The notes beneath the pieces are model-generated. The model saw only the letters and a program-made list of their open reading frames with translations, was not told the DNA's origin and made no database searches. DNA of 64,000 nt from Mobula hypostoma (lineage: Eukaryota): assembly GCF_963921235.1 (NCBI RefSeq), contig NC_086108.1:73534001-73598000 (forward strand). The letters run 5' to 3'. Positions 1 through 64,000 of this stretch are shown here, piece by piece. Made by a program: the position numbers and the translations under genes. How positions within the stretch are numbered: position 1 is the first letter of the stretch; every line of letters begins with the position of its first letter.

Positions 1-611
1 GCATTACTGAGAATGAAACAAACTATTAATTTAATATAGTATAGTAGAGTGTAAAGTCAAGTGGTAAAACAATCCAAATAATACCTTATGTGCGATGAAA
101 CACACTTTGCAAAATTTGACAAGTAAACTGCATCTCTTTACAGAGGCAATATCTATTTCCTGCTGGAATGCTTGCTTTCCTGCTGTAAATAATTTTAATG
201 TATGCCAGTTCTCCAGTGAGATCAAATGCTTTAGAAATATTAAGTCTTTGTGTTAGACTCACATTTGAATTTTAGAAACTCAGAATAGAGCTTGGCTAGA
301 AGATGTTGCCTCCAAAGGAAAAAACAACATCTAAACATAAATTAAATTGCTTAGTTTTCTCTGCTTCAGTGGAAAAAGCACTGGAATGTCAAATCTTTCT
401 TTATAACTAGTTTCTTGTCTCTGGCATTAGCCTCAAGTTCAATGCCATATATGCTCCATGGTTTTGATATTTTCATAAAATACTATTCCTAAGACTTGCA
501 CATAAAAATATAGTACACGTATCACCAAAGTCAATGTTAATCAGGCACTCAAGATCGATGTCGTCGTGGCTATCGCTCGAGGTCGAGGATAATTGTCTTC
601 GTTCTGTTGAT

Positions 612-3600
612 CTATTTATGGGCTCTCAAGTGGCTTATGAGTCCAATCTTGGCTTTGAAAGTTCTTCTGCATTCAGGACAGGTAGTTCCTGATGGCAAAT
701 CAGGCTTTGGTTGTTGCTGCCTCTCTTTCCATTTTCTTCTCTTTTCTTCTAATTCTGCACATCTGTTGACTTCAAAAGTTGCTGTTCCTTCTCGGATGAT
801 GGCTTGCCAGAGTTTCCTGTCCTTGGCATTGGTTTCCCAATTGTTGATGTCAATGTTACATTTCTTCATGTTGGCTTTTAAGACGTCTTTGAATCTCTTC
901 TGTTGTCCGCCTCTTTTACGTTTGCCTTCTTTAAGCTGGGAGTAGAAGATTCATTGCGGCAGACGTTCGTGTTTCATCCGAACAATATGACCACTCCATT
1001 TTAGTTGGTTTGTGATGGTGTAGGCTTCAATACTTGTTGTTTTTGCTTCACTTAGCATGCTGATGTCGGTTCTTCTATCTTCCCAGCTGATATTTAAGAT
1101 GTTTCGAAGACAGTGTTGATGGAACTTTTCAAGTGCCTTCAGATGTTGTCGGTATGTTGTCCAGGTTTCTGATGCACACAGGAGCGTTGGGATTACCACT
1201 GCTTTGTACACTAATATTTTGGTGTTTGTTCAGATGCCACGATCATGAAAGACTCTTGTTCGGAGATGTCCAAAAGCTGCTCCAGTGCATTTAAGACGAT
1301 GTTGGATCTCGTCATTAAGGTCGACATTGGAGGAGAGGTGATTTCCAAGATATGGAAAGTGGCCCACATTTTCCAGGGTTGCTTCACCAAATTGAATTAA
1401 TGGTTCTATCCGTTTTGTCTCAGTTGGTGATGGTTGATAGATGATCTGAGTCTTCTTGGAATTAATGGTGAGCCAAAGTTTCGTGTATGCACGGTTGAAG
1501 GCAGTCAGAATCTGTTGTAGGTGGTTTTCTGAAAGAGCTGCAACACTGTTATCATCTGCGTATTGGAACTAGATGAGGGAACTCGTGGATGTCTTCGTTT
1601 TGGATTTGAGACGGGCAAGATTGAAAAATCTGCCATCTATTCTGTAGATAATTTCGATTCCTGGGGGTAGATCGTCCTTGATAATGTGGATGCTTGTTGC
1701 AATGAAGATGGTGAACAAATTTGGGGCAATCAAGCATCCTTGTTTTACTCCTGATCTAACTTGAAAAGACTCACAGTTACTGTTGCTGACCATGACTGTG
1801 GCAAACATGCCATCGTGGAGGAGTCTCAGGATTCGAATGTACTTTTCAGGGCATCCATAGGTGGATAGGACATCCCATAGGAATTCGCTTGATACCGAGT
1901 CAAAGGCTTTGGTGAGGTCGATGAATGCCATGTACAAAGGTTAAAGTTGTTCACAACATTTTTCTTGTAGTTGTCGCATTGTGAAGATCATGTCGATTGC
2001 TCCACGTGATGGTCTAAAACCGGCTTGTATCTCTGGAAGGATCTTCTCAGCTAAAGGCTTGAGTCGGTTGTTCATGATGCGGGTGAGGATCTTTCCTGCT
2101 GTTGCTAACAGGGAAATTCCATGATAGTTTCCTCATTCGGATTGATCGCCTTTCCTTTTGTAGATGGTAACAATTGCTGAGACTCTAAAGTCTGCTGGTA
2201 CGTCTTCATTTATCCAGATCTTGATGAGAAGTTGATGCAGTTGATAATAAAGCAGATTACCTCCAATTTTGTAGACCTCAGCTGGTATTCCATCGAGTCC
2301 AGCGGCCTTGTTGTTTTTCAAGGTTTTGATGGCTTCCTTGACTTCTTCAAGTGTTGGTATTTTGCTTAGGGAGTCGTTTTGGAATGTTGGTGTTAATCAC
2401 ATTCCTGTCAAATGAGACGGTTTGATTTAGAAGATCTTCTAAGTGCTCCCTCCATCTAGAATTGATGTCAGCATTGCTCTTCAGGATGGTTGAGCCATCT
2501 TTGCTTTTGAGAGGGGCTTGACCATGAGTGGATGGGCCAAAAATAGCTTTAGTTGCATAGAAAAAGCCTCGAGTATCGTTGGCGTCTGCTAGTTGTTGGA
2601 TTTCCTGAGTTTTCTTCCTCCACCATTGGTTTTTCAGGTTTCAGGTGCTCTTCTGGACTGCAGCCTTGCATTCCTGATAGCATTTCCTTTTGGTAGCCGA
2701 TTGTTTTGTTGGTCATTTTGTAAGGTAATGAAAGCTTTTCTCTTTTCATCGATGAGTTGTTGGAGTAGTTTGTCATTGTCATCGAACTAATCCTGATGTT
2801 TTTTCATCTTGAACCCAATTGTTTCTTTGCAGGAGGTGATGATAGCGTTCTTCAATTGATTCCAGTGTTCTTCTACAGACGGTGGGATTTGTTGAGACAG
2901 TTGTTCTTGGAGATTTTGTTGGAACTTCTGTACATGACTGATGGCTTGAAGGATGTCAACATTAAATTTCTTAATAGTGTTCTGATTTGGGTGTTTCATT
3001 TTGGGCCGAATCTTCATTCTCATGGTGGACGAGATGAGTCGATGGTCTGCCCAGCACTCGTCGGCACCAGTAACAGCTTTTGTTATCAGTACACCTTGTT
3101 GGTCCTGAGATCGTACGATGATGTAGTTGATGAGGTGCCAGTGTTTGGAGTGTGGATGCTGCCAGGAGACTTAGTGCCAGTTTTTCTGGTGAAATAGGGT
3201 GTTTATAATCAACAGGTTGTGTTCAGCACATTTGGTGAGGAGGAGTGTTCCACTGGCATTGACTTTGCCAACTCCTTCCTTGCTTATTATTCCAGTCCAG
3301 CGCCTATGATCTTTCCCGACTCTGGCATTGAAGTCTCCCAAGAGAATGATCTTGTCGTTGTTGGGAACAGAGGAAAGGAGGGGGTCAAGCTGGGCGTAGA
3401 AGTTCATCTTTACTTCATCTTCAGCATCCAGATTTGGAGCATAGGCACTGATGATGGTGACGTGTTGGTTCTTGACAAGTTGGATTCTCAGAGTCATGAG
3501 GCATTCATTGATTCCCAGTGGTTGCTCTGTCAGCTTCTGAAGTAGGCTGTTTCAGATGGCAAAACCTACTCCATGGATCCTCGGTTGTTCAAGATCAAGT

Positions 3601-3794
3601 TCTTTCCAGAAAAAGATGTATTGACCTGGCTATTCCTTTAGTTGCCCTTCTCCAGCTCTGCAGGTCTCACTCAGAGCAACAATGTCAAAGTTGAATTTTT
3701 AGAGTCCCCAGGCAACAAAGGCAGTTCTCCTCTCTGGTCGGTCTGAGTTTGGGTTATCCATAAGAGTTCGTATATTCCAGGTTCCAAATTTCAT
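612..3794 (-). pseudogene. RTE ORF (EN-RT-zinc finger) broken by several stops and frameshifts
   Basis: ORF-track pieces 3171-3497, 2787-3023, 2133-2321, 1569-1937, 951-1211 and 612-869 are collinear RTE polyprotein segments in different frames. Confidence 0.92.
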
Positions 3795-4333
3795 AGTTTC
3801 ACTTCTCGATGTTTTTCGACCGCATGATGGTGATCCCTCTGGACGCAGCTTTCCAGACAGGATGGGGTGAAGCAGACTATTTTTAGGGCACCTTTTCTAG
3901 CCCCTTCCCAGTTCAGGGTGAGCAGAGTGGATCCTAAATAGGGCTGCTCAGATGTGAATACTGCTGCCGAACAACTTTCCTGCTTCTGTCCAAAAGTTGA
4001 GCGACTGAATCAAGTATTCACCGCTTTCGTGCCGGTTCTTGACTAGGAGCTTCCAGCCATCACATTGCCTGCTCCCGTCGCCCTCCCCCGATCGCTGAAA
4101 GACTTGAAGAATTGGCCCACAGAGCGAAGACGCCTGTGCGTGTATTTGTTTAACGTGTACTTGATGTTGCACTCCAAGAAGCACACGATACTTCACAAAT
4201 CAACCAATTGATTCCAATGGCATGGAAACCACGACAATTGGAGCTGATGGATTTGTTGCAGCCTTCATCCGTCTTCACAGCCATTGAGTTCGAAGTAACT
4301 TCGTCCGCCTGTTCCACCGTTGAGGTTTTGGTT

Positions 4334-4478
4334 GGATTGTTCTTTGTCAGGGACCTCACCCTCGACCTTACCGCCATGGGTGACCCTACCAGGAGCATAG
4401 CTCCAGACGGCATCACTCTCAGGATCTCAGGACCACACAAGCTTCTCCACCGTGACAAGGTGACAATCCATGGAGAAG
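4334..4478 (-). ncRNA. Candidate HDV-like self-cleaving ribozyme at the RTE 5' end
   Basis: Minus strand: P1 CTTCTCC/GGAGAAG; P2 GGATTGT/ACAATCC; P3 ACC/GGT closing a 7-nt loop TTGTCAC; long P4 region; J4/2-like GACAAA. The fold starts at the element boundary. HDV-like ribozymes are established in RTE 5' ends, but the core here is non-canonical. Confidence 0.55.
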
Positions 4479-4519
4479 TCTCAAGATATTGAATCACTAA
4501 ACAAGAGGTAGACCTCATT

Positions 4520-6665
4520 GATCATTTCAAATCACACCCGGGGACTTTAGTCAGGCTTCTGCCTGATAAACATCAGCTATAGGGGTTCCAACACACTCGA
4601 CCACTGCAGTACAATGATAAGGAATGCCTACCAATCCATGCCCAGGCCACATTTCAGGAAATCTGATCACTTGGGTGTTCTTCTCCTAGCTGCATACAGG
4701 CAGAGGCTAAAGACCAAGGTTCCAGAGAGAATGACACACAAAGAGGTGGTCACGGGAGGCAGAGGAGTGGTTATGGGATTGCTTCGAGTCCGTGAACTGG
4801 GCCGTGTTCAAGAACTCATCAGAGGATCGGTTGTCATGGACTTTATGAAAACAGTTATAGATGAGTGTTGCGCCACAAAATCATTCAGACTCTTCCCCAA
4901 CCAGAAGCCCAGGATGAACCATGAGATCCGCAATCTGCTGAGGGCCAGATCACAGATGAGCTCACTTTGACCATTAAGACATGAAGGAACCTTCACAAAG
5001 TGCTAAAACCCCTGATGACCTTGTGATTTCTGTCTCTGAGGCCAATGTCTGAGCATCCTTCAAGAGAGCGAACCCATTGGGCCCAGCTGGGGCACCAAAC
5101 TGTATAATAATTGTGCTGATCACTGGCTGGAGAGTTCACCTATATCTTTAACCTCTTGCTTCAGCAGTCTGAGGTACCCACCTGCTTCAAGCAGGCTTCA
5201 GTTATATCAGTGCCTAAGAAGAACGTAGTAATCTGCCTCAGTGACCATCGTCCAGTAATACTTACGTCCAATGTGACAAAGTGCTTTGAGATGTTGATGA
5301 TGAAACATATCAACTCTGTCTGAGAAGTGACTTGGATTCACTCCAAATTGCCTACTGACGCAACAGGTCCACAGCAGATGCCATTTCATTGGCTCTTCAC
5401 TCAACACTGGAACACCTGAATTGCAAAGATACAAACATCAGGATTTTCTTTATCAACTACAGCTCAGCATTCAATACTATCATCCCCCCCAAAACTAACC
5501 AATAAGCTTTAATACCTTGGCCTCAATAACTCCTTGTGCAATTAGATCCACAACTTCCTCACTTGCAGACCCCAGTCAGTTCGGATTGACAATAACATCT
5601 CCATCAGCACAGGTGTACTATAAGACTGTGTGTTTAGCCCCCTGTTCTACTCACTTTACACCTATGACTGTGAGGCTAAGTACAGCTCCAATGCCGTGTT
5701 TAATTTTGCTGACAACACCACTGCTGTTGGTTGAATCAAAGTCGGTGAGGATACAGCGTACAAGAGGGAGATCAAAAATCTGGCTAAATGGTCGCACAAT
5801 AACAACCACTCACTCAATGCCAGCAAGTATGAGAAGCTGAATACTGATCAGGAGGAGGAAGCCATATGTCTATGAGCCAGTCCTCACTGGGGATCAGAGG
5901 AGGAGAGAGTCAGCAACTTTAAATTCCTCATGTATTATCATTTCAGTGGACCTGTCCCAGGTCCAGCTCGTAAGTGCCATTATGAAGAAAGCACAGCAGC
6001 TCCTCTACTTCCTTAGAAGTTTGCGAAGATTTGGTATGATATCTAAAGCTTTGACAAACGTCTCTAGATGTGTGCTGGAGAGTATATTGACTGGTTGCAT
6101 TATGACCTGATACGAAAACACCAATGTCATTGAATAGAAAATCCTACAAACAGTAGAGGATATGGCACAGTCCAGTATGGTTAAAGCCCTCCCCATTATT
6201 TAGCACATTTACATGGAGTGCTATCACAGGAAAGCAGCATCCATCATCAAAGGAGAGCTCCCCCTCCATCCCACAAACACACACACAGGCCAGGACTCAC
6301 ACCAGCAGTTTCAGGAACAGTTATTGTCCCTCAACCATCAGGCTCTTGAACCAGTGGGGATAACTTCATTCACCCCATCACTGAGCTCTTCCCACAACCT
6401 ATGGACTCACTTTAAAGGACTCTTCATCTCAAGTTCCCGACATTTATTGCTTATTTATTTATTATTATTATTTCTTTTTCTTTTGTATTTGTAGTTTGTT
6501 GTCTTTTGCACATTGGTCCTTTTATCGGCACAATTGGGTCTTTTTTTAATTGACTCTATTATGCTTCTTGGATTTACTGAATATGCTCACATGAAAACGA
6601 ATCTCAGGGTTGTGCATGATGATGTACAGTACACATACTTCGATAATAAATTTACTTTAAACTTT
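4520..6665 (+). mobile_element. Rex1/Babar-type LINE, 5'-truncated and decayed
   Basis: IRNAYQSMPRPHFRKSDHL, FPNQKPRMN, degenerate RT motifs (FADNTT), YFLRSLRRFG; 3' end AATAAATTTACTTTAAACTTT. Confidence 0.88.
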
Positions 6666-7229
6666 ACAATCATGCCTAAAACAATGCTTTGCACAATTTA
6701 CTAGTTGATTCTTGAATTCAATATATTTATATATACTTACTGTATATCTGTACATTTTATTCTTTTACATTCATTTTGAGGGAATAGGGGTCACGAAATT
6801 AACTTCTATAGCATCCACTCAGGGTTTAGGAACCACATGTCAATATGCTTCAAATATTCAGTATTTATACCTGTAATATTACATTTTTCACCTAGCCCAT
6901 TGGGAACAGCAACAGCATGTAAAGTGTGCAGAGCTGGAATATAACTGTTTCCATCTGTATGTAATATTAATGTGATCCTTGTAGTATGAATTATTCCCAA
7001 ACAATTTATTTAACACCAATTGTTTAAGGTACATGGAGAATCCTGGATTCGGCAATCAGAAATAACTGCATCCAGTGTGCAATTTGAAAGGATTATCAAT
7101 TATTTGTACGTTACTAGCTTACAGATCTCATCATGGTTTCTGAAGCCCATTGGGATCTTGCCAACTAAGACAGAGCATTGATTTCAATACTTTTCTGCTA
7201 AGTGCTCCCAGATCTGGAGTTTCATTATA

Positions 7230-7764
7230 CATTCAGTGGCCACCTTATTAGGTTCCTCCTGTATCTGATAAAGTGGCCAATGAGTGTATGTTTGTAATCT
7301 TCTGCTGCCGTCGCCCATTTACTTCAAGGTTCAAGGTTCAGAGATGTTCTTCTGCACGCCCTTGCTATAACGCATGGTTATTTAGTTACTGTCGCCTTTC
7401 TGTCAGTTTGAACCAGTCTGTCCATTCTCCTCTGACCACTCTCACTAACAAAGCGTTTTCACCCACAGAATGTTTTCTTTTCTATTGCACCATTCTCTGT
7501 AAACTCTAGACTACAGCGTGAAAATTCTAGAAGATCAGCAGTTTCTGAGATACTCAACCCACCTGGCATTAACAATCCTCCATGGTCAAAATCACTTAGA
7601 TCGCATTTCTCCCCCTTTCTGACGTTTGGTCTGAACAACAACTGAACCTCTTGACCATGTCTACATGCGGCAACACATTGAGTTGCAACCATATAATAGG
7701 CTGATTAAATTTTTACATTAATGAGCACGTGTACAAACATTCCTAATAAAGTAGCCACTGAGTG
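7230..7764 (-). mobile_element. Tc1-derived non-autonomous element (copy 1 of 4)
   Basis: TA flanks at 7228-29 and 7765-66; TIR CA(C/T)TCAGTGGCCAC(C/T)TTATTAGG; minus-strand Tc1 N-terminal HTH remnant KCDLSDFD..GLSISETADLLEFSR. Confidence 0.9.
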
Positions 7765-7849
7765 TAATCCTTCTTAATGCACAAGGAATAAAGGAAAGAT
7801 GCTGAAAGGGAGTTATATTGATTGCTGTTGGATTATTACTGTCACATGT

Positions 7850-8745
7850 CTATAACGGACTTTACATTTTTAAATTCTAATTGTGTTCCATATTGTATAA
7901 TTTTGTACAACTTATATTTAATTTGTTTTTTTTCTTGTGAGTGCTTTGTCTCTCATGCCTGTGTTGTATCTGCAACATTATGTACTTGGGCTTGTGACAA
8001 TAAACTCAACTTTGACTTTTAATGTTAATATTGATACTGTGAAAAGTTTTTGTGCTGTGTGCCATACAGAAAGATCATGCTACAGATAATTACACTGAGG
8101 AATCAAAGAGAAAACTGAATGCTGAAAATAGCATTACAGTTGGAGAGAAAGTGCTGTGCAGATTGACAAATAAAGTCCAAAGGCCACTGGGAGATCATGA
8201 GTTCAAGAGTTAATTTTCAGTATAGGATATGTCTGTCCAAGAGTCTGATAACAATGGGATAGAAGCTGTCCTTGATTCTGGTAGTATGTGCTCTTAAACC
8301 TTTGTCTTGAACCTACAGTGCTGATCGAAAAGCTACAGAACCTGGACCCCTGTGCCTCCCTCAGTACCTGGATCCTCAGCTTTCTAACTGGAAGACCGCA
8401 ATCTGTAGGGATTGGTAATAACATCTCCATCTCACTGACAATCAACACTGGCACATCTCGGGGATATGGTCCATGGCTTTACGCTATCTCTACCCATGCC
8501 TGCGTGGCTAGGCATAGCTCAAATACCATCTATAAATTTGCTAATCTGCGGATGATACAACCATTGTTGGCAGAATCACAGATGGTGACGAGAGGGCGTA
8601 CAGGAGCGAGATATACCAACTAGTGGAGTGCAGTTGCAATAATAACCTTGCTCTCAATGTCAGTAAGACCAAAGAGCTGACAGTGGACTTCAGAAAGGAT
8701 AAGACAAGGGAACACAAACCAATCCTCATTGAAGGATCAGAAGGG
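7850..8745. mobile_element. Cluster of Rex-like LINE fragments (3' tail +, 3' fragment -, RT fragment +)
   Basis: Tail GACAATAAACTCAACTTTGACTTT near 8000; LSTWILSFLTGRPQSV..INTG and IYKFA..DDTT RT motifs at 8300-8740. Confidence 0.75.
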
Positions 8746-8759
8746 GAAATATTAATTAT

Positions 8760-10075
8760 GCGGGTGACACAGAAGTATAGTGCTTAGCACTATCAGTTTA
8801 CAGCACCAGGTGATCACCAACGGGGCTCGATTCCTGCCACTGTCTGTAAGGAGTTTGTACGTTTTCCGCAGGCCCACAGGCTTTCCTCTGGGTGCTCCAG
8901 TTTTCTCCCACATTCCAAAGACATGCAGTTAGGGTTAGGGATAGTGAGCTGTGTGTAACACCTATGTAGCACCAGTCATATCGCATGTGACTAGTCACCA
9001 CACTCTTTAAGAAAATCAAATTATACTAGGTGCTAGTAGGCCATCAGAAGGTTCTAGGTATCTGAAGAAGGCAGTGAATAGAAACCACACACTTCTGGAG
9101 ACGAGTTTTGTTTATAAGAAAAAAACAATATGTACAAAATATTTACATGAGCAAGAACAATTGAAAATACAAACATTCAGTTTAGGTTCCAAGCAGTATA
9201 TCTACAAGTTGAAATTCAAAAATTATATATACACAGTTTAACTCCTTTCATGACAATTCTCCAACATCACAACTCTTAAACAAAGTAAATCTCATTAAGT
9301 AACTCATCAAAGTCTTTGCAAAAATAATCAGTTCTTGCAGAAAATCAAATTCAGATTCTTTGAATGAAAATAAACTTATACATCCAACCATATTCAATCT
9401 TCTGCATCATTACACATTACCTTCTTCATCTTGGGTGTCCGCCATCTTGTTTCTTGGTTCATTGGAATGAAATAGTTTATCATCCACAGAAAGTCAATTC
9501 ACAAACTTGTACAAAAACTTGACCAAATCCCTTGGTATGATTTTGCAGAACTGATTCCCGGCTACACGGTAGGGATTTTGGACAATGGCCTCTGCTGATA
9601 TTGTCTTGTTAAAGCTGTTGCATGTTATAGCTCTAGCTTCAATAAATCTTTATTCGCTATTGTCTCTCCTCCAGGAGTTTCACCCTGCGGTTTTCAAGTT
9701 AGTAGGGTAAAGATATTCACCAATAATCCCACTGTTAACAGTTCATGTCTTCAGCTTTTAACTGTTGTTGGGTTTCTCTCCTTGTCTATCCTATGTCCAG
9801 CCCACCCGGCCCTCGTATAGTGTTTTTTCAAAATTCTCCTTTTTTTAAAAAAAATCAGTAAACCTCATTTTCATCCCTCTGTAGGTAGAACTTTCTAAAT
9901 TTACAACTTTGGGTTTAATTAATCTGGGTTACTTGTGGGTATGCTATATTCGCACCAGAAGTGTAGTGACACTTGCAGGCAGACCGACACCACTCTCAGA
10001 CTGTGTTGATCATGATGCAAAGTGAAGTATTTCACTGTATGTTTCGATGTACATGTGACAAATAACACTAATTTT
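8760..10075 (+). mobile_element. tRNA-derived V-SINE split by a solo LTR
   Basis: tRNA-like head, V-domain GCTTTCCTCTGGGTGCTCCAGTTTTCTCCCACATTCCAAAGACATGC at about 8880-8927; body resumes at 9934 and matches the SINE tail at 49045-49170. Confidence 0.85.
8954..9933. mobile_element. Solo LTR of about 980 bp
   Basis: Starts TGTAACACC and ends GGGTTACT (degenerate TG..CA inverted ends); 4-bp TSD TGTG at 8950-53 and 9934-37; interrupts a SINE cleanly. Confidence 0.78.
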
Positions 10076-11414
10076 TCTCTCGTTAATTATCATATTTTTG
10101 ATTTTTTTTTCATGCTGGTGCAAGAAGCATCAAGCAAGGATTCGTAATCAGCAACACAGCACTTTGCTGTGGAGATGACAGACACATCCTGTTCCGAGTA
10201 AAATATTTCATCAGCTTTTCCCTTCAGAGAGACCAGCAGGGAGCAAGGTTGATGGAGCTCTGAGAAGATGCAGGAGGCCATTGACTGCATTCTGTGTTTT
10301 AAGGGTGACTTCTTTGAAGTCAAAGGTAATCCACCCCTCAAGGGACTTCACTCCCTGAATTTTACAGCTTGCCCAGAGGACTATGATGGTCACTGCTAGA
10401 TTCCCAGTATTGGTCACAGCTCTGTAATTATCTGAGCACTTGCTCTGGAGTTACTACATCAGACTGAAGGGTGGCTATTTGAGACAATAGAGCTCCGCTG
10501 AGAAATAAATCCAGCAGAGCTCTGACGTTCTCAAACGCACTCCTGCTGCCTAGATAAGTCTGCAGATATCTCAGAAACCACAGTGGAGAAGGCCTCCATA
10601 TTTGTGGTGGTATTCTCTATATCCCACAATCTGGACATTGTGTACGAGCAGGCCTTGGCAGTATCTGTGGAGAAGGACCAAGAGAAAACAAAAGAGAAAG
10701 ATGGAAGTAAGAAATGAGGTACCTCAGGAACTGATTTATGGAGACCTGGTACAAGACCAACCAATTCAACTCCAATTTCAGTAAACAATATCCCGAGCAC
10801 TAAATTCTGTTCCATCTGTTGCTGAACATCTGCTTGATGGCAATAATGTAATGACATCCAATCAATATTCCAAATCATATTTATATATCCTTTTATATTA
10901 CCACCAATTAATCACCCTTGGGCATATATGATTGGCTTCCAGGAGCCTTTGTCTGTCCTGATAGTACACTGGTACTCCTCGAGTGCCTGTAATCTGTGTG
11001 CAATGGACTTCTTGTTAAATGGAGAAGGCTGCAGATGGCCTTGACAGCTGACCCCATGAAACACTTGAGCCAAAAAAAAAAAATTGGCATTAGATTACAT
11101 GGCATTCCCTTGCCATAAGTAGCTGTGCTCAGGCTAACTGACTTAACAGGGTAACCTTGCCAACATTTTTGAGGTGCTATTGGTGTAAACACAAGTGAGA
11201 GAATGCTCTACAAATCCAGTGCTTCAACAATCATTTAAGGCGTTGGAGCCACACCAAGGCACATTCAGACTCCACTGGAACGCTGCTGCCTGGAGGCCTG
11301 GTGGCAACAGGCTGACCCTACTTCACACTCAGTGACTTGAGCAGCAAGGGAAGCTGAAAGATTTGCCACTCAGTCCTCATGGGGGCGGGGGGGGGGGGAT
11401 TGGATCTATATGTC

Positions 11415-11930
11415 CTGGGTGTCTTCTGGCCACCTCATTATAGGAAGGATGTGGAAGCCTTAGAGAGGGTGCAGAGGGGATTGCCAGGATGCTGCCTGGA
11501 TTAGGGAGCATGTTTTAAGAGAACAGGTTGAGCAAGCTACGGTTTTTCTCCTTGGAGCAAAAGAATATGAGAGGTGACGTGATAAGAGGTGAACAAGGTG
11601 ATGAAAGGCGTTGATCTAGTGGACAGCCAGAAACTTTTTCACAGGGCAGAAATGGCTAATACAAGGGGCCATAATTTTAAGGTGATTAGAGCAAATGATA
11701 GGAGGGGATATCATAGGTAGGTTATTTTACAGAGAGTGATGGGTGTGTGGAATACCCTGCCGGGTGCGGACATTAGGGGGATTTAAGAAACTCTTAGATA
11801 AGCACATGGATGATAGGAAAATGGAGGGTTCAGTAGGAGGGAAGGGTTTAGTTGATATAGAATAGGTTAAAAGGTTGGCCCAACATCATGGGCTGAAGGA
11901 CCAGGACTGTGTGCAATGTACTATGTTCTG
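11415..11930 (+). mobile_element. CR1 LINE 3' fragment (old)
   Basis: FWPPHYRKDVEALERVQR-type C-terminus followed by a CR1 3' UTR and tail. Confidence 0.85.
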
Positions 11931-11931
11931 T

Positions 11932-14406
11932 GAAAACAGGGACCCTTTGACCTATCAGGTCTGCCCTGGCCATCAAATGCCCACTTACATGTATCGTAAC
12001 CCCACATTATCATCATCTCCCCTCACCATTCAACCACACACTTACCAAGGAACCATAGAAAAACTACAGCACAGAAACAGGCCTTTTGGCCCTTCTCGGC
12101 TGTGCCGAACCATTTTCTGCCTAGTCCCACTGACCTGCACACGGACCATATCCCTCCATACACCTCCCATCCATGTATCTGTCCAATCTATTCTTAAATG
12201 TTAAAAAAGAACCCGCATTTACCACCTCGTCTGGTAGCTCATTCCACACTCCCACCACTCTCTGCATGAAGAAGCCCCCCCCCTAATGTTCCCTTTAAAT
12301 TTCTCCCCCCTCACCCTTAACCCATGTCCTCTAGTTTTTTTCTCCACTTGCCTCAGTGGAAAAAGCCTGCTTGCATTCACTCTATCTATACCCACCATAA
12401 TTTCATATACCTCTATCAAATCTCCCCTCATTCTTCTACGCTCCAGGGAATAAAGTCCTAACCTATTCAACCTTTCTCTGTAACTGAGTTTCTCAAGTCC
12501 CGGCAACATCCTTGTAAACCTTCTCTGCACTCTTTCAACCTTATTTATATCCTTCCTGTTATTTGGTGACCAAAACTAAACACAATACTCCAGATTCGGC
12601 CTCACCAATGCCTTATACAACCTCATCATAACATTCCAGCTCTTATACTCAATACTTTGATTAATAAAGGCCAATGTACCAAAAGCTCTCTTTGTGACCC
12701 TATCTACCTGTGACGCTACCTTTAGGGAATTTTGTATCTGTATTCCCAGATCCCTCTGTTCCATTGCATTCCTCAGTGCCTTACCATTAACCCTATATGT
12801 TCTACCTTGGTTTGTCCTTCCAACGTGCAATACCTCACACTTGTCTGTATTAAACTCCATCTGCCATTTTTCACCCATTTTTCCAGCTGGTCCAAGTCCT
12901 TCTGCAGGCTCTGAAAACCTTCCTTGCTGTCTACTACACCTCCAATCTTTGTATCATCAGCAAACTTGCTGATCCAATTTACCACATTATCATCCAGATC
13001 ATTGATATAGATGACAAATAACAATGGACCCAGCACTGATCCCTGTGGCACACCGCTAGTCACAGGCCTCCACTCGGAGAAGCAATTCTCTACTACCACT
13101 CTTTGGCTTCTTCCATTGAGCCAATGTCTAATCCAATTTACCACCTCTCCATGTATACCTAGCGACTGAATTTTCCTAACTAACCTCCCATGCAGGACCT
13201 TGTCAAAGGCCTTACTGAAGTCCATGTAGACAATATCCACTACCTTCCCTTCATCCACTTTCCTGGTAACCTCCTCAAAAAACTCCAATAGATTGGTCAA
13301 ACATGACCTACCACGCACAAAGCCATGTTGACTCTCCCTAATAAGTCCCTGTCTATCCAAATGCTTGTAGATTCTGTCTCTTAGTACTCCCTCCAATAAC
13401 TTACCTACTACCGACGTTAAACTTACTGGCCTATAATTTCCTGGATTACTTTTCGATCCTTTTTTAAACAACGGAACAACATGAGCCACTCTCCAATCCT
13501 CCGACACCTCACCTGTAGACAGCAACATTTTAAATATTTCTGCCAGGGCCCCCGCAATTTCAACACCAGTCTCCTTCAAGGTCCGAGGGAACACTCTGTC
13601 AGGTCCCGGGGATTTATCCACTTTAATTTTCCTCAAGACAGCAAGGACCTCCTCTTTTTCAATCTGTACAGTTTCCATGATCTCACTACTTGTTTCCCTT
13701 AATTCCATAGACTTCATGCCAGTTTCCTTAGTAAATACAGACGCAAAAAACCTATTTAAGATCTCCCCCACTTCCTTTGGTTCCGCACATAGCCGACCAT
13801 TCTGATCTTCAAGAGGACTAATTTTATCCCTTACAATCCTTTTGCTCTTAATATACCTGTAAAAGCTCTTTGGGTTATCCTTCACTTTGACTGCCAAGGC
13901 AACCTCATGTCTTCTTTTAGCCCTCCTGATTACTTTCTTAAGTATTTTCTTGCACTTCTTATACTCCTCAAGCACCTTATTTACTCCCTGCTTCCTATAC
14001 ATGTCATACAATTCCCTCTTCTTCTTTATCAGAGCTGCAATATCCCTTGAGTACCAAGGTTCCTTATTCCTATTCACTTTGCCTTTAGTCCTGACAGGAA
14101 CATACAAATTCTGCACTCTCAAAATTTCTCCTTTGAAGCCATCCCACCTACCGATCACATCCTTGCCAGAGAACAACCTGTCCCAACCTGTCCCATGGCA
14201 ATTTACAGTAGATAAGCAACCACAGTTACCTGTACAGCTTTCAGATGTAGAAGGGAACCAGAGGAAACCCAGACAGTCACAGAGAGAATGTGCAGACTCC
14301 ACATCGACAATGCCCAGACTCCACATCGACAATGCCCGACAGCAGGACTGAACCAAGTCTCCCGCACTGCGAGGCAGCATATCTAATTACACCCACTGTG
14401 CCACCC
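11932..14406 (-). mobile_element. V-SINE (11932-12050 and 14196-14406) split by a young CR1
   Basis: Antisense V-domain GAACCAGAGGAAACCCA..CACAGAGAGAATGTGCAGACTCCAC and tRNA head ending near 14406; 22-bp tandem duplication at 14293-14336. Confidence 0.75.
12051..14186 (-). mobile_element. Young CR1 LINE, 5'-truncated; same family as 22851-25968
   Basis: ORF2 from WDRLFSGK through RT (KSPGPD, YRPVSLTS, GVPQGSVLGP, KFADDTK); frameshift near 12880 and a stop at 12576; (GGTTTCTAT)-type tail; nearly identical to 23820-25950. Confidence 0.96.
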
Positions 14407-14554
14407 TTATGTCAAGGGGGAAGTGACCATCAATTCCTTGTACCACATAAAGTCCATGATGCTAGATTCCCCAGCTCTCCTTCGTATTTCTTGAGTACTT
14501 TCTGACAGCTTTGTCAGTGCAGCAATCATTGCAAGGTCTTTGACCATAGTGTAT

Positions 14555-15413
14555 TGTTACATACCTCAAGGAGATCTTGTGACTTTCTTGTGAAAATAAT
14601 ATAATGGTCTTTTGGAGGTCACCTGATGTAATTTTCCCACCGATGTGAGGTCATGTGATGACTTGTTCACCACGGGTATAAAAGGGAAGACCTCTGGTGA
14701 CACAGTTAGTTTTCCAGCTAGAACATAAATCAGTGTCTCCGTTCCGTTGCGTATTTCTTTTATGATGTAGTTTCATTTTTAAAACGGAGTGTTACATTCT
14801 GTTGCAAGGTACAATAGTGCTGGACTGGCAATTTCTGCTAGATTTGTTGATGCACCTTTTCAGTAGTATTGGAGAGTGAAGACTTTACCGAAGTACAGGA
14901 TATGAAGGATTAAGAGAAGTTGGTATCGTTCAGCAGTTTAATAAAGGTTTGACCTTGAGTCTTTGTTGAAAAAGTAGCGATCTGCATTGAAGGTAACTCC
15001 TGCCAAAAGAGCAAGGAAATTCATGCAAGGTGCTCTCTAGAAATAAACGTCAGTTGTTTTAAGCCGTTTATTTCCTTCATTGTGAATCCTTTGGACAGAA
15101 CCAGCAGGAAAGTCGAGTCTATGAAGAAATTCTTCTCCAGAGAAATCTCTCCCAATTGAATGTATAAATCTGTTGGACTTTCGAATTTACCAATTTAAGA
15201 ACTGTGTTTGACTTTACCGCTTTAAGAACTGTTCTCACATTTATCGCTTTAAGAACCAGTACCGAGTGACGGTTTGTTGAATGGCCGCATAGCGGTTAAC
15301 TTCCGGTTAAGGTTTTTGTTTGTTTTTTTATTGTTTATCCGTGTTTAATAAATGTTTGGTTGTTTTTATATATCCTGACTCGATTGAAATTTATTGTTGC
15401 CGGTTACATAACA
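14555..15413 (+). mobile_element. Solo LTR of 859 bp
   Basis: TGTTA...TAACA termini; 4-bp TSD GTAT at 14551-54 and 15414-17; TATAAAA at 14677; AATAAA at 15347; three 27-bp internal repeats at about 15187-15260. Confidence 0.9.
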
Positions 15414-15679
15414 GTATGCCATCCATATCCTCATCTGTGTTCTTTGGGCCAGGATTCACCTGTAACCTCATTGGTAATACAAATGCAGCAGAGAAAGACA
15501 ATGGTTAGAAAATGAAAAGAAGAATTGCTACATTACCATTTCACTTCAGAATAAAAGGATGTCCCTTTAGAACAGAGATGAGGAGAAATTCCTTTAGCCT
15601 GAGGGTGAGGAATCAGTGAAATTCATTGCTATAGGCAGCAGTGGAGGTCAAGTCACTGGACATATTTAAAGCAGAGGTT

Positions 15680-16581
15680 CAAGCAACACACATCAAAGTT
15701 GCTGGTGAACGCAGCAAGCCAGGCAGCATCTCCAGGAAGAGGTACAGTCAACGTTTCGGGCCGAGACCCTTCGTCAGGACTAACTGAAAGAAGAGCTAGT
15801 AAGAGATTTGAAAGTGGGAGGGGGAGGGGGAGATCCAAAATGATAGGAGAAGACAGGAGGGGGAGGGATGGAGCCAAGAGCTGGACAGTTGATTGGCAAA
15901 AGGGATATGAGAGGATCATGGGACAGGAGGCCTAGGGAGAAAGAAAAGGGGGAAGGGGGAAAACCCATAGGATGGGCAAGGAGTATAGTGAGAGGGACAG
16001 AGGGAGAAAAAGGAGAGAGAGAGAGAAAGAATGTGTGTATATAAATAAATAATGGATGAGGTATGAGGGGGGAGGTGGGGCATTAGCGGAAGTTAGAGAA
16101 GTCAATGTTCATGCCATCAGGTTGGAGGCTACCCAGACGGAATATAAGGTGTTGTTCCTCCAACCTGAGTGTGGCTTCATCTTTACAGTAGAGGAGGCCG
16201 TGGATAGACATAGCAGAATGGGAATGGGATGTGGAATTAAAATGTGTGGCCTCTGGGAGATCCTGCTTTCTCTGGCGGACAGAGCATACCAGCCTCTGGA
16301 TCCAACGTATTATTCTCCGTAACTTCCGCCACCTCCAACGGGATCCCACCACTAAGCACACCTTTCCCTCCGCCGCCTCTCTGCTTCCCACAGGGATCGC
16401 TCCCTATGCAACTCCCTTGTCCATTCGTCCCCCCCACCCCATCCCTCTCCACTGATCTCCCTCTTGGCACTTATCCTCGTAAGCAGAACAAGTGCTACAC
16501 ATGCCCTTACACTTCCTCCCTTACCACCATTCAGGGCCCCAGACAGTCTAAACATTCACCAGCAACTTTGATGTTTGTTGC
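15680..16581 (-). mobile_element. Penelope-like element (subfamily A) with inversion
   Basis: GIY-YIG C-terminus (LRLEEQHLIFRLGSLQPDGMNIDF) and pseudo-LTR on minus at 15680-16288; inverted internal segment 16288-16548; inverted copy of the 3' terminus at about 16555-16581; 14-bp TSD TTAAAGCAGAGGTT at 15666-79 and 16582-95. Confidence 0.93.
15745..15782 (-). ncRNA. Minimal type I hammerhead ribozyme in Penelope pseudo-LTR
   Basis: TAGTC-CTGACGA-AGGGTCTCGGCCC-GAAAC-GTT-GACTG: intact CUGANGA and GAAA cores, stem I AGTC/GACT, stem II GGGTC/GGCCC, palindromic ACGT stem III. Confidence 0.88.
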
Positions 16582-17819
16582 TTAAAGCAGAGGTTGATAG
16601 GTTCTTAATTAGTAACAGTGTCAAAGCTTACAAGGAGAAGGCAGGATAGTGGGGTTGGGAAGGATAATAAATCAGGTGTGATGGAATGGCGGAGCAGACT
16701 CAATGGGCCAAATTCTGCTCCTATGTCTTGTGGTCTTGTGGTCTAAATCACTCCCAGAACCAGCAAAAATGTGCTTTCCTGGATGGTCTGACCAGGGAGC
16801 ATCTATTCTAATTTCAGTCTACTGAAGACCTATTACTTTCAGTAGTTCGAAGCAATGATAGCCAGTCAATTCTAATCTCTGAAAAACCTTGCAGAGAATC
16901 TTTGTCTCTGTTGCCATAACATGTGATACTATATTTCAGTCTAGAAAATTTGAACTACTGAATGAGACGTAAAACTACTCTGGTCATGTGACAGCCCTTG
17001 CCTTCAGAGATGAAAACAACTTTTAGGAATTCGACTACTTTTCTAACCCAAACCAGAGATAAGAAAGTTGCCTTATAAAACATACTGCTGAAAAAATTGG
17101 ATTTATATTACCAATGTACCTGTCATAAAACGCTGTAGTCCTTCAGGGCAAACCTCAAAATTGTCTGTAATTCTCTTTGTTCTACATCATTCAACATGAC
17201 TTTCAAGTTTTCCTGCAGGTCCTATGGCTGTCAAAAATTAGCATGTGAAAGGGGCTGATCGGTACAGATCAAAAGGGTCAGGTTAGAAGGTTGAATGTTT
17301 ACAGCTTCCACTCACTTTTTTTAAAATTCAGTACTGCTCTATATTTCACATTCCCCCAGTATAAAAATGAATAATTAAATGACTTTCATCTTCCTTCTCT
17401 CTGCAGAGCGCAACCACAGCCAGCAGCAACAGCTCCAATTCTGACAAGAAGAAAATAGGTCTCAATTTAATTAGTCGCTAAGTTATTCGGAAGAATTTTG
17501 TGCTCATCGGGTTGATTCAAACCAGTGAACATGGACTGGAACATTTTCAATATTAACAACTCAGCAACCCCCATCAGGCACACCCAAGCCTGCTGTAATG
17601 CTGGAGCAAGGTAAATTAAGCTGGGGAACTTATAATAATTGGTAGCATAACTGAGTGGTATAGGGGAATAGGGGAACTTAAGAGCATATATATGTTCTCA
17701 CATCTCCGAAGATAACAAGACAGGTAGTTAAGATATTGAGAAGGTATATTGTATATTTCATTGCCTGAAGCAAAGAATGTAAAAGGAGAAAGGTTATCCT
17801 GGGACGGTATAAAATGTAG

Positions 17820-18110
17820 AATCATAGATAGCTAGAGAACGGAAACAGCCATTTAGACCACTGAGTCTGTACTAAACATCAACAATACATATACATTAAA
17901 CTACATTAATTCCTCCACTCCCACTACATCATGATTTCTTTTTTTTTTCCTCCCCACATTCCCAACAATTCCCCTCTGGATTCCATCACACTTACTCAGT
18001 AGGAGCGATTTATAGTGGCCGATTAACCAAAGAACCTGCACGCATTTGGGAGCAAAATAGAACTCCAGAGAAAACCCACAGTACACATATGTCCCTGGAG
18101 AAGGAACACA
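17820..18110 (-). mobile_element. V-SINE 3' portion (old)
   Basis: CR1-like tail at left; GCGATTTATAGTGGCCGATTAACC and antisense V-domain remnant. Confidence 0.7.
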
Positions 18111-18547
18111 TGTCGGGGGTTTTCTGGGGTCAGTGGGCATTGCAGGGACGAGTGTATTCTGAATAGAGATGACTGTAGTAATTTGAAGATATTGATGGAA
18201 AATATCGTGATTCATGAAATATTGCCCTATCTAGTAATATGATAATGTCATTACTGAATAAACCACCTTTGGAAAAGGTAAAAAAAGGAAATCCACTTCA
18301 TCGTTGTGTTTCAGGATCCTTGTAAAAATGAAGGGCACAAAGATATCTGGTCCAAAGGAAAAAAAAACATGCAACAGACTTCCAAAACTTCTAACTACTG
18401 GCCCTCAAAAGTCTGATAAGAGTGGATCCACAGCCTGGGATTGTTCAAACATAACTCTGGTCTCTCCTGCTTCTGTATGAAGAGTCAAAATTTATTGTCA
18501 TCTGCACATGTTCTTGTATGCACAAGTGCAATTAAAAACAAACTTGC

Positions 18548-18845
18548 TTGAGACCACTCCTTTTCACATTATATGTCAATGATTTGGATGATGGAAGTGA
18601 CAGCTTTGTGTCCACGTTTGTGGACAGTGGTGAATCTGTGGAATTTTTTGCCACAGACAGCTGGGCGGGGGGGTGCGAATCATTTGGTCTATTTAAAGTG
18701 GAAATTGATAGTTTTTTTTATGGGGAGAAGGCAGGAGAATAGGGTTAAGAGGGGAAATAAAGCACACATGATGGAATTTTTGGAGCAGACCTGACCTGAT
18801 GGGGTGAGTGGTCTAATTCTGCTCCTATGTCTTAAGGTCTTATCA
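18548..18845 (+). mobile_element. CR1 fragment, internally deleted
   Basis: PLLFTLYVNDLDDG joined to VVNLWNFLP and a CR1 3' UTR. Confidence 0.8.
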
Positions 18846-19016
18846 CAAGCACAGCTCCACAGAGACAGTAACCAAAGTCACGGTAGAGCTACCCTGGGAG
18901 GCAGCTGGTCTACTAGCTGCATCACTGGATAGGGTTCATGGACATTGCCAAGGCTGGGGAAGTTTAGCTAAGAGGAATGACTGGATATGTTAGAGTTGTT
19001 TTCACTAGAATAGAGG

Positions 19017-19723
19017 AACACTTCACCAGTGAGTCGGCTGGGGTGATATACTGCGTCCGGTGCTCCCGATGTGGCCTTTTATATATTGGCGAGACCCAAC
19101 GCAGACTGGGAGACTGCTTTGCTGAACACCTACGCTCTGTCCGCCAGAGAAAGCAGGATCTCCCAGTGGCCACACATTTTAATTCCACATCCCATTCCCA
19201 TTCTGACATGTCTATCCACGGCCTCCTCTACTGTAAAGATGAAGCTACACTCAGGTTGGAGGAACAGCACCTTATATTCCGTCTGGGTAGCCTCCAACCT
19301 GATGGCATGAACATCGACTTCTCTAACTTCCGCTAATGCCCCACCTCCCCCTCGTACCCCATCTGTTATTTATTTTTATACACACATTCTTTCTTTCACT
19401 CTCCTTTTTGTCCCTCTGAATATACCCCTTGCCCATCCTCTGGGTTTCCCCCCACCCCCGTCTTTCTTCCCGGACCTCCTGTCCCATGATCCTCTCATAT
19501 CCCTTTTGCCAATCACCTGTCCAGCTCTTGGCTCCATCCCTCCCCCTCCTGTCTTCTCCTATTATTTTGGATCTCCCCTTCCCCCTCCAACTTTCAAATC
19601 TCTCACTCACTCTTCCTTCAGTTAGTCCTGACGAAGGGTCTCAGCCTGAAACGTCGACTGTACCTCTTCCTAGAGATGCTGCCTGGCCTGCTGCGTTCAC
19701 CAGCAACTTTGATGTGTGTTGCT
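19017..19723 (+). mobile_element. Penelope-like element 3' fragment (subfamily A)
   Basis: GIY-YIG domain GVIYCVRCSRCGLLYIGETQRRLGDCFAEH..EQHLIFRLG..GMN, then pseudo-LTR; inserted in an old CR1 remnant. Confidence 0.93.
19623..19660 (+). ncRNA. Minimal hammerhead ribozyme in Penelope pseudo-LTR
   Basis: TAGTC-CTGACGA-AGGGTCTCAGCCT-GAAAC-GTC-GACTG; GUC cleavage triplet; stem II weakened. Confidence 0.82.
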
Positions 19724-22700
19724 GGAAGGTGAGGAATAATATAGCTGATGTGTATAAAATTATACAGGGCCCAGATACAGACAGTAACAAGCTACTTTCT
19801 CTGACAGAGACATCAATTCTACAACCCATTATACTCCTGATTTATTACTAATGCATTGAAGACCCAGGACATGATTGAGTTGAGTTCAACCAATTGCAGA
19901 GAGGAGAGTACGAGACAGGCAGTTGAAGGAAATTGAAATTACTCAAACCACAGCAAAGAACTATTCAATCATTGAGAAAGTTTGCACATTAAAACCACCC
20001 AGTAGATCTAATGGTTAGAAATGAGATATGATACAAAGAAAGATCTGTGCAAGTAGGTGATAACATTAGAAGTGTGCATATTAATTTCTTCATTCCTACA
20101 GAAGGTTGAAGGAGAATAATAACATGTTATGTGCTCAAGACTAATTCCCAGTTGATCCACTGGAGATTATGAAAATGACACAAGACTTCACTGAACATCT
20201 TCCTCTAGGAGACAAGGCAATACCAAAGATTCATTCCACTGAGGAAATTAAACTGACTCAAGAACTTGTGAATAAACTAAATCTGTAAATATGTATAGAT
20301 GTGAATCATTCCTTTGTTTTCAAAAAAAGGAAAGCATTACAACTCTACATAAATGTACGATGCACATTCACACATGCACATTGTAGTTAGAGAGCTGAAT
20401 AACTTGAATGAACCAGAAATAAATGTTATAGCAGTTCACTACTTCTGTATAAGTTTTACATTGCCTGAGTTCTAATTAAGGAATGTATACAAATACATAT
20501 TCGCAACAAGCCTTATTCCAGATCTGTCAGGAACCTAGGCACAAGTGTAAATTACTCAGCTCCTTGAGTCGGTGTCACTATTGACAACACTGCAGTCTAT
20601 GAAGCAGTCCACAAATGCATGCAGGGAGCCCTTGGCAACAGTCTGGCGTGGCCTAATAAAAGCAAGTAACATTAACTGCATATCAGGTGTGCAGGGAAGT
20701 AGATGATCCGCCCATCCAGAGAAGGTAAAGTAACCTAAGCTAACCTTCACATTCAAATCACCATACTCTGGGTGCCACCAATGACCATAAATTTAACTGG
20801 ACTAATCATATATATACTGCCACTGTAAGAACAGGCCAGAAGTTGCTTATTCTATGGTGAGCAACTCATCTTCTGATACCCTAAAGTAGTAGTACCATTG
20901 CTCAAGTTGAGTATGATGTTCTTCAAAGAAGTTGTCTATTGGTGGGTCTTCAGGTGGCTGTAGAGGCAGATAACTGGGATGTTAGGGTGGATTCCCATCA
21001 TGGAGGACGCTTGTGCCACAAGACGGTGGACAAGGTTTTGCATTGCGTCTACGTTAATGACTGCCTTGTGTCAGTGTCTTCTGAGGAAGAAGTGGCATCT
21101 GTCTATCATGATCTTGCATACATCTGTGCTAAAGGTGGTTTTTGGTTCACAGTGTGGATAAGCAGTAGACATGGTGCACTACCTGTGACACTGGAAGAGC
21201 AAAGAGCGAAAGATATAACAGATTTGGATTTGGACCTAGATATTCGTTTAGTGAAGAGAGTACTAGGTGTGCAAAGTGCACTCAGTCTGAGACTTTCAAG
21301 CTTAAGATCATGATCCAAGATGGACTACTTATGAGAATGGGATTCTCTCCACAGTTAGCTTTAGGAATTTTGATCCCAGTGGCGCTATCTGCTAAGATGA
21401 TCCTACAAGATCTATGTAAGAAAGGGCTTATCTCAGTTGATACTATACCAACATTAGCTGTTCATGAGTGGATAAGATGGCTGGAAGAACTCTGCCAGTT
21501 GGAATACTTCAAGGATGTTAGATGTTTGAAACCCCTGGATCTTGGAGAATTTACTGCTGCACAGTTACACCACTTTACAGATGCAAGCGAAGACGGCTAT
21601 GGAGCAGTGACCTACCTATTGTTACACAACACACATTTTCAGGTATACAGTGCTTTCATCTTGGGAAAATCTACAGAAACTCTATTGAAGTCAGTTTCTA
21701 TCCCTCATATAGAGCTGACCACTGCTACAATGGCAAGTCATATGGACGCATCATGGAGAAAGGAAATGCACATGCGGCTTCAGGACTCCGTGTTTTGGAC
21801 TGATGGTGCTTGTGTGCTGAGGTATATCGAGAATGAAACTTCCTGGTTCCAAACCTTTGTTGCTAACAGAGTTTCAGAATGTCTTAAGGTCTCACAAGCA
21901 TCTCAGTGAAGGTAAGTAAACACTTAAGCAACCTGGCAGACATGATCTCTAGAGGGTTGAAGGTGAAGGGCCACAGTATCTTCTTCAGCTTGAAAGGGAA
22001 TGGTCTAGGAATCCTTGCTGTTCAGGAGAACTTCTGCTAGATGATCTGGAAGTCAACAGAAGTGTTACAATGATGTCATGCAGATTGAAAAAGAGTTGGA
22101 TGTGGAAACATGTATAATCCATCACTTCTTGTCTTTGACCCATTTGAGGAAGACATTGGCCTGGATTCTGAGATTTAAGAACCTGCTCTTATTCCTTAGT
22201 TAGAAGAGGAAGCAATAGAACATCATTCTTACTCAGTTTAACTTAGATGAAAAACAACAAGGGTATTCTTTGGGAGAGAGATTGAGAAAGCCAAATGTCA
22301 GAATGAACGAGATTGTCTCTCACTGGAAGAGCTCAGAAAAGCTAAGATGGAGATCATTGTGATTTGCCAATGGAAGAGATTTCCAGATCAATTTTCAAGT
22401 TTGCAAAGGGGAGAAACTGGGAAAAGAAATAGCATATTTTCAAGCTCAATCCAATATTTGAAGATGGTGCCTTGAGAATTGGCGAACGGCTTAGTCAGGC
22501 AGCCATGCTTGAAGAGTCAAAACATCCTGTTATACTGGCAAAGGGTCTTCACATCTCAGACCCCATTCTGATGTACATCAAGAGGTGTGTCATGGTGCCT
22601 GTAACCATATTTTATCCAGGTTGCACCAAAAATTGTGCAGCTATAAGAAGAATCCCATTGGAATGTGTTGTTTGTCGACAGTTGCACACAACTCCAGGAT

Positions 22701-22850
22701 GCCAGCAGATGTCAGATCTACCCCTAGACAGGGTCTCTCCAAATGAACTTCCATTTATACGAGCAAGAGTGGACTACTTTGGACCTTTAGGGTGAATATC
22801 AGAAGGAGTACAGTGAAGAGCTTTGGCACCATATTTAACTGTTGAACTAT

Positions 22851-25800
22851 GGGGCAGGTGGGACCTGTACAAGAGAGACGGGTTACACTTGAACTACAGG
22901 GGGACCAATATCCTTTCAGGGAGGTTTGTTAGTGCTAATGGGGAGGCTTTAAACTAGATTTGCAGGGGGATGGGAACTAGAGTGCCAGAGCTGACAGTGT
23001 GGCTGGGGTGAAAATAAATGTTGAAAGTTCAAGCAAATCCGCTGATAGAAAGGTTGTGAGTGGTGGTAAAAATCTTCTGAGGTGTATATATTTCAATGCT
23101 AGGAGTATTGCGGCGAAGGCGGATGATTTGATGGCGTGGATTGACACGTGGAATTATGACGTTATAGCAATTATTGAAACTTGGCTACGGGAGGGGCAGG
23201 ACTGGCAGCTTAATATTCCAGGGTTCCGATGTTTCAGATGTGATCGAGGCAGAGGAATGAAAGGTGGGGGAGAAGCATTGCTTGTTAGGGAAAATATTAC
23301 AGCAGTGCTCAGGCAGGACAGATTAGAGGGCTTGTCTACTGAGTCCTTATGGGTGGAGCTGAGAAACAGGAAAGGTTTGGTCACATTAGTGGGATTGTAT
23401 TACAGACCACCCAATAGTCAACGAGACTTGGAAGAGCAAATCTGCAGAGAGATAGCAGGCAACTGCAGGAAACATAAAGTTGTGGTGATAGGGGATTTTA
23501 ATTTTCCATACATTAATTGGGACTCCCAAACTGTTAGGGGTCTAGATGGTTTACAGTTTGTAAAATGTGTTCAGGAAAGTTTTCTAAATCAATATATAGA
23601 AGGACCAACTAGAGGGGATGCAATATTGGATCTCCTGTTAGGAAACGAGTTAGGACAAGTGACGGAAGTCTGTGTAGGGGAGCACTTTGGCTCCAGTGAT
23701 CATAACACCATTAATTTCAATTTGATCATGGACGAGGATAGATCTGGTCCCAGGGTTGAGGCTCTGAACTGGAAGAAGGCCAAATTTGAAGAAATGAGAA
23801 AGGATCTAAAATGCATGGATTGGGACAGGTTGTTCTCTGGCAAAGATGTGATTGGTAGGTGGGAAGCCTTCAAAGGGGAGATTTTGAGAGTGCAGAGTTT
23901 GTATGTTCCTATCAGGATTAAAGGCAAATTGAATAGGAATAAGGAACCTTGGTTCTCAAGAGATATTGCAACTCTGATAAAGAAGAAGAGGGAGTTGAAT
24001 AAAATGTATAGGAAACAGGGAGTAAATCAGGTGCTTGAGGAGTATAAGAAGTGCAAGAAAATACTTAAGAAAGTAATCAGGAGGGCTAAAAGAAGACATG
24101 AGGTTGCCTTCGCAGTCAAAGTGAAGGATAATCCAAAGGGCTTTTACAGGTATATTAAGAGCAAAAGGATTGTAAGAGATAAAATTGGCCCTCTTGAAGA
24201 TCAGAGTGGTCAGCTATGTGCGGAACCAAAGGAAATGGGGGAGATCTTAAATAGGTTTTTTGCGTCTGTATTTACTAAGGAAACTGGCATGAAGTCTATG
24301 GAATTGAGGGAATCAAGTAGTGAGATCATGGAAACTGTACAGATTGAAAAGGAGGAGGTGCTTGCTGTCTTGAGGAAAATTAAAGTGGATAAATCCCCGG
24401 GACCTGACAAAGTGTTCCCTCAGACCTTGAAGGAGACTAGTGTTGAAATTGCGGGGGCCCTGGCAGAAATATTTAAAATGTCGCTGTCTACGGGTGAGGT
24501 GCCGGAGGATTGGAGAGTGGCTCATGTTGTTCCGTTGTTTAAAAAAGGATCGAAAAGTAATCCGGGAAATTATAGGCCAGTGAGTTTAATGTCGGTAGTA
24601 GGTAAGTTATTGGAGGGAGTACTAAGAGACAGAATCTACAAGCATTTGGATAGACAGGGACTTATTAGGGAGAGTCAACATGGCTTTGTGCGTGGTAGGT
24701 CATGTTTGACCAATCTATTGGAGTTTTTCGAGGAGGTTACCAGGAAAGTGGATGAAGGGAAGGCAATGGATATTGTCTACATGGATTTCAGTAAGACCTT
24801 TAACAAGGTCCCGCATGGGAGGTTAGTTAGGAAAATTCAGCCGCTAGGTATACATGGAGAGGTGGTAAATTGGATTAGACATTGGCTCAATGGAAGAAGC
24901 CAAAGAGTGGTAGTAGAGAATTGCTTCTCTGAGTGGAGGCCTGTGACTAGTGGTGTGCCACAGGGATCAGTGCTGGGTCCATTGTTATTTGTCATCTATA
25001 TCAATGATCTGGATGATAATGTGGTAAATTGGATCAGCAAATTTGCTGATGATACAAAGATTGGAGGTGTAGTAGACAGTGAGGAAGGTTTTCAGAGCCT
25101 GCAGAGGGACTTGGACCAGCTGGAAAAATGGGCTGAGAAATGGCAGATGGAGTTTAATACAGACAAGTGTGCGGTATTGCATGTTGGAAGGACAAACCAA
25201 GGTAGAACATACAGGGTTAATGGTAAGGCACTGAGGAGTGCAGTAGGACAGAGGGATCTGGGAATACAGATACAAAATTCCCTAAAAGTGGTGTCACAGG
25301 TAGATAGGGTCATAAAGAGAGCTTTTGGTACATTGGCCTTTATTAATCAAAGTATTGAGTATAAGAGCTGGAATGTTATGATGAGATTGTATAAGGCATT
25401 GGTGAGGCCGAATCTGGAGTATTGTGTTCAGTTTTGGTCACCAAATTACAGGAAGGATATAAATAAGGTTGAAAGAGTGCAGAGATAGTTTACAAGGATG
25501 TTGCCAGGACTTGAGAAACTCAGTTACAGAGAAAGGTTGAATAGGTTAGGACTTTATTCCCTGGAGCGTAGAAGAATGAGGGGAGATTTGATAGAGGTAT
25601 ATAGAATTATGATGGGTATAGATAGAGTGAATGCAAGCAGGCTTTTTCCACTGAGGCAAGGGGAGAAAAAAAACCAGAGGACATGGGTTAAGGGTGAGGG
25701 GGGAAAAGTTTAAAGGGAACATTAGCGGGGGGCTTCTTCACACAGAGAGTGGTGGGAGTATGGAATGAGCTGCCAGATGAGGTGATAAATGCGGGTTCTT

Positions 25801-25968
25801 TTTTAACATTTAATAATAAATTGGACAGATACATGGATGGGAGGTGTATGGAGGGATATGGTCCGTGCGCAGGTCAGTGGGACTAGGCAGAAAATGGTTC
25901 GGCACAGCCAAGAAGGGCCAAAAGGCCTGTTTCTGTGCTATAGTTTCTATGGTTTCTACGGTTTCTAT
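22851..25968 (+). mobile_element. Young CR1 LINE with ORF1 3' end and near-complete ORF2, inserted in the BEL integrase
   Basis: ORF1 SGNH-esterase end (WDLYKRDGLHLNYRGTNIL, stop 22955-57), ORF2, 3' UTR and (GGTTTCTAT)n tail; the BEL frame rejoins across 22850/25969. Confidence 0.97.
22999..25488 (+). CDS. CR1 ORF2 endonuclease-reverse transcriptase, 829 aa open, ending at a premature stop
   Basis: YFNARSI, ETWL, YYRPP, GDFN, SDH (APE) and YRPVSL, QHGF, GVPQGSVLGP, FADDTK (RT). TAG at 25486-88 replaces AGG seen in the sister copy; the C-terminus continues at 25498-25713. Confidence 0.9.
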   Translation: MAGVKINVESSSKSADRKVVSGGKNLLRCIYFNARSIAAKADDLMAWIDTWNYDVIAIIETWLREGQDWQLNIPGFRCFRCDRGRGMKGGGEALLVRENITAVLRQDRLEGLSTESLWVELRNRKGLVTLVGLYYRPPNSQRDLEEQICREIAGNCRKHKVVVIGDFNFPYINWDSQTVRGLDGLQFVKCVQESFLNQYIEGPTRGDAILDLLLGNELGQVTEVCVGEHFGSSDHNTINFNLIMDEDRSGPRVEALNWKKAKFEEMRKDLKCMDWDRLFSGKDVIGRWEAFKGEILRVQSLYVPIRIKGKLNRNKEPWFSRDIATLIKKKRELNKMYRKQGVNQVLEEYKKCKKILKKVIRRAKRRHEVAFAVKVKDNPKGFYRYIKSKRIVRDKIGPLEDQSGQLCAEPKEMGEILNRFFASVFTKETGMKSMELRESSSEIMETVQIEKEEVLAVLRKIKVDKSPGPDKVFPQTLKETSVEIAGALAEIFKMSLSTGEVPEDWRVAHVVPLFKKGSKSNPGNYRPVSLMSVVGKLLEGVLRDRIYKHLDRQGLIRESQHGFVRGRSCLTNLLEFFEEVTRKVDEGKAMDIVYMDFSKTFNKVPHGRLVRKIQPLGIHGEVVNWIRHWLNGRSQRVVVENCFSEWRPVTSGVPQGSVLGPLLFVIYINDLDDNVVNWISKFADDTKIGGVVDSEEGFQSLQRDLDQLEKWAEKWQMEFNTDKCAVLHVGRTNQGRTYRVNGKALRSAVGQRDLGIQIQNSLKVVSQVDRVIKRAFGTLAFINQSIEYKSWNVMMRLYKALVRPNLEYCVQFWSPNYRKDINKVERVQR

Positions 25969-26233
25969 ACGAGCTGTTCATATTGAAGTTATATCTTCTT
26001 TAGATGCTGATTCCTTTAATAATGCACTTTGATGCTTTAAAAAAATAGTAATAAATACTTTATTCATCCCAAGTGGGAAATTACTTCATTACAGCAGCAA
26101 CATTTCAAAACACACATAGCACTAATAATAAATAATAAAATATAATAACTAATAATAAAGTACAGAATAATAATATACACAATAATAATTTACCAATGTG
26201 CAATAATGTGCACTACTATCAATAATAATGTAC

Positions 26234-26904
26234 TGTGAGGGGATCCACTAGTGCCCTTATTAACTGCTTGAAGAGAGACAGAGAGAGACATTTATCATTG
26301 ATGGTTTGTTTGGAAAGGAGAGAGAGACCAAGATTGACGGTTAGACTGACATGGGAGTTAACTTTGGAGTTTTACTTCGGAGATAAAAACTGAGCAGCTC
26401 GAAGGTTGCTACGGTGACCAACAGGACATTATTGATGTTACTTCCAAGGACTTGTTGCCTGCTCACATTCCTTTACAGACAAAGGAAGGAGGGACTCTCT
26501 GAATGACAGGTGATGCTCAGCCTGGCGAAATAAGTAGGAGGTCAGATGATACAGACCTCGAACACATGATCTGGACACTGAATGAGCATTGTTGTGCCCG
26601 CAGAGAAAGTGGGTTTTGGAGGATCGATCCAACTTGCTATTCCAGTGAGGGAGAAGGGGTTGACTGGTGGGGAGTTGTCTATGTGTCCACCCTTGCCTGG
26701 GTGATAGCTCCACCACAGGAAAACCGGTCCCCCTGGTTAAAGTCACAGTCGGTGACTTGTGAAGGATTTCGGAGGACGACGAGAAGATCGATGGCAACAG
26801 CTCACCTGAAGACTCAACTCACTCTGTCTCTCTCTCTCTCCATCGCTATTCAACTACATACCACAAACTGAACTGAACTGAACTTTACTCAACATCGTAA
26901 GACA
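26234..26904 (+). mobile_element. Probable LTR fragment inside the Rex element
   Basis: Starts TGTGAGG after GTAC and ends GACA before GTAT (possible degenerate 4-bp TSD); non-coding, with (GA)n, (CT)n and (AACTG)n; part of the host Rex 3' end is missing here. Confidence 0.55.
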
Positions 26905-27546
26905 GTATCCAACAACCTGCTGCACACATTGAAGGATCTCAGCTTCCTTAGGAAATAGAGTCTGCTCGTCCCCTTCTTGAAAACGAAGATTTCTTGGTGT
27001 TGATTTTCCAGTCAATTCTGTTGTCGAGGTGAACACCCAAGTATTTGTACTCCTCCATCATTGCAGCTTCTTCTCCCAGAATGTATACAGGACGCGACAC
27101 AGTCCTCTTCCTCCAAAAATCAATCACCTCCCTGGTTTTGGCCACATTCAGGAGGAGGTGATTCCTCCCGCACTACTCCACAAACTTGTCCGCCAGTTCT
27201 CTATGCTCTGGCTTCTGCCCTTCTCGGATACTCCCATCCGCTGCAGAGTCATCAGAGAATTTCTGCAAGTGACAAGACTCTGACTTGTACCGGAAGTCTG
27301 AGGTGTAGAGTGTGAATAGAAATAGAGACAGGACAGTCTCTTGTGGTATTCTAGTGCTCACCACCATCTCAGACAGAGTTACCCAGCAATACAAACTGAG
27401 GTCTATCTATCAGGTAGTCAGTAATCCAGGAAATGGTGGATTAGCCTACATCCATTCTTTGGGGTTTCTTGCTCAGAGGAAATGGCTGGATTGTATTGAT
27501 GACACTAGAGAAATCAAAAAATGTGGCTCTCACAATGCCACCAGTA

Positions 27547-28756
27547 TCATAAGACCATAAGACCCTAAGACGTAAGAGCAAAATTAGTCTGCTCTGCCAT
27601 TGCATCATGGCTGAGCCTGGATCCCACTCAACCCCATACACCTCCCTTCTTGCCATATCCTTTGATGCCTTGACTGATCAGGAAACGATCAACTTCCACC
27701 TTAAATATATCCGCAGACTTGGCCTCCATTACATTCTGTGGCAGAGCCTTCCACAGACTCACTACTCTCTTGCTAAAAAAAAAAATTCCTCCTTACCTCT
27801 GTTCTAGAGGGTCACCCCTCAATTTTGAGGCTGTGCCCTGTATTTCTGGATACCCTCACCACATCCACCCTATCTAGTCCCTTCAATATTCAGTAGGTTT
27901 CCAAGAGATCCCCCCGTATTCTTCTAAATTCCAGTGAGTACAGGCCCAAAGCTGCCAAACACTCTTCATATGTTAAACCCTTTCATTCCTGGAATCATCC
28001 TCATGAACCTCCTCTGGACTCTCTCCAATTACAACACATTCTTTCTGAGATATGGGGCCCAAAACTATTGATAATATTCTAACTGCGGCCTGACTAGTGT
28101 CTTATAAAGCCTCAGCATTATCTCTTTGCTTTTATATTCTATTCCCCTTGAAATTAATGCCAACATTGCATTTGCCTTCTTTACCACAGATTCAACCTGT
28201 AAATTAACCTTCTGGGAGTCTTGCACAAGGACTCCTAAGTACCTCTGCACTTCTGATGTTTGAACCTTTTCCTCATTTAGACAATGGTCTGCACTATTGT
28301 GTCTTTTACAAAAATGCATTATCATACATTTCCCAACACTGTCTTCCATCTGCCACTTTTTTGCCCATTCTTCCAATTTGTCTAAGTCCTGCTGCGATTG
28401 CATTGCTTCCTCAGCACTACCTACCCCTCCACCTATCTTCATATCAGCTGCAAACTTTGCCACAAAGCCAGTAATTTCATTATCTAAACCACTGACAAAC
28501 AATGTGAAAAGCAGCGGTCCCAATACTGATCCCTGAGGAACACTGGCAGCCAACCAGAAAAGGCCCAGTTTATTCTCACTCACTGCCTTCTGCCTATTAG
28601 CTAATCCTCTATCCATGCCAGTATCTTTCTTGTAACGCCATAGGATTTTATCTTGTAAGCAGCCTCATGTGTGGCTCCTTATCAAATACCTTCTGAAAAT
28701 CCAAGTAAATGACATCCACTCCCTCTCCTGTGTCCACCCTGTTTGTACTTCCTCAA
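27547..28756 (-). mobile_element. CR1 LINE 3' portion nested in the Rex RT
   Basis: SVPQGSVLGPLLF..KFAADMKIGG..LYKTLVRPQLEY; (CATAAGAC)n tail at 27548-27575. Confidence 0.92.
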
Positions 28757-31019
28757 GGTGAGAGAGAGCTCTCTGCAACAGGTAGATGATGGCATCATTC
28801 ACATCCACATGAGGTCGGGAGGCAAACTGTAGAGGGTTTCATGAAGATCTCACCTGCGCTCCAAGATAAGTCAGGACCAGCCTCTCCAGCACCTTCATTA
28901 CATGAAATGTGAGAGCGATTGGTCTGTAGTCATTAAGCTTAGATGGAGTCACCTTCTTGGTTACAGGAGCCAAGCAGGAAGTCTTCCATGGCACTGGTAT
29001 CTTTTCCTAACTCTGACTCAGATTGTAAAGGTGCTGCAAAATACCAGATTGCTGGCTCACACAGGCCTTCAGTACTCCAGGGCTGATACCATCTGGTCCA
29101 GCAGCCTTGCTGTCTCTGACCTGTAGTCAGATTTAGGCTGGGGAGGGTGGTCATCCCCACAGAGACAGGATACTCCACCGCTGGGGGGGGCGGTTTGGAA
29201 CACAAACACCAGAAGGGAGGGAGGGTGGAGGAAGAAGGCTTCGAGGGTGTGTGGTCTGGGCAAGTGGGGGAGGGGACAGCAGGAGGTGGCACACTGAACT
29301 TGTTGAAAAACAAGTTCAATTTGTTAACTCTATCTTCATTTCCTTAACCTTGAAACCAGTGATCTGCTTCATGCTTGACCACATGTCCCTTGTGCTATTC
29401 TGCTGGAACCCGTATTCCAGCCTCCTCTTGTAGGATTCTTTGCACCCCTTCAGTTTACCCTCAGGTCTCTCTGTACTCGCTTCAGTACTTGTCTATCCCC
29501 AGACCTGAAGGCTTTCTTCTTTATATATTCAATAGTTCTTTCAGGCCGCTGGTGATCCAGGGCTTGTTGTTGGGGAAGCAGTTTACAGTCCAGGCTGGCA
29601 AGATGGTGTTCTCACAGAATTTGATACAGTTTGTCACACAATCACAATAGCAAGGTGAGGACAGGCTTGTGAACTACGTTCTGATAATATGACAAACTTT
29701 GTTGGAGCTGAGCAGCATGAGTTGAGAGAAGCCATTGAGGAATTGGAATCATTCACACATCAGTGATGTCCTTCTTCAGAAAGGAATTAAATGGATTTTT
29801 AGCCTCGCATCTGGTTCACATCATTCAGGAACATGAGAGAGATTGATCAGGTATGTGCAAAAGGTCCTCAATTCTACCATGAAAATACAGAATCATGACG
29901 AAAAGGGTTTCCCTGCAGACCTTTGTGAAGTTGAGGTAATTATCAATGGTTGCCCATTGATAACTAAAACATCCTCCAATCCCAATGGCTTGGAAGCATT
30001 AACACCCAAACATCCGTTGCTTCTGAAGATCTCACCATCCTTACGACCAGGAGAGATCCAAAAGAAAGACATTTATGCTTGTCATAGACGGAAGTAGGTT
30101 CAATACATGTCAAGTTTGTTTTGAAAATGGTGGGTCAAGAAATATTTAGCACAGCTACAAGAAAATCAGAAATGGTCAGGTATAAAATTCAACTTTCTCC
30201 CCAGGAAACATTGTGCTTATAGTTGACGACACAGCCCCTGGAACCTTTTGAATCATGGGAAGAGGATTTGTGCGGCAAGTGCACACCAAGACTAAGACCA
30301 GCTGTCTGGACAGGCCTACAGCCAACATCTGTCTTCTACAGGAGGCAGAAGTTAGAGGAGCTACAGATCAAGAAGCTTCATGACTTTGATTTGACTTACT
30401 GACTTGACAGAGAGTGCTGGTAAAGACCACTCTGTACTGTGCTAAGTGCTAGTAATCTCTGGCCTCGATGACTGTTGCATGACTTGACTGGAAGAAGAAA
30501 GAAGTAAGAGGACATTTGTATGAACATCAAGATTTTGTGTCTCCTATTTTGGTAGTATGTAGTTGTAATCATTATAATGCAACAACTAGAGGCTGGGAAA
30601 TAGGAGCCATATTTTTCTATCTGCCCGTATTATATTTTGTGTTGCTCGTCTGCTATGGGTAATTTGTCACATGGTTGAGACATGGTAGAAACCAAGAGTA
30701 TAGTTACGTATTCACACTTTTTCTTAGTTCAGTTTAGTCTAGATAGAAGCAAAGAGGCAGCTGGAGTGATACTTACTTGTTGACTGCTGAAGAAATCTTC
30801 AATACGCTAAGCTCACTAATATTAGCATTTAGGCCACTCATTGCATTATATCACTAGCTTTAGTCCATTCACTTTTTTCATTACAAGATTGTTCATCTTT
30901 GTTGGTTTCTTAATGAAGGATCGAACATACTCTTTGGAACTTTGTTCTTTTGGATAGCGCATCATACAGTGTCATCCCTTGTGCTCAGTCTCTGAGCGGT
31001 TTTGGTTTGTTTTCAAGTA

Positions 31020-31395
31020 ACCACTATACCCAATAACTCAGGTCCTCAATCCTGACAACATACTTGTAAATTTTCCCTGCACTCTTTCAACATTATTGAA
31101 ATCTTTCCTGTAGGTAGGTGACCAGAACTGCACACTATGTTATATTTTTCCTATGTTATATTTATTGTTTTATTTATTGAGATAAATAGGCCCGTCTGGC
31201 CCTTCAAATCGCACCACCCAGCAATCCCCTGATTTAATCCCTAACCTTACCACTGGACAATTTACAATGACCAATTAAACGACCAACTGGTGCATCTTTG
31301 GACTGTGGGAGGATACCGGAGCTTTGAACGAAAATGCTCAGTCAAGAGAAGAATGTACAAAGTCCTTACAGACAGCAGTGGGAATTGAAATGCTT
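31020..31395 (-). mobile_element. Short CR1 fragment followed by a V-SINE
   Basis: Antisense VQFWSPTYRKD at 31040-31135; antisense V-SINE body (GGACAATTTACAATGACCAATTAA..CTTTGGACTGTGGGAGGA) at 31185-31395. Confidence 0.7.
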
Positions 31396-32287
31396 CATTA
31401 GAATTACTGTTTACCAAAATAAGCATATAATTTTAAATGTTACAAATCATTTGTTATCCATCTGTCCCCTGGTCGAAAAGCTATGGTAGAAATTTGGGTG
31501 AATTCTCTGCCTGCTAATTATAATCATCAGTGAATTTGTCATGCTCATATTTGGCCTCGGTATTCAGGTCATTAATGTAAATTGAAAACAACAGGGATCC
31601 ACACATTAACCACTCCACTCAGCACTTCCCCTTGTCTGGCATTACACATTGCCCTCACACTCTTCCTGAATGTTTTTACACGAGTCCATTATCTACGCTA
31701 TTATCCCAAACAGGAAATCACTAATTTTTCCAAGTATTTTGTGTAGAATTGTAAAGCTCAGTCACTTTCTGCTACTTTTTTTTTTGAAGTTATTGCAAAT
31801 TATGGGATGCATGCCAACTACCACTGCAAATACAAAAACTGTGGTTTCGAGATTGTTCATTATTAAGGTGAAAGTGCTCGACAAACCCTTAATGCTTCAC
31901 AAGAAACAGGACTAGCTCTCAGATGGTGCTGCTCACAGTTCAAATCAATGTGCTAATACCAGCAAGCAAATGAAAAGCAAGGTTTTCTTAACATTTTTAC
32001 TAAAATAGCAGCAATCTCTCTTTTTTCTACGTCCCAGAGCACTTCAAGGAAAATGTTATTGGGAAAAAATTAACACCGAGCAAAGACACAATTTACTGGA
32101 GAAATTCTAGGTCGAGCAGCATCTGGTGGGGGAGGGGGGGATGATCCATTGAATTCTTGCATCGGTGCTGTTTAAAGGTTTTGACTGAAATATTAACAAT
32201 TCCTCTTCCACACCCGCACTTCCCCCCCAACTACCCCTACACGCTGCTCAACCTACTGAATTTCTACAGCAGGTGGTGTATTGTTGC

Positions 32288-34380
32288 AGTTCAAAGTACA
32301 TTTATTATCAAAGTATGTATACATGATACAACCTTGAGGATTCTCTCCTTACAGCCACAAAACAAAGAACACATTTAACAAAAAGCAGACTGTCAAACAC
32401 CCTATGTGCAGAGGAAAAAAAAATCATGCAAACAATAAAAGCAAGAAAATAGCGTTCAGAGCTGAAGTCTGCAAAAGAGAGTCTGCCCGCAGTCTGCCCA
32501 GCGCAGAGCCAAGTAAGCGTCATGGAACAGCGAGCTGAACCCACTCGTCCCTCACCTCGGGTCCTGCCGCACTAACATTTCCTACCTGGCCCTGTGCCAG
32601 ATAGAAAATCATTGTCTCAACATTGGGTTCAGAAGCTTTGACGTGCCATGTCGCCTGGACATCGCTGCCTTGATTCACCCTGTACCTGACCCTTCCAGTC
32701 TGGCCCAATACTTAAAGTGTCATCCAAAAACTGGGTTCTATTGCTTTGCTACGCTCTGAGGCCTGGTCCCCACTGCCTCGATTCAGCCTGTACCCAACCT
32801 TTCTAATTCAGACTGTCGCTTAAGTCAATCGAATCCCGGGACTTCCCTCACACTCAGCGATGGGCCCACTAACATGAGAAAATCTGCAGATGCTGGAAAT
32901 TCAAGCAACACACACAAAATGCTGGTGGAACGCAGCAGGTCAGGCAGCATCCATAGCAAGAAGTACAGTCGACGCTTCGGGTCCAGAACCTTCATCAGGA
33001 CTAACTGAAAGAAGAGATAGTAAGAGATTTGAAACAGGGAGGGGGAGATCCGAAATGATAGGAGAAGACAGGAGGGGGAGGGATGAAGCTAAGAGCTGGA
33101 AAGTTGATTGGCAAAAGGGATACAGAGTTGGAGAAGGGGGAGGATCATGGGACTGGAGGCCTAGGGAGAAAAAAAGGGTGAGGGGAGCCCAGAGGAAGAT
33201 GAAGAGCAGGTAAGGAGTGATTGTGAGAGGGACAGAGAGAGAAAAAAGAAAGTGGGGGAAAGTAAAAATAAATAAGGGATTAGGTAAGAAGGGGAGGAGG
33301 GGCATTAACAGAAGTTAGAGAAATCAATGTTCGTGCCATCAGGTTGGAGGCTACCCAGACGGAATATAAGGTGTTGTTCTTCCAACCTGAGTGTGGCTTC
33401 ATCTTGACCGTAGAGGAGGCCGTGGATAGACATATCAGAATGGGAATGGGACGTGGAATTAAAATATGTGGCCACTGGGAGATCCTGCTTTCTCTGGCGG
33501 ACAGAGCGTAGGTGTTCAGCGAAATGGTCTCCCAGTCTGCGTCGGGTCTCGCCAATATATAGAAGGCCACACCGGGAGCACAAGACGCAGTATATCACAC
33601 CAGCCGACTCGCAGGTGAAGTGTCGCCTCACCTGGAAGGACTGTCTAGGGCCCTGAATGGTGGTGAGGGAGGAAGTGTAAGGGCAGGTGTAGTACTTGTT
33701 CTGCTTACAAGGACAAGTGCCGGAAGGGAGATCAATAGGAAGGGATGGGGGGGACGAATGGGCAAGTGAGTCACATAGGGAGCGATCCCTACGGAAAGCA
33801 GGGGGGGGGGAGGGAAAGATGTGCTTGGTGGTGGGATCCCGTTGGAGGTGGCGGAAGTTACTGTGAATTATATGTTGGACCCGGAGGCTGGTGGGGTGGT
33901 AGGTGAGGACAAGGGGAACCCTATCCCTAGAGGGGTGGCGGGAGGATGGGTTGAGAGCAGATGCGCGTGAAATGAGAGAGATGCGTTTGAGAGCAGAGTT
34001 GATGGTGGAAGAAGGGAAGCCCCTTTCTTTAAAAAAGGAGGATATCTCCTTCGACCTGGAATGAAAAGCCTCATCCTGAGAGCAGATGCGGCGGAGATGG
34101 AGGAATTGCGAGAAGGGGATGGCATTTTTGCAAGAGACAGGATGGGAAGAGGAATAGTCCAAGTAGCTGTGAGAGTCTGTAAGCTTATAGTAGATATCAG
34201 TAGATAAGCTGTCTCCAGAGGTAGAGACAGGAAGATCAAGAAAGGGCCCACTGCCTGGTTCTGTTGCATCGAATTGCCTCCAAGTCAAAGGGGATGTTAC
34301 AGCTTATTGTTTGTGGTGATCATTTATCAAAAAAAGTGTGATTTAAAAGGTATACAGTTGTTTTCTTTGTTTCATCGGCC
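32288..34380 (-). mobile_element. Non-coding Rex-tailed retroelement hosting a Penelope insertion
   Basis: Starts with antisense Rex-type tail GTTCAAAGTACATTTATTATCAAAG; body continues after 34252. Confidence 0.55.
32871..34243 (-). mobile_element. Penelope-like element 3' portion (subfamily A)
   Basis: PFLD..TDIYYK.TDSHSYL (RT thumb), linker with cysteines, GIY-YIG, pseudo-LTR with a mutated hammerhead (32966-33003, GAAA to GAAG); 9-bp TSD GGGCCCACT at 32862-70 and 34244-52. Confidence 0.94.
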
Positions 34381-34609
34381 ACCAGAAAGTAGTCACTTTG
34401 TTTCACCAGCACCATCTTAAACCACAAAATTCCAGCATCTGCAGTCTCTTACATCTCCAAAGGATGTAACTGAGATGTTAAACACATATTCCCATGAGGA
34501 TCTTCCATTAATGGGGAATCCTGTAAGGACTGGTTACTTTATGGACACCACAAACAATAGTGACCTAGAATTCACGTGCAGCAGTAAGAAGCTTGTGCAC
34601 AAGATCCAT

Positions 34610-34945
34610 CAGGTCAGGTCAAGGCAGGTTTATTGCCTTGCCCACAAATACAGGAAGGTACAGGCAAAATGAAAAACTTGCGTGCAGCAGCAGCACAGGA
34701 GCATAGATACAGACAAAACACAGAATATAAATTATCTACAAGACCATGAAGAGAGAGAGAGAAAAAAAACAACTGTGCAAATAAACAGCATACAGCAAAA
34801 AAATGATCCATGGTAGTGCAAGAGTGGTCCGTACATTCTACTGCTGATGTAGGGTTTGGATTTTGCAAGTCAGTTCAACAGCCTGATGGTTGTAAGGAAG
34901 TTGCTGTTCCTGAACCTGGTACTGCAGGACTCCAAGCTTCTGTAT
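34610..34945 (-). mobile_element. Rex-like LINE 3' end
   Basis: Antisense tail CAGGTCAGGTCAAGGCAGGTTTATTG and a degenerate C-terminus at 34870-34945. Confidence 0.6.
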
Positions 34946-35322
34946 TAGTACAAGCCCCATACTCAAAGTTCTTTCAAAAGTATTTGACTGCTGGCTAAGC
35001 CACAGGACCAGTTTGCCCCATGGCCAAAACTGCCCAAACATGTGAAGCCATTAATTCTTTTAGACAACTGTAAAATAAAAATGTTGCTGTACAGTTGAAA
35101 ATCAGGTTAGTCAGAGGGACTGCAATTTTATGCATCTTTCTTGTGCCAGTGGTGGGCAAACAAATGCAGAAGGTTCTTAGGGACAGCATTTATGAGCATT
35201 TGGAGAAGTATAGTCTTATTAGGGACAGTCAGCGTGGAATTGTGAAGGGCGGGTCTTGCCTCATGAGCCTGACTGAGTTTTTCAAGGAGATGGCTTATTG
35301 TAAATTAGAAGCGGCTATAGTA

Positions 35323-35628
35323 ATAGGCATCCGTTAGTCTCATGAGACCGTGGATTTGCACCTTGGAAGGTTTCCAGGGCGCAGGCCTGGGCAAGGTTGT
35401 ATGGAAAACCAGCAGTTGCCCATGCTGCAAGTCTCCTCTCTCCACACCACCGATGTTGTCCAAGGGAAGGGCACTAGGGCCGATACAGCTTGGCACCAGT
35501 GACATCGCAGAGCAATGTGTGGTTAAGTGCCTTGCTCAAGGACACAACACGCTGCCTCTGCTGAGGCTCGAACTAGCGACCTTCAGATCACTAGACCAAT
35601 TCCTTAACTACTTGGCCACGTGCCAACA
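35323..35628 (-). mobile_element. tRNA-derived SINE with probable RTE-type tail
   Basis: Minus strand A-box TGGCCAAGTAG, B-box GTTCGAGCC, then GTGTCCTTGAGCAAGGCACTTAACC; ends GGTCTCATGAGACTAACGGATGCCTATT; degenerate 13-bp TSD (11 of 13 match) at 35310-22 and 35633-45. Confidence 0.85.
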
Positions 35629-35923
35629 TTATAGTGGCTATAATATATATGGATTTTAGTAAGACACCTGGCAAGGTTCCCTGTGGTAGGCTCAACCAAG
35701 AAATCATGAGGATTTACTAGGATTCTGCCTAGAGCAGAGAATATGTCTGATTCAGAAAGTTTCCGCAAATTGGGGGTTTTCTTTTTGGAGCATAGGAGGA
35801 TGAGCGGTAACTTGATAAAACTGTATAAGATTATGAGAGGCATAGATAGAGTGGACAGCCAGCACGTTTTTCCATGCATCAATAACTAATAGTAGAAGTT
35901 ATCCATTTAAGATAAATGGAGAT

Positions 35924-37470
35924 TCTCTTTAAGAAAGGAGGAAGGCAGCAGAAAGGAAATTATAGACCAGTTAGCCTGATCTCAGTAACACAAACAACAT
36001 GCTGGAGGAACTTAGCAGGTCGGGCATCATCCATGGAAATAAACAGTCAACGTTTCGGGCCGAGACCCTTCATCATGATAGTTTCTGGTCTCGGCCCGAA
36101 ACATTGACTGTTCGTTTCCACGGATGCTGCCTGACCTGCCGAGTTCCTCCAGCGTGTTGGGCATGTTGCTTTGACCCAGCATCTGCAGAGTATTTTGTGT
36201 TCTTGAGCCTGATCTCAGTGCTTGGGAAGATGTTGGAGTCAATTGTTAAGGCTGAGGTTATGGGGTAACTTGGTGACGCAAGACAAGATAGGACAAAGCC
36301 AGCCTGATTTCCTTACGAGAAAATCTTGCTTAACAAACCGGTTGGAATTCTTTGAGGAGATTACAAGTAGGATAGATAAAGGAGATGTAGTGGATGTTGT
36401 ATATTTGGACTTTCTGAAAGTCTTTGACCACACATGAAGCTGCTTACCAAGTTAAGAGCCCATGGATTTGCAGGAAAGTTACAGGCATGGTTAGAGCATT
36501 GGCTGATTGATAGGAGGCAGTGAGTGGAAATAAAAGGAGCCTTTTCTAGTTGGCTGCCAGTGACTAGTGGTGTTCCATGGGGCTTCTTAGGATTTAGTCT
36601 AGAAGAATGAACAAGAGAGTGACAAATGAAAAACAATGTTGGAAAATGCATAGTCATGCACTTTAGTAGTAGAAATAAACGTACAAACTATTAAACTATT
36701 TTCTAAACAAGGAGAAAATCCAAAAGTCTGAGATGCAAAGGGACTTGGGGTGTCCTTGCACAGGACACCCTGAAGGTTAACTTGCAGGTTGAGTCAATGG
36801 TGAGGAAGGCAAATGCAATGATGACATTCATTTCACGAGGTCTAGAATACATAAGCAGGGATGTGATGCTGAGGATTTATAAGATACTGGTGAGGCATCA
36901 CCTTGAGTACTGTGCACAGTTTTGGGCTCCTTATCTAAGAAAAGATATGCTGGCATTGGAGAGGGTTCAGAGGAGGTTCACAAGGATGATTCCAGAAATA
37001 AAAGGGTTATCATACAAGGGAAGTTTGATAGCTCTGGGTCTGTACTCACTAGAATTTAGAAGGTTAAGGGGGGATCTCATTAAAACTTTTCAAGTGTTGA
37101 AAGGCCTAGACAGAGTAGACGTGGAAAGGACATTTCCCATTGGGTGAGAGTCTAGGATGAGAGGGCACAGACTCAGGATAGAGGAGCGTCAATTTAAAAC
37201 AGAGATACAGAAAAATTTCTTTGGCCAGAGGATGGTGAGTTTGTGGAATTTGTTTCCACAGGTAACTGTGGAGATCAAGTCTTTGGGTATATTTAAGGCA
37301 AAGCTTGACAGGTTCTTGATTGGACACCACATCAAAGGTTATGGGAAGAAGGCCGGGGAGTGGGGCAGAGTGGGGCTGAGGAGGGGAAAAAAGAGCAGTC
37401 ATGATTGAATGGTGGAGCACACTTGATGGGCCAAATGGCCTAATTCTGCTCCTATATCTTATGGTCTTAT
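35924..37470 (+). mobile_element. CR1 LINE 3' portion
   Basis: LFKKGGRQQKGNYRPVSLISV, LEFFEEIT, LVRHHLEYCAQFW, 3' UTR, GGTCTTAT tail; possible TSD ATGGAGAT at 35916-23 and 37469-76. Confidence 0.92.
35987..36205. mobile_element. 219-bp foldback Penelope pseudo-LTR insertion (subfamily B)
   Basis: Two inverted pseudo-LTR termini (35987-36075 and 36087-36205), each with a partial hammerhead; perfect 14-bp TSD AGCCTGATCTCAGT at 35973-86 and 36206-19. Confidence 0.92.
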
Positions 37471-38924
37471 GGAGATGCCTGATGTATGTTATTTTTTACA
37501 CAATGTGGTAGCTGTCCAGAATGCACTGCTGGGGACACAATAGGGACATTTAAGAGACTGTTAGACAGACATACGGATGTAAGAAAAATGGAAGGTTATA
37601 CACTCTATAGGAGGAAAGGGCTGGACTGATTGTGGAATAGCGTTATGTAGGCCAGCCTAACATGGTGGGCTGAGGCACCTGTACAGTCTCAGAACTGTTC
37701 TACATTCTAAGTATTGAGGATCCCAGAGCTAATAGTAAAATTTATTTCTTAAATTTTGACAGCATCTTATTCTCCATAGCAGTATTTTTACAGTGCAAAA
37801 CACCCCAAACAGTAGTGTAACTCACAGTCCTTACTTACTCACAGAACAACCAGCATTTTCTGAACCCATGTTATTTTAAATCGCCAACTCACAAACTTCT
37901 TTCTTTGCATCTCTAGATCCATAACCTCTGACCATCTTAGGTATAACCATACTCATACAACTGCTTTGCACAGGACGGTCACACTCAGTCCTTTATCCAG
38001 CCTGCTGCTGGCCTCTGCCTCACCTCACAGTTTGCAGGGTGATCACTGCAACATCATACTCAGAGTAAAGAGACTTGAGTCTACCTTCAGTTTAGAGGAG
38101 AAGGCGGAGCAGGCAGAGGCATTCATCTAATTGCTCGCTTCCTTAAAGTGTACTGTGTCCTCATAGAGAGATCTCTGACCCCTCCTGCCACGAACCGCCT
38201 GGAGAGTCTCTCTTATTGACATGCAGAAAGTACATACCTCCTTTGGCACAGCTCTTCATCAGCCTGTCCAGGTTCATCAGGCTCCCTGCCAACAAGGATA
38301 GTGCCATCCAGGAAGAGCAGAAGAAGACACAGACCATCCTTTGCTCCAGGTTTAAACTTAGCTGAAGTCTCAGTGGACTTGGTGAGAAGGTATGGAAAGA
38401 GGAGAAGGCCTGGATTTAAAATGCCAAGTTAGAGCTAAGTGTTCTTACAGTAGATTGCATGACTTTGAATCTAGCTCCCTCCTGATGTAGATCACAGAGG
38501 AAATTTCCCACTGCAGTTCCGTATCTACAAATGTGACCTGAGCCATTTCAGTGGGTGAGGTCTGTCGGGTTGTTAGCTGATGGCATGCCTGCAGGATCAC
38601 TGACACTGCATGATGCGTTGTCACATTTCTACTCAAGAGCAACCCCGGGAATAGCCAATCAGGTACCTATACCATCAGGCTCAGTATTATAACTCACAAA
38701 CATCCATCACCCAACATGCATGGGATCGCAACAACAAGTACATTTTTATGATTGATTAAAGCAATGATAAATTTCTGCTCAATTCACTCTGGCACAGGAA
38801 TAAACCCAACACTGAGCCCAAGAAATTTGGCCTAGTTTCACCTAGCTAGATTGCCACTATTTTAACACCAAATGGCAAATGCTTAGGAGAATGATGGTAC
38901 CCAATGGCAACTCCTTTGCTTGCA

Positions 38925-39678
38925 TCTTTTGAAATAACTTTATTTCTATCTTTGATATCTCTTTTTTCTCCTTTCAAAGTCATTTTGAAGTCCCTGACCT
39001 GGAGTTACACGCTGACTTTGGTTCTTTGCGGAATTGGGCCTCATGACCGGCCGCTTTTCAATATGCCAAGGACACAGCCTGGAAGACTAGTGCACCTTCA
39101 GGGTGCCAGATTTTCGTGGCTCTGGAGACGGGCTGATTCAAGGTTGGTGCTCTTGCCTGACGTGCCGTGGGAGTACACAGAAGATCGAAAGCAGCAATCT
39201 GGCTGCTAACTGTGTGCCCAGGGACTCGAGTTCTTTGGGCACAGAGCTCGGAAAAAGCAACGCATAGACTTTTAACACCATAAATCAGCGAGTTCTTTTA
39301 TTATGTCTCCCCCCTCATTGTGAACATCTCTTTTTCCCTTATTAGGGAGAGAGAGAGCCTGTAGTATGCTGAATACCAGGTGAACAAATTGTCTTAGGGA
39401 TACTGCAAGTCTGTGTCTTTATTGATGCTTTGCTACACGCTTGAGTGCTTGGTGGGCGATGCCCATGTTTGTTTTTGCTGATGGGAGTGGTTGCTTTGCT
39501 GCTGCTTATGCATGAGGGAGGGAGTTTGGGGGGGGGGCTTTGGGGTTCTAACATATAACTGTTATTCATTCTTTGCGGCACTCCTCTGTTTTCATGGATG
39601 TTTGTGAAGAAAAAGAATTTCAGGAGGTATATTGTATACATTTCTCTGACATTAAATGTACCTATTGAAACCTATTGA
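38925..39678 (+). mobile_element. Non-coding retroelement with Rex-like 3' end
   Basis: Ends GAATTTCAGGAGGTATATTGTATACATTTCTCTGACATTAAATGTA with a (CCTATTGAAA)2 tail, similar to the Rex tail at 6600-6665. Confidence 0.55.
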
Positions 39679-39679
39679 G

Positions 39680-40900
39680 ATGCGTTGGATGACCACTTAG
39701 CAGAACACCTCTACGTAGTCTGTAAGTGTGATGTAAAGGCTCCAGTTCCCTGTTATTTTCGATCTCTATCTCACTCTCAGTCAGCACCTCTTCTACAGCA
39801 TTCTGTACTTCCCCAGAGGTGTTTCAAAGTAAGCTCAAGGAACAACAATCAAACACCAAAACAAGAGCAGATGCTGGAGTCGGAACCGAAAACAGGAGAT
39901 ACACAGTGGATCACTGAGGAGAGAGAGCAGTGGCTGGGGAGAGAAAACTAGGGAAGAAGATTTAACACACCAGATTGATTACTTTTCATCAGTTCCACTG
40001 AAAGGCCATCAAACTGAAATATTTACTCAGTTTTTCTCTCCTTGATGCTCCCTGGCCTTCTGAGCATTTCCAGCATTTTCTGTTTCAATTTTCAGGAACA
40101 ACACTTCATGTTTCATCAAAACAAACCCTCCAATGAGCTCAACAATTTCAGATAATGGTTTTGCTGCTCCATGTAGATCTGTTCTGGACATATCTTCTGT
40201 TGTTCCATCACTATCCTTTTCCATCTTGCCCCACACCCTTTGAAAAACTCTCCTGCTATCTATTCCATTACAGATATTTCAGTCTGATCTTTTCTCTCTC
40301 TCCTTTGTATAGAAAAACATAGAAACCCTACAGCACAATACAGGCCCTTCAGCCCACAATGCTGTGCTGCACATGTACTTACCTAGAAATTACCTAAGGT
40401 TACCAGTAGCCATCTATTTTTCTAAGCTCCATGTACCAATCCAGGAGTCTCTTAAAACACCCTACTGTATCCGCCTCCACCACCGTCGCCGGCAGCCCAT
40501 TCCACGCACTCACCACACTCTGAGTAAAAACCTTACCCCTGACATCTCCTCTGTACCTACCTCAAAGCACCTTAAAACTGTGCCCTCTCGTGTTAGCCAT
40601 TTCAGCCCTAGGAAAAAAACCTCTGACTATCTACATGATCAATGCCACACATCACCTTATACACCTCTGTCAGGTCACCTCTCATCCTCTCTCGCTCCAA
40701 GGAGAAAAACCCAAGGTCACTCAACCTCTTTTTAATGTCTTGAAACTTGACTGCCAGGATTTTTTTTTCCCTAGTTTTCATGGAAGTTCAGTGAACTGAA
40801 ATATTAACTGTGCTTCTCACTCCAAAGACACAACCTTACTTGCTGAACATTTCTTACATTTATTGTTTTATTGTAGATTTCCTTCATCTACAGAATTCAA
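39680..40900 (+). mobile_element. Old Penelope relics split by a CR1 3' end
   Basis: LDDHLAEHL at 39685, degenerate pseudo-LTR and hammerhead near 39995-40080 and 40750-40895. Confidence 0.6.
40309..40730 (-). mobile_element. CR1 3' end
   Basis: Antisense tail ATAGAAAAACATAGAAACC, 3' UTR, and C-terminal coding (RVVSAWNGLP). Confidence 0.88.
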
Positions 40901-41676
40901 GGATTATTTCAGACAGCTTAAATTAGTATTGCCAAAATTGAACCATATTTGAACATTGCAGTGAATCAAAGCTTAGCACGTTTCCCATCCACCTCTAAGA
41001 TGGACATTTTCCTTCAGTAGCTTGCAGCCGGCTTATAGGAGTTCTCAGAAGTCAAAGGTCATTCAGTTGTTTTTTTTTGTATTTTCACTTTTGTTGACAT
41101 TTTTTCTGAGAAATTGCGTACAATTTCACAGTAAAGCATAAATCACACAACTTATTTTTCTGATTTATTTGAAGCTGACCATCACTGAAACACCTACAAT
41201 ATTTCAGTCAGAATGGACAGAAGGAAAAACAATTGTCTTAATAATAAAGATGATTTTAAACCAAGTTTCATGAAGAATCTTACTGCAGAAAGTAAACCTA
41301 ATAAAATATAATGGTAGGGTTTCATTCTGAAACATACCAATTCTTAAATTGCAGTTTGTAATGAATAACCTTCCTTAGATCAAAGAAGGTTGAAGTCACC
41401 AACTGTATTCTACAACTGTATTGGCAGAACCTTTTCGCAGTCTCCTCCACCAGCTTCCTTCAGAGTTTTGGAAGACATGCCTGATATTCTGATTAATACA
41501 TAAAGTTCTATAACAGAATAACTCTTTGAAGACTTAACCACATACTCATTGGTCACTCCTACATTCAAATGTTTACCTTTCTCTATAAACTGTGAAGAAA
41601 TGAACTGTTAAGCAAACTACATTCCCTTGTATTTGTCAAAGTAGCCCCCACCATTTTGTCACTCTTTGTAGTCATA

Positions 41677-42224
41677 CACCCAGTGGCCACTTTATTAGGT
41701 ACATGTGTACACATGCTTGTTCATGAAAATATATAATCATCCAAACATGTGGCAGCAACTCAGTGCATGAAAACATGCAGACATGGTCAAGAGATTCCGT
41801 TGTTGTTCAGACCAAACATCAGAATGTGATTCAGATGATTTTGACAGTGAAATAATAGTTAGTGCCAGACAAGGTGATTTGAATAACTCAGAAACTGCTG
41901 ATCTGGAATTTTCACACACAAGTCTCTAGAGTTTATAGAGACTGGTGTGATAAACAAAAAAATCTAGTGATCAACACTTCTGTGGGTAAAAACTCATTGA
42001 TAATGAGAGCGTCAGTGGAGAATGGCCAGACTAGTTTAAGCTGACAGGAAGACAACAGTGATTCAGATAATCACACTTTACAACAGTGGTGTGCAGAAGA
42101 GCTTCTGAGCGTACAACACATCGAACATTGAAGTGGATGGGCTACGGTAGCAGAAACCACGAACATACACAGCGCAGCCACTTCATTAGGTACGAGGGGT
42201 ACCTGATAAAGTGGCCACTGGGTG
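41677..42224 (+). mobile_element. Tc1-derived non-autonomous element (copy 2)
   Basis: TA flanks at 41675-76 and 42225-26; TIR CACCCAGTGGCCACTTTAT / ATAAAGTGGCCACTGGGTG; Tc1 N-terminal remnant. Confidence 0.92.
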
Positions 42225-43669
42225 TATTTGCTTATAAAATTTCTCACTACAACCCTTTTGCTCTTATTAGCATTCTTCTATTATATCCCCTCTCACTCTT
42301 CCTAATCTTTCCTTTGACGTTCAAATTTCAGATACGAGGTTCAAATACCTCAGTTCTCTTTTGTAATATATTCACTCGACTTATTAACCGCCACTCTATC
42401 CCTGCATTTGATATACTATTTAATCCTCGTCAGAATGCATTTACTTTCTACTTCATATACAGTAGCAATTACATTCAAAGTCATTTTCCTGACCCTGCTC
42501 CTCTAGACCAACAAAGAGAATGCATCTAGTCAAATGGCTATGGCAGCAGAAAATAAAAAATGGAAATATTCTGAATAGCAATTTAGAAAGGAATGGAGTG
42601 TATATTTTATTTGTAATCATTTTGAAATATAACCTCAATAACATGACAAAAATGGATGCAGACCCTTCAACAGTTCTGTGGAACTACATAATTAAACAAG
42701 CTGTTTGCATAGCAGTTTAATTATAGCGAAGACTTTCTCCCTTCATGGGCTGTAAAATTTTTAAGCAGGGTCACATTGAGTTAATATGCCTGCCTGTGGT
42801 GCATGGAGATTACATTCCACATCATAAATCTGCTGCTGAGGTCTACAAACACATCAATCTGCAGATCACCAAAGTTGTGAAAGAGAGTCAATTATACCGA
42901 GCTCTCTCCAATTTATTGATTTGGCTTATAGATGCCCGTGGTTTTACAGAGTAGACCACTCTAATGTTTCCCTAAAAGACCACCTCATGAGGTCCAAAGT
43001 TGCAAGGCCAAACTTGCTGCATAGCCATTTATAAGAGAGCTTCTTCTGTTGGGTTTATGCTTGAGCTGGTATTCGTACAGTAATGTGCCAGTTGTATGGA
43101 AAGGAGATATGAAAGCATCTAAGGAACATCAAAATGAACATTTGTTAAACTATTCTGTTAGAACAAGACTATTCTTTGTGATAGCTTTCTTTTTTTTTGA
43201 AAAACAAGTAATGCAGTAGCACTCAAAAGGAAAGTATTGTAAACAAAAATAGGAAAATGGGTATTATAATGAACAATTTCTACAGGAAAAATATAGTATC
43301 TCAGCTATTCAGGAAGCAGGAACAGGGAACCTCCAAATTAGAAAAGGTGAAATAAGAGGGATGTTATTTTAATAAAAATGGTATTCGTGGGTGAGAAGTC
43401 CACCAGATTTTAATGGAAAGTGGTTCAGCGGCACTTTAAAAAAAAATTCTCAACTCACAAATATTCCTTCAAACTCCAGCATTATCTGGAAAATAGTGGT
43501 AGTTTCCCAGGTGTTACTGAAGATGATAACTGTGGGCTCAAGAGGGTATTTACCAGCTTCTGCACAATCTGGGAAATCTGTTGTGCTGCAAGAAGCTAAT
43601 TTTCATGGCATTTATATCCTGTGCGTGTACACCTATGACAATATAGTTGAATTTGAACAACCTCTAGCT

Positions 43670-44143
43670 CAGCGGTCCCCAACCACCGGGCCGCGGACTG
43701 GTGCCGGTCCGCAAGGAATGCACTACAGAGCCGCAAGGAAACGATAAGATTTGGCGATATGAGTCAGCTGCACCTTTCCTCATTCCCTGTCACATACTGT
43801 TGAACTTAAACGCACGCGAGGTCATTACCTGGGCGTCATCCATGTCAGCGCGGGAAGAAGATCAACTCCTCGGGCTTGCAAATGACGGCGGGCTGAAAAG
43901 TGTGTTTGACATAACATCTCTGCCGGCATTCTGGATCAAAGTCAAGGCTAAATATCACAGGTGCCCGCGCAAGGCTTCATGGTCATTGTAGCCTTTCTCA
44001 GGGTAAACACAACGTATTGGACTGCTACTCTTGTCCATTAGCAACCCTACCCCCCCCCCCACACCCCCCCGGGGTCGGCCAGTCTGCAAGAATATTGTCA
44101 ATATTAAACCGGTCCGCAGTGCAAAACAGGTTGGGGACCCCTG
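43670..44143 (+). mobile_element. hAT-Charlie non-autonomous element
   Basis: TIR CAGCGGTCCCCAACC / GGTTGGGGACCCCTG; 8-bp TSD CTCTAGCT/CTCTAGCC at 43662-69 and 44144-51; internal transposase remnant EEDQLLGLANDGGLKSVFDITSLPAFWIKVKAKY. Confidence 0.93.
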
Positions 44144-44639
44144 CTCTAGCCGAATAGTTATAGGGCTTGTTCCCAATTTGAACTACTGTATTCCCTTCAC
44201 TCACAATGACGGACAGTCTTCTCTCAGCACAGCAGCATATTCCTGGGCAGTCCTCATCATCCAGGTCTCTCATGCTTCCAGAGTTATTCAGTTGGTAATC
44301 CTTACCAACACACTGAAATTCTCACCTAACAACATATTTGAACTGGTGGATGGGAGGGAAGAAGGATATAAAGCAGGACATTAGAGAAGGAGGACACACA
44401 TCAGGAGATATCTAAAGATGGGTGGGTTTAGGTCCAACATTTACTTCATCATGAGCATCCACCTCAGCTTTAACGTTCATGTTTATCTCACTGGACGTAG
44501 CTATTTAACTCCTTTTGTATATCCTTACATTGATTTGTCCCTCTTCCTCTCCCTACAACCCCTACCTTCCTTATCACCCAATCCAACTGTTGCTGCAATT
44601 AATTTGCAGCATGAGAACAAACTATGGCAGGGTAGGTAG

Positions 44640-45425
44640 AACATTCCCTTGGGACTGAGAGAAAGAATCAGATCATACATTTGTAAATGGTTTGCGAACA
44701 GAGAGAAGGTGGAAGAACTCGAGGCCTGATGCCTTAGTGTCAACAAAACAAAGGAAATGGTTATCGATTTCAGGAGAACTCAACCCCTCTTTACATTGGT
44801 GGCATAGCAGTGGAAGCTGTGAGCAGTTTCAAACTCATGGGAATGCACATCTCGCAAAACCTTCATTAGTCCCAGAACACATTCTACATAATCAAGAAAG
44901 CTCATCAATGCCTCTACTTCCTGAGGAGGTTGAAGAGAGCTGGGCTATGCACATCAATGCCCATGACCTTACAGATGCACAGTAGAGAGCATCCTAACAT
45001 GCTGCATCATTGCTTGGTACGAAAACAGCATCACGGTGGACAAGAACGTTCTACAACGGGGAGTTAAAATTGCTCAATGCACCAGAACCCTACCATCAGG
45101 GAAGAGGCTACATAGCATCCACGCCAGGACCACCAGACTCAAAAACAATTATTTTCCCCAAGCAATAAGACTGATCAACACCTCTGCCCATTAACCCCAC
45201 CACCACTACTTTATTATTTCCTGTCAGTGCCATCTTGTGTACAGACACTCCTGTGCCTAACATAACTTTATTGACATACAATCAATTTATGTAAATAAGC
45301 TACCTTAAGTGTTGTGTTCTTTATCTTGTTGGGTTTTCTTGTGCTGAGTCTGATCCAGAGTAATTATTTTGTTCTCCTTTACATCTGTGTACTGGAAACG
45401 ACACTAAACAATCTTGCATCTTGAA
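44640..45425 (+). mobile_element. Rex1/Babar LINE 3' portion
   Basis: KTKEMVIDFR, VSSFKLMG, CLYFLRRLKRAG, ESILTCCIIAWY; tail AAACAATCTTGCATCTTGAA. Confidence 0.85.
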
Positions 45426-45609
45426 TACTCCAACAATGTAGTCTTCCATTTCCCAAAGAATTTATAATTAGCTGAGCCACAAAGCTCTGGGGAAACACAC
45501 TATTGTTGTAAATGCAGCATCCATCTCCATCAGGAATGTTAAAGCTAGAATATTTTCAGTGTAAAATCAAAGGAGAGGCATTTCACAGTTTTTGATGTGT
45601 GAGATATAT

Positions 45610-46480
45610 GCAGTGCCTTGACAAAGTAGTTAGGCTTCTACTCTTTGTTCACATAGATAAATATTACAACCAAGGATTTTTATCAATTTAACTGAATTTT
45701 TTTTATTTGTGAATCACATGATCATCCCCCCCCCCGCCCCACAGTAGAGCCAAAAACAAGGAAAATTGCAAAGTATGAGAAGGTAAAAATTGAAAACCTG
45801 GAATGTCAGCAGTTCAAAAGCACTCATCCCTCTTTGCTCAGTACTTGGTTGAACCACCTCTCACATCTATTACAGCCAGTAGTCTTCTTGGATAAGTCTC
45901 GATTTGCTTTGCACAACATGATGGAACAGGATTTGCCTGCTCCTCCTTGCAACATTGCTCAAGTTGTGTCAGGTTAGTTGGGGAGTGGCAGTGGACAGCA
46001 ATCTTGAGGTATTGCCAGAGGAGGTTTTAAGGTCCAGACTCTGATTCAGCCACTGAAGGACATCGATTTTCTTCATTTGAAGCCGCTCTATGATTGCTCT
46101 GGTAGTGTGCTTTGGGTTCTTGTCCTGCTGAAAGACGAACTTCCTCCACAGCTTAAGCTTTCTGGCAGAAGCCAGCAGGTTTTTATCCAGGATCTCTCTG
46201 TATTATGCAGCATTCACCTTCCCCTCAATGCTGACCAGAATTCAAGTCCCTGCTGCTGGAAAGCATCCTCACAGCTCAATGGCACCTCTGCTCCTTTACA
46301 GTAGTCATGGGGTTTACTGGCTGATGCGCGGTATTAGAGTTACACCGCACGTACTGCTTAGTGTTGAGGCTAAAATGCTCCACTTTACTCTCATCCGACC
46401 ACAAGACCTACTTCCACAACTTTACAGTAATGTTTTAAGTGATGTTTTGCAGTGTCTTTATGGGCAATGATATGCCTTTT
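45610..46480 (-). mobile_element. Tc1 transposon 3' half with DDE relic and one TIR
   Basis: TIR CAGTGCCTTGACAAAGTA at 45610; minus-strand VLWSDESKVE, GCFPAAG, FVFQQDKNPKHT, WLNQSLDL. Confidence 0.88.
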
Positions 46481-46649
46481 TTTTTAAAAGCAACACATAC
46501 ATTTCCAGTTTAAAATCTAATAATATTATGTGGAAAAAATAAAATTAGGAAAAAGATACACATTGCAAACTCTGAAGCTTTGATTTAGTCAGCAATGAAA
46601 ATGTATGGCTGCACCCTGATCTGAAATGTAATGCAAGCCAAATCCTGGC

Positions 46650-47200
46650 CCACTTGGAAGTCACCACAAGCATTTGTGGAAGTACCTGCCTGCATGCCTG
46701 TGGGATTGTTAACACTGTCGTCACTATTCTTAGAGCCTACTGCTCATCACACAAATGTTCATCACTGACGATGCCCCGTTCTGAGTACCACCAGCTTCAC
46801 AATGTTTAAAGCAACAAATTTTCAAGTCCATGAAAACAGCAGGAAGGATGTTTCCGTTTCTCCACAAACCTCCTCCTCTCTGCTGTTCTTCTTTTAGACA
46901 TGCAGTGGTGTCTCCAGTCGGTCAGTATTGATGGTATCCTTGAGGGCATTCCACCATGACCACTGATCCTTGAGCAAGGTTGGTATAGTTGATCATTGAG
47001 AAATGAGAGGGTAATGGCAACTTTCTGGAACCTGGCATCAATCTATATGATAAGGGGTGAAAACTGGACAGGAATTGAGTGGAAGCCTTATCCTATTGAT
47101 GAATGTTGCTGGCTAATGGAAGGAACTCAGGTGACATGATGTGTGGCCTCTATTAAGCCTTGATTCTGCCATTTAATAGAAATGCTGCATCTGCTCCTTC
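46650..47200 (-). pseudogene. PIF/Harbinger (HARBI1-like) transposase relic
   Basis: Minus strand, across frameshifts: IDCTHV-like (about 47131-47155), FINR..GFHSIPVQF (47060-47105), IDARF..SCH, GYH..TPL, matching the Harbinger motifs NRKGFHSINVQ and ARFPGSCHD. Confidence 0.7.
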
Positions 47201-47269
47201 AGCTCCAGCTCTTCCCCACAGCAAGTTAAATTGTTTGCCATTTTAAATAGAGAGCCAGTACCAAGCTTG

Positions 47270-47433
47270 AGGGAACAATGCACCTCATATGTTTTTTCTT
47301 TGATGGATAGCCATTCCCTAAATGCAGCACTTAAGTGTCAGCCTAGATTGTATGTTCAGTTCCCAGGAGAGGGACACAAATCCACAAGCTTCTGACTTAG
47401 AGGCAAGAGAGCTACCAACCAAGCCGTAGCTGA
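47270..47433 (-). mobile_element. Ancient tRNA-headed SINE relic, DeuSINE-like
   Basis: Minus strand TCAGCTACGGCTTGGTTGGTAGCTCTCTTGCCTCTAAGTCAGAAG..ACAATCTAGGCTGACACT; family recognised from memory. Confidence 0.55.
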
Positions 47434-47880
47434 TGTAGTTACGCCACATTTAAAACTTTAATGCTGTAGTGCAAAGAACATTAAGGTAATTTGGCATATG
47501 CTGCTTTGAATTAAGAAGACCAATATTACACCATGGCCCATGATATTTCACAGTCAATGTATACACTGGACTCAGCAAATTATCTTTTAATTTTTAATGA
47601 CATAGGTATCCTTTATAAAACTAAATTATAAAAAGTAAATTAAATGCTGTGGTGAATCCTACAGATGAAAATTTGGTCAGAGAGTGAAGGATATTTCCTG
47701 AAGGTCCCGAAGGTGCTTTGGTTCCCTCTCATTTCTAAAAAAGTCATACGGTTAGGGTTAAGGTTTGTCAGTTCCAAACATATTATAAACACAAAATATT
47801 CTGCAGATGCTGGGGTCAAAGCAACACGCAAAAAACGCTGGAGGAACTCAGCAGGTCGGGCAGCATCCGTGGAAATGAAC

Positions 47881-47918
47881 CAGTCAACGTTTCAGGCCGA
47901 GACCCTTCGTCAGGACTG
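47881..47918 (-). ncRNA. Minimal hammerhead ribozyme
   Basis: CAGTC-CTGACGA-AGGGTCTCGGCCT-GAAAC-GTT-GACTG. Confidence 0.85.
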
Positions 47919-48933
47919 AAGAGGGGGAGGGGGCAGGGGCCCTATAAAGAAGGTGGGGGGAAGGTGGGAAGGAGAAGGCTGGTAGGTTCCAGTTGAAAAA
48001 CCAGTAAGGGGAAAGATCAAGTGGTGGGGGAGGGGATAGGCAGGAAAGGTGAAGAAGGAATAGGGGAAAGCACAATGGATAGTAGAAGGAGGCGGAACCA
48101 TGAGGGAGGTGATAGGCAGCTGGGGGAGGGGGCACCCCACCAGCCTCCGGATCCAGCACATTATCCTCCGCAACTTCCGCCACATTCAACAGGACCCCAC
48201 CACTAAACACACCTTTCTCTCTATACCCTTCTCCACTTTCCACAGGGATCATTCCCTCTGCGACTCCCTGGTCCACACGTCCCCCCCCATGGATCTCCCA
48301 CCCGGCACTTATCCCTGTAAGTGTAAGTGCTACACCTGTCCCTACACCTCCTGTCTCGCCAACATTCAGGGCCCCAAACAGTTCTTCCAGGTGAGGCAAC
48401 ACTTCACTTGTGAGTCTGTTGGGGTCATCTATTGCATCTGGTGCTCCCGGTGCGGCCTCCTCTACATCAGTGAGACCTGACGCAGATTGGGGGACCGCTT
48501 CGTCGAACACCTCCGCTCCGTCTGCCACAACAGACAGGATCTCCCGGTTGATGGCCTCCTCTACTGCCATGATGAGGCTAAACTCAGGCTGGAGGAGCAA
48601 CAACTCATATACTGTCTGAGTAGTCTCCAGCCCCTTGGTATGAACATTGAATTCTCCAACTTCTGGTAATTCTCTCCCTCTCCCATCCCCCAACACAGTT
48701 TCATTCTGCCCCCTCCCTCAGCTGCCTAATACCTCCCTCATGGTTCCACCTCCTTCTGCTACCCATTGTGCTTTCCCCTATTCCTTCTTCACCTTTCCTG
48801 CCTATCACCTCCCTGCTTCCTTTCCCCCACCACTTTATTTTTCCCCTTACTGGTTTTTCACCTGGTACCTACTAGCCTTCTCCTTCCCAATCTCCCCCCA
48901 TCATCTTTATAGGGCCCCTGCCCCCTCCCTCTT

Positions 48934-48971
48934 CAGTCCTGAGGAAGGGTCTCGGCCTGAAACATTGACTG
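48934..48971 (+). ncRNA. Minimal hammerhead ribozyme, stem III mutated
   Basis: CAGTC-CTGAGGA-AGGGTCTCGGCCT-GAAAC-ATT-GACTG. Confidence 0.65.
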
Positions 48972-49861
48972 TTCTTTTCCACGGATGCTGCCTGACCTGC
49001 TGAGTTCCTCCAGCGTTTTGTGCGTGTTGCTCCGAACATATTATGTTGGCAGTGCAAGCATGGTAACACTTGCGGGCTGCCCCCAGCACAATTCTCAGTT
49101 TATGCTGGTTGCAAATGACACATTTCATTGTATGTTTCGATGTTTCATGAGATAAATAAAGCTAATCTTCTTCATCTTCTGGAGGATATGGAAAGAGCTG
49201 AACAGGAGAAGGTATTCTAATTAGCGGAGGTTTCAAGAACCAGCACATGGAATGAAAGTGAAAGTCAAAACATTGCAGATGATGGAAATCTGAAATAAAA
49301 ACATTCTATAGTCAGGCAGCAACTGAGGAAGAGGAAACATTATTAATATTTTGAGTTGACCTGCTGATTGGTTTCACCTTTTTCTGGTGGACAAAGGAAC
49401 CGATAAGACACAAAAGGAAATGTGAAAGCATGTCTGGAATACAGTCCCAAGCTTAGCGGTGGAAGGAGATTCAGTTGTGGCACTCGTAAGATATCTGCAT
49501 GGATATTTGAATAAAATAATTTACAAATCATAGGCAGTGACTTGGCCCGGTGACCAGCTGGTTTCCTTTCACACAGAGCTGTTACAAACCTATTAGGGCT
49601 GAATGCCCAGGTTGTGCGGTAACTGTTCAGTGACTCTGTAATTCCAAGAAAATTCATGTTGCAAGTGAATAAATTAAAATCAGATTTCTTCTGAAACATC
49701 ATGAAATAGGTTTAGCCTTCAGAAATTAACTTGGCACATTATGTGTATTTGCTATCATCTCTTCCCTGAACCCAGCCAGCATTTTAGTGCATTTCAAACC
49801 ATGTACAAGCCTCTAACAAGAGGAATGCAGGACAATTTTCTTCCATTTCTTAACATAACTA

Positions 49862-50424
49862 CACTTAATGGTCATTTTATCAGGTACACCTTTACTCCTG
49901 CTCGTTAATGTAATTATCTAATCAGCCAATAATGTGGAAGCAACTCAATGCATAAAAGCATTCAGACATCGTCAAGAGATCAGTTGTTGTTCAGCCCAAA
50001 CATCAGAACATCCGTAGCACTAAGAAGATATCTGCATAGGTATTTGGAAATAAAAAATAATTGACAAATCTCAGGCAGAGAATTGATAGGGAGACCAGCT
50101 GGTTGCCTTTCACGCTGTCACTGGAGCTCACAGAAAATGGTGCGCAAAAACAAAAAACCTCCAGTGAACGGCGGTTCTGTGGGCAAAGTCGCCTTGTTAA
50201 CGAGAGAGCTCAGAGGAGAACGACCAGACTAGTTCGAGCTGATGGGAAGGCCACAGTAACTCAAATAACCATGTGTTACAACAGCGGGGTGCAGGAGAGC
50301 ACCTCTGAATACACAACACGTCGAACCTTGATGTCGATGGGCTACAGCAGCAGAAAACCATGAACAGATATTCAGTAGCTATTTTATCAGGTACAGGAGG
50401 TACCTAATAAAGTGGCCACTGAGA
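49862..50424 (+). mobile_element. Tc1-derived non-autonomous element (copy 3)
   Basis: Degenerate left TIR after TA; Tc1 remnant KTSSERRFCGQSRLVNERAQRRTTRLVRAD; terminal TIR hairpin at 50368-50424. Confidence 0.85.
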
Positions 50425-50642
50425 GTTTATGGTGGTGGAGTTGAACAACTAGCATTCTAAGATATTACGATTATTTTATTCCCTTTGGGAAACACCTTTG
50501 GCTCAATCCAGTAAATTTCTTCCCCCATGCACATCGTGCCTTTTCATAATCTTGAGTGAGAACAGAATCACACAAACAGGCTTTATCATTTTATGATGTG
50601 ATGCAATAGCAGAACACACTCCATCTGTAGATGACTGGTTTC

Positions 50643-52477
50643 TTTCTTTCTTTTTAAATCTTTTTATTGAATAAGTATACAAAAAGGTAAGCCATATAGG
50701 CAATAATACACTGTTAGAATATAATAAAATTACAGGAGATATTAATACAGATAAAAAATGATACAAAGTAATTTAAACATAACATAATAAGGTAACATAA
50801 TAGTATCCTAATTTTTATATATATATATCAATAGAGAAAAGGAAAAAAAAACCAAAACCACCCCCCCCAAAAAAAACCCACCATGCAACTAAACTAAAAG
50901 CAAAGCAAAGCAATAGGCTAACTTGGAACCAAGTAGTTAAAAAACTTAAAATCACATCCTCAAACCCGACCTCCGGTAAAAACAGTAAAAAAAAACAAGA
51001 AGGGAATATAAATATGGAGCAAAAAAGAGAAGAAAACAAAATTACATTAAATGAAAATATTGAATAAAAGATCTCCAGGTCTGTTCAAATTTAAGTGAGG
51101 AATCATAGAGATTGCTTCGAATTTTCTCCAAATTCAAGCATAATATCGTCTGAGAAAACCAAAAAAAGGTAGTTGGAACATTAAGCTCTTTCCAATGTTG
51201 TAAGATACATCTTTTCGCCATTAAAGTAAGAAATGCAATCATTCTACGGGCTGAAGGAGAAAGATTACTGGAAATTTTAGGTAATCCAAAGATAGCAGTA
51301 ATAGGGTGAGGAGAGATATCTATATTCAATACCTTTGAGATAATATTAAAAATGTCTCTCCAAAAAGTTTCCAGTGTAGGACAAGACCAAAACGTATGAG
51401 TTAAAGAGGCTATCTGTCCCAGACATCTATCACAAAAAGGATTAATATGAGAACAAAAACGAGCTAATTTATCTTTGGACATATGTGCTCCATGAACAAC
51501 TTTAAATTGAATTAGGGAATGTTTAGCACAGATAGAGGAAGTATTGAATAATTGTAAAATCTGCCCCCAGTCATCCACGGAAATGATAGAACCCAATTCC
51601 TGTTCCCAATCTACCCTAATCTTATCAAATGGAGCTTTCCTAAGTTTCATAATAATATTATAAATCATAGCCGATGCACCTTTCTGTCATGGATTAAGGT
51701 TAATTATAGTATCTAAAATATATGTAGGAGGAAGCATTGGAAAGGAAGAAAGTATAGTACTCAGGAAATTTCTAACTTGTAGATATCTAAAAAAATGTAC
51801 TCTTGATAAATTATATTTATTAGATAATTGTTCAAAAGACATAAGGGAACCATCTAAAAATAAATCCAAAAACCGTGAAATACCCTTAGTCTTCCAAATT
51901 TGAAAAGCACAATCTGTGAAAGAGGGAGGAAAAAATATGTTACCTAAAATGGGAATCGCTAGCCCAAATTGGTTAAGATCAAAAAATTTTCTGAATTGAA
52001 ACCAAATACGTAAGGTATATTTAACTATCGGGTTAGAGACCTGTTTGATGCGTTTCAAATCAAAAGGAAGAGAGGAACCTAAAATAGAGCCAAGTGTATA
52101 GCCCTGAACAGATTGTAATTCCAATGCTGCCCATTTAGGAATGGATAGTATATCCTGGTCAAGTAACCAAAATTTCATATGTCGAATATTAATTGCCCAA
52201 TAATAGAATCTAAAGTTAGGTAATGCTAAACCTCCATCTCTCTTAGCTTTCTGTAAATGTATTTTACCCAGTCTCGGGTTTTTATTTTGCCAAATAAATG
52301 AAGAAATTTTTGAGTCAACTTTATCAAAAAAAGATTTTGGAACAAAAATCGGTAATGCCTGAAATATATATAAAAATTTTGGCAGAAAAAACATCTTAAC
52401 TGCATTAATACGACCAATCAAAGTTAAATATAATGGAAACCATTTAGATGAAAGTTGAATAATATGGTCAATTAAGG
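50643..52477 (-). mobile_element. L1-clade LINE, 5'-truncated
   Basis: ORF2 C-terminus (GRINAVKMFFLPKFLY, GGLALPNF..YYWA, CDRC..LTHTFWSC zinc knuckle) with one in-frame stop at 51687; AATAAA and (AAAG)n tail; 16-bp TSD GTAGATGACTGGTTTC at 50627-42 and 52478-93. Confidence 0.95.
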
Positions 52478-53747
52478 GTAGATGACTGGTTTCAAAAGAA
52501 ACTTCACTGTATATTTATATGATGCAAGAAGCAATTTATTGTATATTTATATCACAGCTCCCAGCAGTGAGGAATCTGCCCCATTTATATTGCAGGGTAA
52601 TTTTCACAGTGCCTCATTAACAATTGTGCTTTTGATTCCTTGCTTGCAGAGCTTCCCCTGATGACTGCCTGATCCTTCATAAATGTGATTCCTTGCCATT
52701 TTCTCCCCTCCAAAGGTCATACGTCTATTTAATATTCATCAGCAAATTGCTTTCTACACCAAAAAAATTAAGTAACATTTCTGGCCTCTTTCAAATAGTT
52801 TGCATGAATTTGTTCACGTTGATGATTTCAAAGCACTTTGGTTTTTGAAATATGGTGCAAGAAATCTAGGCAGCGTTATTGTCAGCAAAAATAACTATTT
52901 AGAGCTATTTAAAAAATGTAAATTTGATTCATTTCCTTCCCTAAAGAGAATTTTGGTGATGGATTAAATGGTAATTCCATAAAAGTTGTTCTAAAATTCC
53001 CGTTGTTTGCCTGAAGCTAATTAATACTATTGAATTCATTGAAACCAGCTTGGGATTCAGTTGCAATGTTGTGCCATGCTGGTGACAACAGCAGGTTTTC
53101 TCGCTCCCTTGAATGAATAATCAGTTCATTTCTTCCACTTGTCAAACCAAAAGTCATTAAAGGGCCTCAGTGGAAGAGGAAAAGATGGGAAAATAGAACA
53201 CCTGAAATGAAGCTTCTCCTACACCAGCTTGTACCAGAACCGAGAGAGTTGGGAGGTGAATAAGTACAAATGGCAGATCTCCACAGTGGCAGACAGATAA
53301 ACACATTTAATAAACAAACTGGTCTAGATGAGTCTTAAACTCAGTAGTGTCTGGTTGAAAATAATGAAAGAAGTTATAGCACAGAGCTCAGCATATACCT
53401 GAGCCACCTTGGCCACAGCTGCCCTTGTGCCACCAACTATTACAAAAGGCTGCCTGCTCAGGCTTGAGGGGGTCTACATCAAGGTAATAAACAGCTAACT
53501 GGAAACCTTTGCCAACTACTGCAAGAGGAATTGACAATGAATCAGTGAAATTGATAAAGCATCAATGATTGTTGTCAACATTCATAAATTTACTTATCTA
53601 GCTCAGTGGCCACCTTATTGAATACCTTCTGTACCTTATCAAGTGGCCACTGAGTGGATGTTCGCAGTCTCCAGCTGCTGGAGCCCATCTACTTCAAGGA
53701 TCAACATCTTGTGTACTTGGAGATGCTTTTCTGCACACCACTGTTGT

Positions 53748-54185
53748 CGTCGTCATGGCTATCCCTCGAGGTCGCGGATGATGGTCTTCATCCTGAAGAA
53801 GTGGCCCACAGAGCGAAGACGTCTATGCGTGTATTTGTTTAACGTGTACTTGATGTTGCACTCCAAGAAGCACACGATACTTCACAAATCAACCAATTGA
53901 TTCCAATGGCATGGAAACCACGGCGATTGGAGCTGATGGATTTGTTGCAGCCTTCATCCGCCTTCACAGCCGTTGAGTTCGAAGTAACTTCATCCGCCTG
54001 TTCCACCATTGAGGTCTTGGTTGGATTGTTGTTTGTCAGGGACCTCACCCTCGACCTTACCGTCATGGGTGACCCTACCAGGAGCATAGCTCCAGACGAC
54101 ATTGCTCTCGGGATCACAGGACCACACAAGCTTCTCCACCACGACAAGGTGACAATCCACGGAGAAGCTTGTGTGTAATGACAAT
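53748..54185 (-). mobile_element. Bipartite non-autonomous RTE derivative (5' head plus 3' tail)
   Basis: 53795-54167 matches RTE 4105-4478; 53748-53795 matches RTE 560-606; 10-bp TSD CCACTGTTGT at 53738-47 and 54186-95. Confidence 0.93.
54023..54167 (-). ncRNA. Second copy of the candidate HDV-like ribozyme
   Basis: Same 145-nt span and same P1, P2 and P3 pairings as 4334-4478; loop TTGTCGT resembles the CPEB3 L3 loop TTCACGT. Confidence 0.55.
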
Positions 54186-55604
54186 CCACTGTTGTAATGT
54201 GTGGCTATTTGAGTTACTGTTGCCTTCCTGTTAGCTTGAACCATTCTGGCTGTTCTCCTTTGACCTCTCTCATTAACAAGGTGTTTTTGCCCACAGAACT
54301 GCCACGCACTGGATGTTTTTTGTTGTTTTGTTTGCACTGTTATCTGTAAACTCTAGATACTGTTGTGCATGAAATTCTATGATTTCTGAGATACTTAAAC
54401 CACCCTGTCTGGCACCGACAATCATTCAACAGTCAAATTTCTTCCCCATTCTGATGTTTAGTCTGAACAACAACTGAACCTCTAGGGCATGTCTGCATGT
54501 TTTATGCCTTGAATTGCTGTCACATGATTGGATAATTACATATTTGCATTACAAGGTGTTCCTCTGTACCTAATAAAGTGGCGACTGAGTGTATAATCAT
54601 ATATATGTCAAATATATCGAACAAGTGAAAAAATTTAATCTTCTGTACTAAACAACATGATATGGGTATCCAATTCAACTACAATAATGAGCATGCATGG
54701 ATTTGGAGGTAATCTATTAGTTGGATAAGGAATTAGTTGGGAGGCAGGAATCAGAAAGCAAAGATAATTAATGTTAACAAGATGTATTTAGTAGTATCCT
54801 TTAGAATATATACCGGGGGGGGGGGGGTTAACTTTCGCTATTTGGTTGAAAGAACAAAGAGCCATTTATCCATATTTCTGAAAATATATACTATCCTCAG
54901 TGAAGTTGAATCTGAGGTCCACAGAAAAATAATATGTAATAAATCAGTTAATTTTTTAAAAATCATAAACTAGATATTCATTGGCTTGCATTTGGAAAGG
55001 CTAATCTAAGGATTTTCAAGGTGATCAAAGAAGCTTATAGGAGAGATAGGGACAAACTATTTTCTTTGATGTTCAGAAACAGGACTCTAAAATTTGAATT
55101 TTAGATAAAAAGAGAATCATCTTAATGCCTGATGCATCCAATGAATACAGGCAAACTGATCCGATGGCTGATCTTTCATGGTCTCCATTGGGCATGAGTG
55201 GAATCCCCAAAGGTTTCGAAACTGCATGTGAATTATTCAGTTACATTCTAAATCCTCGAGGCATGGGAGCATGATTAATAATTAAAATTAGAGAACCAAT
55301 ACTTAACCCTAGAGTTTACAGCAGGGGCTTCCACAATTTAAATGGGTGACATCAGTATGGCATGTTAAACAACTGAGAGAAGTCACAGCACCAATGGCTT
55401 CCCTGTGATCCTAATTCTACATGAAAGCTTGGATTGAATTTTAATTCAGGATTTACATTATATAATCCAAGACCATCTAGTAATCTGATACTGTTTAGGA
55501 ACATTCTGCCCTAGATCCTCTGTTACTCCTTTTCCTGCAGCTGTTACTGCATTAGAGCATAGAATAGAACAGTACAGTATGGGAAAAGGCCCTTTGACTC
55601 ACAA

Positions 55605-56040
55605 TCAACACACACAAAACATGGAGGAACTCAGCAAGTCAAGCAGGATCAATGGATGTGAATAAACAGTCGATGTTTCAGATTCAGACTGGTCATCAGG
55701 ACTGGAAATGAAGGGGGCAGAAGCCAGAATAAGAAGGTTAGGGCAGGGGAAGGAGTACAAGCTGGCAGGCAATAGGTGAAACTAGGCGAAGGGGGAGGTG
55801 GCTGAATGGAAACGGTGGAATGAAATAAGTAGTTGGCAGGTGATAGGTGGAAGAGATAAAAGGCTGAAGAAGGAGGAATCTAATAGGAGAGAATAGTGGA
55901 CCATGAAAGGTAAGGAAGAAGTGAACCAGAGGGAGGTGATGGCCAGATGAGAAGAGAAGAGGAAGAGGGTAACCAGAATGTGGAATAGGAAAAGAGGGAA
56001 GCAGGGAGGGGGGAGGGATTACCAGAAGTTTGAGAGTCAA
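55605..56040 (-). mobile_element. Older Penelope pseudo-LTR with diverged hammerhead
   Basis: Minus strand CAGTC-CTGATGA-...-GAAAC-ATC-GACTG at 55667-55704; pyrimidine-rich UTR; SNFW* end near 56020. Confidence 0.8.
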
Positions 56041-56267
56041 GGCCCACGATACTTATGTCAATCACAAAGACCGCAAAGCTTGTCCACCACTCTGTGGACA
56101 AAATGCAATATCAAATAGAGTTTCAGTACATTCAAATGCAGAGAACTCTTGGATCCACTGCTACAATGCCCAGGCAAACAACTCTACACAGAAATGCTCA
56201 AAGTCAACCTAAATCTCATGGAATCAATCTTACAGCGCAAAAAGATGAGACAACAAATAACTGACCT

Positions 56268-57520
56268 CTTCCACTGACATCTTCTACAAGCCCACTGACT
56301 CTCATAACTACCTCAACTATACCTCTTCCCACCCAGCCACATGCAAAAATGCCATTCCCTATGCCCAGTTCCTCCGTCTCTGCCGCATCTGCTCCGAGGA
56401 TGAGGTTTTCCGTTCCAGGACATCTGAAATGTCCTCATTCTTTAAGAATCGTGGTTTCCCTTCTGCTGTCATCAGTGATGCCCTCACCCGCATCCCCTCC
56501 ATTTCCCGCACTTCGGCTCTCACCCCATCCTCCCGCCACCACAACAGGGACAGAGTTCCCCTTGTCCTCACCTACCACCCCACTAGCCTCCAGATCCAAC
56601 ACATTATCCTCCGCAACTACTGCCACCTTCAACAGGACCCCACCACTAAGCACATCTTTCCCTCTCCACCCCTCTCCGCCTTCCGCAGGGATCGGTCCCT
56701 CCGCGACTCCCTGGTCCACACGTCCCTCCCCACGGATCTCCCAACTGGCACTTATCCCTGTAAGCGCAAGTGCTACACCTGTCCCTACACCTCCTCTCTT
56801 GCCACCATTCAGAGCCCCAACCAGTCCTTCCAAGTGAGGCAACACTTCACTTGTGAGTCTGTTGGGGTCATCTATTGCATCCGGTGCTCCCGGTGTGGCC
56901 TCCTCTACATCTGTGAAACCCGACGCAGATTGGGGGACCACTTCGTCGAGCACCTCCGCTCCATCCGCCACAACAGACAGGATCTCCCAGTTGCCACCCA
57001 CTTCAGCTCTGCTTCCCATTCCCATTCGGATATGTCCATACATGGCCTCCTCTACTGCCATGATGAGGCTAAACTCAGGTTGGAGGAGCAACACCTCATA
57101 TACCGTCTTGGTAGTCTCCAGCCCCTTGGTATGAACATAGAATTCTCCAACTTCCGGTAATTCCCTCCCCCTCCCTTCTTCTATCCCTATGTCACTCTGC
57201 CCCCTCCCCCAGCTGCCTACCACCTCCCTCTTGGTTCCAATTCCTTCTACTACCCAGTATGTTTTCCCCTATTCTTTCTTCACCTTTCCTGCCTATCACC
57301 TCCCTGCCTCCCCTTCCCCACCCCTTTATCTTTCCCCTTACTGGTTTTTCACCTGGATCCTACCAGCCTTCTCCTTCCCACCCTCCCCCCACCTTCTTTA
57401 TAGGGCCTCTGCCCCTTCCCTCTTCAGTCCTGACGAAGGGTTCCAGCCCGAAATGTCGACCGATCTTTTCCATGGATGCTGCCCGACCTGCTGAGTTCCT
57501 CCAGCATGTTTTGAGTGTTG
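56268..57520 (+). mobile_element. Penelope-like element 3' portion (subfamily B)
   Basis: TDIFYKPTDSHNYL, LRLCRICS, GVIYCIRCSRCGLLYICET..EQHLIYRLG; pseudo-LTR; 13-bp TSD AAATAACTGACCT at 56255-67 and 57521-33. Confidence 0.95.
57425..57462 (+). ncRNA. Minimal hammerhead ribozyme
   Basis: CAGTC-CTGACGA-AGGGTTCCAGCCC-GAAAT-GTC-GACCG. Confidence 0.75.
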
Positions 57521-58857
57521 AAATAACTGACCTTAATCACTGGAACTGTGTCACCATTGTAGAAATAAGTTGTAAAGGCCAGGAACACGTCATTTAACCT
57601 GTTCAGATCAGTCCAGCCTGGCATACTGCACAATCTCCACCTTTCCAGTGAGATCTGCTGAAGAAAGGCAAGCTGAAAATGAATGAAACCAATTTCTGAA
57701 GCAAATCTGATAAAATTCCTTTCATGCTCAATCAAGTTTTCTGGAGGAAGTTTCAATAATATTGGGCAACATTTACCCCTGATGCTTTTTATCACTAAAT
57801 CTAAGTATGTTAATGAATTACTGGGGGGGGGGTGCGGGTAACACTTTTCTCCTCATCTGCCATTGCCCTCAATCTTTGGTTTCACAGTTGCTTGCAATTA
57901 AAGTACCTTTAAATATGAGCATACAGTAAACAGGGCGATTAGAACTATGTATGGTAAATCCATGTGATGAGCTGCCAATGAATACTATACTTAAATAAAA
58001 TGGAAGGACCTTTTGTTGGTGAATCTCCATATTATAAATTAGGATGCAGTTCCATCCAATTCCAATGTCATCAAATAATCCGGGAGAAAGCTCTGCAAAT
58101 GGTCTCAAATCTAGTTCTAATCCCTGTAATATCATAATACCAATATGATTTAAAATTCTTTGATAATGTGTTAAGGTAAACAAGATCTAGCTTATAGTGC
58201 AAGCATATTAGGTAATGAACTTCCCTGATCATCTGGAAAAACACGACAATGATACACAATGCTTACAGTAAACTGGTAAAAGGATACCAGACCTATGAGG
58301 CATGAAGTTGCGCAAGATCGATTATAAATTGTCACAGATTAATACTGACCTCTACTGGAGTCATTTAACAAGAAGCTTCTACAACTGGAAAATCATTGCA
58401 ATTATTCTGTTAATGAGTATTAATGATATTTATGAGCATTGCAAAATTAATGCAATTTTTTTCATTTGTCAGATTAAATTAATTTTGGTTCAATATAAAA
58501 TATACAATTTATAAAAGCATACAATTTGAAATTTATTTAAATTGTTTAAAAATGTGGCAGAACATTTCAAATTACTAAACAAAAAATATATAGTAAACTG
58601 AGAGTGATATTTACCATATGACATCTTAACAGAAATAATTAAGCACAGATTCTTATTCCTTCGCATGTAGTTTAACCTCAGATGGCATTTCCTAAGCAAA
58701 GAGAAAAAAACACCTTTTCTGCACAGCATCAAAGCCAAACTTCTTGGTCATGATATGTTGTTACCTTTTCATCCAGGGTATTAGCTGTTTTCTTATATAA
58801 ATAGAGAAAACTGCAGGCACCCTCTCCTGAGTTACTTCTTATAATCACCTTTCCTCT

Positions 58858-59432
58858 GATAGATTAGATTAGATTAGATTAGATTAGATTCAACTTAATT
58901 GTCATTGTGCCGAGTAAAGATAGAAAGCCAATGAAATGCAGTTAGCATCTAACTAGAAATGCAAAGAACAGTGTTATTTACAAAATAACTGTGAATAAAA
59001 AGTAAGTGCTACAGCACACAAATATAAAAGTACTGAGATAGTCCAATATGGGTGTAATGCTGCTTAGCGCTGTGATGTGAGGTTCAGCAGGGTCACAGCC
59101 TCAGGGAAGAAGCTCTTCCTGTGCCTGCTGGTGCGGGAGTGGAGGCTCCTGTAGCGCCTACCGGATGGGAGGAGAGTAAAAAGTCCATAGCTAAGGTGAG
59201 ATGCATCCTTGATAATGCTTTTCGCCCTCCCCAGGCAGCGTTTATGGTAGATGTTCTCAATGGTGGGCAACTGGCTGCCGATAATCTGCTGGGCAGTTTT
59301 CACCACATGCTGGAGTGCTTTGCGGTCCGATACGGGACAATTACCATACCACACTGAGATGCAGTTGGTGAGTATGCTCTCAATGGTACAGCAGTAAAAA
59401 TCCATCAGTATCCTGGGACAGAGGTGAGCTCT
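58858..59432 (-). mobile_element. Rex1/Babar LINE 3' end
   Basis: FYCCTIESILTNCISVWYGN..LLPSGRRYRS..SFFPEAVTLLN; (AGATT)n microsatellite tail at 58861-58890. Confidence 0.93.
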
Positions 59433-61539
59433 TCTTTTGAATTTTCTTTTGAATCATATCATACAGTATGGCATGGTTTAAAATCATATAAGGAATAGAT
59501 TTTCTTTTGAATCTGAAAAGTCGCCATTCCAAAATATGAACTCCAGATTGCCAGCACCAGCAGAATCTCTTGTGTTTGTGAACTCTGTTACTCTTTTTGT
59601 GGATGTGACATAACCTGCAGAGTATTTCCAGCGTTATTTAAGATCTTGAGCATTACAGTTTCTTCTTGCTTTCCATTTCTTTTTGAGTTTATTTTGCAGA
59701 AGAATCCATCAAATCTCAAATACACCTCGGGGCAGAAAATGTTCTTAAAATTTACCTAATACTGTCAAATATGCTGAGCAGAGATAACAGTTTTGTAATC
59801 TTAGTTCTATACTCATCGAATGTGAAAACTAGTAGACATGTGAAACTTTAAATTTTTTTTTCCACCTGATTTGGAGTTACATTATTTACTTTATTTAGCT
59901 CCTAAATAAAGCCATTCCACCATTCCATTAGATCACAACTGCTCCAGGCAGCTGCCAAGGCCTAGTTATTGTTACTTCAAAAGAATCACCTCTGTGGGCA
60001 AACAATCTTTAGAAAGGGATTTAATTATTGGACCCAGTTTTTCAGACTGGCTTGTGATGCAACTCTTCTCCAGAATGTACCCTGTGGGAAAATGTACTTC
60101 TGCTCATTAACATGAAACACACTTGATAAGATGTTGCAAAATTGCAGTATTCATATGTAACTTATGGAGGTTTCTTTTTATTTTGGCTTTCCTTCCATTC
60201 TTTTATTCTCTCTGGCAGTTATTGGGGCTAATTCCATTTTAGAAAGAAGCTTACAGGATTACAGATCCCATTAAGTACAGTTACATTTAGCCTTCAGTCT
60301 TACCTTTTTCAAATCTAGGTCCTCTTACCTCAAAATTCCATGAATCTATCTACAGTATGGCATGGTTTTAGATCATATAAAGCAGCAAGGTCACATGCCC
60401 AACTGCAGATCTGTGTCAAGTTACTTCATTTCGATGTGGGGAGTAGCGATAAAACCTACAATATGCTCATAGACACATCCTTTGCTGTAATCAGGCCCTT
60501 AAGCTACAGCAGAACAATGACTGCTCAGCTTTGCCCCACTGCTTTCCCTGCAAATGTTGTTATACAAACAAATAAAATTCTACCACCTAGGAAGCTATAT
60601 AAAATTACCAGACCTCCCCTCACTGCATAAAATTATACAGCTATAACACAAGTCACGGCAAAGGCTTTCTCTAGTTGAAATATGCATGTATCTTTATCCA
60701 GCTAGCTACTGGCTTCTTTATTAATTCACTCAATGCAGAATATTTTACCAATATCAGCTTTTTCTTATTGGCCCAGACTTTATAGTTTCAAAATCTTGTT
60801 TCACTTAACTACGTATTTTCTACCCAGCCTTCTGTCTACAGGGCACAAACTCCAGCCTTTCTCATCAGTATCTAAACTGTTCTTAGTACCTGAAGTTGAC
60901 AACTCACCTCCATGTTTAAAGCAAATTTTAAAAATAAATTATTCTTTTAAACATGCTACTTGGTGTTCAGATGAACAAAATAACTCCAAAATATCTGTAT
61001 AATGTGGTAAAATGCACTCACAAAATCAATATTCCAAGTTAATGCATATTCCTTAAGGTACAATTATAGATAGGTTCACGCAAAATGAAAATTACCCAAA
61101 TTAGCTTCCAGGTGGTAATTTATTAATGATAAACAATCTTCCAAATTCTGAATTGTCTAATTAATTCCCAGGGTAACCTTCATGGGAGAATGTATTTCTA
61201 AGTTTAGAATGAAGCCTTTCCAAATTTTAATACAGGCATAAACAGAGAAAGATACATCATAATATTCATGCAGACATGCATCAATCAACTATATTACCAA
61301 CATTTACAAGAGCAGTATTTTGAAATTTGAACTTGCTTCTCAGTCCAATTCATTCTTTATCAGGGCTGAAACTAGTGGAATTATAATAATATAATGATGA
61401 GTTAATCTTTTCCCCTGAGACATTAGTTGGATTCAAATCCTCATTTTGCTATTAAAAGGCTGTTGCCATGCAGGCAAAATGATCTAAGAAATAGACACAG
61501 AAGTATACTGTCTGTTGTTCATTAAGATTATGGCTGGTC

Positions 61540-61945
61540 TTTTACCTCATTGCTGCTTTCCTCCACCAACCCACAATCTTCAATTCCCTAAATATCTAAA
61601 AGAAATCTATTAACCTCTGCATTGAATGTATTCTGACTGAAATCCTATAGCCCTCATGATAGAGAGTTCCAAAGCTTCATTATCTCTGGACGAAGAATTA
61701 TTTTCTCATCCCAGTCCTGAGTAGCAAACCCCTTTCCTCAAGACCGTGATGCCTTGTTTGAGACATCGCAGCCAGAAGAAACCCCATCCCTGCATCTCCC
61801 CCATCAGGGCCTGAAAGAATATTTCTATATGTCAAAGGTAGGAAAATGGGAGTAGGGGGATAATGAATTAGCCATGATGGAATGATGGAATAGAATTGAT
61901 GGGCCAAAATGGCATACCGATGCTCTTATGTCATATGATCTTCTC
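61540..61945. mobile_element. Old CR1 3' relics (minus, then plus tail)
   Basis: Antisense CR1 C-terminus at 61580-61830; CR1 3' UTR ATTAGCCATGATGGAATG..GATGGGCC at 61840-61945. Confidence 0.6.
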
Positions 61946-61949
61946 AATT

Positions 61950-63775
61950 TACTGTATGGACTGAACTGCTGATTCAGGAAAGACAAAAGGTGGAGGTGTG
62001 TGTTTCATGAAAAACTCAAGGTGGTGCTCCGATGTGGTGGATCTGTCGAGCTTGTATTCCCCCGACCTTGAACACCTAATGATCAAATGCTACCTGAACT
62101 ATTTACCTAGGAAGTTCTTCTCCATAATTCTGACCACAGTTTACATACCATCAGTGGCTGACTATAATCAAGCACTTGAGATACTGTACAATGCCGTCTC
62201 TAAACAAGAAATTGTCCATCCCGATGCTTTTCAAATAATAGTCAGGGACTTTAACCAGGCTTTGAAGAAAAACCTGCCCAATTACCATCAGCATGTAACT
62301 TGCAGCACCAGAGGCACCAATACACTAGACCACTGTTACACCAGATAAGGAATGCCTACTATTCCATGCCCAGACCGCATTTGAGCTAGTGGGATCACTT
62401 GGCTGACCTTCTCCTATCTGTATATATCCAGAGGCTAAAGAGCAAAGCTCCACAGATTAGGGCAACAAAGAGGTGGTCATGGGAGGCAGGGGAGTGGCTG
62501 AGGGATTGCCTCGAGTCAGTGGACTCCGCCGTGTTCAATGACACACCTGTGGATCTGAGTAAATGCACCGTGGTCGTCATGGACTTTATTAAAAGTCATA
62601 GACAAGTTTGTCCTCACAAAATCATCCAGTGTCTTCCCCAATCAGAAGCCCTGGATGAACTATAAGATCCACAATCTGCTAAGAACTTGATCAGAGGCAT
62701 TCAAGTCTCGTGACCAAGAAACCAAGAAAGTTACAAGAGGTCCAGGTACAATCTCTGGAGAACTATCTCATGGGTGAAGTGACAATTCCAGACAAAACTT
62801 GAATCAACAAAGGATGCTCAATAGATGTGACTGGACTTGAATACTATTACCTCTTATAAAGTTAAATCAATTAACGTAGGTGACAACAGGGCTTCACTTC
62901 CAGATGAGCTCAATGCCTTCTATGCTCACTTTGACAATCAGAACATGTAAGAGCCATCACAAACTCTCATAGTCCTCACTGATCCTGGGATTTCAGTCTC
63001 TGAAGCTGATGTGCAAGCATCCAGCCCAGACAAGAGCTGTATAACTCATCTCCTTCTACCTAAGGCCACGAACTTATTAATCATCCCTGCTGTGGACCAC
63101 CTGGAGGTCCAAGACACTCTCGTTACATGCGTGTGCAGTTCAACTTTTTGAGTGATAATACAGAAAGTTGGAAGTTAATAACTCATCTCCTTCTACCTTA
63201 GGCCATGAACTTATCAATCACCCCTGGTGTGGACCACTTCTACAAAGAAGGGATCCGCATGCTCCATGACTGCTGGACTAAGTGTGCACATGTAGGAGGG
63301 GACTATGTTGAAAAATAAATGTGCTAGTTTTTCTAAAATTGACTCCTTCTACCTTAGGCCACAAACCTATCAATCACCCCTCATACTAAAGACCTGTGCT
63401 GATCAACTGCCTGGAGTGTTCACTGAAGCCACTTTGGCATCCCGAGGTACCCACCTTCTTCAAGCAGGCTTCAACTATACCAGTGCCCAAGAAGAGAGTG
63501 GTGAGCTGCTGCAATGGCTATCACCCAACAACACTTACGTCCACAGGGATAAAATGTTTTGAGACGATGGTGATGAAATACATCAATTCCTGCCTGAGAA
63601 ATGACTTGGATCCATTCCAGTTTGTCTACCTGAGCAACAGGCCCACAGCAGATGCCATCTCACAGGCTCCTCACTCAACCCTGGAACATGCGGACAGCAA
63701 AGATGCATACATCAGGACGTTGTTTCTCAGCATTCAATTCCATCATCCCCTCAAAACTAATCAATCAGCTCCAAG
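61950..63775 (+). mobile_element. Rex1/Babar LINE fragment (endonuclease to RT start)
   Basis: GGVCFM, SPDLEHLMIKC..YLPR..VYIP, DFNQA, TRGTNTLDHCYT, FKQASTIPVPKK, LDPFQFVY. Confidence 0.9.
63040..63383 (+). mobile_element. Mariner-derived non-autonomous fragment inside the Rex element
   Basis: Mariner C-terminus FYKEGIRMLHDCWTKCAHVGGDYVEK* at 63238-63318; right TIR ..TATCAATCACCCCTCA then TA at 63384-85; three direct copies of the TIR block. Confidence 0.85.
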
Positions 63776-63779
63776 GAAA

Positions 63780-64000
63780 AATACAAATTCAAAGTCCAAA
63801 GTAAATTTATCATCAAGGCACATACATGTCATCATATACAACCCAGTGATTCATTTACTTGCAGGCATACTCAATAAATCCATAATAATAACCATAATAG
63901 AATCAGTGAAAAACCGCACCAACTTGGGTGTTCACCAGTATGCAAAAGACAACACACTGTGCAAATACAAACAGAAAAAAATAGATAAATAAGCAATAAA
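63780..64000 (-). mobile_element. Rex-tailed retroelement 3' end, running off the window
   Basis: Antisense tail TTCAAAGTCCAAAGTAAATTTATCATCAA, similar to 32288 and to the reverse complement of 6640-6665. Confidence 0.65.

Follow-up and report, generated by a model that had tools for sequence, protein, structure and literature searches.

Bipartite, ORF-less derivatives of RTE elements have been catalogued under the names RTE-N2_Lch, RTESINE1/2, WALLSI3, MAR4_MD and Bov-A, the first of them being made of 214 + 70 bp of its parent (Kojima, 2018; PMC5786205). According to the same source, bipartite elements keep the true 5' end, a property which Kojima ties to ribozymes, and it is unknown why only some LINE clades yield internally deleted derivatives. 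The ribozyme L1TcRz is described as cleaving at position +1, also within NARTc, and as having a P1.1 of a single pair which can be disrupted by G at -1; its first base, as read from its primers, is C (PMC3185411). The core of the R2 ribozymes is reported to vary widely (PMC3774820), one review calls G1 invariant in HDV-like ribozymes (PMC8495972), and the ribozyme-headed precedents are covered by another (PMC6765202).

The window analyzed in this work, a stretch of 64,000 nt from the genome of Mobula hypostoma, contains both a 420-nt element of the bipartite kind and a full-length but broken copy of its parent LINE (Table 1). The sequence-only reading of this locus had described the short element as some 370 nt of an RTE 5' UTR fused at a TG microhomology to the last 48 nt or so, with about 3.5 kb including the whole ORF gone, no tRNA head and its own 10-bp TSD within a Tc1 element, and it had referred to Bov-A as a known derivative of this type. 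The existence of such derivatives is documented in the catalogue cited above (PMC5786205), and the structural claims were upheld: the head corresponds to nt 1–374 of the RTE at 556–4479, the TG is present in the window's long copy at both 4105–4106 and 605–606, and 3,500 nt between the joint positions are absent from the short copy. ARAGORN found no tRNA, so the tRNA head that defines a tRNA-derived SINE is missing, and the head is wholly LINE-derived. The tail showed an 85% match to the end of the window's long copy and, private substitutions aside, was identical in an alignment to the 3' end common to 25 long tails. When the flanks of the insert were rejoined, they aligned through the insertion site to three other copies of the host TIR element within the 64-kb window; this ~550-bp element is presumably Tc1-like. 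In Rfam the element had no match above the gathering score and matched no HDV-type family; eight weak matches, all below that score, were read as chance.

The parent copy encodes Exo_endo_phos_2 and RVT_1 domains, both above the Pfam cut-off and in one coding region, and a C-terminal C2H2 below the cut-off, while stops are present in all frames (28–61 per frame). It is probably of the RTE type, as judged by its architecture and a shared UTR motif and not by an RT tree: a head motif is present in the RTE-derived sequences of the Kojima supplement (PMC5786205), where three of the four queries made with head and tail motifs of the family had no match. The expectation that the cis requirements could be read directly from the pair of copies in the window had to be abandoned because the long copy is broken, and two copies alone do not suffice for this.

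Between its head and the right TSD the window copy carries a 5' extension of 18 nt that was absent from the earlier reading, composed of an inverted copy of nt 38–45, three other nucleotides and a repeat of nt 12–18. Among 60 copies examined, no other was flagged as having a fold-back, so the extension is atypical; it likely resulted from fold-back of the cDNA followed by re-priming. A search of the openly accessible literature for snap-back 5' junctions returned nothing on point. Elsewhere in the window, a 2.1-kb inverted pair with 95% identity (12048–14186 and 23820–25957) probably represents two copies of a young repeat.

Table 1. Features of the bipartite element, its insertion site and the parent copy in the window (element nt are counted from the 5' end of the element).
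Feature	Position	Strand	Basis
Full-length, broken copy of the parent APE-RT LINE (RTE type)	556..4479	-	Pfam domains; stops
8-bp TSD of the parent copy	548-555 and 4480-4487	.	sequence
Host ~550-bp TIR element, split by the insert	53600..54596	.	Tc1-like by its ends
TSD, left copy, 10 bp, CCACTGTTGT	53738..53747	+	sequence
Bipartite non-autonomous RTE copy, 420 nt	53748..54167	-	head match, tail match, exact junction matches
Tail, last ~48 nt of parent, GAC/GAT repeats at end	53748..53795	-	sequence alignment
Head-tail junction, 2-nt microhomology (TG on +)	53794..53795	-	sequence
Head, nt 1-374 of parent RTE 5' UTR	53794..54167	-	94.7% over 374 nt to 4105-4478
Head arm nt 348-360, complementary to the tail's first 13 nt	53808..53820	-	just 5' of clustered breakpoints
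Second head arm nt 111-123, complementary to the tail's next 13 nt	54045..54057	-	two-helix score
Predicted HDV-like fold, element nt 1-146	54022..54167	-	Watson-Crick pairs in both window copies; covariation
P1, first pair C-G (C1-G37)	element nt 1-7/31-37	-	predicted fold
P2	element nt 9-16/139-146	-	predicted fold
P3; L3 (7 nt)	element nt 18-20/28-30; 21-27	-	predicted fold
P1.1, single pair	element nt G23-C38	-	predicted fold
J4/2, C-A-A-A, predicted catalytic C133 (window 54035)	54032..54035	-	C in 52/52 aligned heads covering the position
Copy-specific 5' extension, 18 nt, between head and TSD	54168..54185	-	sequence
TSD, right copy, 10 bp, CCACTGTTGT	54186..54195	+	sequence

The search with the junction that had been proposed as a check for amplification gave a clear answer: the junction 23-mer had 883 exact matches in the Mobula hypostoma genome, the long form at the same head position 79, the long-type tail 634 and the head anchor 1180, with control values of 0 throughout; these counts are lower bounds and, the pattern lengths being different, their ratios are rough. 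All 40 scored matches of a junction-spanning query (1734 candidates) crossed the junction, and each of the 30 fetched loci was a head-tail fusion with the identical joint. In a sample anchored in the head and blind to the junction (the first 30 copies), the main joint was found in 20 copies, its close variants in two and other head-tail joints in six; one copy had a head-to-ORF joint, one had no tail and none was continuous at full length. TSD-like repeats of 7–14 bp, of which some 7-mers may be chance, were present in 38 of the 53 copies with a script-located tail (60 examined). Short copies truncated at the 5' end and bounded by TSDs also occur, and the flanks differ between copies. A one-off deletion within an inserted full-length RTE, a reading in whose favor no point was found, is refuted by the 883 exact junction copies with different flanks and TSDs, and its chance is practically nil. 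The 420-nt element is thus confirmed as a member of a real, amplified family of protein-less bipartite elements: its 5' part derives from the 5' end of the parent and is joined to the extreme 3' end without an ORF, and the shared junction, distinct TSDs, 5' truncations and repeat tail mark its amplification as a unit by retrotransposition.

The non-CpG divergence from the own majority in samples of top hits was 2.2% for the short and 2.4% for the long copies. Head variants at element nt 27, 36, 52 and 65 segregate in both forms and the tails are the same, in agreement with the earlier identification of the RTE family at 556–4479 as the partner; the shared tail together with the similar divergence suggests that the short form may be trans-mobilized by the parent protein. 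The sharing of variants suggests several founders or an exchange of heads, and because of it no subfamily split was drawn between short and long copies; such a split had been considered, and only two sites reached p<0.05. Antisense RTE sequence was present directly upstream of the head in five of 30 long copies, as judged by eye, which is as expected for twin-priming 5' inversions.

The head can be folded into nested P1, P2 and P3 helices, Watson-Crick paired throughout in the short and the long copy of the window, with a long P4 region (~90 nt) and with a C, presumably the catalytic one, in a C-N-A-A J4/2 directly before P2. P1.1 is formed by one G23-C38 pair plus U-U, at positions fixed by the search pattern. 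The core pattern was found in 87 metagenome stretches, of which 86 remained once a truncated locus had been set aside; these were split by a profile built on the interior only into 53 RTE-like and 33 not RTE-like, with all 12 RTE ORF hits in the RTE-like group, and removal of duplicates left 39 distinct RTE-like heads and 27 non-RTE controls. In the 39 heads, P1 and P2 paired better with their own than with swapped partners (0 of 2000 permutations each, relatedness among the heads being ignored), and the same test gave 217 and 1232 of 2000 in the controls. The outer P3 pair was kept in 32 of the 39 heads, in A-U, G-C and G-U forms. Because the pattern itself prescribed L3, the P1.1 region and J4/2, it would be circular to count their conservation among the metagenome stretches as evidence. 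The HDV-like fold noticed in the first reading of the head is well supported by the covariation of P1 and P2. A fold that placed G1 at about nt 69 was considered first and discarded, as the copies begin ~68 nt farther upstream, and three pattern matches in viral contigs were not RTE-head-like. At element nt 137 (window 54031), beside J4/2, the base is G in 50 of 52 heads but C in the window's short copy, which may be less active than its sister copies.

The core of the fold departs from the canonical HDV/CPEB3 type, in which position 1 is G: of 26 well-paired heads, 25 have C1, and a P1.1 of two pairs, as in canonical HDV, is lacking. The head was therefore filed with the L1TcRz type, which also starts with C. 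L3 is complementary over 5 bp to the segment bearing C133, and this competing, non-catalytic L3-J4/2 fold is the MFE of the window's long copy (-52.6 vs -48.9 kcal/mol). A register pairing G(-1) with C38 is disfavored, nt -1 being G in 10 of 31 copies and in one of 26 heads. The view that only a ribozyme-like head had been retained besides the tail holds in part: the fold is whole, but it accounts for just 146 nt of the 374-nt head, and the other 228 nt of 5' UTR have been retained both here and in all independent deletions that were sampled.

The same HDV-like topology was observed in a second, more diverged RTE family of the Mobula hypostoma genome (family 2), which had 297 pattern matches in the genome; 26 of 30 loci were used. 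Its P1 and P2 differ in sequence from those of the first family (family 1), its copies likewise begin at nt 1 of P1, where conservation sets in exactly, the sequence before that point being random, and nt 1 is C in 21 of 26. The commonest J4/2, found without a J4/2 constraint, was CTAA (10 of 26, with six not located). Bipartite forms of ~310–420 nt with TAAG tails are abundant (1039 exact tail matches), making up 26 of 30 tail-anchored copies. Eight loci in the same genome belong to other diverged RTE head lineages. In the metagenome, TSD-bounded short RTE-like elements of ~270–550 nt with the same head were seen at six loci and would represent bipartite forms in other organisms.

In family 1, 36 of 60 copies begin precisely with the first nucleotide of P1 and 42 of 60 within 3 nt of it. 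No single untemplated G, the signature of a capped 5' end, was present at 21 full-length TSD-bounded starts, which is a weak point in favor of cleavage. T at nt -1 (16 of 31 copies in family 1 and 16 of 26 in family 2) was not taken as evidence for a ribozyme because this base would lie outside the cut RNA. On these data, and with L1TcRz and the variable R2 cores as precedents for a non-canonical core, the head is predicted to self-cleave 5' of nt 1, which we regard as fairly likely despite the missing G1 and the competing fold. Alternatively, with the same family and partner, the 5' end would be a Pol II start set by an internal promoter, and the fold would be protective or protein-binding and not cutting. 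The non-canonical core and the competing fold are compatible with that, as are the retention of 228 nt past the fold in every sampled bipartite copy, which would be expected of a promoter, and the suggestion by Kojima that bipartite LINEs are transcribed by Pol II (PMC5786205); yet two families that differ in sequence both have their starts at nt 1 of P1, the CTAA J4/2 of family 2 is HDV-like and breaks the competing pairing, and L1TcRz is described as promoter and ribozyme both (PMC3185411), which leaves the Pol II start an unlikely explanation.

The positions of the joints bear on the origin of the deletions. Five of the six other joints in the junction-blind sample break at nt 360–369 and one at 420, and they rejoin within the last ~45–75 nt of the parent; further joints were found at window 4113–4123 in contigs of four organisms, in which the head depth was much higher than the ORF depth, contig depth not being equal to copy number. 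Two head arms are complementary to consecutive segments of the tail (Table 1). When 1272 windows of the long copy were compared, the part of the tail adjoining the breakpoints on their 3' side paired best with nt 340–366, at -18.2 kcal/mol vs -12.0 for the best site elsewhere among those listed, and the two-arm scores of the head were 12.5 and 10.5 vs at most 8.5 and 7.5 in nine ORF windows. The two-helix score was reached by 10, 11 and 73 per 1000 shuffled tails in three long copies and by 223 per 1000 in the window's short copy; for the single helix, 6 of 200 shuffles reached the score, and 40 of 100 did so when duplex energy was the measure. In a swap test with 11 elements, one of three tail windows passed (50, 2554 and 4477 of 20000), the tail windows being misplaced for family 1. 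Family 2 has an unrelated helix in similar placement, with 65 and 118 of 1000 shuffles reaching the score. Support for a head-tail helix is modest, and the deletions appear to have recurred independently, with breakpoints beside such a helix, in two RTE families. A search of the openly accessible literature for published RTE 5'-3' pairing gave nothing on point.

The clustering of breakpoints may instead reflect selection: DNA repair or random template jumps would produce deletions at any position, of which only those that retain ~360 nt of the UTR and ~45 nt of the tail would amplify. We give this close to an even chance, with the helix statistics being weak, the minor joints possibly representing small amplified subfamilies, and recombination followed by trimming being favored by Eickbush and Eickbush for the SIDEs (PMC3414825). 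Against it, the joints vary by copy and yet lie immediately past the 3' end of the head arm and immediately before the 5' end of the tail arm, a placement seen in family 1 and in seven of the 30 tail-anchored copies of family 2, where the joint comes just after the arm.

As a whole, the data are probably best explained by an amplified bipartite RTE parasite with a predicted ribozyme head and, less surely, a pairing-guided origin. A copy would be transcribed from a host or internal promoter, the fold would cut the RNA 5' of C1, the RTE protein would bind the shared tail and prime reverse transcription at a nick, and copying would stop at C1. The origin is the least sure part: in a full-length RNA the tail would pair with nt 348–360 of the 5' UTR with the ORF looped out, and the reverse transcriptase, after ~50 nt, would jump the loop in a manner likened to the formation of defective-interfering RNAs, creating head-tail fusions repeatedly, one founder of which would have amplified most. 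Such a helix-guided origin is plausible, at somewhat less than an even chance. In its general form, that RTE RNAs are closed by pairing of the 3' tail with the distal 5' UTR and that miniatures are born repeatedly as the reverse transcriptase jumps the ORF, the proposal is tentative; if true, it would account for the bipartite parasites and SINE bodies that RTE gives rise to and most LINE clades do not.

With its high copy number and low age (2–4% diverged), the family lends itself to testing a putative C1-type HDV-like ribozyme, whose cut site is predicted to the base, in a large animal genome. A single genome provides many independent deletions for comparison, so that the question of LINE clades raised by Kojima (PMC5786205) becomes testable, and minimal RTE templates are relevant to the two-RNA gene-writing systems described as built on RTE UTRs (PMC13708176).

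Compared with the known systems, the family is closest in composition to the RTE-N/Bov-A kind, likewise consisting of 5' UTR and extreme 3' end without ORF and tRNA head; the available text of Kojima (2018) names no head-tail helix (PMC5786205). It may have been named already in Repbase or Dfam. HDV-like ribozymes at the 5' end of RTE elements, with cleavage at the 5' junction, were reported by Ruminski et al. (2011), according to papers citing that work. The R2 SIDEs of Drosophila likewise combine a ribozyme head with a 3' UTR and are trans-mobilized, but they are described as rDNA-specific, rare, old and dependent on an RLE-type protein (PMC3414825), in contrast to the dispersed, abundant and recurrently formed elements found here. 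NARTc/RIME with L1TcRz are likewise dispersed and have an APE-type parent (PMC3185411, PMC4035085), with the difference that L1TcRz belongs to the Ingi clade and has a compact 77-nt fold, whereas the head described here is of RTE, carries a P4 of ~90 nt and is a predicted ribozyme. The family is, therefore, one more bipartite RTE, of a design already described for the RTE-N families, the R2 SIDEs and NARTc/RIME.
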